A stretch of DNA of 64,000 nt from a virus (lineage: Duplodnaviria; Caudoviricetes): the IMG/VR virus record IMGVR_UViG_3300035501_000922. The stretch is one strand, 5' to 3'. Positions within the stretch are counted from its first letter, which is position 1; the number at the start of each line of letters is the position of its first letter. Below, piece after piece: positions 1-64,000 of this stretch. Both the position numbers and the translations under genes were made by a program. The notes beneath the pieces are model-generated. The model had not been told where the DNA came from, ran no database searches, and saw only the letters and a program-made list of their open reading frames with translations.

Positions 1-2072
1 TTGATAAAGAAAGCGGAAAGGTACTCACTAAAGAAGTTACTATTAAGAAGAAAATTCATCTTGATGTAGCTCTCAGGTATGTACCTGATTCAGTAACGTT
101 TTATGACACATATTGTAATTACACAATTACGATAGACGGTGGCATACATCAAAATGCCGTTGAAAAATGTTTTTGTAATTATATGCAGAATAAAACGAAA
201 GCCACTATGACAGATAATCAGAAAGAAAAGACTCCAATTTTATGGGATGATATTCGAGCTGGTTTATGCTGTGTTATCAATCTTTCTACAAATGCACAAG
301 TAGGATTTGCCGGTAATGCCAAAACAAAAATAATTGGTGAAACTTTAACACCGTATCTTAATGAAATTATCAACACATGCCTTGACAAGTTCTTTACAGA
401 AAACCAAAATTGTCTTAATGAATATATTAAGATTATTAAGTTGAATGCAAAGGCACGTATTGAAGCGACTAAGGTAAAGAATGCTGTGCAGAAAGAAAGA
501 ATGAATTCTTTTAAAGAGCACGAGATGTCAAATTACATTAGATGTAATAATACAGGTAAGAAGTACAAGGAAATCTATCTGGTTGAGGGTAATTCAGCTT
601 CAGGTAGTGCACGTAATGGATGTAATCCAGATACAGATGCATTCTTCTTGTTCAGAGGTGTTGTTGCTAATCCATTCAAATGTAGTCTTTCAGAGATTAT
701 GCAGAATAGAGAATGGAAAGATTTTGTAACAGTTCTGAGATGTGGAATTGGTCCTTCGTTTGATATGAATAAGTTGTATTTCAATCGTATCAATATTCTA
801 ACAGATGAAGATATCGACGGATTCTATATATCAAGTGGTATGTTGGCATTCCTGTATAAATACTATCGTCCTCTTATTGAAGCTGGAAAAGTATATAAAG
901 TATTCTCACCTTTGTATGCATTAGATGATAAAGAACATCCATTCGTTTCCAGTAAATCAGAAATGGTTGGAATCTACCATGATAAAATAGCAAAAAAATA
1001 TAAGATTAAAGTTAACGGTGAAAATAAGTATATGAGTAAGGATGATATTTATGAGTTTTTACTTGATACCTATGATTATCGTGAAAATCTTATTGGAGTT
1101 GCTAAAGACATGGGTAATGTCAATAAGTTATTAGTAGAAGCAATAATTGCATATATGGTTCTTGCAGGTGTTGTAAGGTCGTATAATGACTACGATGATT
1201 TAAAGACAGTATTTTCTAACCAGAAATTCATCAAATACCTTATGTGTAATATCCAAAAGAAATTTAAAGAAATTACTATTGATGAAGGAACCACATTAAA
1301 TGGTGTAGTCAATGGTAAATTTTGTAGTATTAATGTATCAGGTCGTTTTATCAAAAAGACAACTGGTTTAATACCAATATATCAAAAATATGGGTATATG
1401 TTAGAAGTACAAGAGAAAGGAAAAGAACCTGTTAAAATGACAATAGGTGAATTTCTTGATGACTGTACAAAGTATACGCCTAAGATTAAGACTAGATACA
1501 AAGGTTTAATTTCTAGACCTTATAAAACATTCTTAATTGCGGGGAACTTCTCGTTAAGTCTTAACTACTAAACTAAGATAGTAATATACTTAGTGGCGAT
1601 GGGTAATTCCAAAGATATAGTAAAAATGTTAAGAATAGAGACAATCCGCAGCGAAGCTTCTTTATGAGAAGAACGTTCAACGACTATCGAAAGGGTAGCT
1701 TAAGAGAAATACTTAAGTGAGTAACCGAGTAGAGTAGGATTTAAGTAAATCCGAAATGGAATGTGCATTATATTCGGTAACAGAATATTATGTAATGATA
1801 TAGTCTAAACCTTATGGAGACATAAGGCTGTATAAACAGATATAAGTGTAACGAACTTATATAAATATATTGTAGGAGAGCTCAATGGAAATCAGTTGAG
1901 AGAAACAACTCTTGATATTAATAATCGAGTATCTGTTCAGTTTACTGTAGCTGATGTAGAAAAAGAGCTTGACATTATGAATATGATTCATGGTGATTCT
2001 AAGAAAAGTTTGGAACGTCGCAAGGATTTGATGAGGCATTATCAGATTAAACGTGATGACCTTGATAACTAA
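1..2072 (+). CDS. gyrB: Type IIA topoisomerase B subunit (GyrB/ParE-like), 5'-partial, spliced: exon1 <1..1506, exon2 1873..2072
   Basis: Frame open from window start (NYTITIDGGIH). TOPRIM motifs LVEGNSA, FRGVVAN, TDEDIDG. Removing 1507..1872 restores RYKG-L-GELNGNQLRETTLD...DDLDN*. Confidence 0.93.
1507..1872 (+). ncRNA. ORF-less self-splicing group I intron (366 nt) in gyrB
   Basis: P/Q/R/S cores AATTGCGGGGAA, AATCCGCAGC, GTTCAACGACTATC, ATGATATAGTCT. P1 AAGGTT:GACCTT with U.G at the 5' splice site; P10 TTCTA:TAGGA; ends in G; in-frame ligation. Confidence 0.93.
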
Positions 2073-2087
2073 AAGAAGGTGAAAATA

Positions 2088-4478
2088 ATGGCAGAAACAA
2101 TTACAAATCAAAACGTAGCAGATGCTGTATTGGAGTATTCATGCTTATTTGGTGCAAATAAGAATGTGTATCGTATTGCAGCATCACTTAATGACGGATT
2201 AAAACCTGGAAGACGACGTTTATATTGGTCATGGTGGCTTAATGAAAAGAAGCCTAAAGATACAAGTAAAGAAACACTTAAGAAACTCAGGTCTATTAAA
2301 GCCGGTACTCTATCTTCTAATGCTATGGCTTTCCATCCTCATGGAGATACAGCAATGGCAGAACTTATTGTAAGAGAAGGACAGTACTGGAATAATAATG
2401 TAATGGCAATTGTGCCACAGGGTTCTTATGGAAACATTAGAGGCGACCAAGCTGCGGCTGGTCGTTATGCAGAAGCTAAAATCGGTGAGTACATGATTGA
2501 TTGTTTCTTTGATGATTTTGATAAGTACTGTGTACCAATGAAATTGGCTTATGATGGCGAAACATTAGAACCTGAGTATTTACCTGCTAAATATCCGCAT
2601 ATACTTTTTAATCCTCAGTTTTCTGGAATAGGTTATGGTATGGCTTCAAACATTCCACCGTTTAATGTAGCAGAGGTTTTAAAAGCTACAATTAAACTTA
2701 TGAAAGAGCCTGATACAAAAATCATGCTTGTTCCAGATTCTCCAACTGGTGCCGATATACTTGATGAAGGAAACTTTAAAGAGATAAATAAAACTGGTAA
2801 AAGTAAGATTACGATGAGGGCAACCTCTGAGATTGATTATCAGAATAACATTATCACTTTTACAAGTTTACCTTTACAAATGACAACAAAGCAGGTTATT
2901 AGTCGTATTATTGCTTTAAAGCTTGATACGATTTATGATATTAAAGACTATACTAAAGAAGGAGAAGTTAAGTTACAAATTCTTCTTAAGTCTGATGCTA
3001 ATCCTGATAAGGTATTAAAAACTCTATACAAAAAGAATACAGGTCTTAAGATGACATTTCCTGTTGGAATTACAGTTATTGATGACTATGCAGCTTATGA
3101 ATATGGAGTTAAAGACCTTCTTCTTGAATGGATTGAATATCGTAGAGATATAGTTCGTTCAATGTTTTTGAATAATCTTCAGATAGTTCAGGAGAAGCTT
3201 CATATGAATAAAGTTCTTTTGATGGTATTCAATAAGGATAACATCGAAGAGACTATTAAAATTGCTAAGAACTCAACATCAAGAAAAGACACGATTGAAA
3301 AGCTACAAAAGAGATATAAGATTACATCTCTTCAGGCTTCAACAATTGCAGATATGCATGTCTATAACTTCAATGCTGAGTCATATAATAGATATAAAGC
3401 TGATAAAATTTCTCTTGATGAGGAATTAAAAGAAATTAAAGAAACCCTTGCTCATAGTAGTAAAATTGATGATTTTATTATTAGTCAGCTTGAGCGAGGA
3501 ATAAAAAAATGGGGAAGACCTAGAATGAGTAAAATTGTCAAGGAGAATAATAAAGACGAAGATTCAATTCCTGATACTGAGCATTTGATTGGTATTAGTG
3601 AGAGTGGATATATAAAGAAGCTTTCCCTTGACAAGAATACCAGTATCGGTCTTGTGGGAAAAGAAAACGGCAATCTTACTGTAATGCAGATTAATAATCG
3701 AGAAGATATACTTGTTGTTGATAGCTCAGGTAGAGTTTCGAAGATATCTGTATCTGCTATTCCCGATATGAAGTTTGATGATAACGGTATTGAAATTAGT
3801 AGATATTTCTCTACGAATGGTAAGATAATAGCTGTTATGAAGCTTCCCTCAATGGATGTCCTTAAATCAAAAGATGATAGCCTTTGTATCATTTTCGTTA
3901 CAAAGAATGGTCTTGCAAAGAAGGTTCCAATTTCAGAGTTTAAAAAGATTACTGATTACAAAAACGGTATTCTTTTAAATGATGGTGATGAGGTAGCATC
4001 TGCATTATTCTCATTTGATAAGAGTAGTAAAGATGTTATTATTTGTACGAACCTCGGTGATGGTATTCGCTTGGCAATCAAGGATATTAAGACACTTGGT
4101 AAACAAGCTAAGGGGGTAAATCAAATTAATCTTAAGGATGGAGAGTATGTAGTTAATGCATGTAAAATTAATCCGAATAAGAAGCTCCTATTTTATGTAA
4201 CATCATCGGGTAGAGTTAAACTTACTGACATTAAGTATTTCCCTGCTATGCAAAGAAAAGATGATACCTTATCTTTGATTAGTTTAGAAAAGAGTGAAAC
4301 ACTGATAGGAGTTTCATCTGTTGGTAAGAATGATATCGCTATGATTTATAGAAAGAACGGTGACCCAGTCCAAATTGAATTGAAGAATATTAAAGTAAGT
4401 ACACGAATTGCTAAAGGTGAAAAAATGGTTAAAACACCTAAAGGTGATAAAGTAATAGCTTACAAAATATTCGGATAA
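2088..4478 (+). CDS. gyrA: Type IIA topoisomerase A subunit (GyrA/ParC-like) with C-terminal beta-pinwheel
   Basis: DGLKPGRRR, FHPHGD, AAAGRY (catalytic Tyr), GIGYGMASNIPPFN, PDSPTG; repeated pinwheel blades (TKNGLAKK, GKQAKGV). ATG 2088 follows RBS GAAGGTG. Confidence 0.93.
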   Translation: MAETITNQNVADAVLEYSCLFGANKNVYRIAASLNDGLKPGRRRLYWSWWLNEKKPKDTSKETLKKLRSIKAGTLSSNAMAFHPHGDTAMAELIVREGQYWNNNVMAIVPQGSYGNIRGDQAAAGRYAEAKIGEYMIDCFFDDFDKYCVPMKLAYDGETLEPEYLPAKYPHILFNPQFSGIGYGMASNIPPFNVAEVLKATIKLMKEPDTKIMLVPDSPTGADILDEGNFKEINKTGKSKITMRATSEIDYQNNIITFTSLPLQMTTKQVISRIIALKLDTIYDIKDYTKEGEVKLQILLKSDANPDKVLKTLYKKNTGLKMTFPVGITVIDDYAAYEYGVKDLLLEWIEYRRDIVRSMFLNNLQIVQEKLHMNKVLLMVFNKDNIEETIKIAKNSTSRKDTIEKLQKRYKITSLQASTIADMHVYNFNAESYNRYKADKISLDEELKEIKETLAHSSKIDDFIISQLERGIKKWGRPRMSKIVKENNKDEDSIPDTEHLIGISESGYIKKLSLDKNTSIGLVGKENGNLTVMQINNREDILVVDSSGRVSKISVSAIPDMKFDDNGIEISRYFSTNGKIIAVMKLPSMDVLKSKDDSLCIIFVTKNGLAKKVPISEFKKITDYKNGILLNDGDEVASALFSFDKSSKDVIICTNLGDGIRLAIKDIKTLGKQAKGVNQINLKDGEYVVNACKINPNKKLLFYVTSSGRVKLTDIKYFPAMQRKDDTLSLISLEKSETLIGVSSVGKNDIAMIYRKNGDPVQIELKNIKVSTRIAKGEKMVKTPKGDKVIAYKIFG

Positions 4479-4482
4479 AAAA

Positions 4483-4513
4483 AAAGAGAACGGCGAATGA
4501 AACCGTTCTCTTT
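4483..4513. terminator. Bidirectional intrinsic terminator
   Basis: 11-bp stem AAAGAGAACGG/CCGTTCTCTTT with A and T tracts between convergent genes. Confidence 0.8.
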
Positions 4514-4522
4514 ATTTTTTTA

Positions 4523-4729
4523 TCAGTCTTCTTTTTCAAAGACTGTTTTACCATTAATGGTAATCACAGTCTTTCGATAACGCTTAGACTGAATCTCGCG
4601 CCGTTTTTGCTCGATCTTTTCGAGCTTCTCGTTCTGTGAGTGGTACTGTTCTACCAACTCACCCAAACATCTGATGATGACATCATCAGATGTTTCTGTC
4701 GTTTTTTTGCTTCTAAAAAAGTTTCTCAT
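4523..4729 (-). CDS. Small hypothetical early protein (68 aa)
   Basis: RBS AGGAGG, own early promoter, flanked by hairpins. Confidence 0.75.
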   Translation of the reverse strand: MRNFFRSKKTTETSDDVIIRCLGELVEQYHSQNEKLEKIEQKRREIQSKRYRKTVITINGKTVFEKED

Positions 4730-4822
4730 AATAAATACCTCCTAAGTATTTCAATGCCTTTCTTTTGACTAGGTTCAGGCGACCTTTATTTTTTTATTTT
4801 GTAATCGTTTTATATGTATTAC

Positions 4823-4870
4823 ATATCCGATTACACAAAAATAATATATAAATTAAAAAGTTGACTTTAC
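4823..4870 (-). promoter_or_regulatory. Early-type promoter (core TTATATATTAT 4841..4851), near-identical to 44521..44567
   Basis: GTAAAGTCAACTTTTT..ATTATATATTATTTTTGTGTAATCGGATA-like block at both loci. Confidence 0.75.
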
Positions 4871-4874
4871 AGAT

Positions 4875-4922
4875 ATAATGAAGATGAGAATGACTAATAT
4901 TAGTCATTCTCATCTTCATTAT
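4875..4922. repeat. 48-bp loop-less perfect palindrome
   Basis: ATAATGAAGATGAGAATGACTAAT|ATTAGTCATTCTCATCTTCATTAT between divergent promoters. Confidence 0.9.
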
Positions 4923-4989
4923 TTTCATTTTATTATTATCTTAGCAGTTTTATGTTAGTTATTTCTAGCCCAGAATAATTCATATATAA

Positions 4990-5001
4990 AACAAATATTT
5001 A
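4990..5001 (+). promoter_or_regulatory. Late promoter AACA-N6-TA
   Basis: AACA AATATT TA; same motif precedes most structural genes. Confidence 0.65.
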
Positions 5002-5030
5002 AGTTCAAAGACTCAAAAATCTTTATAGAA

Positions 5031-6800
5031 ATGGAGGAATACATTGTGTCTTTTATAGATAAGGAAAGAATCCTTAATGAATCTCCTAAGAAAAGATTGA
5101 TTATCGGATTTAATAATTTAAAGAATAATTTTAATGAATCTACAGCATTAGAATATTCAAATCTTTATAAAGATAAGTCTTTATCTTTTATTCTGGAGAA
5201 TTCTAGATTGATTTTTTCAGAACCTTTTTATGGTTATGAATTTTATTCTGATGTTGTATGCGGGGATGAAGAATTTTGTGCGTTCCCGAAGTACGAGACT
5301 GAACTTGAGAAGATTAATTCATTTATTGATGAAAATCAGGATAAAATGCCTCCTGAACAACTCAAGATGTATACCGACTTAAGAGATAAACTCGTAGCTA
5401 AAATGCAGGATTGCAAGAATACCACTACTATGAGTAATTATATTGCAGATAGAACTCCTGAAGGTGAAGAATTTGCTAATAGAATTCCTGACGCAGTTTA
5501 TGCTTATAAACAAGGTATTGAATGCAATGATACTGAAAAATGTGAAAATGCAAAAACTGAAATAGATAATCTTTTAAAGGAAAGTACTAACCCGTTAGTA
5601 TTTTTCACATATGCTCCTTATATAAATAAAACAATAGGTGGCGGACGTTCTGTGAGAGCTAATATGGATAGATTCTATAAGGAATCCAGTGAAGAAGATG
5701 CTACTGAAAAAGAGAATTTTGAATCAACGATTAACAATATTCTCATTGTTTCTAAGCTTTCTAATGATAAGGCATATGTTGAGGCAGTTAACTGCATTCC
5801 TACTAAGATTGATAGAACTGTATTTATTGGTCTTGCACAGGAATCGGTTAAAGACCAGATTGATGAGCTTATCACAGAGAGAGTTTCTGATTATGAATCT
5901 TCGTATTCTACACCAGAAGCTGCTGTAAATAATATCTTCAATGATGATTTTGACAGAATTCTGTTTAAAGAAGAATATGATGAGTTCCGTAATAAGAATT
6001 ATGGAATTCGTTTAAACATATTTGAATCAATGCTTGATATGATTACGTATGAATATCAGACATGCGAAGATACCAGTCTTCCTATTGATGGCTTTAATTA
6101 TTTCGATGAAGGAACAACTATCGAAGATGCATTTAGAATTATCAATGATAAATGTAATGAAACACGTGATGTTCTTGGAATGTATAAAGAGTCAGACGAA
6201 GAGGATGTTACTGATGACGACATTGATTCTATGGATAGAGACATAAACGGTGACTCGTCAAAAAAACCTGAAGCCCCCAAGCCTAAGAATGCTGCTAACC
6301 GTATTCAGTTTAAAGCAATGGATGCTGAAGTACAGCAGAATAAAGCACGTGCTACTGCAAAGCAGAAGGGGCAAGAGGTTACAAATGCAGTAAAAGCAGT
6401 AGCTCAATTACCGATGAATGTTATTAATGACATCAAAGACCAAACACATAAACTTGATGAAGCTGATGACGAAAGACGTAAGAAATATATGTCCGAGCCG
6501 GGTTTTAGAAAGAAGGCTTTCAGAAATCTGAAATTAGCAATAGTGTATGGCAGTGCGGCTAAAGCAAAAATAGCATTCGTACCTGTAGTAACTTTATGTC
6601 GTCATTTCAGTAAAGTTAAAGACAGACGTATTCGTAACGAGTTATCCAAAGAACTAGATACAGAAATCAAAATTTGCGAAGAAAAAATTAATGATGCAAA
6701 TGCGTCTGGTGATAATAACGCAAAATATCAATTAATGAGAATTAAATCAAAACTCGAATCTGAGAAGGTACGTGTAAGATTAAATAGTAAATATGTATAA
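5031..6800 (+). CDS. Probable virion head/core protein (start may be GTG 5046)
   Basis: Acidic N-part with many hydrophobic-x-E|S motifs (ILNES, FNES, FYKES, MYKES), basic helical C-part, head gene cluster. Confidence 0.55.
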   Translation: MEEYIVSFIDKERILNESPKKRLIIGFNNLKNNFNESTALEYSNLYKDKSLSFILENSRLIFSEPFYGYEFYSDVVCGDEEFCAFPKYETELEKINSFIDENQDKMPPEQLKMYTDLRDKLVAKMQDCKNTTTMSNYIADRTPEGEEFANRIPDAVYAYKQGIECNDTEKCENAKTEIDNLLKESTNPLVFFTYAPYINKTIGGGRSVRANMDRFYKESSEEDATEKENFESTINNILIVSKLSNDKAYVEAVNCIPTKIDRTVFIGLAQESVKDQIDELITERVSDYESSYSTPEAAVNNIFNDDFDRILFKEEYDEFRNKNYGIRLNIFESMLDMITYEYQTCEDTSLPIDGFNYFDEGTTIEDAFRIINDKCNETRDVLGMYKESDEEDVTDDDIDSMDRDINGDSSKKPEAPKPKNAANRIQFKAMDAEVQQNKARATAKQKGQEVTNAVKAVAQLPMNVINDIKDQTHKLDEADDERRKKYMSEPGFRKKAFRNLKLAIVYGSAAKAKIAFVPVVTLCRHFSKVKDRRIRNELSKELDTEIKICEEKINDANASGDNNAKYQLMRIKSKLESEKVRVRLNSKYV

Positions 6801-6815
6801 TGGGGGTGTAATCAA

Positions 6816-8075
6816 ATGATTGTAAGAATACCTGAAGATGATACACCTAAATACGGAAGATATTTTCTTGCAACTGAAGCACCTAAGCGGAAAAAAACTC
6901 CAAGTGTTTCAGTATCAAAAGGAAGAAAAAATACTGATGACGTAGATATCGCTCAGTACAATGATGATGATATTGACATAGCACAAATGGATGACGTCAA
7001 TATTGCTTCATTTGATGATGACGATGACGATATGGATGACGTTGAAATTGCAATGCCACTCGAAGATGAAGATGTTGAAATAGCCCAACCAGATAATGGT
7101 GGTGAAGACGATGTTGCAATTGCACAACCGAATGCTGGAGATGGAGACGTTGAGATTGCACAGCCTGACGGTGACGGAGATGATGTTGCTATTGCACAGC
7201 CTGATAACAATAACAATGTAGAAATAGCTCAACAAAGCGATACAGGGGGAGATGTTGAGATTGCTCAACCTGACGGTGGCGGAGATGTAGAAATAGCCCA
7301 ACCTGATAATGGCGGTGACATTGAGATAGCCCAGCCTGACGGTGGCGGAGATGATGTTGCTATTGCTCAACCAGATGGTGGCGGAGATGTAGAAATAGCC
7401 CAACCAAGCGATACAGGGGGAGATGTTGAGATAGCCCAGCCTGAGCAAGATACGAATTTCAACGGTGATGATAATGCTGGAGGTGGCGACGTTGAGATTG
7501 CTCAACCAGATGGTGAAAATCAACAGGATACTAATTTTAATAATGACAGTGGTGGCGATGCTGAAATAGCACAGCCGGGCGATGGTAATCAAGATACGAA
7601 CTTTAATGGCGATGATGATAATGGCGATAACAATGGTGATGATACCGAAATAGCACAGCCAGACGGTGGTGACCAGCAGGATACCAATTTCAATGATACT
7701 GGTTCTGGTGATGATAATCAGTCGAATTCAAACAATCAGAATGGAAACCAAAAAGGTCCCGGATTAGAATATGACTCAACACGTAAGTATAATTTATTTA
7801 AGGAATATATGTCATTATATAATGCCATAGATAATTATATCTTTAAACTTGAGGATAATATCAAGGATGATGTATCTGCTAACCAAATTATTAAAACCGC
7901 TGTTAATAAACTTCGTGAAATAAAAGAACTGACGCATGATTATATGATGATAAAATTTGAAGCTAGTACATACGTTCAATCATTACTATTTTATCAAAAT
8001 CTAATCGTTGCTGTGCAGATGGTATTTAACCTATTATCTAATATTAATAAAAACAAAGAAAATACAAATAAATAG
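6816..8075 (+). CDS. Acidic low-complexity repeat protein, candidate capsid scaffold/core protein
   Basis: 18 (V/I)(E/A/D)IAQP-like repeats, 4 QDTNFN repeats, helical C-terminal domain; immediately upstream of the major capsid gene. Confidence 0.55.
   Translation: MIVRIPEDDTPKYGRYFLATEAPKRKKTPSVSVSKGRKNTDDVDIAQYNDDDIDIAQMDDVNIASFDDDDDDMDDVEIAMPLEDEDVEIAQPDNGGEDDVAIAQPNAGDGDVEIAQPDGDGDDVAIAQPDNNNNVEIAQQSDTGGDVEIAQPDGGGDVEIAQPDNGGDIEIAQPDGGGDDVAIAQPDGGGDVEIAQPSDTGGDVEIAQPEQDTNFNGDDNAGGGDVEIAQPDGENQQDTNFNNDSGGDAEIAQPGDGNQDTNFNGDDDNGDNNGDDTEIAQPDGGDQQDTNFNDTGSGDDNQSNSNNQNGNQKGPGLEYDSTRKYNLFKEYMSLYNAIDNYIFKLEDNIKDDVSANQIIKTAVNKLREIKELTHDYMMIKFEASTYVQSLLFYQNLIVAVQMVFNLLSNINKNKENTNK
6940..7692 (+). 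repeat. Coding tandem repeat region (DVEIAQP-linker)n
   Basis: Degenerate 33-39 nt units varying mostly at third codon positions, e.g. GATGTTGAGATTGCTCAACCTGACGGTGGCGGA. Confidence 0.9.
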
Positions 8076-8090
8076 TTATTTTAAGTTTAA

Positions 8091-8173
8091 AACATTAAAA
8101 TAATTATAGTTAATTCGAATGAATTAATTTCTGTTTTTGTCGTTTCTATATAAGCGGCATTAACAGGTATATA
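8091..8173 (+). promoter_or_regulatory. Two tandem late promoters for the capsid gene (8091..8102, 8162..8173)
   Basis: AACA TTAAAA TA and AACA GGTATA TA. Confidence 0.65.
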
Positions 8174-8228
8174 ATTACTTCATTATATTTTTTAATTATT
8201 TTAAATTCAAAAGGAGTTGAATATTTAA

Positions 8229-10010
8229 ATGCTTACATTTTTAACAGAATCTAGCAAGGACTTCAAGGAAACTGCTACTGTTGGTGGTTTCAGCGCTGGA
8301 GTTCACAATAGTTTCGATGACATCTTTACTGAGGCTTATGATTCGATGCTTGGTAATGGCATTGATGTCATGGTTGACGTAAATTCCCTTGTAAAGAACA
8401 AGGCAAAGACAGCTGCATTTAAGAACGCTCTTCTCGGAGAGCTCCAGACTGAGTGTGCTAACATGGCTGAGTCTGATACAGAATTTGGTACACATGAGCA
8501 CCTCTATGAGCAGGTATCGGATATGTTCGATAACTGTATCGAGGATTTCGTTAAGGAGTCCACGAGAGTTCCTCAGTTACTTCCTATTAAGGCGATTGAT
8601 TTCCCCATCCTTGTAAAGCAGCAGCTTAAGCTTGCTACTAAGGATATTATCCAGACCGAGGTTACTAAGAGCCCGATTATCAAGAAGCATATCGAGCAGA
8701 CCTACATCGTTGACAACAGCGATAGAACCAAGAGATGGAAGTATCCGCAGTGCTTCTTCAAGGATGACTTCAAGGAGATTTTCAACGCTGGTAAGGGTCT
8801 TCCTATCAAGAACACTCCTGTTGAGCTTCCTATTGCTAACTATGATGTAATCAAGGAGCTTACCGATGCTGAGAAGCCTGAGAGAGAAGACTTCACGATG
8901 GATCTCAAGATCATCAAGGTTGTAGTTCAGGATACTCATGATCAGGATGTTGAGATTACTCTTGCTCGTCCTATGAGAATTAACCTTAGTGATAACCAGT
9001 GGCTTGGCGGTAGCATTGATGTTACTGTTAAGGATTCTGAGGGTGCTGACCTTGAGGTTAAGGATCATATCGTTGGTATCGTAGACTTTATTGCAAAGAC
9101 TACTTCTGTAACTGCCCTTAACGGACAGGTTAAGAAGGTTATTTTCGGTGGATATCTGTCTAACGAAAAGAACGAGAGACACGTAACATTCGATTATGCT
9201 CGTGAAGAAATCGAGTGGAAGATCGAAGACGGTTCTCGTGTAAACGTTCCTTACTCCCTTGAGGAGCTTGAGGATGCTAAGGCTCTTATGGACATTGACC
9301 TCTATAAGAAGACATATAACAACCTTGCAGATTACATGACTCAGATGGAGGATTCTACAATCCTTGCATGGCTTGATGAGCAGTTTGACCTGTATGATGG
9401 CGTAGAGGTTTCTCAGGATGATATTCTTGGTTGGGGTAGCTTTATCACTAAGAGAGTATTTGATTGCGATTCTACTTCACTTACTACTGCTCTTCCTAAT
9501 GAGTACATTGAGAAGATGCTCAAGTTTAAGATTGACAGACTTATCACAGATATTTGCGACAAGGCTAAGCTTGAGGATATGACATTCGTAATTTACGGTA
9601 ACCCCAGATTTATCAGTCTGCTTAATCCTGTAGTTAACTGGGTAACAAGACCTGGTTCTACTGCTAACGGTGTTAAGCTTGACTATGGTTATGGTATCAT
9701 GACCAGTGGCGACGTTAAGGTTCAGGTAGTTTCTACCAAGAAGGTTAACGCTGTATATGATGATGATAAGAAGGAGTTCAAGGGTCTCAGAATTATTCCG
9801 TTCCCGCTGTCGCAGGAGCAGTTTACATTCAAGCACTACAAGTACACAACTCACATTCTTACGGCTCAGAACAGTGCTTATCGGGCTCCTGATCTGCCCG
9901 GCGGTTCGATGACTAACCTTATGGGTGTTAGCCGTTATACTAACGCTGCAGTTCAGGGTATTCAGGCAGAGCTCTCATTTGCTAATCTTGAGCAGTATGT
10001 TGAGATCTGA
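8229..10010 (+). CDS. Major capsid protein precursor
   Basis: Strongest high-expression codon bias in the window (AAG/GAG/TTC/AAC), 593 aa, N-terminal propeptide with FLTE|S, IFTE|A, FVKE|S, tandem late promoters, strong terminator. Confidence 0.8.
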   Translation: MLTFLTESSKDFKETATVGGFSAGVHNSFDDIFTEAYDSMLGNGIDVMVDVNSLVKNKAKTAAFKNALLGELQTECANMAESDTEFGTHEHLYEQVSDMFDNCIEDFVKESTRVPQLLPIKAIDFPILVKQQLKLATKDIIQTEVTKSPIIKKHIEQTYIVDNSDRTKRWKYPQCFFKDDFKEIFNAGKGLPIKNTPVELPIANYDVIKELTDAEKPEREDFTMDLKIIKVVVQDTHDQDVEITLARPMRINLSDNQWLGGSIDVTVKDSEGADLEVKDHIVGIVDFIAKTTSVTALNGQVKKVIFGGYLSNEKNERHVTFDYAREEIEWKIEDGSRVNVPYSLEELEDAKALMDIDLYKKTYNNLADYMTQMEDSTILAWLDEQFDLYDGVEVSQDDILGWGSFITKRVFDCDSTSLTTALPNEYIEKMLKFKIDRLITDICDKAKLEDMTFVIYGNPRFISLLNPVVNWVTRPGSTANGVKLDYGYGIMTSGDVKVQVVSTKKVNAVYDDDKKEFKGLRIIPFPLSQEQFTFKHYKYTTHILTAQNSAYRAPDLPGGSMTNLMGVSRYTNAAVQGIQAELSFANLEQYVEI

Positions 10011-10036
10011 TATTAAATAAAAATACAAAAAAAAAT

Positions 10037-10072
10037 AATAAGGGTGAACGAGATTAATCGTTCACCCTTATT
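10037..10072. terminator. Bidirectional terminator after the capsid gene
   Basis: 15-bp stem AATAAGGGTGAACGA/TCGTTCACCCTTATT. Confidence 0.85.
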
Positions 10073-10073
10073 T

Positions 10074-10754
10074 TTATCTGGTATGCGGTTTTTTCGGAAG
10101 TGACGAAATCGTCATTCTCGGGTAATAGTGGGGGTCATCGATACTGGATTTATGAAGCAGCGAAACGTAGCGTCTGCTCGTCATCTTTTTCAGCACGGTT
10201 TTGCAGAAGAACGAATCCCAGAGATAAGGGTATTCGGCTGCAAGCAGCTCTACAAAATCACCTATGAAGATATCGTGAATACTCTTTATGCTGCTGACGC
10301 TTTTGTTATCAGTGTAAATTGTCAGCAGGTTTTCCGAGCTTACGCATGTTAACGTTTGGTTGTCGTCAAATCTGCTGAAAAATAGATTCATATAAACATC
10401 GTCCGTACGAATCTTTTCTTCACCTTCCTCCTCAGTCACAACCGAAATTGAAAACGGGCGTCTTGCTCGTGCCTTATTGCAATACTCGATGATACCCCTG
10501 CGGATATCCTTATCGAGCATCACTGCCGCGAGTATATCTGTATCGCGGATCCGGTAATCCGCTCCAGGCTTCTGCATTTTCAGCGAAAATACAGGAAGCC
10601 CGTAATGCTCCCTGCTATTGAAAATGCTGAGTACAGCTACAACTGCTGTTGTTGAATTGTCTGATGTTGACAAAGCATCAAACATCAGTACCTTGTTTAC
10701 ATGGTTGTTGTCGCATGCGGGTCTTCTGCTGTGCATAATACGTACGTTATTCAT
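10074..10754 (-). CDS. Hypothetical early protein, higher GC than flanks
   Basis: RBS AAGGAG, early promoter at 10818..10828, flanked by hairpins 10037..10072 and 10858..10892. Confidence 0.75.
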   Translation of the reverse strand: MNNVRIMHSRRPACDNNHVNKVLMFDALSTSDNSTTAVVAVLSIFNSREHYGLPVFSLKMQKPGADYRIRDTDILAAVMLDKDIRRGIIEYCNKARARRPFSISVVTEEEGEEKIRTDDVYMNLFFSRFDDNQTLTCVSSENLLTIYTDNKSVSSIKSIHDIFIGDFVELLAAEYPYLWDSFFCKTVLKKMTSRRYVSLLHKSSIDDPHYYPRMTISSLPKKPHTR

Positions 10755-10849
10755 AATATACTCCTTCTCTGTTTTAAAGTCTTTAACCAGCTGACTGTGT
10801 TAATGTACTGCATATGAATAATATATAAATATAAATACGTAAAATACGG
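10753..10849 (-). promoter_or_regulatory. Early promoter plus shared leader
   Basis: CCGTA-N-TTATATATTAT; leader AGTCAGCTG..TAAAGACTTTAAAACAGAGAAGGAGTATATTATG also at 24008..24050. Confidence 0.8.
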
Positions 10850-10875
10850 ATAGAAAGAAGATGAGATTGAATGAA

Positions 10876-11100
10876 TTATTCAATCTCATCTTTATTATTT
10901 ATTGATATATATTTTAAATGTAAACCAACTATTTCATTACGCAAATCATCTGCCATTTTAGCAATATTACTTATATCTTTCTTTTTCTGTAATATTTTAA
11001 TAAGTTCTTTTTCTAATGTGTTTATATCAGCTAGAGCATTGATAATCATATGCTCCATACATTCATTTTCTAATTCTTCTTTACATAGATTCTCATCCAT
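10876..11100 (-). CDS. Small coiled-coil hypothetical protein (MDENL...)
   Basis: RBS AAGAGGT before ATG 11100; terminator hairpin 10858..10892. Confidence 0.55.
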   Translation of the reverse strand: MDENLCKEELENECMEHMIINALADINTLEKELIKILQKKKDISNIAKMADDLRNEIVGLHLKYISINNKDEIE

Positions 11101-11183
11101 GTTAGTACCTCTTTTCTGGATAATTTTAATACATAAATTGTACAATAGTATAAGAAACTCTTAATGAAAGGAGCTTATAACTG

Positions 11184-12437
11184 ATGAAGTTTAATTTAAA
11201 CAAAGATAAGTTTACTTCTATAGATGACGCATTTTCTGTATTAAAAGAAGACAATGACAATAAAGCTGCTTGTGATATTATCAAGAAATCATTAGAAGAT
11301 TGTTTTGAGGGTCACTTCACAATTAATATTGTTAAATGCGAAGATTCTAGTAAACCTCTTTTTGTTATGTCAGTATTTCCTGAGATGGATACTGTAATGA
11401 AGATTATTTCTACGTTATCATCAAATGATGGTAAGAAAGAAGAAGTAATTAAAAAACTATGGGAACAGAATAAAAACTGGGTTATTGAGATAGACCAACG
11501 AATTCTTTGTCCTAATACGAACTTTACTAATAGAGAATTAACGGCTTTATTATTACATGAAATAGGTCATGTAATTTATTCCAATTCTTTACCTTATAGA
11601 ATTACTACGGTTTTACAATTTGAATTAGCAAGTGCTAAGATGGAAAATAAAATGCTTTTAAAAGATAGACTCTTTAAGAAGATTCTTTCATTACCTATCT
11701 TAAATGCATGTATTGCTGATGATAAATCTAAAGGTTCTGTAAAGACTGAGATTAAAGCTGATAAGTTCTCACAAAAGATGGGTTATAGTAAAGAGCTTTC
11801 TTCAGTTTTATCTAAGTTAATTAAGTTGTCTAATTATCCTAAGAATGGTAGTATTGATAAAAATATGCAAGATATGGCTAATTTTTCTATTGATACAGTA
11901 AATCAATTAAGGACACGACAAGATAACATTATGAAGAAAAATTTGCTTACATTGAGAAAAGAATGTGCAAGTCCATATGTTGGTGAAGTAATCCAAGAAT
12001 ACTATGATTTATTTTTCCAAGAGCATGATGACTCCTCAATAAATGATGGGAAAAAACTTAGATTTATGGAGGAGAGAGCTGAGCGAGTAATCCAAGATGG
12101 ATACTTAACAGAAGCTTTTATTTTTAAATCCAAACTTAAAAGGATTGACCCTGCTGAACTTGATTATATAGATATCAAAACGCAGGAGATTAAATCTGAT
12201 AGTGATAAAATGATGCTTATTAGTTATTTACACAGTAAGTTAGACCTTATTGATTACTATATAAGCATTTTAAAAAATCCTAAACTGAGTAAAAAATACT
12301 CAGTTCCACATACTATTGAACAGTTGGAAACTATGAGAAAGAGATTATTAATTTCAAGAGTTAATATTCTCAATTTTAAAATTCCGGAAAGAACCAAGGG
12401 GCTGTATGTTGCATGGCCTCAAAATTATGAGGGGTAA
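11184..12437 (+). CDS. Zincin-like metalloprotease-motif protein, probably virion-associated
   Basis: ELTALLLHEIGH (HExxH) plus downstream EIKADKF, an M48-like spacing of motifs. Confidence 0.6.
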   Translation: MKFNLNKDKFTSIDDAFSVLKEDNDNKAACDIIKKSLEDCFEGHFTINIVKCEDSSKPLFVMSVFPEMDTVMKIISTLSSNDGKKEEVIKKLWEQNKNWVIEIDQRILCPNTNFTNRELTALLLHEIGHVIYSNSLPYRITTVLQFELASAKMENKMLLKDRLFKKILSLPILNACIADDKSKGSVKTEIKADKFSQKMGYSKELSSVLSKLIKLSNYPKNGSIDKNMQDMANFSIDTVNQLRTRQDNIMKKNLLTLRKECASPYVGEVIQEYYDLFFQEHDDSSINDGKKLRFMEERAERVIQDGYLTEAFIFKSKLKRIDPAELDYIDIKTQEIKSDSDKMMLISYLHSKLDLIDYYISILKNPKLSKKYSVPHTIEQLETMRKRLLISRVNILNFKIPERTKGLYVAWPQNYEG

Positions 12438-12442
12438 TAAAG

Positions 12443-13273
12443 ATGGATATTATTTCAATAGAATATGAAATTGCATTATCAAAAATTGATAATGTATTTG
12501 AAAGTGCAGTTGATGCATACATAGATGATAGTGACTATGCATATACAATCACGGAATCTGCATCTGATATTGATACACTCGAGTATTTAATGACCGAAGC
12601 TACAAATAAATTTATTGAAAAGACAAATAAGGTTTTTGATGCAATTATTGAAGTTAACAGTAAATTTATTAATGATGCAAAAAGAACAGTTAAAACTAAA
12701 ACTAAACAGAAGAAAATAAATAAAGCTGTGAAAAAAATCGAAAAATTAAGTATAAGTGGAATTCAACCTAAATATGATAAAAACGGCGAACCCATAAACC
12801 GCTATAAACAAAATGACAGTGAGAAAGAACTTTATAAAGAAGATAAGGAAGCTATTAAGAAAACCATGAAAGCATATAAAAAATATTTGGATAAATATAT
12901 AAAGTTATCATATAAAATTTTATATGCTAAAACAGATGAAGAAATATCTAAGATATCAAAATTATTAGATGATGAAAACAAAATTTATATGGCTGAACTG
13001 GATGAAAATGTTGAGACATGCATCCATAAATATGCATGGGTTGGAGGAAAAGATGGGGTTGAATACGATAAGGCATCTATTGAACTTTATGGCAATTTAG
13101 AGATAATTGAAAACCTTGTCAATAAAAAAATCGGAACACTTAAAGCAATGGCTTCAAAAGCTATTGATGATAATGGTGAACCTAATCTTAAAAAGGTTGC
13201 TTTATTAAAAAAGACATCTAACAATATGACGACTGCAACTAAAAAGGTTGTAAAAGCTGTATCAACAATATGA
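12443..13273 (+). CDS. Putative inner head protein, paralog A
   Basis: Acidic propeptide with ITE|S, LMTE|A then basic helical body; first ~75 aa nearly identical to next gene. Confidence 0.55.
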   Translation: MDIISIEYEIALSKIDNVFESAVDAYIDDSDYAYTITESASDIDTLEYLMTEATNKFIEKTNKVFDAIIEVNSKFINDAKRTVKTKTKQKKINKAVKKIEKLSISGIQPKYDKNGEPINRYKQNDSEKELYKEDKEAIKKTMKAYKKYLDKYIKLSYKILYAKTDEEISKISKLLDDENKIYMAELDENVETCIHKYAWVGGKDGVEYDKASIELYGNLEIIENLVNKKIGTLKAMASKAIDDNGEPNLKKVALLKKTSNNMTTATKKVVKAVSTI

Positions 13274-13288
13274 AAGGTAGTGAAAAGA

Positions 13289-14341
13289 ATGGATATTATT
13301 TCAATGGAATATGAAATTGAAATGGCAAAGATTGATAATGTATTTGAAAATGTACTTGCAATGTATATAACAGATGGTGATTATGCATGTGCAATTACAG
13401 AATCGACATCTGACATTGATGAACTTGATTATTTAATGACTGAAGCTGCAAATAAATTTGTTGAAAAGACAAAGAAGGTTTTTGATGCAATTATTGAAGC
13501 TATTAAAAAGTTTATTAATAATATAAAGCGAACTGTTAAAATTAAAATTGAACAAAAGAAAATGCGTGAATCTTTGAAAAAGATTGAAAAAATAATTAAA
13601 AATGGAATTGAGGGTGGTATTAATATTGGCGGCATTAAGGTTAAACTTGATAAAAAATCTATAAAAGCTTCAAAAAAGACGGTTGATGATCTCTTTAAAA
13701 TATATAAAAGCTACACTGATAAATTTATAACGTTGGCATATAAAGTTATGGATGCTAAAACAGCCGAAGAATTAACTAAATTACAGAAATTAACTAATGA
13801 TGTAATGCACACTGTTGATGTTACATTAGACGACGCTATTGATACCTATATGTGTTTATTTCCAACTATTTCGGAGAATTTTAAGGAACTGTCAGACGAA
13901 GTAACAAAACTTGAGAATCGATTAAACACCCTTGATGAAATAGCTTATAAACATATTGAAAATATAAAATCTATGATTGAAAAAGCTGATGATATTGATG
14001 AGGAGGAATCTATGAATGAAAAAAACGATGATAATGGTGATGGTATTCCTAATCCTCAGAAGGTTACTTTTTTAAAGCGAATAGCAAATAAAATATCTTC
14101 TATGACTGAAAAGATAGCAAATGCTATATCAAGACATCCTTTCAATTCATACAATGCGATTAATACAACGATACACGCACATAAACAGGCTAATGATATG
14201 GCTATGCAAGCGCATAAACAAGCAACCGATGCGGCTATGCACGCACATAAACAGGCTAATGATATGGCTATGCAAGCGCAAACTCAAGCAAATAACATGG
14301 CTATGCAAGCACACATGCAAGCTACTGGTATGATGTGGTAA
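13289..14341 (+). CDS. Putative inner head protein, paralog B with His/Met-rich tail
   Basis: MDIISMEYEI.. paralogous to 12443; C-terminal HAHKQANDMAMQ repeats. Confidence 0.55.
   Translation: MDIISMEYEIEMAKIDNVFENVLAMYITDGDYACAITESTSDIDELDYLMTEAANKFVEKTKKVFDAIIEAIKKFINNIKRTVKIKIEQKKMRESLKKIEKIIKNGIEGGINIGGIKVKLDKKSIKASKKTVDDLFKIYKSYTDKFITLAYKVMDAKTAEELTKLQKLTNDVMHTVDVTLDDAIDTYMCLFPTISENFKELSDEVTKLENRLNTLDEIAYKHIENIKSMIEKADDIDEEESMNEKNDDNGDGIPNPQKVTFLKRIANKISSMTEKIANAISRHPFNSYNAINTTIHAHKQANDMAMQAHKQATDAAMHAHKQANDMAMQAQTQANNMAMQAHMQATGMMW
14174..14280 (+). repeat. 41-bp exact direct repeat (14174..14214, 14240..14280) in an 11-codon periodic tail
   Basis: CACGCACATAAACAGGCTAATGATATGGCTATGCAAGCGCA twice, 66 nt apart. 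Confidence 0.9.
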
Positions 14342-14365
14342 ATCATTATATAAATATATTTATAT

Positions 14366-14403
14366 AAAAATAAGAGTATAGAAATTTCTATACTCTTATT
14401 TTT
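14366..14403. terminator. 38-bp perfect palindrome / terminator
   Basis: AAAAATAAGAGTATAGAAA|TTTCTATACTCTTATTTTT. Confidence 0.8.
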
Positions 14404-14451
14404 TATTTTAATTTTAACACGACTATAATTTTATTATAGGAGTGGTCATTA

Positions 14452-15417
14452 GTGATTGATAAAAATACTGAAAATTTATCATTTTTAAATATGAGTTATT
14501 ACTTACAAGACTGTGGTGTTGATAGTGATAAAGCAACATTTATGCTTGAAACAAAAAATAGAGCTCTTTTAAATTTTGATTATACAAAAAAAGATACAAA
14601 TGATCCGATAACTGGAAGGTCATATACCGAAGATATTTTTAATGAATGTCGTAATAATATATGGTTCTTTTTTAGAGAAATCGTTAGGTTACCCATAGCA
14701 GGTCAACCTCACCAGTATGAAACATCTCTAAGGTTCCCTTTGAACCCATTAACTATGAAAATGATTTGGGCTTATGAACATGAAATACCATGCTTTATAT
14801 CATCTGATATAGACGATTGCTTGCGAGCAACAACAATGAAGTTATTATGTATCTATGATTGCATAAAAAATACATTTAATACTGAAAAGTTGAATGTGAT
14901 TACAAAATATGGATTTGATGAGGATAAATTTAAAGCTGACTTACAAGTTATATCGAATATTAATGATTCGTTATTACCGAGATTATATAATTTCGAACAT
15001 TTTACAAGAGTAAGTGAATTTAAAACACCGGAGTTTTTATTATCATGGAGTGATACGGAAGTTCGTGATCATACTAAATTTTGTCAAAATGATAATATTG
15101 AACCTGACCCTAATCAAGCAATATTTGTTTTTAATGCTGATAAAGCTGATCATAAAGATATGAGTGATATTATTAAGATGACTAAACATTATAGAAATAA
15201 TGTAGGATTTTTTATAATGGAAGGTGACGCTAATAATATTAATGATAGAATTATCGAGGCATTTTTATTTCACTGGATACCTAAGTTCGATAATCAGTTT
15301 TTCAATTTATCAGATAAAGAGGTTACTCAACTTAAAAATGAATTAATATTAATTTACGAAAGTGAGTTTGGATATGATTCAAACTGGGTTGACTATAAAT
15401 ACATAAAAAGAAAATAA
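14452..15417 (+). CDS. Divergent paralog of the terminase large subunit N-terminal region
   Basis: TENLSFLNM..FMLE..ECRNNIWFFFREIVRLP aligns with TANKSFLQV..FMLE..ECMRNPWYYLREIARIP of TerL; no Walker A/B or nuclease motifs visible. Confidence 0.75.
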   Translation: MIDKNTENLSFLNMSYYLQDCGVDSDKATFMLETKNRALLNFDYTKKDTNDPITGRSYTEDIFNECRNNIWFFFREIVRLPIAGQPHQYETSLRFPLNPLTMKMIWAYEHEIPCFISSDIDDCLRATTMKLLCIYDCIKNTFNTEKLNVITKYGFDEDKFKADLQVISNINDSLLPRLYNFEHFTRVSEFKTPEFLLSWSDTEVRDHTKFCQNDNIEPDPNQAIFVFNADKADHKDMSDIIKMTKHYRNNVGFFIMEGDANNINDRIIEAFLFHWIPKFDNQFFNLSDKEVTQLKNELILIYESEFGYDSNWVDYKYIKRK

Positions 15418-15459
15418 AAAAAAATAAGGATGTCATATTTTACTATGACATCCTTATTC

Positions 15460-15684
15460 TTATTTCCCAAAGATAGCCTTGAGAGGATGCCGCATATAAT
15501 AGCGTATACTCTCTCTTAATGCTATTGTCCAAGCAAAACTAACCAACATTACTGAGGTCGCTAACGGGTCTTTGCATGTTCCACGAATGAAACCTAATGA
15601 CTCGGTAACAATCATTTTGCTTTTCCTGTTTTGAGAAATATCACGCATGATGTCGCAGGTTTCCATCATTTCAGGATCTTTCAT
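15460..15684 (-). CDS. Small early protein with one hydrophobic segment
   Basis: RBS AGGAGGTG, early promoter TTATACATTAT 15717..15727, hairpin 15423..15458. Confidence 0.7.
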   Translation of the reverse strand: MKDPEMMETCDIMRDISQNRKSKMIVTESLGFIRGTCKDPLATSVMLVSFAWTIALRESIRYYMRHPLKAIFGK

Positions 15685-15801
15685 TTTTTGATTCACCTCC
15701 TTTTATTATCATATAAATAATGTATAAATCAATATTTATAAATTACGGTTTATATTTATATTAATTTCACAATTAAATAAATTAAAGAAAGGATGGTGTG
15801 T

Positions 15802-17925
15802 ATGAAAGCACGTGTAGCTAAAATAGGTAATAGACTTTATGACCTAGGTACTGCTAATAAATCTTTTTTGCAAGTAGCAATGGATTTAAAAACTCTAGGA
15901 ATAAAAAACTACTATTTTATGCTTGAAATATACGATTACAGCTTAGTAAATGTAAATCCATATGCTGTAGATAAAGAAGGACATACTACATTAACACAAG
16001 ACCAAGTTTCTCGTATTATGACAGAATGTATGAGAAATCCTTGGTATTATTTACGAGAAATAGCCAGAATACCAGACCCGGGAGGAACCGCCGTACCATA
16101 TGAGGCAAACCGTGGTAATATAGCTCAAACATGGTGTATTTGGAAAGGTTTGGATTCATGGTTATGTTTAAGACGTCAGAAAGGTAAGACCCAGTCAGCA
16201 TTAGCAATGCAAGCATGGATGTATTCATTCGGTACAACACAATCACAATTTATCTTTGTAAATAAAGATGGAGATAATGCTAAAGTAAATCTTCGTCGTC
16301 TTAGTGACCAAATTGGGTTTTTGCCTGAGTATTTAAGATTTGAGTCATATACAGATGAAGATGGTAAAGTGACCAAGGCTACAAAGAATGCAACACAAAT
16401 GAGACACCCAATAAACGGAAATTCTATCGTTATTAAATCTAAAGCAGTATCACATGAAGCAGCTTTATCCCTCGCTCGTGGCCTTACTGCACCAATTCTT
16501 CATTTTGATGAGTGTGAGTTTACGAATCAAATTAAAACTATTGTAGCAAACTCAGTATCTACATATGAAACTGCAGCATCTCGTGCCAAAGCTAATGGAG
16601 CAATGTATGCTAGAATATTTACATCAACTCCCGGTGACCTTGATTCTCCAATGGGTATGGAAGCCCAAGATATGCTTGACCATACTGCTAAATGGACTGA
16701 AAAAATCTATGACATGACAACTGAAGAGATTGAGCAGTATATAGATTCACATGGTGTTGACTGCAACCGAATTCTCTACATAGAGTACCAGTATTATCAA
16801 ATTGGAGATACTGAAGACTGGTTGAAGAAAATATCTGCAAAAATTAATGACCCATTAACTGTAAGACGTGAGATTCTACTTCAAAGATTACATGGTTCAT
16901 CAGCTTCCCCGTTTCCTCAGGAAGATATTGAATATATTGTCGAAACTGAACATAAACCGATAGATGAATTGTGGATTATGAATTTCTTTAGATTTGATAT
17001 ATATAGAAAACTTAATAAACAAACACCGTATATTGTAGGAATTGACTGTTCAACAGGTACTAACGGAGATAATAATGCTATAACTATTCTTAATCCGTAT
17101 ACTCTTGAACCCGATGCTGAATTTGAAAGTTCATATATAGGTGAAACAAAATTTGAGCAATTAATAGTTGAACTAATATCAGGTTATATTCCTAGAGCTG
17201 TTGTATGCATAGAAAGAAACAGTGTCGGTGATGGAATAATTGACCATCTTCTCAATAGTCAAATACGTGATAGATTGTATTTTGATAAAGCAAAAGACTT
17301 AGTTGAAGATACAGCAAATGCTGCGCAAACGGTAGAGTCAATGCTTAAAAAACAAGCTAGTATTAAATCATACTATGGTGTTTATACATCAACAAAAAGT
17401 AGAGATGATATGATGGCAATACTTGCTCGTCATGTTAATGAGTATAAAGAAAAGTTTATAACTCATAATGTTATTCGAGATTTATCTCGTTTAGTCAGAA
17501 CTGCATCTGGTAGAGTTGAAGCTGGACCCGGAATGCATGATGATAGTATTATGTCATACCTGATAGCTCTATATGTTTATTATCATGGTAATAATCTGCC
17601 GTTGTTTGGTGTTATAGTTGGAGAGCAAGAAAATGCTGAAAAAAATAAAGGTTTAAAACATGCTGAAGAGATAGACCCAACACTCGTTAACCCAGAGCTT
17701 ATAAATGCAGTAAAGAAACAAGAAGCATTAGAAAGTCAGCAAAAACAATGGGAAAATCTCATGAGACAAGCAACTATACAAGCACAAAAAGAAACCTATA
17801 AATTACAAAAGTCGGGTGAAGTTCAAAATACAATTTTTGAACAGACACCTAGTACTGTAATTGAGCAGATTGATGATGAGAGTTCAATTGACCTTGATTT
17901 CTTTAATTCATTGAATGGATTTTAA
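15802..17925 (+). CDS. terL: Terminase large subunit
   Basis: Walker A RRQKGKT, Walker B LHFDE, TSTP coupling motif, nuclease GIDCS/IERN/HDD. Confidence 0.92.
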   Translation: MKARVAKIGNRLYDLGTANKSFLQVAMDLKTLGIKNYYFMLEIYDYSLVNVNPYAVDKEGHTTLTQDQVSRIMTECMRNPWYYLREIARIPDPGGTAVPYEANRGNIAQTWCIWKGLDSWLCLRRQKGKTQSALAMQAWMYSFGTTQSQFIFVNKDGDNAKVNLRRLSDQIGFLPEYLRFESYTDEDGKVTKATKNATQMRHPINGNSIVIKSKAVSHEAALSLARGLTAPILHFDECEFTNQIKTIVANSVSTYETAASRAKANGAMYARIFTSTPGDLDSPMGMEAQDMLDHTAKWTEKIYDMTTEEIEQYIDSHGVDCNRILYIEYQYYQIGDTEDWLKKISAKINDPLTVRREILLQRLHGSSASPFPQEDIEYIVETEHKPIDELWIMNFFRFDIYRKLNKQTPYIVGIDCSTGTNGDNNAITILNPYTLEPDAEFESSYIGETKFEQLIVELISGYIPRAVVCIERNSVGDGIIDHLLNSQIRDRLYFDKAKDLVEDTANAAQTVESMLKKQASIKSYYGVYTSTKSRDDMMAILARHVNEYKEKFITHNVIRDLSRLVRTASGRVEAGPGMHDDSIMSYLIALYVYYHGNNLPLFGVIVGEQENAEKNKGLKHAEEIDPTLVNPELINAVKKQEALESQQKQWENLMRQATIQAQKETYKLQKSGEVQNTIFEQTPSTVIEQIDDESSIDLDFFNSLNGF

Positions 17926-17976
17926 ACAAAAAAAATAGAAAAAGCTAATTTTAGCTTTTTCTATTTTAAAAATTAA

Positions 17977-18018
17977 TCAATCGAGGACTACTGTATCCTC
18001 AAATAGAATAGGACCCAT
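17977..18018 (-). CDS. 13-aa micropeptide MGPILFEDTVVLD (or small RNA) in its own transcription unit
   Basis: RBS GAAGGGTGGTG, early promoter TTATACATTAT 18087..18097, terminator hairpin 17932..17967; not in ORF track. Confidence 0.5.
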   Translation of the reverse strand: MGPILFEDTVVLD

Positions 18019-18170
18019 TGTATTCACCACCCTTCTATGTATGTGCTGGAAGGGTATTTTGTTGAATAATGAATCTTATCACATAGATAATGTATAAATC
18101 AAAAAGTTCCTTTTACGGTTTTATTATAATGGTAACTTTACTATAAATTTATCTGAAAGGAGTCATAATA

Positions 18171-19529
18171 ATGATTTACGAAACTAATAATGAATATGAT
18201 GAAACAGAAGAAGTCGAGACTACTGAAACTGAGGAGTCTACTGAAAAGGAAAATCCTATGGATTATAAAATCATTGTAGATATGATTAAAGAAATGGATG
18301 AGCAGTATAAGATGCTTAAGGAATTTACTGAGGATTCCATTTCAAATACATATGGATTAAATCCAGAAATTTTAACGGCGATTCTTCCTTATAAAATGGA
18401 AGATATTGATACATTAGATGATAATGAACTGAGTGATTTCCTTACTAAATATAGCAAAGATTCGGAGCTTGCTGATATTTCAAATATGACTCATGCTGAG
18501 TTAGTTGAATTAATGAAAACCGTTAAAACATCATCGCTTAATCTTCTTTCGTCAAAAGCTGAAGCTGATGAAATTAAGAGAGATTCGAATGGTGTACTTA
18601 AAGAATATTTTAACTATCTTTCTTCAACTACAGTACAAGAAAAGAGAGCTAAAAGATTGCAAGCTATGAAAGAAGCTGCTGAAGAAACTACAGATTCCGT
18701 CAAGAAACAGCAAATGCTGCGAATGATTAATACAATGGAATCTGCTCAGTCACTTTCATTTTTGTTTAATCGCTTTAACGAATATGGTGCTAGTGAAATT
18801 AAGTCAATTAAAGTAAGTTTCTTTGACAAAAGAAAAGGTTCCTATATTATAGATAAGTATAAAGCTAAGGTTAGCAAGTTTGGTTTTGACCATAACTTAT
18901 ATAGATATTTCTTTAATATTGAGGAGAATTTCCTTGAAGAGAAATATCATGCATTTAATAACCTTTTCCTGTTTATCTATATGAGATTTGTAGCACATGC
19001 TGATGCATATAATAAACAAGATGTTATGTTTGTACAATCACTGACATCTAGTATGGCAAATCTTATTTATCATAGGTTTGATTCTACTGTTAATGAAAAG
19101 AACTTCCTTGAAATAATTAAGAAAGTCTTAGATAACTTTATTGACTATTATGATTATTTTATTGAGAATAACTCTACACAGCCTACACATCCTTTAAGAA
19201 TTCAAGCTGATAATAAGAGAAACGCTGAAAGACGTGAAGCACTTATTAAAAAGATGAATGAATTAAAGATAACAGGTTATGATGAGAATGCAACAGCAGA
19301 TGAACTTCAAACTTATATGAATGAAGCATTAGATACCATGATTAAGGAACAGACTAAAAAGGATGAGCCTGAAGAAGTAGAATCGGCAGAATCTAGCGAT
19401 GAGACTGATGTAATAGATGAAACTGATACAGTGGATGTTACAGCAGACTATGCAGATATTCCTGCGAATGATACATGGAAAGAAGAAAAAGAAGATAATT
19501 ATGTACCTGAGCTTAATCCCCCAGTATAA
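18171..19529 (+). CDS. Hypothetical helical protein with acidic termini
   Basis: Long ORF, RBS AAAGGAG. Confidence 0.7.
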   Translation: MIYETNNEYDETEEVETTETEESTEKENPMDYKIIVDMIKEMDEQYKMLKEFTEDSISNTYGLNPEILTAILPYKMEDIDTLDDNELSDFLTKYSKDSELADISNMTHAELVELMKTVKTSSLNLLSSKAEADEIKRDSNGVLKEYFNYLSSTTVQEKRAKRLQAMKEAAEETTDSVKKQQMLRMINTMESAQSLSFLFNRFNEYGASEIKSIKVSFFDKRKGSYIIDKYKAKVSKFGFDHNLYRYFFNIEENFLEEKYHAFNNLFLFIYMRFVAHADAYNKQDVMFVQSLTSSMANLIYHRFDSTVNEKNFLEIIKKVLDNFIDYYDYFIENNSTQPTHPLRIQADNKRNAERREALIKKMNELKITGYDENATADELQTYMNEALDTMIKEQTKKDEPEEVESAESSDETDVIDETDTVDVTADYADIPANDTWKEEKEDNYVPELNPPV

Positions 19530-19620
19530 AATACTTCGGATTAAACAAAGAAAACAAAGTCATAAGGGTAAAATGCCCTTATGACTTTTTTATTCACTAA
19601 GATGAAATGAGGTGAAAAAA

Positions 19621-20352
19621 TTGGCTTATTTTAAATCAGATAGTAAGTATATCTATCTTGAACAAGATTATTGTGAATTTTATATTCCTATATCATACTT
19701 TGAAGGTACGTCAGGATTTGCTGAAGACCAAGGTCAAATGATTAAAGCTATGGGTATTTTCAATATAGGTTTTTTTGAAAATGGTAATTTGAAAGAAACT
19801 AGAGTATTGAATTTGCCGTCATGGATAAATCTTTATGTTTATGATTATGAACTTCGTTCAGTTAATCTACCCGGTGAGTCTTCACCTGTTCCATGTAAAG
19901 TATTAAAGTATTATCATGGTAGTAAAGTGATGGATAGTGTTATAATCGAAGATAGTTCAAATGCTGAGCTATATTTGAAGTTTATTACACAAGGTAAAAT
20001 CCCACCGTCAGTTCCATACGATAAATCTTTGATTTTATGGAGAAAGAATCAAGCTATGACTGGAGTTAAGTTTGATGTACCATCGGTTATTGCAGAGCTT
20101 ATTCTATCTGCGTCATATCGTGATAAGAATGACCCAAGTAGAAAATTTGCTCAAGTAATTGGTAAAGACCCTAATAATGTATCACAATATGATTATAAAA
20201 TGGCAAGTATCCGACAGATTTGTCAGTATACTTCGACCTTTACTGCTATCACATTTGAAGATATTGATAGTATGATTACGACATCTTTAAATCGTTGTAG
20301 AGATAAAAAACCCGAGGTGGAATCACCTATCGAGAAGATTATTAAGATGTAA
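19621..20352 (+). CDS. Candidate stand-alone C-terminal fragment of RNAP beta'
   Basis: IAELILSASYRD and TSTFTAITFEDIDSMITTS..ESPIEKII resemble beta' IEVIVRQM and SFISAASFQETTRVLTEA..ENVI; late promoter 19553..19564. Confidence 0.5.
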   Translation: MAYFKSDSKYIYLEQDYCEFYIPISYFEGTSGFAEDQGQMIKAMGIFNIGFFENGNLKETRVLNLPSWINLYVYDYELRSVNLPGESSPVPCKVLKYYHGSKVMDSVIIEDSSNAELYLKFITQGKIPPSVPYDKSLILWRKNQAMTGVKFDVPSVIAELILSASYRDKNDPSRKFAQVIGKDPNNVSQYDYKMASIRQICQYTSTFTAITFEDIDSMITTSLNRCRDKKPEVESPIEKIIKM

Positions 20353-20466
20353 CGAAAACTTAAAAACCATGTTTTTCTCGTAACAAATATATAAAAAATC
20401 TATAAATAAATATATAGAAATTCTAAAAATCTATAAAATGAAATTTATAAAGGAGGTTTATAGATT

Positions 20467-22758
20467 ATGGCACAGACTACCCAAATCGTACCTAAATTTT
20501 CTTTTCCTTATGTAGAGACGGTAATCAATGACTATACAGAAGTAACGAGTACTGTAGATTCTGCACGTACAGATCCTACTGTAACATATGCTTTTCCGTT
20601 TATCTCTTCTAAAGGAATAGATAATACTTTCGTAAGAAAGACGTCGTACAGTAGTTTTGTTTCTACTTATGGAAAATCTAACTATAAAAAATATGGTCAG
20701 CCTCTTATGATGCCGCTGGCTATTCTTCAGGAGTCCAATACCCAAGTATGGTGTATGCGTGTAATGCCTGAGAATGCGACGTATTCGAACAATGTTATTT
20801 CGTTATACTATAAAGCTGACGAGTCTTCTGAGTCTACAGATGCAAGCAAAAAAAAGTTTCGTATAAAGTTTACTCAGAAGAATATTTCTGATGTAACAAC
20901 TGTAGAACAGTTCAATAGTTTGAAGGATGAAATTGACGGTACCGGCACTGATGATGAGGGATATACACAGGTACCCATTATGGGTCTCAGATCTGCAGGT
21001 CGTGGTACATATGGTGATAACTACACTGTTCGTTTAAGTCAGAATACTACGTATGAAAAAGAATATGGCATTAAGATGTATAACTTTGAAATCCTTACTA
21101 TGGATGGTGGATTACAAAAGATTGCAACATATGTTGCTTCTATTTGCTCTTCTACTAAGTACGATGCATCTACATTAATTGACGATATTCTTGATAATAC
21201 TGATGTTGGTGTTGTACCTGTTTTCATTTCTGTTAATGAGGATAACTTAGAGACAGTTTATGATGCATACGTTGAGTTCTTAAAAGAACAGAATCCGCTT
21301 CTTGAAGCTGAGTATGACACTAAGCTTGCTAAGTATAAGGAAGCTTTCTCGGATGCTGATATTGACGGAATGCTCAAGGGCACTGTAAATGTCAAGGTAG
21401 CTACTGCTGAAGTTGACGGCAAGCAAGTTAAACTTACTGATGCTATTACTGAATTACAGACGATTGCTAAGTACATTGAAGCAACCACTGAAGATAATCT
21501 CATCGATTTCGATGAATTCGATCCGTTCTTTGCTAACACTGTTGCATCGTCAGATATTCTTCCGTTCATCTCATTCCCGTCCGAGGAGCCTGCTTCGGGT
21601 GTACCTGAGGGAGCTGATTCTGCAGATTATACAAAAACCACAAACATGCCTGTATTTGGTTCTGTTAAGGGTGTTGGATTATCATCTGGTAGCAACGGTT
21701 TCTTTGATAATCCTCGTGTAGTTGATGAGGTCGGTAATATTCTGACTGTTAAGACTACAACAAGCGAAGATAGTGGCGAGACCGTAACATACTGGAACTC
21801 TGATGGTTCTGAGTATAAGGGTGATGTAACAAAATGGACTGTTGAACAAGAGATTGAACAGTGCTATATTAACGCATTTAGTGGTGTTTACGATAGAAGA
21901 ATCCTTGCTTCTCGCAGAATTCCTGTTGATGCTTTCTGGGATGCTAACTATCCGTTCGAGGTTAAGAAAACACTTGCTGACTTAGCAGTTGTAAGAGCAG
22001 ATGCACTCTGCTATCTTGATACTGGTATTGATTATACGTCCTATTCAGCTTCGAATCTGAAGGCTCTTATTACTGATTACAGCATCTTCAATGATAAACT
22101 TATCAGTAAGAACTTACAGTATTTCACTGTAAAAGAACCGTCTACACAAAAGAAGGTTAAAGTAACTATTACTTATTTCCTTGCTACCCAATATGCAAGT
22201 CACGTTGCTTTATATGGTACTCACATTCCTCTTGTTAAATCCAAGGCTCAATTAACTGGTCATGTAAGAGATACTCTTGAACCCAGTATTGAAGATTATG
22301 AGTCAGACCTTAAGGAAACATTATACGACAATCGTTTCAACTATTTTGAAACTCTTGACGAGAATGTATTCCAGAGAGCCACTCAGTCTACTGCTCAGGA
22401 AGAGACATCAGACCTCAGTGAGGAAAACAACGTTGCTACACTGTATAATATGAAGAGAGTTGTAGAATCTGATATTCAGGATGAACTCTATGATTTCGCT
22501 GATTCTGATACAAGAGATAGATTCACAACATATGAAAAGGCTAAGTTCGCTAACTGGATTGGCTCTAAGGTTCTTTCATTTACTATCACTTTTACAGTGA
22601 ATGAATGGGAATTCGATCACTCAATTTTACATGCGTATATTGAAGTTGTATTCAGAGGATTACAGAAGAGAGCTATTCTTGAAATAGACATTAACAAGAG
22701 AACGTATTCTACTGATGATACATCCAGCGAATCAACGTCTGGATACACTATTTTATAA
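20467..22758 (+). CDS. Contractile tail sheath protein
   Basis: PYVETVIND start, YGKSNYKKYGQP, WCMRV, DANYP..KK..DLA..RAD, LSEENNV; followed by tube-sized gene; late promoter 20382..20393. Confidence 0.85.
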   Translation: MAQTTQIVPKFSFPYVETVINDYTEVTSTVDSARTDPTVTYAFPFISSKGIDNTFVRKTSYSSFVSTYGKSNYKKYGQPLMMPLAILQESNTQVWCMRVMPENATYSNNVISLYYKADESSESTDASKKKFRIKFTQKNISDVTTVEQFNSLKDEIDGTGTDDEGYTQVPIMGLRSAGRGTYGDNYTVRLSQNTTYEKEYGIKMYNFEILTMDGGLQKIATYVASICSSTKYDASTLIDDILDNTDVGVVPVFISVNEDNLETVYDAYVEFLKEQNPLLEAEYDTKLAKYKEAFSDADIDGMLKGTVNVKVATAEVDGKQVKLTDAITELQTIAKYIEATTEDNLIDFDEFDPFFANTVASSDILPFISFPSEEPASGVPEGADSADYTKTTNMPVFGSVKGVGLSSGSNGFFDNPRVVDEVGNILTVKTTTSEDSGETVTYWNSDGSEYKGDVTKWTVEQEIEQCYINAFSGVYDRRILASRRIPVDAFWDANYPFEVKKTLADLAVVRADALCYLDTGIDYTSYSASNLKALITDYSIFNDKLISKNLQYFTVKEPSTQKKVKVTITYFLATQYASHVALYGTHIPLVKSKAQLTGHVRDTLEPSIEDYESDLKETLYDNRFNYFETLDENVFQRATQSTAQEETSDLSEENNVATLYNMKRVVESDIQDELYDFADSDTRDRFTTYEKAKFANWIGSKVLSFTITFTVNEWEFDHSILHAYIEVVFRGLQKRAILEIDINKRTYSTDDTSSESTSGYTIL

Positions 22759-22777
22759 TTAAAGGGTGGTGAAAAAT

Positions 22778-23653
22778 ATGGCAACTACAAGTACTTCTAA
22801 TACTAACAATGGTATTAGCCATACACAAACAATTCAACAGGGTACTTCTTCTATGAAGACCTTCCAGGATGCTACATTAACTGATTACGCTTTATTTATG
22901 GGTGGTACAAATGTAACCCATGATGTTTTGGAGAAATATGACCCGTTAAAGACTGGTTACGGTCGTTTATTTATGATTCGTACTCCTGCGTTTGTTGATA
23001 AGCTGATTCCTACACAAATGGGTATTTTAAAGCACATCCTTGAGTACGGTAACACCTCGGTTCAGGGTATTGGTGACGTTTCTGTCAACTTTGATAGTAT
23101 CAAGGGTGGTTATTCTGGTAAATCATTTGAGCTTCCTACAGCTGTAGATGATGGAACGACTGCGTTTACCGTTAAGGTTTATGAATTCTCAGGTTCTCCT
23201 GTTCGTGAGGTTCTTCATACATGGATTAATGGTACTATTGACCTGTTAACAGGTTTAGCAACCTATCATGGTGTTGACCTCGAAAAGAAGCAGTCTAATC
23301 AAACTGCAGAATTTATTTACGTAGCTACAGATAATACCGGCGAAAAGGTTGAATATGCTTGCTTACTTGCAAACTGCTTCCCTAAGGGATTAAACACTGA
23401 TGTATTTAACTATGACTCCGGCACACATGCTCTGGTTGAAACCGATATTGAATTTACTTGCACAAAGTATGAATCTATTCAGATTAACAAGGTTGCTTGT
23501 GACCTGATAGACAAGTATAAGATGCTTGCTAACTCGCTTAACTTCCATAGTGGTTACACTGTTGATACATCTGTATCGAAGGGTTATGATATTACTGATG
23601 GTAAGATTAAGGATGGTATTACAGCAGATACAAATAGTGTTGTAGTTCACTAA
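22778..23653 (+). CDS. Tail tube protein
   Basis: Directly after sheath, high-expression codons, E.SGSP...WI..., EYACLLANCFP, FNYDSG..IEF. Confidence 0.8.
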   Translation: MATTSTSNTNNGISHTQTIQQGTSSMKTFQDATLTDYALFMGGTNVTHDVLEKYDPLKTGYGRLFMIRTPAFVDKLIPTQMGILKHILEYGNTSVQGIGDVSVNFDSIKGGYSGKSFELPTAVDDGTTAFTVKVYEFSGSPVREVLHTWINGTIDLLTGLATYHGVDLEKKQSNQTAEFIYVATDNTGEKVEYACLLANCFPKGLNTDVFNYDSGTHALVETDIEFTCTKYESIQINKVACDLIDKYKMLANSLNFHSGYTVDTSVSKGYDITDGKIKDGITADTNSVVVH

Positions 23654-23680
23654 AATATAAAAAAAAATAAGAATGAGCGA

Positions 23681-24010
23681 TTATTTACGCTCATTCTTAT
23701 TTTTAACCTTCTCAAGCTTCTTCTCCACAGATTCGTCCAGCTCACGGACGACATCCATGTCACTAGGGAGGTCCCTAAAAGACGGGATGTATTTACTAAG
23801 TAATTTGACGTAAGACCAGTCCTCATCTATATGAATGGTATATATAACCAATGTTATCAGCATAACCGATATCATTGGTAAAATCTCTCCAAGTAGAATG
23901 AGGGGATTATTAGCCAGAGACTGTATCTCGGGTCTGTCCGAAAAGAGACAGAAGGTTCCCAACATATTTAAACATATGAAGAAGAACCAGATATGTGTTA
24001 CAGTAATCAT
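23681..24010 (-). CDS. Small early two-TM membrane protein
   Basis: Two hydrophobic segments, shared leader with the 10754 gene, early promoter 24076..24086. Confidence 0.75.
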   Translation of the reverse strand: MITVTHIWFFFICLNMLGTFCLFSDRPEIQSLANNPLILLGEILPMISVMLITLVIYTIHIDEDWSYVKLLSKYIPSFRDLPSDMDVVRELDESVEKKLEKVKNKNERK

Positions 24011-24111
24011 AATATACTCCTTCTCTGTTTTAAAGTCTTTACAGCTGACTAATTAAATTGTTTTTGTTCACATGAATAATATATAATTATAAAAGTTAAT
24101 TTTACGATTAA

Positions 24112-24149
24112 AAAGATGGGAATGAATATTAATATTCATTCCCATCTTT
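24112..24149. terminator. 38-bp perfect palindrome / portal terminator
   Basis: AAAGATGGGAATGAATATT|AATATTCATTCCCATCTTT. Confidence 0.8.
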
Positions 24150-24155
24150 AGTTTT

Positions 24156-26585
24156 TTATTGTAAATCCTCTCCAAGATCCCCTAAGCCATCATCACCACT
24201 GTCTCCATTATTAGGATTCGGTTTTAATGACCTCTCTTTTACTTCCATTTCAGCTTTTTCATACAGTTCCATAATTTTATCCATATTAAGCATAGGAAGC
24301 TGCTCTTCTGCATATAATCTCTTAAATGCACGAATCTTCTTAGCAATATCCATATCTTCAGATTGACTCGGATCGTCATATAAAATTGCTGTAACGAAAT
24401 CAACCAACTGGTTAAAGTTATTTATAGCTTCAGCTTTGGCATTAGTTGCTACAGTCTTAGGAGGCTGTAATGTGAATTCAAAATTATCAACTAATTGTTC
24501 GGGAATATTAGTCGACCATCTCATAATCTTTTTATATAAATCAGTTATACTAGAATTGAAGTCTAACTGATAATTTACAACACGCCCATTAAACTTTGTA
24601 TTATTCTGCTCAACAACTTTAGCAAACTCAGCTTCATTTAAGTAGTTAACAATAGCTGCAGGTACACCTGTACCGAGTATGTAACTGTTTTTAAGCATTT
24701 CAAGTAAGTCACTATTTAACTGCACATCTTGACCTGATAAAATTTCAGTTTCAATCGGTCTTTCATTAGAACGACCAGTTGGGACATACATTTCTGTACC
24801 ATTACCAACTTTATTTATCAGAGTAGTATAATTAAACAAGTCATACATATTGATTTGACGAGACTGTTTTATACGTGCAATTTCTTGTACTTTATTTGCA
24901 AGATTCTTATCAATACCTGATGACCTTATATAATTTACCTTCTGGTCATTACTATTCAAAATGATAGACATAATTTTGAATAATAAAAGCATTAAGTATA
25001 GTTTAGCATAAAACAATGATTTTTTAATCATTGATTGACCATTACCATCTTCATCTTGGTCTATCTTAAACGGTTGAATAAACTCAACTGGAATAAATTG
25101 AAACTTTAATCGTTTTTCATTTAAGTTATAATAATTGATGGCTTCTACTATAGTTTCTTTGAATTTAAGATTATCTTTTAAAAAGTCCTTATCAAAGCAA
25201 TCAACAATACGCTTTGCTATAGAATCAATAATCGTTTGTTGTTTACTATTTTCATCAAACTTACTGTAATATAAAGTTGAAGATATCATTCCCGACAATG
25301 GAGTTATATCTTCTGCTTGAATATAGTAGTAACCAATAACTTGATTCATTATTTTAATAGGTATGATTTTAGTCGGGTCTATAAGTTTAACATAGCAATC
25401 TTTAATATCAGAAAAGTCATCTTTTGTTTTACTTCTCTTTTTCTTAGTATCATCAACAAACGTAATACCGTCTTTTGTATCATCGTTAATAATCTTATTA
25501 AAAAAGCTATCAGCGGTTTGTTTATTTTTACGTGCGGTTTTTGCTTCAGTAAATGCAGTATCACCTGATTCACTTACATACTCTGTCATATATTCATTAA
25601 GTGAAGCATAACCTTCTTCCACAACAGGAAGAGGAACTGAATCGTTACAGATTGTAATATTTTTAAGCATATTATCTACATCTTCAGTAAACTTAGCTTT
25701 ATCAACTTTTGTCTTTTCACTAGATGGAAGATGTGAAACGTACTCAGTATAAAGGTCTTCTGTAAACTTTGATTTATTCTTTGATTTATTCCTATCTTTT
25801 CTCTTAGAATCATCTGATACACTCTCATATAATGAAGTTTCTCTATACAGTTTTCCAGTCCTAGGGTCAATGTTTTTAGTTTTCATAAAATCGTTAAATA
25901 TTCTAGAATATGGAATAACATACACATAGTATTCACCATACTCAAGTGTCTTAGGAATAATAAAGTTTTTAATCTTCTCAAGTAGTTGAAAACGCTTCTC
26001 CACTGATTCAATTATAGGAATGGCATTATCAGCATCATCCTTATCAAGTTTATCAAACTTAAGAGTTCTGGACATACGTCCTTCAACAACATCAGCTGAT
26101 ATTATAGCATCACGAGTAATCAATATAGCTTCGTTAAGTTCTATTAACTGAGATGCTACTTCATGTAAATCCGATTGTTCGAGTAATCTGTTTCTGTATG
26201 CTTCATACATGAACCCCTGCATCGTCTGAGCTTCATCACCAGTCATACTAAGAAACTGGTTATCTAATAAATTCGAGACAGCAGTTGATTTTTTATCGGT
26301 TGAATAAAGTTTATTAATAAATGATGTGACATCCTCTTCATCTTTTTGTGTCAAGGAGTCAATTTCATTATGAAGTAATGACTGAAATTTAGTATTCAGA
26401 GTATCAACGTCTGATACTCTATCAGTACCGTATAAATTTAAGTTTGCTTGACCTAGAATATTTTCGAGCTGAGTTAAATTTCTACGGACTTTTTTATCTT
26501 TTAGTATATTTGCAGCAGTGAGTAAATCTTCTTCTTGCTGTGTATTTTTAGGATTTTTCTTATCCTTATTATTATTTCTCGCCAA
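24156..26585 (-). CDS. Portal protein
   Basis: T4 gp20-like layout (TLEYGEYY, SMIKKSL..MLLLFKIMSII, MYVPTG..IETEILSGQ, GTGVP); late promoter 26616..26627. Confidence 0.78.
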   Translation of the reverse strand: MARNNNKDKKNPKNTQQEEDLLTAANILKDKKVRRNLTQLENILGQANLNLYGTDRVSDVDTLNTKFQSLLHNEIDSLTQKDEEDVTSFINKLYSTDKKSTAVSNLLDNQFLSMTGDEAQTMQGFMYEAYRNRLLEQSDLHEVASQLIELNEAILITRDAIISADVVEGRMSRTLKFDKLDKDDADNAIPIIESVEKRFQLLEKIKNFIIPKTLEYGEYYVYVIPYSRIFNDFMKTKNIDPRTGKLYRETSLYESVSDDSKRKDRNKSKNKSKFTEDLYTEYVSHLPSSEKTKVDKAKFTEDVDNMLKNITICNDSVPLPVVEEGYASLNEYMTEYVSESGDTAFTEAKTARKNKQTADSFFNKIINDDTKDGITFVDDTKKKRSKTKDDFSDIKDCYVKLIDPTKIIPIKIMNQVIGYYYIQAEDITPLSGMISSTLYYSKFDENSKQQTIIDSIAKRIVDCFDKDFLKDNLKFKETIVEAINYYNLNEKRLKFQFIPVEFIQPFKIDQDEDGNGQSMIKKSLFYAKLYLMLLLFKIMSIILNSNDQKVNYIRSSGIDKNLANKVQEIARIKQSRQINMYDLFNYTTLINKVGNGTEMYVPTGRSNERPIETEILSGQDVQLNSDLLEMLKNSYILGTGVPAAIVNYLNEAEFAKVVEQNNTKFNGRVVNYQLDFNSSITDLYKKIMRWSTNIPEQLVDNFEFTLQPPKTVATNAKAEAINNFNQLVDFVTAILYDDPSQSEDMDIAKKIRAFKRLYAEEQLPMLNMDKIMELYEKAEMEVKERSLKPNPNNGDSGDDGLGDLGEDLQ

Positions 26586-26668
26586 TGGATTTTCTCTCCT
26601 TTCGATTTTTCATGTTAAAAAAATGTTTCATAGTCACTTTTCTAACTGTGACTATGAAACATTAGTTT

Positions 26669-27253
26669 TTAATTTATATCTATATATTTATATACCATAT
26701 ATAACTGGAATAATGGGAAATCTAATGATACAATTAATTCATTATACTCCTTATCGGTTGTTATATTATAGTATAAATCGGAGACATTCTTTTCAGTAAC
26801 CAAAGGAAATAATGATTTACTAATTGTAATTTCAGGAATCTTTTTATTATCTTGAAAAAGATTCATGCTTATATTATTTTCAAATAAATTAGTAATATCA
26901 TTTTCACTAAAGTTAAAGCTTTTCCATGTCTCAGTTTTATTAATACAATCAAGCATATCCTGAATACGTTTATTTATATCTTCAATTTCACTTTTGTTTT
27001 TAACCTCAGATAAATAATCATTTAATTTATCTTTAGCATTTTTGATATTAGAGATATAATAAATCTTATTAGAATCAAATAAATCTTTACAAACTTCAAT
27101 GACACAAGGAGATAATCTACACAAGTAATAACCTGAATTATTTTCTTCTGATTCACTCCCACCTATAACATATTGGTTATTTATGATATACATGTCTGTC
27201 GTAAATACTTTTGTTACCTTTGTTAAGAAATCTCGAAATGTTGTTTTAGCCAT
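26669..27253 (-). CDS. Hypothetical protein co-transcribed with DNA polymerase fragment
   Basis: RBS AAGGAGG, directly downstream of 27266 gene. Confidence 0.7.
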   Translation of the reverse strand: MAKTTFRDFLTKVTKVFTTDMYIINNQYVIGGSESEENNSGYYLCRLSPCVIEVCKDLFDSNKIYYISNIKNAKDKLNDYLSEVKNKSEIEDINKRIQDMLDCINKTETWKSFNFSENDITNLFENNISMNLFQDNKKIPEITISKSLFPLVTEKNVSDLYYNITTDKEYNELIVSLDFPLFQLYMVYKYIDIN

Positions 27254-27265
27254 ATGAAAACCTCC

Positions 27266-29113
27266 TTAATCTAACTCTTCTTTTAATCTTTCATATACGT
27301 CATTTATGGATGGCATATTTAACCACTTATGACCTACAGATAACCAATTTCGAGTTTGGAAGTTGTCAAATACTTCTTTAGCAACATCATCTACAAATGA
27401 GTCATCATTCTCTTTACATGCTTGTGTATCAGTGATTCCATTAAATGGAATTTCTCCACCTCTTACATCATATTGATTAGGATTCAAAATAGTTTTAAAA
27501 ATAAGACAACTAGGGTCAATATTCATAGCAGCAATGCAAGATGGATAGAATCTTGACATATCCATATCAATACTATATTCAAATATTGAATTTGTATGCT
27601 CACCGAACATCTTAACACCAAAGTTATCTATTAACGATGGATTACCAACAAGTGCACCTTCAAACTTTGTCTTCTTATCGTCACCATCATCTTCATCTTC
27701 CTTTTCTTCATGATTATAAACAAACTTATTTACATTTTCACCGGGAACTAATCCTTGGTCCATAAATGATTTATACTGTACATTACGTAGTTTTACTGTT
27801 TGCTTAAATTCGCTTTCATAAGGTGTCATATTTTTATAAGATGTTAAATAATAGGTATCAACATCAGATGTCTTCTTTTCAATACCATACTGAAGAAGTA
27901 CGTCTTTGATATTATACAATACATACTTTAAGAAATTATTGTATGAAAGTGTTTTAATATTTCCATCTTCAGAGTAATTCAATTTCTCGTCTTTTAATTC
28001 TTTTTGTGCTATATACGTAAGTTTATTAGAACGCAATTCTTGCTGACCTTTACGAATAGCAGCATATACAATCATTTGGTCAAAGAATATTGTATATGAA
28101 GAGCAGTGGAAAAAGTCAGCTTTATTCTTAACCTGAAAATTAATGTGGTCTTTTTTAAACCAGCATTCTTTTACTGGAAAATCATGATGACACATTACAT
28201 CTGCAGGGTCAAGACCAAGTATACTTAATCTCTCCATGATAAAGGGAATATCAAATGATATATTCCAAATACCAATAAAGTCAAGTTTAAGCTTATTAAT
28301 CAACTGAAAAAGATGGACTAACATTTTACGCTCATCCTTATAGAAATAGAACTTGTATTCCATTCCGGGGTAACTCTCATCAAACATTTTATGAGCTTCT
28401 TCAGTTAATTCATCAACATGTGTTGACCAATATTCTTGTTGTTTAAGACGATTATCATACATTTCTCGTCTTTTAACTTCCTTATCTTTTTGCTCAGCAT
28501 TCATATTGCTCATATCTTTTTCTTTACATTCTACTCCTATTAAAGAAAAAGTATAAGAAGTTTGTGTTGTGAGGTCTATGACTGTTACAAGGTCAATAGG
28601 ACAAAACACTGGGTCGGCCATTCCTGTAACTTCCAGTGAATCAACTTCTATATCAAGGAATCCTTTAGTAATCTTTTTAGGTTTATTATTATCAAATGCT
28701 TCAATCCACTTATATCTATACCATGCTCTAATATCATAATCAGCACCGTATACATAAGGATATATATACATCTCTTGTAATCCTCGATAGTTTCCAGTAG
28801 TGAAGCAATTCTGTATCTTCTGTCTACCTGCATCTCCCATATCTTCTGCAATAGCAAAAATAATATCTTTGTACTTAACAGTTTTCTTATCAAGATTGGT
28901 AAGATGCTCATAATTTTTATTGTATATATGATTACGTACTTCAGGTTTTTCAAAATAAATATCAATAGCAGGTTCAGGTACAACCTGTAAATGTTTTTCC
29001 CCAGTACTTAAATCTTTCCAAATAATATAAAGATAATCAGGTTGATTATCTTTCCGTTTTGCTTTGATATATTGAATATCTAAAAGCATTGAATTTTCTT
29101 TGTTAATGTTCAT
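27266..29113 (-). CDS. Family B DNA polymerase, N-terminal (exonuclease + motif A) subunit of a split enzyme
   Basis: ExoI DIEVD, ExoII WNISFD, ExoIII YNIKD, FEGALV, DMSRFYPS..MNI; ends without motif B (KxxxN) or C (DTD). ATG 29113 after GAGG. Confidence 0.88.
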   Translation of the reverse strand: MNINKENSMLLDIQYIKAKRKDNQPDYLYIIWKDLSTGEKHLQVVPEPAIDIYFEKPEVRNHIYNKNYEHLTNLDKKTVKYKDIIFAIAEDMGDAGRQKIQNCFTTGNYRGLQEMYIYPYVYGADYDIRAWYRYKWIEAFDNNKPKKITKGFLDIEVDSLEVTGMADPVFCPIDLVTVIDLTTQTSYTFSLIGVECKEKDMSNMNAEQKDKEVKRREMYDNRLKQQEYWSTHVDELTEEAHKMFDESYPGMEYKFYFYKDERKMLVHLFQLINKLKLDFIGIWNISFDIPFIMERLSILGLDPADVMCHHDFPVKECWFKKDHINFQVKNKADFFHCSSYTIFFDQMIVYAAIRKGQQELRSNKLTYIAQKELKDEKLNYSEDGNIKTLSYNNFLKYVLYNIKDVLLQYGIEKKTSDVDTYYLTSYKNMTPYESEFKQTVKLRNVQYKSFMDQGLVPGENVNKFVYNHEEKEDEDDGDDKKTKFEGALVGNPSLIDNFGVKMFGEHTNSIFEYSIDMDMSRFYPSCIAAMNIDPSCLIFKTILNPNQYDVRGGEIPFNGITDTQACKENDDSFVDDVAKEVFDNFQTRNWLSVGHKWLNMPSINDVYERLKEELD

Positions 29114-29242
29114 TACATTATCCTCACTTTCTTTGAGTTTAATCTTCTGTTTTTTTGATAATAGAAATATGCTCATCGTTCATGTATCTAAAAAGCTAAC
29201 CCCAAAACAGATTAATAAATTTATAAAGGAGGTATCTTTATC

Positions 29243-30259
29243 ATGTATGACGAAATTGATGATTTAAATCCTGATAATAAAAAGAAGAATAAACGTCACA
29301 AAGAACTGTTAGACCAGTTAAAAGATGTTGAAGAATCTTCAGATTATACTATGCTGCCAAATGGTAGTTTTCTCCCTTCGTCTCTCTTAAAGGATAAAAA
29401 AGAAAAAGAAGAAAAAACTAAAACTAAAGATATATCTGAAGCTGAATCATATTTACCTGATGATTCGGACGATTGGCTTAATGCTATAATGGGAATGAAA
29501 ATTTCTAAACCTCATGGTGGCAAAGGAAAAGATTTATTTGCTTTAAGTGGTATTAGTAAGAAAAAGAAAAAGAAGAAAAAAGATAAGAATGAACTAACTA
29601 ATTTTTCAAAAGAGTTTGAACCTGAGATAAACTTATATCGAAATCTTTTACAAGACCAAAATAGATTTACTGATTCACTTCAGCGTGAATATGATGCTAT
29701 AAAATCTTCTAAGTCTTCAGCACGTGGTGTTAATAAGACTATGTCCGACCTTATTAAAAATATTACTGAGGCAAGAGCGTTATCAATGCAACTTGTTGAA
29801 AAGAACGTTAATACCAAGAAGCTTATTTCTGAACTTACAATGAAAGAAAAGAAAGAACTGGGTGTTGGACTTGGTGATGGAGAAAATATGGCAGATTTTG
29901 CTGGAACTCTCCTCAATAAGATGATTTCTGAACGTGGAAGTATTATTAATGGAGCTAGTACTGCTGAAGTTAGTGATTATACTGAAGATGAATTATTTGA
30001 TTCACTTGCAGAAAGTTTGTCTGATAATTCTAGACCTAGTGATGTTGAGAAATATCTTAAATATGAAAACCGAAATATCACAATTTATGCTGTAGTTAAT
30101 ACTGCTGATGTTGAAGATTACGATTATATAGCTAAGGATGAAGAAGGTAATATTATAGAAGATTATCCATTACCATATAAGACAAGCATTAGTGTTAACC
30201 GCTCAACAAACTATGCTACAGATGCATACGGAAAGAAGTACCAAATAATTTGGAAATAA
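29243..30259 (+). CDS. Hypothetical protein with poly-Lys tract and coiled coil
   Basis: RBS AAGGAGG, late promoter 29206..29217. Confidence 0.7.
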   Translation: MYDEIDDLNPDNKKKNKRHKELLDQLKDVEESSDYTMLPNGSFLPSSLLKDKKEKEEKTKTKDISEAESYLPDDSDDWLNAIMGMKISKPHGGKGKDLFALSGISKKKKKKKKDKNELTNFSKEFEPEINLYRNLLQDQNRFTDSLQREYDAIKSSKSSARGVNKTMSDLIKNITEARALSMQLVEKNVNTKKLISELTMKEKKELGVGLGDGENMADFAGTLLNKMISERGSIINGASTAEVSDYTEDELFDSLAESLSDNSRPSDVEKYLKYENRNITIYAVVNTADVEDYDYIAKDEEGNIIEDYPLPYKTSISVNRSTNYATDAYGKKYQIIWK

Positions 30260-30300
30260 TAAAGATAGTGAATAAGGAATTAACCTTATTCACTATCTTT

Positions 30301-30942
30301 TTAATGGTACAATGTACCTTCCATGTATAAACTAAGTCTGGCTGTTTCAGTTCCATCTAGTAAGTTGCTTATCATTTCTGTGTTATATTCAACGATTACA
30401 CCCGGCTGAGCAGAAGCTTCAATTGAAACTCTAACATTATCAAATGATTTCTTTGGGTGATATGATCTTTTTTTAAATGGAGTATATGATATTATACTTG
30501 AACCCGATGGTGACATATTTCCTATAAGCATAACATCGTCAGATACAGGGAATGGTATAGTTATATTCATATAAGCACCAGTTAGTTTCTTCACATTATC
30601 AAACGTAGTATATTCTGCAATATAATCTGACTTATCAGGAGTTGAAACATATCTGGCTCTAAAACTATAATCACCCTTAACATAATAATGCCAATTTCCA
30701 CATGTTATATGTAGTTCAGGTGATGGAGTTTGTAAATCCGATGTAAATTCAAAACCATATGTTTTCATATCACTTATTATCGTTTTGAATATATCAGAAT
30801 TTAAATCATTTTTCCATACTAAGTCTTCTTCACGAACTTTTACAAAGAATGGTAAATAACTACCATCATCGTTCATATTTATTAACCATCCTCGTTTACA
30901 CTCATAAGTGGGGTTATCTGATTCATTTACAATGTCAGCCAT
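30301..30942 (-). CDS. Hypothetical protein
   Basis: RBS AAGGAGG; terminator 30261..30300. Confidence 0.7.
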   Translation of the reverse strand: MADIVNESDNPTYECKRGWLINMNDDGSYLPFFVKVREEDLVWKNDLNSDIFKTIISDMKTYGFEFTSDLQTPSPELHITCGNWHYYVKGDYSFRARYVSTPDKSDYIAEYTTFDNVKKLTGAYMNITIPFPVSDDVMLIGNMSPSGSSIISYTPFKKRSYHPKKSFDNVRVSIEASAQPGVIVEYNTEMISNLLDGTETARLSLYMEGTLYH

Positions 30943-30954
30943 TTTAATCCCTCC

Positions 30955-31920
30955 TTATACAGCTTTAGACAGTTCTGCATAAAATGTATTCATGCCTTTA
31001 ATATTTTTAGTTATATCGGATATTATTGGTTGATTGACTAAGAAGCTTCCAATTAATGTAGCTTCTATAGTATAAAGGAAGTATGGTAAACACTCCATTC
31101 CAAAAAGTGCACCAGCTTTATACGTTTGTAAATAATACTGTGTGAAATATCTGAACGTCAGTTTATCAAGTCGTCTTGTGATTGTTTTTAAAAATGTTAT
31201 CAATTGATTTATATCTGTAATATTGGCTTGATTATACGACTCAGCTACAAGCATTAAATCTTGTTTATTTGCACCCAGTATGATATTAATTGAATATGCA
31301 GTATTAATATCAGCATTTGTACTTCCCCATATGTTATCCAAGAAGAATCTTGATATACAGAAAGATACACGGTTAAAAACTTCCTTATCCATACTAAGAG
31401 CATATTCTTTATTCAGAATTCTTAAAAACATCTGTGTATATATAGTTACACAGAGTTTCATTAAACCGAGATTTTTTATAAAGTGTATTGGATATACATT
31501 ATAAGAGAGAGCTGTATATGCACCTTCCATTAAAACGTATAAATCCTTCATAGGCATATTTAAATATTGGTCTCCACCTGCTTTATCATTAGTCGTTAAA
31601 GTACCATAATTATTAACAAAGATTACTGCCTTTAATGACCCTTGCATTTTTAAAATGGTAAACGGTATTGCTTGTGGAACTTTCATATTCTTTGCATAAA
31701 TTAAAATAATTTCACCTTGCTCATAAGCACGTAGAACGTTGTCAGCAAGAGGTGAAATACGGGTTTTTTTAATTTGTAATAGTTGCTCTTCTATATATGA
31801 TGAATCAAGGATGATTCCATTTTTAATACATTCATTAATCAATAAAGTAATCTGAGATTGATTGTTTAATGACTTAAAAACGATAGAATCATTTAAAGAG
31901 GATTCTTGATATACACTCAT
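30955..31920 (-). CDS. Hypothetical late protein, possibly virion
   Basis: VYQE|S at N-terminus, late promoter 31961..31972. Confidence 0.65.
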   Translation of the reverse strand: MSVYQESSLNDSIVFKSLNNQSQITLLINECIKNGIILDSSYIEEQLLQIKKTRISPLADNVLRAYEQGEIILIYAKNMKVPQAIPFTILKMQGSLKAVIFVNNYGTLTTNDKAGGDQYLNMPMKDLYVLMEGAYTALSYNVYPIHFIKNLGLMKLCVTIYTQMFLRILNKEYALSMDKEVFNRVSFCISRFFLDNIWGSTNADINTAYSINIILGANKQDLMLVAESYNQANITDINQLITFLKTITRRLDKLTFRYFTQYYLQTYKAGALFGMECLPYFLYTIEATLIGSFLVNQPIISDITKNIKGMNTFYAELSKAV

Positions 31921-32064
31921 TTTCATCCACCTTTCTTATACTTTTTTAATGCAAATTTATTAAAACATTGTTTCTCAGCATTACTTCCATGTCAGGTATA
32001 GCTTTAGAATAGATTTGAAACAATTCCTTAATGGAGCTAATCTAATATGAGAGGAGGAAAAATC

Positions 32065-35000
32065 ATGGCTGAAGACACAAAAGAGCTTGCACAAAAGTAT
32101 CTGCGTAAAGCATTTGTGAATAATAGCTACAATGAATTATCTACTCATTTAGCTTTGAGAAAAACATGGGAAAATTCATTTTCATACTTGTATGCACTGC
32201 AACGGTCATACATAGGATATGAAGAATATCAAATTGATTTAAAGAAAGCTGATGAAGATTACAAAGAATTACATCGGCTTTATTTTAATAAATCATATAA
32301 ACCATGTTTTGATATTGAACGAAAATTTATAAATATATGCAATGATGAAGAATATCGAAAAAGTTCGTTTTATAAACAAAATATATCATTAGTTGATATA
32401 TGTAATAATCCTGATATTTTTGATAAAATGCCAGTCATTATAATAGATGACCATGTTATATGGGATTATGAAATCTATATAACGGATTCATATACTACGA
32501 TAATACTGTCATTATCATCTAACTTTATTTTTGAATATGAAAGAAACGGTGATAATGATAAGCGTGTATATAAAGAGCATAAGTTGCAAGTTCTTTTAAT
32601 AGATAATGCATATTATCAAAGAATTGCAATTAAAAAAGAAGCATTAGGATTTAATGGTAAAAGTATTACTATCTCTGATAGTATCATAAAAGACCATTTA
32701 ATAACATCAAGAACTGCAACAACAAGTTCATGTAATTATAAACAAATTCCTGATGATGATGGTATTCTGTTTTGTAGTATTCACATTCCAGTTAATAAGA
32801 AAGATTATGAACTTGGAACTGTAATGATTGACATGACCAAGAATGGTTCTAGTTATAAAGCTCAGCTGACAAATGATGTGATTGAACTATTATCTGAGAC
32901 AACCGAGACTTTTTATGTGTCTTTTTTCTTTTTCAATCATTTACATCTCCATACATACTATAATGGTAACAGCTATGCTACAACTGATTATCCAATTAAT
33001 GAACCAGAATTAGCATGCTTAACTCGTGAAATAAATACTGCATATAATATGCCAATACCTATCGAAAACTGTATACTCATGAAAAAAGATGCAGATGAAA
33101 AAGGTTATAAATTAATTCATAACGTTGATAATCTTGAGTTGTTTTATCCTTGTTTTTATCACGTCGCTGATAGTAATCAAAAATCGGGCAATCAGTATAA
33201 ACTTTTTTATTTTTATCAAGAAGGTTATGATTTAAAGTATACATGTATTCATGATTTCTTTTTTTACTTTGTATCTTTATCTAATGGTCGTAAAGATAAA
33301 AATATTGAGTGCATAATGGATATGTACTATAGAAAAATAGTAGAAAAAACAAATTTATCTACTGATAATGAGCATGACCAATTTTATGATATTTTAATAG
33401 ATGTTTTGACCTATTATTCATATATCCATAAATATGGTGATATTGATTTTATTCATCGATATAATGATGATAAAACATATACCATGCTAAAAAATAAATC
33501 TATTGAGTATAAAAATGAAACCTTACGTGAATGGATTAAAAAAGAACCATTTGTATTACGTGATTATGTTTTAGAGCAAAAGAAAAAAGGTTGTTCATTC
33601 TATATATTTACGAATACTGTTGATTTATCATCAAGAAAGAGAAATGACATATCCACGGAATTTCCTGATATCGTTGACCCTCATACTTTTACTGAACCAC
33701 ATTATGTATTTAGCACACTCAATGACGAAGAACTTGACCATGATTTAAATATTCGTGTTTTTGTTGATGGTTTATTCGTTGAGGATTTATATCAAAAACG
33801 AAAAGAATACACACAGTATATCTACATTCCAGCATCTATGATAACTGAAGATAGTTTTATCGAAGTTGAATTTGTAAGAGATTTTCATGTAGTAGATAGA
33901 AACGTTACATTTGATTCTTTAGATAGCAAGAAATCATTCGTTATTGCGTCTAAAGATTTTAATGTCACACCAACTAATGCCGATTTAGTAGTTTATGATG
34001 ATAAAGAAACTGGTACTGTAAATCGTTATGATACAGGTTTTTTTGATATAGATATAACTAACGAATATGGAGAGTTTAAAACAGCACACGGTACTGCAAA
34101 GCATCCATTACGTTTTGTTAGCTTATCAAAATTTACACTTCAACCAAATGACGAAGAGGTGTTAAATAAACCGTTAAAAATTAGACTATCGAAATCTGCG
34201 GAAGGTATTAGGTACATTGTACCTAGAGATGGAGAGGTCTTTCTTGAATTTGTTGATAATAGTTTTGGATATAATAAAGATTTTATTCGTGTTTATCATA
34301 ACGGAAGAATCATGCCAAGACAAAAATATATGTTTTATCCAATGTATCATTATCCAAGAATACGTTTTCTTGATGAAATGAAGAAGGATGATGTATTATA
34401 TATTGATGTATCTCCTTACAGATACACACAGGTTTATTATCAAGAAGATATATCTCCCACTGAAGATATACTCGATTTAAAAACGATTTTAAATAAGCCA
34501 TTTGATATTCGTTATTATGACGTGTACTTGAATGGTAGAAAACTAAGTATAAATAATGCTATTACCATGGACCCATGGTCTATAAAATTTATTAACCTAC
34601 ATTCAAAATATAACTTACTTATTTTTGAAAAAGAACGAGACTACGAATACTATGGTGTTGATTATACACTTGAACAGTTCTATTTTACAATTGAAGAATT
34701 TTTCAAGAGAACATACATGACTGATTCAGAAAAAGAAAAAGTTATGAATTTCCTTATTGAAACTCGAAAAGAAGATGAACGTGTTAAAGTTGGAGATAAT
34801 GTCAACGACGAAGATAAAGAAGATTATCCTGATATAGGAGAGAAGTATATATACTACTTATTTGATTCATTCTATTATGATGAATTAATACCGAAAACGT
34901 TTATGAATCCAGATATTGGTCAGCTTTCGTTTTTAGTAATGTATGAGTGGTATAGAGAAATTTATGATTTATATTTGACATCACCATATTTAAGTTCGTG

Positions 35001-35238
35001 TGAAGATGAACCTAACGCAAAAAGACGCAGATCAGACTATATGGATTGTATATGCTTAAATCCAGATTTACAATATGATGGATTAGGTAAAAACGGTTCA
35101 CAGTTGGTATATAGCGTAGGTCATTTAAATGAAATATCTAAGGCAATAAGAGATATGGAAATTGAAATAAAGACACGAATTACCGTTGATAAATATGTAA
35201 AAGATGACTTAGATAAAGATGAAGAATTGGAGGTGTAA
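32065..35238 (+). CDS. Large virion structural protein (baseplate-type)
   Basis: Tyr-rich beta repeats (VFVDG, VYHNGR, VYLNGRKL); late promoter 32019..32030; RBS GAGGAGG. Confidence 0.6.
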   Translation: MAEDTKELAQKYLRKAFVNNSYNELSTHLALRKTWENSFSYLYALQRSYIGYEEYQIDLKKADEDYKELHRLYFNKSYKPCFDIERKFINICNDEEYRKSSFYKQNISLVDICNNPDIFDKMPVIIIDDHVIWDYEIYITDSYTTIILSLSSNFIFEYERNGDNDKRVYKEHKLQVLLIDNAYYQRIAIKKEALGFNGKSITISDSIIKDHLITSRTATTSSCNYKQIPDDDGILFCSIHIPVNKKDYELGTVMIDMTKNGSSYKAQLTNDVIELLSETTETFYVSFFFFNHLHLHTYYNGNSYATTDYPINEPELACLTREINTAYNMPIPIENCILMKKDADEKGYKLIHNVDNLELFYPCFYHVADSNQKSGNQYKLFYFYQEGYDLKYTCIHDFFFYFVSLSNGRKDKNIECIMDMYYRKIVEKTNLSTDNEHDQFYDILIDVLTYYSYIHKYGDIDFIHRYNDDKTYTMLKNKSIEYKNETLREWIKKEPFVLRDYVLEQKKKGCSFYIFTNTVDLSSRKRNDISTEFPDIVDPHTFTEPHYVFSTLNDEELDHDLNIRVFVDGLFVEDLYQKRKEYTQYIYIPASMITEDSFIEVEFVRDFHVVDRNVTFDSLDSKKSFVIASKDFNVTPTNADLVVYDDKETGTVNRYDTGFFDIDITNEYGEFKTAHGTAKHPLRFVSLSKFTLQPNDEEVLNKPLKIRLSKSAEGIRYIVPRDGEVFLEFVDNSFGYNKDFIRVYHNGRIMPRQKYMFYPMYHYPRIRFLDEMKKDDVLYIDVSPYRYTQVYYQEDISPTEDILDLKTILNKPFDIRYYDVYLNGRKLSINNAITMDPWSIKFINLHSKYNLLIFEKERDYEYYGVDYTLEQFYFTIEEFFKRTYMTDSEKEKVMNFLIETRKEDERVKVGDNVNDEDKEDYPDIGEKYIYYLFDSFYYDELIPKTFMNPDIGQLSFLVMYEWYREIYDLYLTSPYLSSCEDEPNAKRRRSDYMDCICLNPDLQYDGLGKNGSQLVYSVGHLNEISKAIRDMEIEIKTRITVDKYVKDDLDKDEELEV

Positions 35239-35243
35239 CTTAG

Positions 35244-36533
35244 ATGCCAGTAAGAATAATTGATTCATCTGATAGACCAACGTACGTGGAAAAACCAGAT
35301 ATACGTTTTGCTACAACATTTCTTAGTCATGAATATCGTGATTATTCAGTAGAGGGTGAAGCCCTCATGGATAAAATGACAGGTGAACTTTTTATAAAGA
35401 GACCTGAAGATGGTCGTGTATTAAGCTTTGAGCAAAATAAAAAATATGCATATGACCAAGTCTTAGAACTTCGTGTTCTATTAACTAACAATGAGGAATT
35501 TACATACCCTAAAAATAGTACTGATGCATTTTATGTATCTACAAATTATGACTTAGTTACTATCAATAAAGAAGTTGTAAATGATGTACTTAAAACAGAA
35601 AATACTGTAATAAGTGTCGAAGGAAGTAGTGATATTGATTTACGTAACACTCTTTCTTTTAATATATCAGGTTACTGTAATGGTTTCTTCTGTTGTCCTA
35701 TTACACGTGATTGTGATAAAATGGCTGTAGAGATTCTGAGTAGTATGTATAATAACATAGTTCAGAATTATGAAGGAAGCGATAACAAAATAAGAAGTGA
35801 ACAGTCAAAATTCACATCTATTCAGAAATGGGAAGACAGCGATATAATTCTAACATATACTGCAGATATTACAGAAAACGGAGTAACTAAATCATATACA
35901 TTAACAGATTACATCCGTTTCAATGAACAGATGGGTGTGCTAATTCCTACAGATGTATTAGCAAATTATCCTTATGGATACGATTCTATAAAAATTACAA
36001 TTAAAAAACTTGAATATTACAAGATGCATTTTGTAATGGGTCTATCAAAATCTATTACAGGTATTGATGACATGTATGAAAATATCAAAGAGTACCTCTG
36101 TCCTGATGGTAAAATTTATGTCAACTATCTTAACATAGTTAGCTTTGTTGATAGTTATAAGGATATAAGATTACTGGGAAATGAAACTAATGTAGGTTTT
36201 CTTGATATCCCATATGTTAGACGATACATGACAAAACTTGCTAAATTAAAGAAAAATTCTGATTTTATTCAGTCAACTGCAAGACCTTCAGAAGATGACT
36301 GGGGAGCTAATGCGGTTTGGGCTGAAATGCTTAGAGATGTAAAAAGCAGAGGAGAAGTTACATATAGAAATAGTGAGACTGATTTGAAAGAATTGGAAAT
36401 ACTGATTTCTAAGAATGACTTCGATATCGTTAATATTAATCCTGATTTCAATGCTGTTAATGATATATGGATTGAAAACCTTGGTGATGTTGAAGTTAAC
36501 ACAGAGGAGAGTGATACTAATGAAAGTTCTTGA
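35244..36533 (+). CDS. Putative virion structural protein
   Basis: Operonic with the previous gene, RBS GGAGGT. Confidence 0.6.
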   Translation: MPVRIIDSSDRPTYVEKPDIRFATTFLSHEYRDYSVEGEALMDKMTGELFIKRPEDGRVLSFEQNKKYAYDQVLELRVLLTNNEEFTYPKNSTDAFYVSTNYDLVTINKEVVNDVLKTENTVISVEGSSDIDLRNTLSFNISGYCNGFFCCPITRDCDKMAVEILSSMYNNIVQNYEGSDNKIRSEQSKFTSIQKWEDSDIILTYTADITENGVTKSYTLTDYIRFNEQMGVLIPTDVLANYPYGYDSIKITIKKLEYYKMHFVMGLSKSITGIDDMYENIKEYLCPDGKIYVNYLNIVSFVDSYKDIRLLGNETNVGFLDIPYVRRYMTKLAKLKKNSDFIQSTARPSEDDWGANAVWAEMLRDVKSRGEVTYRNSETDLKELEILISKNDFDIVNINPDFNAVNDIWIENLGDVEVNTEESDTNESS

Positions 36534-37386
36534 AGTAAGTAATTTAACATTGGACCCTGATAATTCTGAAGAATATTTAGTTGTGCCTGATGAAAGTACA
36601 ATAACGAAAAATGTAAAGTATCCTCTTTTTTTGGGTAGATTGGATCTTCTGTGGATTATGAAAGACGTTGATATTTATAAAGCGAATATATTACCATATG
36701 TTGATCTCACTGAAGAAGAATATGAGTCACTTGATTGGGAGGCAAATACGATTTATCGTATTATCGACAATAGTCGAATTGTTAAATTATTCTTTAATGG
36801 AACCGAATATGGAACAACTACAGAAGTACAGCAAATGGTCGGTAACGCTACACTCTTCTTAAGTGAAGATGGTGTAATTTATACTGATTTAATTTCCGAT
36901 AATACTAAGTTGAAAGTTGATTCTGCCATCGAGAGTGATATGTTATCATCTAATACTAGATTGAAAGTGACTTCTGCTGCTGAGGGTGCTGTGGTAACAA
37001 CTGAAGTAGTACAAAGTGGTATAAACACTATAGATATTACAAATCTCGTGTGGGAGAGCGGTGGTGGTAACTTAAATACCGGTGTATTTGACATTTCTGT
37101 TTCAAGTCAGATAAGGTCACAGGAATACATTGAATTACCTAGTAATACGTTCGCTATTTCAGTTTCATCAAAGAGTACAAATAATAACTCAATGGGTTAT
37201 TATGCAGTATTTTATAATGAGAATAAGGAATTTGTATCATCAACTCCTTCAAAAGTTAACGGTGGTGTACAATTCTCTGTATCTGGCAATCCAGCATATG
37301 TAAGAATAATACTAGAAAATGGAAGCAATATAAGTCCAGATTCATTAGTATCATCAGTTTTAACTACATACAGTACATGGGAATAA
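36520..37386 (+). CDS. Putative tail/baseplate appendage protein with beta-sandwich C-terminus
   Basis: ATG 36520 after GAGGAG; WESGG..IRS.EYI..FYNENKEFVS..AYVRI pattern typical of phage adhesin modules. Confidence 0.55.
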   Translation: MKVLEVSNLTLDPDNSEEYLVVPDESTITKNVKYPLFLGRLDLLWIMKDVDIYKANILPYVDLTEEEYESLDWEANTIYRIIDNSRIVKLFFNGTEYGTTTEVQQMVGNATLFLSEDGVIYTDLISDNTKLKVDSAIESDMLSSNTRLKVTSAAEGAVVTTEVVQSGINTIDITNLVWESGGGNLNTGVFDISVSSQIRSQEYIELPSNTFAISVSSKSTNNNSMGYYAVFYNENKEFVSSTPSKVNGGVQFSVSGNPAYVRIILENGSNISPDSLVSSVLTTYSTWE

Positions 37387-37401
37387 TGGGAGGTAATACT
37401 T

Positions 37402-37641
37402 ATGAATAAACGAATTCGATATATACCAGACGGTGTTACAGATATTCTCATGCATGGTAAGGATTCTGATAGGACTGAGCGTGTCTTAATGCCTATAACA
37501 AGATATGATAATATTCTGAGTTCTCCGACTGTTGTTACAGAGGAGATTGAAACACACGGTGCTCCTTTCCACTTATTAGAAGTGGAAACAGTTGAAATGA
37601 CTGAAGAAGAAATCCGTAAATTATGTGGACATATAATTTAA
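37402..37641 (+). CDS. Small hypothetical structural protein
   Basis: RBS GGAGGT, operonic. Confidence 0.65.
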   Translation: MNKRIRYIPDGVTDILMHGKDSDRTERVLMPITRYDNILSSPTVVTEEIETHGAPFHLLEVETVEMTEEEIRKLCGHII

Positions 37642-37659
37642 TTAAAGAGGTGATTATTT

Positions 37660-38115
37660 ATGGCAACAAAAATGAGAGCAAGACTACAAACACCTGTTGA
37701 TGAGAATGGTAATCGTAAAGACATAGCGCTTTTAACTGATGTCGATTCTGTAATGGTTGATAATGACACTACATTGCATACATATCTTGATGGTCTTAAA
37801 ACGAGTATATCTGATAATACCACAAGAATTGATAATGCTGGTGTTATGACAATATCAGTACTTGAACCTACTAACAATGGTATATGGGCAGAAATCAAAA
37901 ATCCAAGTAAAGATGATGTTGATTACACATACCTCGTGGCAGCAGGAGAAGTAAGCACTGAATGGGCTAAAAACTGGGGTGCTCGTATGATTGTCGCTGA
38001 TAATGCTGATGATTATAATTCTGCAACTATGATTAAAATTAGTGAATTAAATGCATATGACCCTGACATAGATTGGGAAATTGGCAAGTATGTATATAGA
38101 TGGCCTAAGCAATAA
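37660..38115 (+). CDS. Small putative tail-associated protein
   Basis: RBS GAGGTG; T..D.V....TL...LD motif seen in fibre N-termini; terminator 38131..38168. Confidence 0.55.
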   Translation: MATKMRARLQTPVDENGNRKDIALLTDVDSVMVDNDTTLHTYLDGLKTSISDNTTRIDNAGVMTISVLEPTNNGIWAEIKNPSKDDVDYTYLVAAGEVSTEWAKNWGARMIVADNADDYNSATMIKISELNAYDPDIDWEIGKYVYRWPKQ

Positions 38116-38224
38116 ATATATTATTTATATAAGTAATGATAACATCTTTCTTGATGTTATCATTACTTTCTACCCTACAAATAACAAAAAGTTAACTTTT
38201 TTAATTTAGGAGGGGTAACTTTTT

Positions 38225-40264
38225 ATGGAACAACTAGAGAGGATACCTAAGAAAAAATTATTATCTGTAAAAGATATAAAAATGAAACCATTGAAAATTA
38301 AGTTTGATATAACCACATTGAATATGATTATATCATTTATTTATAAAGATAGTGTACTAAGAACAAGAAAAACACTATCTAATATTTATAAGCTTTTTAA
38401 TAATCTTGATGAAAGCATTTATGAAGACGACCCAACGTTGTTTGGAAGAGTCTGGATCATACAAAAAACACTATATGGAAAGCTAATTGATGGATTTGAG
38501 AATGATGATAACTTAAAACAATATTGTCTTGATGATATAGAGTGTGATGAATTCAGAGCAACAACGTTAAAAAATATCTTAGAAACAAAGAAAATCTCAC
38601 ATGATGAATCTAAGTATCTCATTAAAAAAATTGATGATACATTAGAATTTGGATATACTGTTACAGTTAAAGATATAATGAAACAGATTCTAAATTCTAT
38701 AGATGATGGGGATTTTAAATCATATAAAGCAGTAAGTGAAGATTTGTATAATATTGCGACTTCTGTTATTAATATCAAACGTAATACATCAAGTTTGGGT
38801 TCAGATCAAACATTCTCACTTAGTGATGAACAGTTTGATGCTGTTATTGAAGATGCAGTACAGAAGTTAAAAGATAGAAATAGAATATTCATCACAGGTA
38901 TACAAAGATGGAATACGATATTAGCACCGGGATATTTAAGCAAAAGATTATATACATATCTTGCATTTCCCGGAAAAGGTAAATCAACTATTTTACTTAA
39001 ATCTGCAATGGATATTCGTAAATATAATAAAGGGATTAAAACAAAAGATCCTGATAAAAGACCTGCTGTATTATTCTTAACCCTTGAAAATGATATCCCT
39101 GAAACTATTGAGCGTATTTATAATATGTGTGTCGATAGCGATGATATTCGTAATTATTCGCCTAAACAAATAAAGAAAAAGATGAGAGAAAAAGGTGGAT
39201 TAAAACTAAGTGATGATGATAACATCGACATTATCATTCAAGAATATAAAAACAGGGAATTAGATACAAATGATTTGTATACAATAATTAATGATTTAGC
39301 AGATGAAGGAATTGAAGTTATTACTTTAATTGTAGACTACATGAAAAGAATTAGACCAGCTGAAAGAGCTGATAGTGAAAAGACTGAGCTGAAGAATATT
39401 ACCAATGAATTAAAAGAAATAGCAAAGTATTTCGATATTTGTGTTATTTCAGCTCAACAGCTTAATCGTGTTGGTGCTAGTGTAGTAGATGCGGCTTTAC
39501 AGGCTAAAAAAGAAGATGTTACACGATTAGTTGGTAGAGATGCCATAAGTGGAGCATGGGAGATTAAAGTTTATCAATGGTCTCCCCATATAGTAATATA
39601 TGAAAAAAAAACTGTTTTAATTGCTGGAAACTCTTGTTAGGTCTTAGATACCAAAGTGTGATAATTCTAAGAATAGAGACAATCAGCAGCCAAGACTCTT
39701 TATAAGAGTAAGGTTCAACGACTATCGAAAGCATAACTTAAGAGAAATACTTAAGTGAAGAAGTGAGTAGAGTACATTATTTATATAGTGGAAACAAACA
39801 GCTCTTTATATTTGGTAATAGAATATAAAGATGAAGATATAGTCTAAACTTTGCTGAGAAGTAAAGATATACATAATAAATATAATTTATGCATTGAGAA
39901 CAGCGATTTTGTATGTATTATTAACCCTGAGGTTAAGTCTGATACAAATGAATTATTTTTAACTTTTAAAATGCTTAAAAGAAGATACAGGTCTTCGGAA
40001 GAAAATGAGAAACTTAGAAGACTTGAATATTTCAATCATCCGTTTGAACCTAATAATGAAATTAGATTATTAGATGACATAGATTTACCTAGACCTTTAT
40101 CATTGGAATCTCTTAGTACACAATTTGAAGCAATAGATGATAAGCGAGGAAAAGAGAATGCAATCAATAGAGAAGTTAAGGATAAGAAGAAAAAGAAAAC
40201 TTATGTAGAAAATGATTATGATGATTTTGAGCCTTTTGATTTTGAAAAGACATCTAATTATTAA
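38225..40264 (+). CDS. dnaB: DnaB-like replicative helicase, spliced: exon1 38225..39564, exon2 39892..40264 (570 aa)
   Basis: Walker A AFPGKGKS, TLEN, VDYM, SAQQLNR; splicing restores GAWEIIENSDFV. Confidence 0.9.
39565..39891 (+). ncRNA. ORF-less group I intron (327 nt) in the helicase gene
   Basis: P1 GGGAGAT:GTCTCCC (U.G), P10 TCAATG:CATTGA, cores AATTGCTGGAA/AATCAGCAGC/GTTCAACGACTATC/AAGATATAGTCT, terminal G. Confidence 0.93.
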
Positions 40265-40481
40265 ATAATAAAGACATGGAGATTTTTTTCTCCATGTCTT
40301 TATTTATCCAGAAAATGGCTTAAGGAACATGAATTTTAATTAACTCACGGTTCCTCTTCAAAAGAGAGAGACTAAAGTCTCTTTCTTTTTTTTGTTTTTT
40401 ATATTGAAAAATACATATTGTTAACCCTTATGGTAGTTTATTAATATCTCCATGAGAGATAAATTGAAAGGACAGATTTAT

Positions 40482-41396
40482 ATGAAGAAAATTATTGTTA
40501 AGGTAAAAACAGTGGAGAAACCCAAAACTCATAATGATGAAGTGGATAGCTTAGTTGATAGCTTTGCTATGATACTATCACTTGCAGAGGGGTTGAACGC
40601 ACTCGATGAAAAATTAAAAGATCGCCCTAATAAAAAAAATAACGAATATAAGACCAATGAGTTAAAGAATGCTGTCGATAAAAATGTTGATGATGATTCT
40701 GATAATGAGCTTACTTGTATCATCAATGACTTAAATTATATAAAGATGTATAACGCCATGATTAACCTTTTTAATTGGGGTAAGCTTCATGTAGAATCCG
40801 ATAATATACATACGAAAACTATTAGTATACTCGACAGACTTATCAAGGTACTTGACTCAACTATGGAACCATCTACAACTATTGCAACGTACTATCCAAT
40901 AGCACAATTAGCAGAATGTATGTTCACTGAGGATAAGGAGATGGTTATAAATATATATACAAATATTACATCCAAGTTAATTATTGATTTATCACTTCAT
41001 AATGTTACTGTACTGGATGTAATAAACGAATTAAAAGTAATTCGTGATAATTATAAATATCAATATGACAATATACTGTCACAGTATATTAGCATCATAT
41101 CACCTACATATGGTGAGACTGCTCAGATTACATTATCTAAGTATTTAGCTATTTATCATAATGCACTGGAGAAAATCTGTAGTAAAACACCTGATAAAGA
41201 GATTACTATTACCGGTGTACTCAGCAATATTCCAAATATCGAAAACGTATACACGGATATCTATCATACTCTCCAGTTTATTGCAGAGATTATCGAAGAC
41301 GAACTTGAGTATAATTGGTTGATGGAGATTCCTGCAAAAGAACTTTTACGTATAATAAAAAAACTTGAATCACTTGTAAAGACTCAGAAAAAATGA
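40482..41396 (+). CDS. Hypothetical helical protein
   Basis: ATG after GAAAGGA. Confidence 0.7.
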   Translation: MKKIIVKVKTVEKPKTHNDEVDSLVDSFAMILSLAEGLNALDEKLKDRPNKKNNEYKTNELKNAVDKNVDDDSDNELTCIINDLNYIKMYNAMINLFNWGKLHVESDNIHTKTISILDRLIKVLDSTMEPSTTIATYYPIAQLAECMFTEDKEMVINIYTNITSKLIIDLSLHNVTVLDVINELKVIRDNYKYQYDNILSQYISIISPTYGETAQITLSKYLAIYHNALEKICSKTPDKEITITGVLSNIPNIENVYTDIYHTLQFIAEIIEDELEYNWLMEIPAKELLRIIKKLESLVKTQKK

Positions 41397-41430
41397 TTCA
41401 TTTAATATAAATAAAGGGGAGGTGTAAGTA

Positions 41431-41874
41431 ATGAGTGAGGTAAATACGACAGATAATGAGCAGTCATTATTTCAGTTATTTCTGGATGTAATGAATAAAA
41501 ACAAACAGAAAATACATGACGATGATATGGAAGAGCTCATAAAAAGATTAGGAAAAATATGTGCTCATTATGTCCAATATTTAGGAGATTTTGATGATAA
41601 TACGTACGTACCAATGATGATTAATTTCATCAGGTCTAATGTAATCATTGTTAGAGAACTCCGTCATCTTTATGATAATTATAGTAGCTTTATTTCATTT
41701 GAAATGATCGTACGAAGTATAATCGGATATCCATCACTACATATCAATATGATAAAAGAGATATCAGCTTTTTTATATAATAAACATCAGGACTTAATGT
41801 TTGTTACTGCATGTGATGAAATTATAAGCGCTTTAGACGAAGCATTAGAAAAGAGAACTACTTCGAATGAATAA
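41431..41874 (+). CDS. Hypothetical protein
   Basis: RBS GGGAGGT. Confidence 0.7.
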   Translation: MSEVNTTDNEQSLFQLFLDVMNKNKQKIHDDDMEELIKRLGKICAHYVQYLGDFDDNTYVPMMINFIRSNVIIVRELRHLYDNYSSFISFEMIVRSIIGYPSLHINMIKEISAFLYNKHQDLMFVTACDEIISALDEALEKRTTSNE

Positions 41875-41898
41875 CAATATAAAATAATTTAGTAATTT

Positions 41899-41934
41899 AA
41901 CGATTCCATTATATATTATTATAATGGAATCGTT
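41899..41934 (+). promoter_or_regulatory. Early promoter core (41909..41919) embedded in a 14-bp inverted repeat
   Basis: AACGATTCCATTAT-ATATTATT-ATAATGGAATCGTT contains TTATATATTAT. Confidence 0.7.
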
Positions 41935-41985
41935 GTTTATTATTAACTGAATTGATTCATAATTACATTGAAAGGAGTGTTTGTA

Positions 41986-43440
41986 ATGAGCAAGAAAAAC
42001 AAACACAAAAAGCAAAAGGTTCGTTTATCCCGTCTTAACTGGGATGTAGAATTTTGTCTGGATATCTTTAATAACAGAGGATTTGAAATTACAGAACCTG
42101 CTGAGGTGTCTTTAGATGGTTCTAAGGAAAAGAGCTTATATGGACCCCAGTCTCCACTATATGGAACAACATATTCAGACGAGCAAGCTTTTATTGAAAG
42201 ATACAGATGTAAATGTGGAGCGTTTACGTCACGTCAATTTGATGGCGAAGAATGCCCTATCTGTCATACTAAGGTAGAATTTAAAGACGCTGATGTTAAA
42301 ATGACAGGTTGGATTAACCTTGGTACTAACGTTGTTGTAAATCCTTGGTATTACAACAAACTTTGCCAAGTAATAGGAAGTAAGGTTTTCCCAGATATCG
42401 TATGTGCTAAGTACAAGATTACTACCGATGGTAAAAGAGAAAAACCTACAGAAAATGATGTGGAGGTTAAACCAAGTTCTCCGTTTGCCGGTATCGGCAT
42501 AGATGAGTTCTTTGATAACTATGAGAACATCATGATTTATTTCAAGTCAATTAAGAAGAGTAAAGCTAAATCTATTGATACTCTCATTAATGAGAAAAGG
42601 TCTGTGTTTACATCACATATACCTGTAATGTCAACTATGTTAAGACCTCAGTCGGTTACGTCTGATACTTTCTATTTTGGAAGTATGGACAAAGATGTAA
42701 ATACACTTTTTAATCTTTCTGAGAATCTTAAGAACTGTTTGGATGTAGAAAGAGACTATATCTTGTGGAGAATACAGACTAAGGTTAATGCGATGTGGCA
42801 GAAATGCTTTGCAATGCTTAATGGTAAAGAAGGTTTTATTCGTGACCAGATTTTGGGTGGTTCACTCAACTATACATCTCGTAACGTTATAGTACCTGAC
42901 CCATCATTAAAAGACGGAGAGGTTGACTTGTCATATCATACGTTTCGTGAGCTTTTTAAGCAACCAATTATTCATTATATTGCACGTCTTGATGATATCC
43001 CGTTATCTAAGGCATCTATGATATGGAGTAATTCGGTTGAGTTTGATGAAAAAGTTTATGATATTATGATGTATATAGTTGAGCATGATGATATTGCTCT
43101 TCTTATTAACCGTAATCCGACTTTGAATTACTACTCAATGCTTCTGATGAAAATCAGAAAAGTAAAGCCTGATGCAAATGACTTCTGTTTGTCAGTTCCG
43201 TTGTCAATCTTACCCGGACTGAATGCAGATTTTGACGGAGACATTTTAAATATTATCGGGCTTGTAAATAAAGCAATGGTACACATGTTTAGAAAGTTCA
43301 ATCCTGTACAACGTATGATGATTGACAGAGACAGTGGTCTGTTAAATAACTATTTCATGATCACAAAGGGTCAGCTTATTGACTTGTACCATTTCTGTAC
43401 AATTGGTGCTACGGAGAATGACCAACCTGAGACTGATTAA
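41986..43440 (+). CDS. rpoC: RNA polymerase beta' N-terminal subunit (probably non-virion RNAP)
   Basis: Zn ribbon CKCG..CPIC, GKEGFIR..LG..NYTSRNVI, NRNPTL, catalytic NADFDGD; early promoter. Confidence 0.92.
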   Translation: MSKKNKHKKQKVRLSRLNWDVEFCLDIFNNRGFEITEPAEVSLDGSKEKSLYGPQSPLYGTTYSDEQAFIERYRCKCGAFTSRQFDGEECPICHTKVEFKDADVKMTGWINLGTNVVVNPWYYNKLCQVIGSKVFPDIVCAKYKITTDGKREKPTENDVEVKPSSPFAGIGIDEFFDNYENIMIYFKSIKKSKAKSIDTLINEKRSVFTSHIPVMSTMLRPQSVTSDTFYFGSMDKDVNTLFNLSENLKNCLDVERDYILWRIQTKVNAMWQKCFAMLNGKEGFIRDQILGGSLNYTSRNVIVPDPSLKDGEVDLSYHTFRELFKQPIIHYIARLDDIPLSKASMIWSNSVEFDEKVYDIMMYIVEHDDIALLINRNPTLNYYSMLLMKIRKVKPDANDFCLSVPLSILPGLNADFDGDILNIIGLVNKAMVHMFRKFNPVQRMMIDRDSGLLNNYFMITKGQLIDLYHFCTIGATENDQPETD

Positions 43441-43510
43441 AACACTATTAAATCCCAGTATATAATTCATTTATATACTGGGATATTTATTTTTGGAGGG
43501 GTGTAAAAAT

Positions 43511-43993
43511 ATGAGACAATTAATAAATAAATTAATAAATTTTGTAATAGCATTACAAAATCATAATTCGTTTGCAGTACTTAATTGCAATCATAATAAT
43601 TTAAGATATGTAACTAACGTAAATGTTCCGATGGCATATTTTAAAGGTGCATGTGATTTCTATGATAAATCGGTGACGCCGGGATATTTTAAACTTAATA
43701 GTACAAAGTCAGTCATGGTAAAAGATGATAGTAATATACTTGTTTTTAATATAAAAGGTGTGTATGACTTAATTGATGTACGTTTGTTAGTTAAATATTG
43801 TAAAGCTAATGACACGTCATATCTTAATCTTCAATTAATCGATTATTATAAATATGCACCAGATGGTAATCTTGTTAAGATTTCCTCGGTTACTAGAGTA
43901 GTACTTGATGAGATTGATAATATATGGAATCATAGTTATAACTTCAAATATCAACAAAAAGAAGCAATAGAAAATGTACTTAAACTGTTTTAA
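43511..43993 (+). CDS. Hypothetical protein
   Basis: RBS GGAGGGG. Confidence 0.65.
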   Translation: MRQLINKLINFVIALQNHNSFAVLNCNHNNLRYVTNVNVPMAYFKGACDFYDKSVTPGYFKLNSTKSVMVKDDSNILVFNIKGVYDLIDVRLLVKYCKANDTSYLNLQLIDYYKYAPDGNLVKISSVTRVVLDEIDNIWNHSYNFKYQQKEAIENVLKLF

Positions 43994-44046
43994 CTTTAAA
44001 GTATAGTGTTAACAATTATATAGCTTATTTAAAAGGGGTTAACATT

Positions 44047-44469
44047 ATGCACATTGATACAGAAATACAGGAAAACGTTCTTACAGTACTGAAACTTCGA
44101 AAAGAACTTCATAGGTTATCGTTTCTGATACATACAATGAAGAAAGACAGTACTAAATATGACGACGTATATAACAGGCAACTTGAGATTAGATTAATAT
44201 TAGATAAGATGGGATTTAAAACTGGTGTATCTGATAATATGTCTAAACTAGCAATAATTGTCTATATGTACGAACACCCATTTGAAAAGATAACCCATAA
44301 GTTATTCACAACTGATGAATATCTTTATTACGATATTAATGAAGATTGCATTAAAGATGAAAATCAGAATGTTTTTGAAACGTGGGTAAAAGAACCTTGT
44401 TCCTATAATGGAATAATGGTACGAACAGAAAAACATTGGGAATATGGATGGAAATTGTATAATGAATAA
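44047..44469 (+). CDS. Hypothetical protein
   Basis: RBS AAGGGG; terminator 44467..44501. Confidence 0.65.
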   Translation: MHIDTEIQENVLTVLKLRKELHRLSFLIHTMKKDSTKYDDVYNRQLEIRLILDKMGFKTGVSDNMSKLAIIVYMYEHPFEKITHKLFTTDEYLYYDINEDCIKDENQNVFETWVKEPCSYNGIMVRTEKHWEYGWKLYNE

Positions 44470-44518
44470 GAAGGTAAGAGAATTTATCTCTTACCTTCTT
44501 ATTTATGTATGTAATAAT

Positions 44519-44652
44519 CCGTAAAGTCAACTTTTTCAATTATATATTATTTTTGTGTAATCGGATAAGAATTTATTATTCGATATAATAAATTGAATGG
44601 GTTACGAATTACCTAGTCACAAAATTCGCAGAGTACGAAGGAGGTACTTATT
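44519..44652 (+). promoter_or_regulatory. Early promoter (core 44540..44550) and ~95-nt structured leader
   Basis: Twin of 4823..4870; hairpin CGAATT-ACCTAGTCACAA-AATTCG. Confidence 0.75.
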
Positions 44653-44874
44653 ATGTTAAAGAAAGTTATAATTGTAATCGGCTCCGCTGTTGCAGGAGCA
44701 GTGGCCGCGGGCTCATTCTACATCAATGGTGAGATCGCTAAGAACACTGTCGATGAGGTCAAAGAGAATAAGGCGAAAGCCGCATTCCGTGAGACCAGAA
44801 AAGAGAAAGTTCCTGGCAAGTTCAGAAAGCAGTTCGTAACCAGAGATGGTTTCGGAAACATCGTTGACGATTAA
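44653..44874 (+). CDS. Small early protein with N-terminal TM/signal segment
   Basis: MLKKVIIVIGSAVAGAVAAG; RBS AAGGAGG; higher GC. Confidence 0.75.
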   Translation: MLKKVIIVIGSAVAGAVAAGSFYINGEIAKNTVDEVKENKAKAAFRETRKEKVPGKFRKQFVTRDGFGNIVDD

Positions 44875-44890
44875 TAAGGAGGTGAAAACA

Positions 44891-45067
44891 ATGTTCTCAG
44901 TTATTCTCGCTTCAGCAGCTATTGCATACGGCACAGGTGTGGGCGTAATAAGCTACAAGCTTGTGAACAACCTTCCCAAGAAAAAGGGAAAGAAGGTTAT
45001 TGACGTGGTCATCAACGACCCCGTCATGTACGATGTCGATGACGACGAGGTGAGGGATGCTGAATAA
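44891..45067 (+). CDS. Small early membrane-anchored protein
   Basis: RBS AAGGAGGTG; hydrophobic N-terminus, acidic tail. Confidence 0.7.
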   Translation: MFSVILASAAIAYGTGVGVISYKLVNNLPKKKGKKVIDVVINDPVMYDVDDDEVRDAE

Positions 45068-45206
45068 GCATCCCTCAATTTTGAAATACACTTGGGTGCA
45101 ATAGTGCCTGAGTAGTTATCAAGAAAAAAAATAAACATCATTGTGATGTTTATTTTTTTCTTTAAAAACGTTAATATAACATTATAATTATGAAAGGAGA
45201 ATAACC

Positions 45207-45473
45207 ATGAACTATTATTTTTGTTTACTCTCGGCTGAAGAAGCCAAGGATCCTACAAAATATGGATATAATTTTGCATTAACTAAAGAATCAGATTGGA
45301 TTCAATCTAATGATGCAGAGAACTATCTTACAGGTGTTATTAAAGGCGTTGATTTCTTCATTAAAGATGGTATCACGTATTCATTTCATAAACGTTTCCT
45401 TGACCTTGATAATAAGAGAATTGTTGTTCTTGCACTCGAAAGTACTTCAGGTTGTGACGTTAAGAAATTTTAA
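45207..45473 (+). CDS. Hypothetical protein
   Basis: RBS AAAGGAG. Confidence 0.7.
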   Translation: MNYYFCLLSAEEAKDPTKYGYNFALTKESDWIQSNDAENYLTGVIKGVDFFIKDGITYSFHKRFLDLDNKRIVVLALESTSGCDVKKF

Positions 45474-45598
45474 TATATATTTTCAACATAAGAATAAGCT
45501 TAAGTTGAATGGAAAATCTGATTTAAGTTAGAGCTTATAAAACACCTCATGAGAATAAAGAATGATGGATACTAAGAAATTCTTAGTATCCATCATTT

Positions 45599-46888
45599 TT
45601 AATTATTGTATGCTTGTATTGCAAGAATAAAGTAGAAGTATAATGCTTTTTTATAACATACACGACTTGCTTCTCTTTTGTATTTACTATGTATACCTAT
45701 TTCTTCAGACCACTTCTCTAAAGAATCTTTAATATTTTTTATATTAGCATCATTAGCATTCGTCTTTCTAAAAGTTGCTTCTGACCAGTGTAAAAAGTAT
45801 TTAGAATTTATATCTTCAGGTTTTTTATTTTCATCATATAGATATAGGAACAACACAGATTCAATAAACTTTTGAATATCATCTGAATATTTATCAGTAA
45901 TAACCTTGGTTATATAAAACCTAACTTCGGAAACACTAACATTACTAATCTTAGCTACTATAGATACAAACTTAAGATTTATATCTTGAGTAAGTAGTTT
46001 TAAAGTTATCTTTCTTCCTATATATTCTACAGTAGATGTTTTATTCTGTGAATCAACGTCTAACTGCATACCATCATAAGAATCTTTAGATAAAGTAACT
46101 CTAAGTCCTTTAGCATGATTACTCATATACTGGTCACAGATTTTTTTAATCATTGACTTTTGGTCATTTCTTATTCTTTGTATAAAACGAATTATTTCTT
46201 TATCAGAAGCATCATTTATAAATGGTTTTAAAAAGTCATATGAATGCTGAATAGAAAGAAATAATGCTCCAAAGATATGACCTTGTTGTTTAATCATAAA
46301 TTTATCAGTTAAATTATCAATGGTATATTGCATAACAGCTTCATCCGTACCGTATTTAAAAAATAAACTAAATACTGCAGGATAGTTAGAAAGAGCATAA
46401 ATTGCTAATGCGGTATTGATACCTTTCTGGTCTTTCTTTAATGTGTAAAATCTAATACAGCAATAGAATACCCAGAAAATGGGGTTACCTGTTAATAAGT
46501 TAAATTCACTCTTAGTTCCAAGTTGATTTACTACCTTCTTTATATTTTCATCAAGAAGAGAAATTTTAATCTTTTTATCTTTTGCTCCACCCGTAAGTGT
46601 ATATTCAAACCCGAATAACTCACAGTACTTAGCTTTCTCATCAGATGAAAATGGGATTAAATATACAGGACCTGTAGTATGAAGTTTATCACTATTTACA
46701 TCCATATAGTGTCCTACAAGTTGTTTAAACTTCCTATCACCTTGCGGTGTACTAAGTGTTTTTTCAATTATTGGATAAATATTCTCTATAATAATATGTG
46801 AATCAGTTGTGGCTTCTGTTATATAATCACGTAAATCTAACAGTTCACATTCTTGTTCTTTTTCATACATCTTTACTAAATAACTCAT
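45599..46888 (-). CDS. Hypothetical late helical protein, possibly virion-packaged
   Basis: YITE|A near N-terminus; late promoter 46921..46932; terminator 45561..45597. Confidence 0.65.
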   Translation of the reverse strand: MSYLVKMYEKEQECELLDLRDYITEATTDSHIIIENIYPIIEKTLSTPQGDRKFKQLVGHYMDVNSDKLHTTGPVYLIPFSSDEKAKYCELFGFEYTLTGGAKDKKIKISLLDENIKKVVNQLGTKSEFNLLTGNPIFWVFYCCIRFYTLKKDQKGINTALAIYALSNYPAVFSLFFKYGTDEAVMQYTIDNLTDKFMIKQQGHIFGALFLSIQHSYDFLKPFINDASDKEIIRFIQRIRNDQKSMIKKICDQYMSNHAKGLRVTLSKDSYDGMQLDVDSQNKTSTVEYIGRKITLKLLTQDINLKFVSIVAKISNVSVSEVRFYITKVITDKYSDDIQKFIESVLFLYLYDENKKPEDINSKYFLHWSEATFRKTNANDANIKNIKDSLEKWSEEIGIHSKYKREASRVCYKKALYFYFILAIQAYNN

Positions 46889-46983
46889 AAGAACGTATCT
46901 CACCTTTCTTATATAATAATTAAGTATTTGTTTTTTACTGGTTTTATTACAGTATAATAAAACATATGAAAGGAGTTAGTAAT

Positions 46984-47211
46984 ATGCTTAAAAAAATTAT
47001 TGAGATTATAGATTTTTTATCATTGATTTCTTTTCTAATAGGAATGGGTATTGCGTTTTATTATACTTTTAAGTATTTTATGGTTATACGTATTATTGCA
47101 ATAATAAACTACCCTATAAATCTGGTAGTGAAACCATTAATACCTTTAAGTATATCAATAATATTATCAATTATTAGTTTTAAACTAAAGAAAATAAATA
47201 AGAAGAGCTAG
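46984..47211 (+). CDS. Small two-TM membrane protein
   Basis: Two hydrophobic segments, basic C-tail, RBS AAAGGAG. Confidence 0.6.
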   Translation: MLKKIIEIIDFLSLISFLIGMGIAFYYTFKYFMVIRIIAIINYPINLVVKPLIPLSISIILSIISFKLKKINKKS

Positions 47212-47297
47212 TTTATCTATCTCTTCTTATTTTTTAATTATATATTATTTAGATGTAATAAGACAAGGAAAGTCTATAAAACCAGAAAGGAAAAGCC

Positions 47298-47759
47298 ATG
47301 AATATAATGGATGAGTTAGAAGTAATTGTAGCAAAGGTTCAAGAAGAAGACGGTGTATCGAAGGCTGCGGCTGCTCGTAAAGTTAGAAAAGCTGCAGAAG
47401 CATTTTCTCACATTGAGAATATGAATGAGAGACTGCGTAAAATTGAAAGACAGAGTGCTGAAGACCCTGTACTTGCATTTTTAAACAGTATTGAAACTGA
47501 GGACGGATTCTATGCTAGTATCAGTGTAGAAGACTATGAAAAACTGCTTGTTATAGTCGAGAAAACGGGTCACTCGATACACTACCCTAAGGGAAATTAT
47601 CGTAGTGGTGGTACTGCAGGTACCAGAGGTTCTGAGCACGAAGGGCTTGATAACGGTCGGGTGTATTTTACAAATCGAAGATTTGAAACTACCCATAAAG
47701 GGCACATGTATACATATTATCCTGAGCTTAAAAAATGGGATAGATATGGAAACAAATAA
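47298..47759 (+). CDS. Hypothetical early protein
   Basis: Early promoter 47238..47248, RBS GAAAGGA. Confidence 0.75.
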   Translation: MNIMDELEVIVAKVQEEDGVSKAAAARKVRKAAEAFSHIENMNERLRKIERQSAEDPVLAFLNSIETEDGFYASISVEDYEKLLVIVEKTGHSIHYPKGNYRSGGTAGTRGSEHEGLDNGRVYFTNRRFETTHKGHMYTYYPELKKWDRYGNK

Positions 47760-47785
47760 TAAAAATTATAAAGGAGTATAAAAGC

Positions 47786-48664
47786 ATGAATAACAATGTT
47801 AAAGAGACAAATGAAGCAGAAGTAAGGGTGAACGAAATCAAGAATCTCTATGATACTTTAGATAAAAAGTACGAGGTACTATTGAGTATTATCGGAATCA
47901 CCACAGACAATGAGAAGCTGGATAGGCTTCGTCAGATGTACTTATTACAGTTACAATATGGACTGTATATCAATAACAAAGATATTGAATATGCTATTAC
48001 AGAAAAAATCGTTAAACCCTATGAAAAGGATAAGACGGTTGATTTAGAGGCATATGAAGATCTGCATGGTCAACTTACGTACTGGAATGAAGAGTTAGAT
48101 CGAAATTTATCAACAGCACAATATTATGCAAGAACTATAGAAGAATTTGATAGCTATTGCGAAGATGATAAAATATATATAATATTAGACCCTTCAACAG
48201 AACACGTATCTCGATCTTACTTTACTGAATCGAGTTTTATTTGTGAAAACGTGGGTCATGGAGGAAGATTCAATCCGTTGACAGTTCCATTACTTCCCAT
48301 AGACCCAGTGATGATTGAAGATGTTGAATTCAACTCTGGAAACTTAATACCCTATTTAACTAGATTCTATACTAACTATATAATAGGACAACTGACTGTA
48401 GACGGTGGTTTATGGATTCATGAACCGATGCTAACACCTCTATACAAATTTATCGTAAACTGGGTTCTGAAGACTTATATAGATAATGAGGATGATTCAT
48501 ATCATCAGTTTTTACTTGAGAAGTATGTATCATATTTATCTACAAGTGAATATAGGGACGAAGACTATGAGTTTATCAAGAAGTGGTTTACTGATAATGG
48601 ATATAAGAGTTTTGCCGATGAGATAGGGCAAGAACTCAATAAATTAAACAGTGATAACGAGTAA
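47786..48664 (+). CDS. Hypothetical early protein
   Basis: RBS AAAGGAG; terminator 48667..48699. Confidence 0.75.
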   Translation: MNNNVKETNEAEVRVNEIKNLYDTLDKKYEVLLSIIGITTDNEKLDRLRQMYLLQLQYGLYINNKDIEYAITEKIVKPYEKDKTVDLEAYEDLHGQLTYWNEELDRNLSTAQYYARTIEEFDSYCEDDKIYIILDPSTEHVSRSYFTESSFICENVGHGGRFNPLTVPLLPIDPVMIEDVEFNSGNLIPYLTRFYTNYIIGQLTVDGGLWIHEPMLTPLYKFIVNWVLKTYIDNEDDSYHQFLLEKYVSYLSTSEYRDEDYEFIKKWFTDNGYKSFADEIGQELNKLNSDNE

Positions 48665-48705
48665 TAAAAAGGTAGGTATACGTTTGTATACCTACCTTTA
48701 TTTTT

Positions 48706-51700
48706 TTATAATAACATGTCATCGACATTAATTTGTTGTGTATGTACAGTAGCATCATGGAATTTTTTCATTCCAAGACGTTTAGTAGTTTCTGCAGGTT
48801 TGGAACATAATAATCCAATATTCCTCTTACCAAGTTTGTAATAGAAATCACCTGCACATTTATTGCAAAGATGTTTTTCTTTTCCAACTCCTATACAATA
48901 CATAGGACTTCTTAGTTTTACAACCTTACCAGCATATTTAGTTATTACATCGGGAGTTAAACAAATAAGTTTACCCTTTTCTATAATATATCTATATAAG
49001 AAATCGTCATATCCTTTATTAGGAATTGTTATAGATAGATATCCAGTTGTGCCACAATCAGAACCTTCATCAGCTAATGTTTCAGATTGCATTGCTGAAA
49101 TAAGTTCTTTAGATAAGTAACCGGATACTTGTGTACCGTAATATTATTCATATAGGTTAGTTACTCCTATATCTGTTTATACAGCTATATGTCTCCATAT
49201 AGATTGGACTATATCTTACTTATATATTCTATTACCAAATATATAAGCCCATGCACTTCCACTCTACTTAGAGTGTACTCTACTCACTTACTCACTTAGA
49301 TATTTCTTCTAAGCTATGTTTTCGATAGTCTCTGAACGTTCTTCCATAAAGAAGCTTCGCTGCGGATTGTCTCTATTCTTAACATTATTACTATACCTTG
49401 GACGTTACTCCTTGCCACTATTATATTACTATCTTAGTTTAGTAGTTAAGACTTTTTAAATTAAAGTTATAGTTATTAACTTTAATTTATGAGATATTCC
49501 CGCAATTCACATGGTCAGACAGCCGGGTTACACGTGACTGCCTTCGGATAGGCACCGGATAAGATGGCATTTGAATGTGGAGCTATATCTTTTTTCTCAA
49601 GACCATCAAGTAATGATGCCGTCAGAACATCAAACTCACCGGTCATATTATTTTTAATAGCACCTCTCATTAAGTACATATTCTTATAGTTATTACCAAT
49701 AGAACCACGAGCACCTGAAACGTATAAGTCCATACCTATATCGTCTTTAAGAACTTCTTTTGTTTTTGCAACAAGTTCTTTCTCCATTTGTTCTGATGCT
49801 TTAGGGTCATTATTGGCTAACTCATCTTTATATTTTACTAAAAGTTCTTTCTTAAGTTTTTTTACTTCAGGAGGAACTTTTAAAACTTTTGCAGTAAATG
49901 ATGTTGTTATAACTGAGTGAAGCTGTAATCCTAACCAGTCTCTCATATCAACATACTTATACATTTGCTCAACAGTCATTTTATCTTCATATAATGCTTT
50001 TGCTACAGTTTTTTCTACTTTACCAAATCCACCATCATCTAATACATAATTTACATATCCGATAATCTCCTGTAAGCCAATTTCTTCAACCATTAATCTA
50101 TTAAAAATAAATCGACCAAGAGTTGTTTTAGTTGGCTCTTTAACTAGAGGATATTCGGATGGTGTTAAAGTGAGTATATCAGTGGGATGGTGCTTAGCAG
50201 TTACCGCTTTAGTTGGTTTATTCTTTTCATCTTTTGACATATCTACAAGATTACCAAACCAATCAACTAACATTGAGAAAGTTATTTCTTCAGGTTTTAA
50301 AGATAAGAAATACTGTTTATCTTGAGAAGATAAAACTTTAGCATTAGGTTTAGGTTCTTTTGTAAGAGTATAAAAAGTCTGAATTACTTCGTTTTCTACC
50401 TTACGAATATTCTTACCTGATGCATTTATAAAATATGATTTTGAATTCATTGCTTTACGACATTCTTCATTTGCTTCCTGTGTAAATACAATTTTTACTG
50501 TTGTCTGATCTCCATCATAGTCACCGTCTAATCCTGGAAGATATGAGTTACTAAATTGAACTGAATCAATAAACTTAGTAGCCATCTTTGTGGGTGGAAC
50601 GGAAAAATCAATATGAGGATAGTTTTCATATACTTTACCGTTAAATGATACAACTTCAGTTTCTGTTGTTGAAGTAACCCTAATTTCAGCTAAGAAGATT
50701 CCAAATTCATCAAGCAGAGGATAACGAGTTACTAAACAGAATTTATCTTTGGTTACATCAACAGCAGCCATATATAAAAGGTCTGTCCATGTCATATATC
50801 TAGAAGCAATTGAAGAAATTTCAGAACGATTAGTTGGGTCTATACGTTTACCTGTAAAACCTAAATAGAACTTCCTATCAGAACCAACTACAGGAATTTC
50901 AATTTTATTGAAACGTGATTCTGGGTCTTTTACGTATGTATCAATCATTTTCTTAAAATACTTTTCAGTAAAATAAGATTCAGGGTCTGCTAGTCGTAAA
51001 TTATCTTTAGCAGTATCAGATACTGGATTATAAAGAATTTTAGATAGCTGAGAATCTATAACTTCTCTTTCAAAGAAAGTTCTAACCCAATGCATAATGA
51101 ATGGATAACATAAACTACAAATTTGAGAAATAGGTAAAGCTGCATGACGAAAATCTGTTACCATTTGGTCAGGTCTATCAGCATGGAAAGTCGGTGCTGT
51201 AATGACCGTTCTTGTACAATAGTCTACGTTTCGTCCTAAGAGATACTTACGAAGTAATCCCTGCTTTTTCTCAAGCTTTGTTTTAAAATAATCGTATATT
51301 TCAACCAGAGTATTCTGAATATTATAATTAGTGGCACTAAACTGAAAATCAAACATATCTCTATCTTTTATTAATCCAGCATTGCGAATTAATCTACTAT
51401 ACAATTGGTTTATACTTCCGGTTTCACCACTACCACTCTTAGAATAAGTTACATCACGATAAAACGCTGGAATAACTAAGCAGTAATGAATAAAAATTTC
51501 ATTCTTCTTAGTTTTTGTAATAAGGTCAATACGCTCATTACGCATTCCTGTTTCGTCAGCATATTCCCACTTAATCTTTTCCCAGTTATTATAGATAAAT
51601 TCTAGTCCAGTCTCACCGTTTTCATCAGGAACTAACTTTCCAGTTTTATCAATAGAGTAATACTCTTCACCATTGACAATCTTCTCGATGTTACGATAAA

Positions 51701-51923
51701 GACGTTTAAGAACTTTATATATATGAGGATGAATAAAATACGAATGAAGATCAATATATGCAAAAGTTTCTTTTCTTGATTTAGTAGTTATTCCAAATAT
51801 TTCATTTGATATTAAGCCATTTGGATGGGGTATTCCACCTCTTTGAAATAGAATACCTGAAGTGACTTCTTGAAGATGGTTTAATTCAATAAACTCTTTA
51901 ATATCAAATAAATCTATTTTCAT
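48706..51923 (-). CDS. rpoC: RNA polymerase beta' subunit (probably virion RNAP), spliced: exon1 51923..49537, exon2 49138..48706 (939 aa)
   Basis: GLISNEIFG, KQGLLRKYLLGRNVDYCTRTVI, RYP, catalytic DGDYDGD, SGARG; exon2 GTQVSGYL, DCGT, LRSPMYC..C..C, MKKFH; late promoter 51946..51957. Confidence 0.9.
49139..49536 (-). ncRNA. ORF-less group I intron (398 nt) in the RNAP beta' bridge helix, apparent terminal A
   Basis: Cores AATTGCGGGAA/AATCCGCAGC/GTTCAGAGACTATC/AAGATATAGTCC; P1 AGGCAGT:GCTGTCT; long blocks identical to the gyrB intron. Confidence 0.9.
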
Positions 51924-52024
51924 AAAATACCACTCCTTTCTTCATTAAAAGAATGTTTTTTGGCACATATTCTAGACAATAAAAAAATGAGTAGACAGAA
52001 TCATATTCTAGTCTACTCATATTA

Positions 52025-52696
52025 CTAATCATCTGTTGTTTCACTTTGTGCTTTTTTGCTACGTGTAGTTTTTTTCTTTTGGGGTTTCGGGGGTTCATGA
52101 GGTAATTTTCTCAGTTCTTCCATTAAATTTGCTATAAATGAGTCACCATTTTCTTGAAGGTAACGTTCATATCTGCGTTCAACTGCTTGTAGTACATATA
52201 CCTCAATATATCCCCGATATATCGCATTATAGTATTCAATTGTTATAAAAGAACAATTGCTTTCCTTGTCAGATTCAATCATCATAATAACATTGTCTCT
52301 GACAGCGTCAATCTTTAAATCGATTTGATCATTCTTTGATTCATAGCTTTCGAGTCTTTTAGACAATGCCCTATCATTTTCTTCGCTTGTTTGACGTATT
52401 TCCTGGACCGAGGATGAGACAGACTCAATTTTATTATTCAGTTCTGAAATATCTGAACGAATTTCGTCTTTCATATTTTTCACATCATCAGCTAAATTGA
52501 GCATTTGCGTTCTAAACTCAGCATCAGTTTCATCTGTCTGTGTTTTCTTAACAATCTCTAAATCGTGTTCTTCAATTTTTTTTCTTAACTTTTTATAACA
52601 CACAAGTATTGCACCGCCACAAACACAAATAACCGATACTGCTATTCCGAGTCCAGGAAGGATTGAATTTAAAAAGTTAACAAATGTACTTTCCAT
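52025..52696 (-). CDS. Single-TM coiled-coil membrane protein, holin-like
   Basis: N-terminal TM, coiled coil, C-terminal YERY..NGDS...LMEEL..LP motif common in Firmicute phage lysis cassettes; late promoter 52739..52750. Confidence 0.45.
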   Translation of the reverse strand: MESTFVNFLNSILPGLGIAVSVICVCGGAILVCYKKLRKKIEEHDLEIVKKTQTDETDAEFRTQMLNLADDVKNMKDEIRSDISELNNKIESVSSSVQEIRQTSEENDRALSKRLESYESKNDQIDLKIDAVRDNVIMMIESDKESNCSFITIEYYNAIYRGYIEVYVLQAVERRYERYLQENGDSFIANLMEELRKLPHEPPKPQKKKTTRSKKAQSETTDD

Positions 52697-52854
52697 AGTG
52701 GTTTAACCCCTTTCTCATTAAAAAAAAGATAATAGTATTATTAAATTGTTTTTAAGAGCTATAACAAATACATAAGAATTTTAGGTAATTTTCAACATTT
52801 TTGTCCTTCGTTTTAAAAATAGGATGCATTGACATAACTCAATGCATCCTATTT

Positions 52855-55479
52855 TTAATTTCTTTCAACATGAATAAAATTAGCTAATTCATATTTATGG
52901 TCTTTTTCATCATGGGAAAAATCTAAGTCAATAATATCAACTGGATATGATGAAAACATATCATTGTGAGTAATTAGAAAACTCTGTTCAGAGCCAATTC
53001 TCTCAATCTGGTTTTCAAGTATCTTAATAAACTTCTCTCTATTTTTTGTATCAAGTGGTCCATCTATTTCATCCAATAACATGATGTTATATTTGGATAA
53101 TGTTTGTGACGCAAGTCCAAATGACAATGCAATAGATAAAAAGCTGATTTCACCTTGAGATGCATACTTTACATCTCTAATTAATTTTCCTCTATTATAA
53201 AAAGGAATAGTAAATTCAGTTGGTGTGATTTTAAAGTTATCTATATAGATTTGACCATCATATGCTATGTCTAATAATTCATTTGTTATTTCTTCAGTAT
53301 TTCCAAGATAGCTTTTGATATAATAAAGAGACATACCTTTTTTAGATGATAAAGCTTCTTTTGTTAGTGTCATCTCATCAAATTTAACATAATAATTTTC
53401 AAGCTCTTTGTTTATCATATCATATTGAGTTAGTTTTGATGACAGCTCAGTAATCTTTTGATTAAGATTATCTATGGTCATTTTTGATTTATGAATTTCT
53501 AACTCTGTATTTTTAATAAGTTCACGATTTCGTCTGTATAACTCATACTCATCACTTAAAGTCTCAACTTCTTTTTCTATCTTATCATGAAGTTCAAATG
53601 TTTCCTTAAGCTCAGTATATGTTTCAAGACTATTTTCATATTCTTTATTTTTTTCAGTTAATGATGAAATTAACATCTTGAGTGATGATATCTTAGATTG
53701 GAACTCTTCAATTTGTTCTTTAGTATTTTCTATCTGCTCAGTTAAATATGACATATTTGAAATTCTTGAATATCTTTCAATATCCTTTTCAATAAAACTA
53801 CTGTTATCTTTAAGAGTAAGATAGTCATTATATTCTGTTACTAATGACATTAAATAGTTCATATCTTTTTCGTTATAAATTCTTTGCAGATTACCTATTG
53901 CATCATAAAGAGTATTAACAGAAAAAGAATTCTTTATATTATCAGGTAGTTTTTCGATTAATGATTTATATGGTGCAAAAGATAAAAGAACATCTCTTAT
54001 ATTCTTATATGCATATTCCATGTCTTTATAAAAAGAAAGGTCTTTCTTCTTTTCTTTTTCAACCTGATTAGTTTCTAGCAGATTTCCTACTTGTTTCCAT
54101 AATTGTCTAGCTTCACAGGTATCATTTGTACAACCATTAAAAACTGATGAAGATGAGAAATCAAAACGTTGGGAAACTGTTCTTAAAAATAACATTTGTG
54201 TATCTTCGCTTTCATCCATATTCATAATGTGTGTATTGATATACTGCATAGCATTACGATTTTCTTTTAATAAAGATATAATTTTCTTTATGGGTGATTT
54301 GCCAAATTCATAAGTTTTATCTAAAATCTGCTGTGTATTTTTTATAAAAACATAGAAATCATCAAATTCTGATTTAGTATAATCAGGGCTAAATCCACCA
54401 AGATTATCTTCAGCTTCACCAATCTTAACCGATAGCTTCCTGTGTTCTTCAAGCATATCATGAAGTTCTTTTTCACTTTTCTCTTCTTTATCATATTGGA
54501 CTTCAAAACTTCGTAATTGTTCTTGAAGCTGATTTAACATAGTTAAATGATTCTGAATAAGTATCTCAGATGATTCAATCTGAGTCTGTGCTTGGATGGA
54601 TAGCTTTTCTAGCTCTTGTATTTTTTCAGCGTAATACTCACTATCTGTAGATTCTAGCGACTCAGTATTTTCTAGTATCTTATTCATCTTATTCAGTTTC
54701 TTAACCGATGTTGAAAGTCTTTCTTTAAGAGTATCACAGTTCTCGATTTTAGAGATTTCAAATTCATATACTGAAATCAGTTTAGATAATTCACTATACT
54801 GCTCTTGCTGAAACTCTCTTTCAGATTCTAATAAATTAAGTTCATGAGTCACATCTTTTCTTTCAGTAATTCCTAATCTCTTGAGCTTATCTATATCATG
54901 AGAAATCATCTCTTTTAACTGATGTAGGTCATTATTTACTTTTTTATAGTAAGTTAAAAATATACCAATCTCATCAAGTAATTTACTCATGAATGTTTTT
55001 CTTTCAGTTTCTGATAAATCTATCATAGACGTTACATTACTGCCAATTCTAATAAGTTTCAAGTAATCAGGTTCTATACCCAATTCCTCTTTAATATATT
55101 CCTTGAACGACGTGACATTACCATTTACATTCAATTCATTATCATTTTTCATAATGTATGATTTAACACTATGGTTCTTATCTTTATGAGGAGTATAAAA
55201 ATGCTTAATGATATAATAATCATTATCATTTCGTATATGTATTTCTTTATATCCATCTTTATTTTCTAGTATCAGGTTTAAATTATCTCTCACATCGAGA
55301 TTTCCTAATCCTGCAAATGGATTTAATAAACTTAACAAACTGGTTTTGCCCGACCCGTTAGGTCCTATAAGCAAACATATTTTATTCATAGCTGTAGTAA
55401 AGTCAATTGTAATTTCATGAGAATTCATTGCATTACTTACAGCTGCAAAATTTCTTAGAATAATCTTTTCTATTTTCAT
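52855..55479 (-). CDS. sbcC: SbcC/Rad50-like SMC ATPase
   Basis: IILRNF, Walker A GPNGSGKT, long coiled coil with central CTNDTC, signature ASQGE, LLDEIDGPLD, ITH. Confidence 0.88.
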   Translation of the reverse strand: MKIEKIILRNFAAVSNAMNSHEITIDFTTAMNKICLLIGPNGSGKTSLLSLLNPFAGLGNLDVRDNLNLILENKDGYKEIHIRNDNDYYIIKHFYTPHKDKNHSVKSYIMKNDNELNVNGNVTSFKEYIKEELGIEPDYLKLIRIGSNVTSMIDLSETERKTFMSKLLDEIGIFLTYYKKVNNDLHQLKEMISHDIDKLKRLGITERKDVTHELNLLESEREFQQEQYSELSKLISVYEFEISKIENCDTLKERLSTSVKKLNKMNKILENTESLESTDSEYYAEKIQELEKLSIQAQTQIESSEILIQNHLTMLNQLQEQLRSFEVQYDKEEKSEKELHDMLEEHRKLSVKIGEAEDNLGGFSPDYTKSEFDDFYVFIKNTQQILDKTYEFGKSPIKKIISLLKENRNAMQYINTHIMNMDESEDTQMLFLRTVSQRFDFSSSSVFNGCTNDTCEARQLWKQVGNLLETNQVEKEKKKDLSFYKDMEYAYKNIRDVLLSFAPYKSLIEKLPDNIKNSFSVNTLYDAIGNLQRIYNEKDMNYLMSLVTEYNDYLTLKDNSSFIEKDIERYSRISNMSYLTEQIENTKEQIEEFQSKISSLKMLISSLTEKNKEYENSLETYTELKETFELHDKIEKEVETLSDEYELYRRNRELIKNTELEIHKSKMTIDNLNQKITELSSKLTQYDMINKELENYYVKFDEMTLTKEALSSKKGMSLYYIKSYLGNTEEITNELLDIAYDGQIYIDNFKITPTEFTIPFYNRGKLIRDVKYASQGEISFLSIALSFGLASQTLSKYNIMLLDEIDGPLDTKNREKFIKILENQIERIGSEQSFLITHNDMFSSYPVDIIDLDFSHDEKDHKYELANFIHVERN

Positions 55480-55864
55480 TTTTATCAAAACCTTTCTTGA
55501 GGGTTATTTTTACGTTATTACAAATATAAACATATAGATAACTATTCAATGAACGTAAACAATAAAAACTCCAAGTATAATGCTAGATTTCGCACTTGAA
55601 TTATAAGCTTAACTTAACAGATTTCCATTCTAGCTTTTGCTTGTTTACATAAATTAGCGTTTTTCATAACAATTCATATTACGCTTTTTACGCTTTGCTT
55701 TTTATTCAATGCCTGCCCTGAGAATAATTTTCGTCGTTAAATGCTATTTTAGCATCCTCCTAATCAACAAACAAATTTACAAAACGAATTGTTATGATTT
55801 TTCTATTAAGGCGTACCTCCGAATGAAATGTGCATATACCATTTTGGTATATGCACATTTCTTT

Positions 55865-57178
55865 TTATTTCAAGTTATAAATTGATTTAACCATATCATT
55901 TATGTACTCTACATTTACACATACAAGAATTCTATATGTATAAAATGGTGATTTATTATTAAAGTATATTGTCATTGTATTATAGTCAATTTTATAATCA
56001 GTACCCTCATGTATTAATTCACCTTGTCTACGAACTTTTATATCTAAAAATTCCAGTAATGGTAAGCCGTTATCAAGATGGTACTTAATATTTGCTCTAA
56101 TAGAATTATTAAGTAATTCATCAATGCAGATTGAATCGAATTCTTTTTCAAGTCTACATGATGCTTTGTTAAATAAATGCCAACCCGGACGTAGATTCAA
56201 ATCATCACGTGTTAAAACATCTGTAAATACAGGTATAACTTTACTTGATTCAGCATCAATCTTAGGAAGATTTAAATCATAGATATTATCAGAAAATACA
56301 TAATAAAAACCAGTACTGTAGAACTCAAGTTTTATTGAAAATGTAACTTGATATTGGTTCATTATATGCCCAACTTTTTCACCATCATCCCAGTTTAAAT
56401 CTGTAAATGTAGTATCAATATGTGTTGGATAATATCTATAAAACTCCCTAGTTCCTGTACTTCCCTGTAGTTTATATGTAACAGGTGTTTGGCAATTCTG
56501 CTCTAAATACTGTAGAAATTCTCTTGTGGAGTTTTCCTTATCAAATAAAGGTTTACCGGTAATATCTGATATAATCTTCAGCATTTCTTGCGGAATATAA
56601 CTTTCAAGGAATGTAGGAACAAACTTTGAGCTATTCCACGGAAGTGCATTTTGTAAGTAATGGACGTAATCAATCTGGTTCATTAATGTAGCAAATATCA
56701 TTATAACATCAACGTACATTACTGAACGATTCTGTTGATACTTAATCATTAAATCATTTTGAGGGTCTTCAAAAAATGGTTGTAAATTAGTTGTACCCCA
56801 TGTATTATAAATATCATATTGTCTTTCAATAAGTGAAGTTCCTTTTAAAAATCTATCTTCATCCATACCTGCAATTCTTGGACGAAAAATAATCATCGGT
56901 TTACTTTTCTTCAAAAACTCATGGTCAGTACTTCTAATCTGTCTATGTGCAATCTTTGAATTAACATGAACCGTTTTAAAAAGGTCATCAGGCATTAAGT
57001 CCAAAACATACTTTTGTATCCATGCTAATACGTTGCCATATGTATGTGACATACTTGTCATCATTGTAACATACCTTTTATCTTTTTGCTTTCTATTTTG
57101 AATAGTAGATGCATCTACCATTTGTGAATATTTTTTAGCACGTTCTTTTTCTAATTGGTCTCTTTGGTATCTATACAT
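55865..57178 (-). CDS. Hypothetical late protein, possibly virion
   Basis: Late promoter 57207..57218; EGTDY.I beta module near C-terminus; terminator 55826..55860. Confidence 0.6.
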   Translation of the reverse strand: MYRYQRDQLEKERAKKYSQMVDASTIQNRKQKDKRYVTMMTSMSHTYGNVLAWIQKYVLDLMPDDLFKTVHVNSKIAHRQIRSTDHEFLKKSKPMIIFRPRIAGMDEDRFLKGTSLIERQYDIYNTWGTTNLQPFFEDPQNDLMIKYQQNRSVMYVDVIMIFATLMNQIDYVHYLQNALPWNSSKFVPTFLESYIPQEMLKIISDITGKPLFDKENSTREFLQYLEQNCQTPVTYKLQGSTGTREFYRYYPTHIDTTFTDLNWDDGEKVGHIMNQYQVTFSIKLEFYSTGFYYVFSDNIYDLNLPKIDAESSKVIPVFTDVLTRDDLNLRPGWHLFNKASCRLEKEFDSICIDELLNNSIRANIKYHLDNGLPLLEFLDIKVRRQGELIHEGTDYKIDYNTMTIYFNNKSPFYTYRILVCVNVEYINDMVKSIYNLK

Positions 57179-57268
57179 ATAATTATTCACCTCATCATCT
57201 GTATGTTAGTACTTTGTTTTTTATTAAAAATAACACAATTTATTAAATATTAAAAGGAGTGAAAAGTA

Positions 57269-57901
57269 ATGAAAAAGAAAATTATTTGTGTGGTGGGAGA
57301 ATCTGGTGCTGGGAAAGACACTATAGTAAATAATGCAATACAACTATCAAAAAAAGAGTATAAGAATATGAGGTTAAAACCGATTGTTTCTTATACGACA
57401 CGCCCAAAGAGAGAACGTGAAACTGATGGTGTTGAGCATTATTTTATAAGTACTGAAAAAGCACATGAACTTCTCACTACTCAACAGATTATAGCATATA
57501 CCAAAATACACGATAAAACATCAGGTGTGGAGGGTTTTGAATATTTTGCTACAATTGAAAATATTGGTGACTCTAATATCTACATTATAGACCCAAATGG
57601 TATAGCTTATTTAATGAAGTATGTACGGTCTGGAGATATAGATATATCTATTATCTATATACACGTACCATCATTTATTAGAAAGCTTAGGTCAATGAAA
57701 AGACATGATGACCCTGTAGCATATAAAAACAGAGTTATGAACGAAAAGAGGCAATTCAAAACATTCAGAAAAGCAATCCGTTGTGGAGCATACAAAAATG
57801 CGCATGTTTTACTGAATATTTCTGGAATGCAGAATAAAGTTACTAGACGTTTTTGTGCAATAGCAAAAAAATTCTTAGAGGAGGATACAGAAAATGTATG
57901 A
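57269..57901 (+). CDS. gmk: Guanylate kinase-like nucleotide kinase
   Basis: GESGAGKDT, SYTTRPKRERETDGVEHYFIS, IIDPNG. Confidence 0.88.
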   Translation: MKKKIICVVGESGAGKDTIVNNAIQLSKKEYKNMRLKPIVSYTTRPKRERETDGVEHYFISTEKAHELLTTQQIIAYTKIHDKTSGVEGFEYFATIENIGDSNIYIIDPNGIAYLMKYVRSGDIDISIIYIHVPSFIRKLRSMKRHDDPVAYKNRVMNEKRQFKTFRKAIRCGAYKNAHVLLNISGMQNKVTRRFCAIAKKFLEEDTENV

Positions 57902-58346
57902 CAGCTACGACGACACTATGAAACATATCAGAATCGTTCGGGATGTATTTGATAATACAATCATTCCTGAATTAGAAACCCGAAAAAGAGACCATGACAT
58001 TTCAAAACTTCAACCCCCTGAAAAGGAAACGTATGATAAATACATTCCTTTATTGCAGGAAGTGAAGTATGGTACACCTGAGTATAATGAAATCAAAGAT
58101 AAGATGGCTGCAGAAGGAACTGCACATCACTATGAGGTAAACAGACATCATCCTGAACATTTTGAAAACGGAATTAGAGATATGACGTTAATAGATGTAA
58201 TTGAGATGTTTGTAGATTGGTACTCTGCCAGTAAACGTTCTGATACTGGATTTGAAGAAGGTCTTAACAATAATAAAACTAGATTTGATATGCCCGATGA
58301 ACTATATCAAATTATGGTAAATACTTATAACGAGTATTTTAAATAA
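57894..58346 (+). CDS. HD-like protein (DUF5662-type)
   Basis: HDISK, HHYEVNRHHPEHF, MTLIDVIEMFVDW; overlaps gmk stop. Confidence 0.7.
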   Translation: MYDSYDDTMKHIRIVRDVFDNTIIPELETRKRDHDISKLQPPEKETYDKYIPLLQEVKYGTPEYNEIKDKMAAEGTAHHYEVNRHHPEHFENGIRDMTLIDVIEMFVDWYSASKRSDTGFEEGLNNNKTRFDMPDELYQIMVNTYNEYFK

Positions 58347-58384
58347 AAAAATAAGGTGAGTGATTAATTTCACTCACCTTATTT

Positions 58385-59407
58385 TTAATCATACTTTCCT
58401 TTATTAATCATCTTCATCACGAACTTGTGAATTTTCTTATCGTTGATAATAAAATCAGCATACACAAGTGCACGAATTCCGATGGAGAGATAAAGGTCGT
58501 CGTTTACATTACTGTAGTTTGTCATTATTAGAGGTTCTGCAGTATTAAATGCTTTATACATACTTGGTCTCTTTTTATACTTATGCTCGATAAGAATTGA
58601 ACTACCAAGCTCCTCTATAAGTCGTATCAAATCATGTTCTCTTGTTGCTCCCTCGATATATTCAAACGATGGGATATTCTCTAAGTCTAAATCATTTGTT
58701 GATAGCATATATGCAATTCGTAGTAACGAATATATCACCATGTCATCAGACATAAAGTCCTCTGTTAGAATATTAGCAGGATGAACACCTGTGCGCAATT
58801 CTGTGATTGCTGCATATATGGTTTTATTAAGTTTCTTCGAATTAACCTTCTTTTTCAGATACGATGAATGCATGAGATTTTTCATTAATATATTACTATA
58901 GTCATTTCCGTTAATCATGCATAAACAAAGTCTCTGAATGTCAGCGAGTAAATCTTTTAGATAAAAATAACTATGCTCGTATGGACCAAACTTATTATGA
59001 CTTTTATAATATCGGTTCATACTTATCTTTTCAAGACTACACATTATATCCTGAAGATATGCCGTCAGAAAACGACATTTAAAAATCAATGTGTTCATTT
59101 CATACTTGTTATTCTTCTCCCATTCCAAATCACTAAGTTCTGTGAATTCGATATTTTTGGGTCCTATTGGTCCTGACACAGTACCATACGTTTCAGATGT
59201 TGAGAAATATGCATCTGGGTCAATACCATTAATAACGGTAATTAACTTTGCAATATACGACTGCGCCTCAGCACAAGCAACACCAAATACTTGCTCAGGT
59301 TCAGAATAAGCATCATGTTTCTTAACCTTTACACCTAAGTATTTGTCACACTTGTTAACTTCTTTCGTTAAACTCTCTTCATCAAAACTAAATTTTAGTC
59401 TTCTCAT
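58385..59407 (-). CDS. Hypothetical early protein (start MRRLK, 59407)
   Basis: RBS GAAAGGA, promoter variant TTATACATCAT 59454..59464, flanked by hairpins 58348..58385 and 59476..59511. Confidence 0.7.
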   Translation of the reverse strand: MRRLKFSFDEESLTKEVNKCDKYLGVKVKKHDAYSEPEQVFGVACAEAQSYIAKLITVINGIDPDAYFSTSETYGTVSGPIGPKNIEFTELSDLEWEKNNKYEMNTLIFKCRFLTAYLQDIMCSLEKISMNRYYKSHNKFGPYEHSYFYLKDLLADIQRLCLCMINGNDYSNILMKNLMHSSYLKKKVNSKKLNKTIYAAITELRTGVHPANILTEDFMSDDMVIYSLLRIAYMLSTNDLDLENIPSFEYIEGATREHDLIRLIEELGSSILIEHKYKKRPSMYKAFNTAEPLIMTNYSNVNDDLYLSIGIRALVYADFIINDKKIHKFVMKMINKGKYD

Positions 59408-59475
59408 TTTTACATCAGTCCTTTCTATTTTAGAAACGAGTTTATTCAAAGGAATGATGTATAAGTTCAATAAAA

Positions 59476-59511
59476 GAATGTATTGGTAACTAATTAGTTA
59501 CCAATACATTC
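59476..59511. terminator. 36-bp perfect palindrome / terminator
   Basis: GAATGTATTGGTAACTAA|TTAGTTACCAATACATTC. Confidence 0.8.
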
Positions 59512-59522
59512 ATATATGTTTA

Positions 59523-61172
59523 TTAGCTAACATCTACACTCGAATCCATCCAAAGACATGAATAACCCGGATTAGATTCACTTATAACGATAGCATCAAG
59601 ACCATCGAGTTTAGTCTTATCAGCAGCCGACATTAAGCCCGCTTTTGAAGTTGTAGCATTTGAATAAGTTGTATTCTGATAGTATACTACTCCATCAATA
59701 ATGGGTGATGCAGTATAACCACTTGTAGTACTTACAGTTGATGTTGTCTTAACACCACCAAGTGTAGTAGACGCAGTTGGTAATACGTAGTTATTAGCAC
59801 CTTCTGCTATACTATCTAATTTCTTTTTATCTGCAGCTGACATTAAACCATCAGCTGATGTTGTTGCATCTGTATATGTAGTATCTGTAAATACTGCATT
59901 TGCAGGTACACTTGTAGCAATGGTATAACCACTATCTTTTACAGTGTAACCATCTGAACCCCATGTAACAACATGGTCTGCTGTAGTGCCAGATGCGAGA
60001 CCTTTTACCTGTTTGTTATTAGTTACATTTCCGAGTCCAATATTAGCAGGAGTAATGTTTACATTACCAGTTCTGTACGACGATTCGGAATTACCCTTAA
60101 CGCCTGTAACGGCATCAGTATTGTCAATCTTCTGCCAACCAACACCTGTAGAAATAACCCAGTCACCCGTGTTAATATCTAAACTAGCGAATGTACTAGA
60201 TGCAGTAGCAATATAGTAAATTCCTTCATTAGCTGTATAGCCGGTAGTATCTGCAGTATTATTCGTAAGTGTGATTGTCGATGATGTTGTATTTAATTTT
60301 GATTTCGCATTATTTGTTAATGTTGCGGTTGTTCCAGATAATGTACCACCATATACCATTTGACCAAGCATATAGTCAGGTAAATAAGCAGTATTAATCT
60401 TATTATTGGCAATAAGACTATTTGTACCATCCGGTGATTTATTAACGTAAGTACTTGATGCTGTTCCGGGTGTGAGATAATCAGTATCTGCTGTTAACGC
60501 ATCCTGTTTTGCATTCCACTTAGTTCTTTCATCTGCAGTAATGTGTATAGTTGTGTTTCCAGTATGTGTAGTTAAATCTGAGCTAGATGCTTTAGCATTT
60601 AACTGGGTTTGTACATTAACCGTTACACCAGATAAGTAATTAATTTCTGTTGCTGTAGCAGTAATATCTGTTAAATCCGAAACTGTATGAGTATGAGTTT
60701 TTGCAGCTTTACCATTTAATAAATCAGTTAACTCTTTCTGTCTGATAGTACCATCTGTATTTGTTCCAGTACCAGTATAAAGTTTAACAATTCCTGCAGT
60801 GGTATCAGTTGCTGCTGATGTAGTTGGTAATGTTAATGTTTTAGTAGTTCCATCACCATAAGTGTATGTAATAACATTACTATTATTACTTAAACCTTTA
60901 ATATACGTTGTTGCAATAGTCTGATTTTTACTGTCTTTTGTTGCAGCTTCTGCTAACGTATCATGGTCTTTAAATGCTAACGCACCAAGATTATTTAAAA
61001 TTCCTGATAATTTACTAACCCCAGTAGGTAATTTATTACTGGTTACATTATCAGAAAAAATGATATCATCACTCGTACTTGTTGGATATAATATGTTAAC
61101 AACCTCGTTGTTGGATGAATCAACAACAAGTTTTTTCATTAGAACATGATATTCATTCGTTGTAGTTGCCAT
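59523..61172 (-). CDS. Tail fibre protein
   Basis: Thr-rich; LGALAFKD, HTHTVSDL, HITADERTKWN, GLMSAADK x2, YVLPTAS..LGGVK fibre repeats. Confidence 0.85.
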   Translation of the reverse strand: MATTTNEYHVLMKKLVVDSSNNEVVNILYPTSTSDDIIFSDNVTSNKLPTGVSKLSGILNNLGALAFKDHDTLAEAATKDSKNQTIATTYIKGLSNNSNVITYTYGDGTTKTLTLPTTSAATDTTAGIVKLYTGTGTNTDGTIRQKELTDLLNGKAAKTHTHTVSDLTDITATATEINYLSGVTVNVQTQLNAKASSSDLTTHTGNTTIHITADERTKWNAKQDALTADTDYLTPGTASSTYVNKSPDGTNSLIANNKINTAYLPDYMLGQMVYGGTLSGTTATLTNNAKSKLNTTSSTITLTNNTADTTGYTANEGIYYIATASSTFASLDINTGDWVISTGVGWQKIDNTDAVTGVKGNSESSYRTGNVNITPANIGLGNVTNNKQVKGLASGTTADHVVTWGSDGYTVKDSGYTIATSVPANAVFTDTTYTDATTSADGLMSAADKKKLDSIAEGANNYVLPTASTTLGGVKTTSTVSTTSGYTASPIIDGVVYYQNTTYSNATTSKAGLMSAADKTKLDGLDAIVISESNPGYSCLWMDSSVDVS

Positions 61173-61229
61173 ATATCTTACCTTCTTTCTTATAGGCTTT
61201 TTTAAATAACTGTACTCTGAAAATCAACA

Positions 61230-61691
61230 CTAAAAAAGTTTATAGTCTTTATACTCTTCATTAAAGAATATATATCGTAGTTCATCATCGACTATAATTG
61301 CAATAAAGGAAATAAAAAACCATAATACTGAAAAGTAAAGACAAATTTGACCGTTAAGATTAAAAGGTAAATCTGAATAGTCCCAAACATTCCAACCCAA
61401 TCTTATGTTTACAATATAACCAGTTATATATTCTAATACAGTAATTATTACTGCACTTATGGACATTTGCTTTACTAATGACAAATCCCATGAATACCAG
61501 TTATTTAAACCACCGACAAGAACACCACTTAAGCCGCCTAATATAAACATAGATATATTTGAGTATCCCCTATATGTGAGTTCTATCAAAATATAAATCG
61601 AACCATCTATAATAAACAACGTTAAGTATTTTACAATGGTCAATAATATAAAACGAATTATTCTTGAAGTTTTACTTTCATCTTTTAGCAT
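61230..61691 (-). CDS. Four-TM membrane protein, CmpB/TMEM229-like putative permease family
   Basis: IELTYRGYS..SMF..GG, LEYITG, WDYSDLPFNLNGQICL. Confidence 0.75.
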   Translation of the reverse strand: MLKDESKTSRIIRFILLTIVKYLTLFIIDGSIYILIELTYRGYSNISMFILGGLSGVLVGGLNNWYSWDLSLVKQMSISAVIITVLEYITGYIVNIRLGWNVWDYSDLPFNLNGQICLYFSVLWFFISFIAIIVDDELRYIFFNEEYKDYKLF

Positions 61692-61762
61692 AACTTATCA
61701 CCCTTTCGAAAAGAAAAAAGATGATATGATGAAATTAATCATCATATCATCTTACATAATTC

Positions 61763-61951
61763 TTACTCTACAGGCTCAACGATTTCGGGCGTAACAGTGT
61801 TTTCTGCAGACGCCTGCGGATCCTCAGGACTCTGAAGAATCTTAACAGCATCCACTATCATGTTAGCGTTCGAAACACCAACGATAGTCACCTGATCGAG
61901 TAATCTCAGTACCTGATTGATACTTTCAATCTTGTATTCTACGGTATCCAT
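61763..61951 (-). CDS. Small tail-module protein
   Basis: ATG after AAAGGGG; terminator 61720..61753. Confidence 0.65.
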   Translation of the reverse strand: MDTVEYKIESINQVLRLLDQVTIVGVSNANMIVDAVKILQSPEDPQASAENTVTPEIVEPVE

Positions 61952-62000
61952 TTTTAAAACCCCTTTCAGATTTTTATGTAAGTGTATATGCAATTAATTT

Positions 62001-62966
62001 TTATTCAGTAGTTGCATCAACACTATCTTCTACATCTGATAAATCCTCAGATTCACTAGGTGTGGTAACTGGCTCTTCAGAAGATTCCTCTGTAGTTTCA
62101 GTTTCAGTAGTTTCTTCTACTGAATCAGTATTTTCCTCTGTGGAAGATTCATTGTTATCACTCGTATCAGGTGTACTAACTTCATCTGTTGTTTCAGTCT
62201 GATTATCAGAAGTCTCACCAGACTCACTATTACCAGTTTCTTCAACAGTTTCCTCAGATTCCTCTACACCATACTTCTTGAAGTCAATATCAATAGCCTG
62301 AGCTTCTTCAGCAGTAGTTGCAGTTCTGATAAGAATCTCATTATGCTGCTGATAGGTAACAATCGGCTTAACATAATTAAGCATCTGAAGATACAATGCC
62401 ACAAGCTCCTCAAATGTGTAAGGAGTACATTCTTCGCCAGTTTCATTCCACGATAAAGGAACCGTAACTCCTATAGCCTGTGCATATGTATATGCATTAA
62501 GCATACCAGTTAACTGATTCTGTTTATCTGATGTAACAGTGTATGTTTTGCCATCAATAACCATGGGGTTATTAAATAAATAATCTTCAAGGTTCTTCTT
62601 ATTCTTTCTAATAAGATAATCCTTAAGCTCATCAAGAGTAAGCTGAGATTCATCAACGTCATACGTTAATTCAGCAATCTCATTCTTAAGTCTCTTAATT
62701 TCTTCTTCCGAAGAAAGGGGAGGATAAACTCTCTCACCGGTTGTATTATCGCAGATAATACCTTTATCGGGGTCGTATACCATAAAGAGCTTAACATCAT
62801 CACTTACAGGAAGTGCATATGCACAGCCTGTGTTCTTTCTAAAATCTTCAAGAGAATATTCACTGGAGACATCAACGATCTGCGTAACTTCAAGTTGATA
62901 GTATGACTCCTTATCGGGAACATTACTCATATCATAAAAAATTGATTTAATTAAAGCACCTTTCAT
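62001..62966 (-). CDS. Tail fibre-associated protein (DUF4376-like) with acidic disordered tail
   Basis: YTVTSDKQ..L, WN..G..C..YTFEEL..L, I..ATT.EE..AIDI; E/T/S-rich C-terminus. Confidence 0.6.
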   Translation of the reverse strand: MKGALIKSIFYDMSNVPDKESYYQLEVTQIVDVSSEYSLEDFRKNTGCAYALPVSDDVKLFMVYDPDKGIICDNTTGERVYPPLSSEEEIKRLKNEIAELTYDVDESQLTLDELKDYLIRKNKKNLEDYLFNNPMVIDGKTYTVTSDKQNQLTGMLNAYTYAQAIGVTVPLSWNETGEECTPYTFEELVALYLQMLNYVKPIVTYQQHNEILIRTATTAEEAQAIDIDFKKYGVEESEETVEETGNSESGETSDNQTETTDEVSTPDTSDNNESSTEENTDSVEETTETETTEESSEEPVTTPSESEDLSDVEDSVDATTE

Positions 62967-63026
62967 TATATAAACCTTCTTTCTCAAAATTAAATTGTGT
63001 TTAAGTTATTGATTTAAAATATTGTC

Positions 63027-64000
63027 TTATTTTTCTTTATCAAGCAATTTATTCACAAGTTCTTTTAATTGCTCAACTTCATTTTTCAATGATTCAATTT
63101 CTTTATCTTTGCGTTGTGATTCCATTACAAGCATTTGTGTAATGGCACGGTCTTTATAGTTATCAACTCGACCTGTTGGTTTTTCACCAATAGCTTGGTT
63201 ATTATCATCGTATATTGGTTCATACTCATAGTATGTTGCAATGGGTGATAGTTCTTCCACATCTTCAGCTATCATACCAAGTTCAGTAACACCTAGATTA
63301 TTTTTATATTCAAATTCTACGGTTTTAAGATTCATTAAAACTGAGTGATACTGCTCTTTATCTACATTATAATTTATATTGGTTTTAGTTCGACGTGATG
63401 AAGAAGATTTACCAATTTGACCAGCAGACGATACATACAAAGGAGAACCAGATACACTGTTACTGTATGCATATGCATTAATTACTTTGCCACTTAATGT
63501 TATGGAAGTTGGAGCAGTAAGTGTCATAGTAGTAGAGGTCATTGCTATAGATGTACTAGCACATGTCAATGTTAGTGAAGTACTATTTGATGCACCTGTT
63601 ATTGAAACTCCTGATGAATAGGAATCAAAATATATACTACCCTGTATCGATTTACTAATACTTACATATCCCCCTGCAGGATATATTGTTAATACAGGTG
63701 GAGCACCAGTGTTAAATTGAATATATGCCTCTTGTTCAGCATTACCACTACCGTATACACCTCTAATACTTATCTTTTTACTTGTAAGGGTCGTATTATT
63801 ATAATCATCAGAATCAAAACTTAGAGATAGTCCATCATAAGAATGAGTTATTTCTAATTGGCCATCATTATCATTCGATGCCGATGTTATTTGATATACT
63901 TTCGATTTTATATTACTATATGTTGAAGTTATGTTACTATATCGTGTTGCACCAGATCCAGAATACGTACTTCCTAAGCATATTGTAGATACTGAATCTG
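63027..64000 (-). CDS. Tail fibre/spike with C-terminal intramolecular chaperone (peptidase S74), 5'-partial
   Basis: Frame open to window end; SSRRTKTNI, FEYK, GMIAEDVE, terminal coiled coil. Confidence 0.85.
   Translation of the reverse strand, partial: DSVSTICLGSTYSGSGATRYSNITSTYSNIKSKVYQITSASNDNDGQLEITHSYDGLSLSFDSDDYNNTTLTSKKISIRGVYGSGNAEQEAYIQFNTGAPPVLTIYPAGGYVSISKSIQGSIYFDSYSSGVSITGASNSTSLTLTCASTSIAMTSTTMTLTAPTSITLSGKVINAYAYSNSVSGSPLYVSSAGQIGKSSSSRRTKTNINYNVDKEQYHSVLMNLKTVEFEYKNNLGVTELGMIAEDVEELSPIATYYEYEPIYDDNNQAIGEKPTGRVDNYKDRAITQMLVMESQRKDKEIESLKNEVEQLKELVNKLLDKEK

Follow-up and report, generated by a model that had tools for sequence, protein, structure and literature searches.

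To our knowledge, the last nucleotide of a group I intron is almost always G, and this terminal omega-G is a near-universal rather than a strictly defining feature of the class. When the omega-G of the Tetrahymena intron is changed to A and the G-C guanosine-binding pocket is left intact, ligation is reportedly slowed severely, and in engineered G414A and G264A:C311U ribozymes, ligation at a terminal A is said to need an A-U pair in the pocket. [quoted passage not shown] By the title of Raghavan et al. 2007 (J Bacteriol 189:6572; cited in PMC11270868), this self-splicing intron is without the canonical omega-G. In hexacoral mitochondria, the ND5-717 group I intron ends in A, and its exons are perfectly ligated in vivo at low efficiency, with most precursors left unspliced (Chi et al. 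2019, PMC6545197).

Here we describe a 398-nt intron on the minus strand of a sequence from an AR9-like jumbo phage (IMGVR_UViG_3300035501_000922; the whole stretch of 64,000 nucleotides is referred to as the window) for which an earlier note had proposed a terminal A. Like the engineered Tetrahymena ribozymes it carries A in place of the terminal G, but their pocket pair was changed to A-U whereas the window intron keeps G-C. It shares with Cbu.L1917 the reported lack of an omega-G and differs from it in interrupting a protein gene rather than a bacterial rRNA gene. The likeness to ND5-717 extends to a natural A end, a conserved catalytic core and an essential protein gene as host, but ND5-717 is a giant organellar intron with strictly vertical inheritance and with genes in its P8; its A is fixed throughout an animal order (PMC6545197), while that of the window intron occurs in a single phage strain whose relatives have G ends. 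Group I introns are also present in RNA polymerase genes of other jumbo phages, for example Staphylococcus phage Machias (CPT_Machias_171), where they interrupt the bridge-helix region of this gene as well. Unlike the window intron, these are two small introns (L004, 3150-3500) that lie 3 and 19 nt further downstream, flank a 16-nt micro-exon, ACTCAAGAAGGTGGGT, and both end in G. The window intron is rare rather than unprecedented, as non-G intron ends have already been published, and no new type of element is represented by it; the starting point of the earlier note, the near-universal G end of group I introns, is correct with the addition that natural exceptions are on record.

The minus strand of positions 49139-49536 matches the Rfam group I intron family RF00028 at 63.5 bits (E 8.9e-14, against a gathering score of 50). 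The bounds of the intron (49139..49536, minus strand; 32% G+C) are supported by this match, the motif coordinates and alignment with its siblings and same-site relatives, and no ORF was found within its 398 nt, the longest stretch free of stops being 48 aa. The P, Q, R and S blocks were located as AAUUGCGGG, AAUCCGCAGC, UUCAGAGACUA and GAUAUAGUCC, respectively, and can be aligned with those of 14-16 related introns. The conserved P3-P9 core helices are present, and P7 (GACUA:UAGUC) retains the canonical G-C guanosine-binding pair, as the earlier note had read it; in place of the terminal omega-G the intron has A49139. The element is a genuine group I intron. Two further hairpins, read directly from the sequence rather than with a subgroup-specific model, are candidates for P7.1 (49313-49295) and P7.2 (49275-49260), extra helices between P7 and P3' that mark the phage-type subgroup IA.

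Direct reading of the P1 hairpin (49518..49542, minus strand) pairs the 5' exon sequence GGCAGU (49542-49537) with the guide GCUGUC (49523-49518) and contains the wobble U49537.G49523, so that the 5' splice site falls directly after U49537, at GCAGT/ (solidi mark splice sites throughout). The guide strand of P10 occupies the P1 loop as GUGUA (49533-49529) and CCG (49526-49524), directly 5' of the wobble G49523, and its exon side is CGGUACAC (49131..49138, minus strand). P10 comprises 3+5 bp, with CCG+GUGUA opposite CGG+UACAC of the 3' exon (49138-49131) and a 2-nt guide-side bulge formed by A49528 and C49527; RNAduplex assigned it -6.5 kcal/mol, but drew the pairing slightly differently, with a 1-nt bulge. 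As P10 pairs with exon CGG+UACAC, the 3' splice site is placed between A49139 and C49138. P9.0 agrees with this placement, its 5' strand AAU (49205-49203) pairing with AUU (49142-49140) and leaving A49139 at the omega position; this segment (49139..49142, minus strand) was aligned with same-site introns that read ...AUUG/. These readings bear out the structural claims of the earlier note, which had fixed the 5' site by P1, put the 3' site at A/C by P10 and P9.0, and pointed to a gyrB sibling reading ...TATATTG/ at the aligned position.

The intron interrupts the beta' gene of an AR9-type jumbo-phage virion RNA polymerase. Exon 1 (49537..51923, minus strand; 795 codons and 2 nt in the ORF list) contains the catalytic motif DGDYDGD, and unspliced, its ORF reads seven intron codons before a stop at 49515. 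Exon 2 (48706..49138, minus strand), supported by tblastn and alignments, supplies the remainder of the bridge helix together with the C-terminal portion of beta', its first base C completing a Val codon (GT/C) that is followed by GGT ACA CAA and an open frame to the stop; the intron lies between the second and third bases of this bridge-helix Val codon. Exon 2 is 39-42% identical to the C-terminal virion RNAP beta' subunits of AR9/PBS1, phiR1-37 and Staphylococcus jumbo phages (tblastn, E 3e-32), and its alignment with AR9 g264 (41.7% identity, E 3e-32) covers the bridge helix. A Pfam match of exon 1 to Rpb1 domain 2 was weak, at 17.6 bits and under the cut-off. The interrupted gene as a whole specifies a 940-codon beta'-like subunit with 72-76% aa identity to intronless relatives (L008-L010, L012 and L019) over all 939 residues, and comparison with relatives over the 940 aa revealed intact exons and no other damage. 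Beta' is a single 940-codon unit in the window (48706-51923, minus strand), L008 and L012, while alignment of AR9 g264 (401 aa) and its counterparts is limited to residues ~531-940 of the window beta', so that AR9, phiR1-37 and the Staphylococcus phages divide the subunit differently.

The beta' protein places strict demands on where the exons may join. At the junction, the intronless relatives L008-L010, L012 and L019 read GCA AAG GGT ACA GCA GTA TCT GGT TAT (AYPKAKGTAVSGYL), and since they carry GCA AAG GGT ACA (AKGT), the GGT codon is exon; the earlier note had named absence of this Gly from intronless homologues as a sign against its reading, and the Gly is present. In the more distant AR9 g264, phiR1-37 g231, S6, LPJP1, BpSp and Ea35-70, the number of residues from the conserved A to GGY/SGY is equal. 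The window reads GCA GT-intron-C GGT ACA CAA GTA TCC GGT TAC, and its spliced product, AYPKAVGTQVSGYL, would have the spacing of every intronless homologue, in agreement with what the earlier note had claimed for the product. GCAGT/...ATTA/CGGTACA is the only junction that restores this spacing, and ligation at A would give the junction sequence GCAGTCGGTACA. Excision of 49535..49138 yields the same mRNA as excision of 49536..49139, as positions 49536 and 49138 both hold C.

All 5' sites after U were combined with all 3' sites after G in an enumeration of possible splice sites. A TAA in the exon-2 frame (49144..49146, minus strand; direct reading), 6 nt upstream of the 3' splice site, excludes acceptors further upstream, including G49149, and the nearest downstream Gs lie at 49136..49137 (minus strand). 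Used with U49537, G49137 gives a frameshift, and G49136, the nearest in-frame G, deletes the Gly codon, as the earlier note had recognized, leaving AV-TQVSGYL, one residue short. The combination of U49532 with G49137 adds one residue and would destroy P3. The length is preserved by joining C49534 to G49136 or A49535 to G49137, but these pairs have no U.G wobble. The pair C49536/...C49138/ leads to the same mRNA as the A reading, yet breaks both splice-site rules. As every other length-keeping combination either places the 5' site behind a C or an A or loses P3, no canonical U/...G/ pair would restore the conserved bridge-helix spacing.

Of these junctions, U49537 with G49136 deserves separate consideration, as it would keep both canonical rules, a U at the 5' site and a G at the 3' end. 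The mRNA would then read GCAGT/TACACAA (junction GCAGTTACACAA), and a Gly-less beta' would have to remain functional. The deleted residue is not invariant, being G, D or A among homologues, and G49136, 3 nt downstream of A49139, would keep five of the eight P10 pairs (UACAC:GUGUA, -5.7 versus -6.5 kcal/mol). Against this, the spacing is kept by every homologue, from 76% down to ~33% identity, and also by E. coli beta' according to the alignment of the earlier note, and GGT is conserved as exon DNA in the intronless relatives. G49136 would moreover have to leave the CGG:CCG pairing, with P10 then 5 nt from P1, unlike in all relatives, and with P9.0 lost. We consider use of G49136 to be quite unlikely.

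A49139 is also found in two further assemblies, JGI 3300043080 (L023), which covers the entire intron, and Logan SRR11793810 (L024), both of which read ...AATAATATTACGGTACAC. These contigs are 100% identical to the window and possibly derive from related samples. As the same A occurs in both, an assembly slip is excluded, while identical copies do not imply long persistence of the A allele. That the A reflects a sequencing or assembly error of any kind is extremely improbable, as the window, L023 and L024 come from different pipelines and position 49139 lies outside any homopolymer run. The A was seen in one strain only, the nearest relative (85% aa identity) having G, and a search of IMG/VR with the exact pattern of the 3' junction returned chance matches only.

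With exon 2 as sole query, 89 short homologues were found, so the beta' gene is interrupted at this point in many relatives. The DNA of eight of these short homologues and of L011 (IMGVR_UViG_3300031867_000010) was compared with the window at the insertion site; L029, L030, L031, L035, L037 and L038 are ENA/Logan assemblies, and the phages are uncultured jumbo phages. The introns end in ...TTATTTG/CGGTACA in the closest relative, L035 (85% aa identity), in ...AAATATTG/CGGTACA in L031/L032, in ...GAGTTTG/CGGCAC in L030, in ...TTAATTG/TGGAAC in L029/L036, in ...GAATAG/TGGAAC in L037, in ...CAAAATG/TGGTACA in L038 and in ...AAAAATTG/AGGAACA in L011, against ...AATATTA/CGGTACA in the window. Thus G occupies the homologous last nucleotide, directly before N-GGN-ACN, in 7/7 distinct same-site relatives, and no A end was found among these seven diverged introns. 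Both ends are visible in L029, L031 and L011, and in each, as in the window, the base immediately 5' of the wobble G is the partner of the first 3'-exon nucleotide; the P1 layout with its U.G wobble is common to all four, and the bipartite P10 with a 2-nt bulge recurs in L011. The seven G-ended introns at the same site, with the same P1/P10 layout, show that the terminal A of the window intron is derived and arose from G at the genuine omega nucleotide. The comparison with orthologous introns that the earlier note had called for therefore strengthens its central claim that this intron ends in A.

The same-site introns resemble the window intron in their insertion point (GT/N GGN ACN), P1/P10 layout and core blocks, and differ from it in their G end and in P7, which reads UCAACGACUA with AUAGUCU where the window intron has UCAGAGACUA with AUAGUCC. 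The intron of L029 is ORF-less like that of the window and nearly identical to it in P3, J7/9, P9 and P9.1, whereas those of L011 and L031 contain an ORF. These ORFs (L031 550-1362, 270 aa; L011 ~4710-5525, ~270 aa) probably encode homing endonucleases, and the ORF-less state of the window and L029 introns fits loss of an endonuclease after fixation. One further same-site intron, in L020, was detected in a metagenome scan; its contig stops ~115 nt into the intron and contains the 5' part only.

The omega-A reading of the earlier note is supported by these comparisons. The note did not mention that P7 differs from that of all 16 family relatives at three positions beside the guanosine-binding pair. 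In the segment comprising J6/7 and the 5' strand of P7 (UCAGAGACUA; 49326..49335, minus strand), the G of GACUA is the G of the guanosine-binding site, and the G and A that precede GACUA are unique to the window intron, the rest of the family having A and C. In the 3' strand of P7 (AUAUAGUCC; 49206..49214, minus strand), the last C (49206) is unique in the family, where the others have U, and its partner is the G that only the window intron has in the 5' strand. All 16 related introns (both siblings, the same-site relatives, further introns from these loci and the Machias pair) have UCAACGACUA and AUAGUCU as their R and S blocks, and the window intron alone has UCAGAGACUA and AUAGUCC; the pair beside the guanosine-binding pair is G-C rather than A-U, and the bulged base A rather than C. 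In an alignment of the 3' halves of 15 introns, the window intron deviates at exactly 3 of the 40 columns without variation among the other 14, all three in P7, and in the 5' halves at 1 of the 23 columns invariant in 12 others, compared with 0-2 deviations at such columns for the other aligned introns. The 5'-half deviation is G49516 (minus strand), in the P1-P3 junction (UGA), where all 12 related introns have A. The replacement of A-U by G-C is a compensatory change, which shows that P7 pairing was maintained in the lineage of the window.

Given a terminal A, the P7 changes could be taken for a nucleotide pocket that is specific for A. The same P7 5' strand is, however, present in at least 108 IMG/VR stretches among the matches listed (L039-L146), with a 3' strand of ...GUCC in 54/54 locatable cases, and the five tails of such introns that were inspected visually resemble ...AUUG/ or ...AAUG/. 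Because the variant is common among introns with G-looking tails, an A-specific pocket was rejected as a specific adaptation and is regarded as a remote possibility. The P7 of the window intron appears instead to be an ordinary alternative state, seemingly compatible with a terminal G. Across viral contigs the form UUCAGAGACUAUCGAA with ...UAGUCC is very common, while UCAACGACUA with UAGUCU is invariant in the intron family of the phage clade to which the window belongs.

The window contains two sibling group I introns, which match the Rfam group I model on the plus strand at 1497-1827 (64.8 bits) and 39563-39866 (74.2 bits), and both have canonical G ends. The first (1507..1872, plus strand) interrupts a gyrB-like gene and ends in ...TATATTG/TAGGAG, and the second (39565..39891, plus strand), in a DnaB-like helicase gene, ends in ...TTTATG/CATTGAG. 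The junction of the helicase intron, GAGAT/...TATG/CATTGAG, was set by comparison with the intronless L026 and L027, which ruled out a non-G end for this sibling. Its P1 contains two adjacent U.G wobbles, of which only the first (GAGAT/), used with G39891, gives WEIIENSD as in L026 and L027, and its P10 is a directly adjacent 6-bp helix, CAUUGA:UCAAUG.

The bridge-helix codons of beta' are a hot spot for introns. In addition to those of Machias, an intron is located two codons upstream in L033 (~1440-1630), and two intron cores lie within ~400 nt just upstream of exon 2 in L037 and L038 (1150-1600). Beside the DxDGD motif, at beta' residues ~466-483, L011 (3264-3573) and L020 (1160-1919) have an extra insertion of ~300-760 nt, which in L020 contains group I R and S core blocks; the window gene is without an intron at these residues.

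We propose, with a probability of about 60%, that the window intron ligates its exons at A. The element would be a mobile-type group I ribozyme from which any endonuclease gene has been lost, and in the lineage of the window its last nucleotide has changed from the ancestral G to A. A working beta' demands a cut after U49537 and rejoining before C49138. The first step, attack by an external guanosine held in the intact G-C pocket of P7, is expected to be normal, while in the second the 8-bp P10 and 3-bp P9.0 would dock the 3' splice site despite the poor fit of A in the pocket. Ligation would thus occur, but probably at a lower rate than in relatives with a G end; a protein may assist it, and a fraction of transcripts may be mis-spliced at G49136. 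As the polymerase is packaged in the virion and would be needed in few copies, a low splicing yield could suffice.

A less favourable interpretation is that the A is a recent damaging mutation, that the second step is essentially dead, and that a defective or complemented variant happened to be sampled. The A is found only in 100% identical copies and in 0/7 diverged relatives, the G-C pocket is unchanged, and the endonuclease gene has already been lost, after which introns of this kind can decay. We nevertheless regard this interpretation as unlikely: the A is the consensus in three assemblies, the exon-2 ORF is carried on contigs of up to 256 kb, the core helices are all intact and the gene is otherwise undamaged. 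In AR9-type phages the virion RNAP beta' is, in addition, expected to be essential. It is more doubtful still that the terminal A was selected, such that together with the P7 changes and G49516 it would make the second step slow, or dependent on conditions or on a protein, with splicing timing or limiting the polymerase subunit. The slow or assisted ligation and the gating of RNAP subunit production by splicing, which the earlier note had raised, are speculation; if the A were selected, the intron would represent a natural group I ribozyme whose tuning acts via the omega nucleotide.

With ligation at A as the preferred reading, the value of the case lies in its clean G-ended same-site relatives and its strict protein constraint. 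One A strain set against seven G-ended introns at the same site constitutes a near-controlled natural experiment on the choice of 3' splice site by group I introns: they do not differ in their guide pairings, and beta' leaves no room for a shifted junction, its bridge-helix spacing being constant from phages to bacteria. Annotation pipelines that demand a terminal G would mis-join this essential beta' gene. The comparison of A with G bears on the extent to which P10 and P9.0 can stand in for omega-G recognition.
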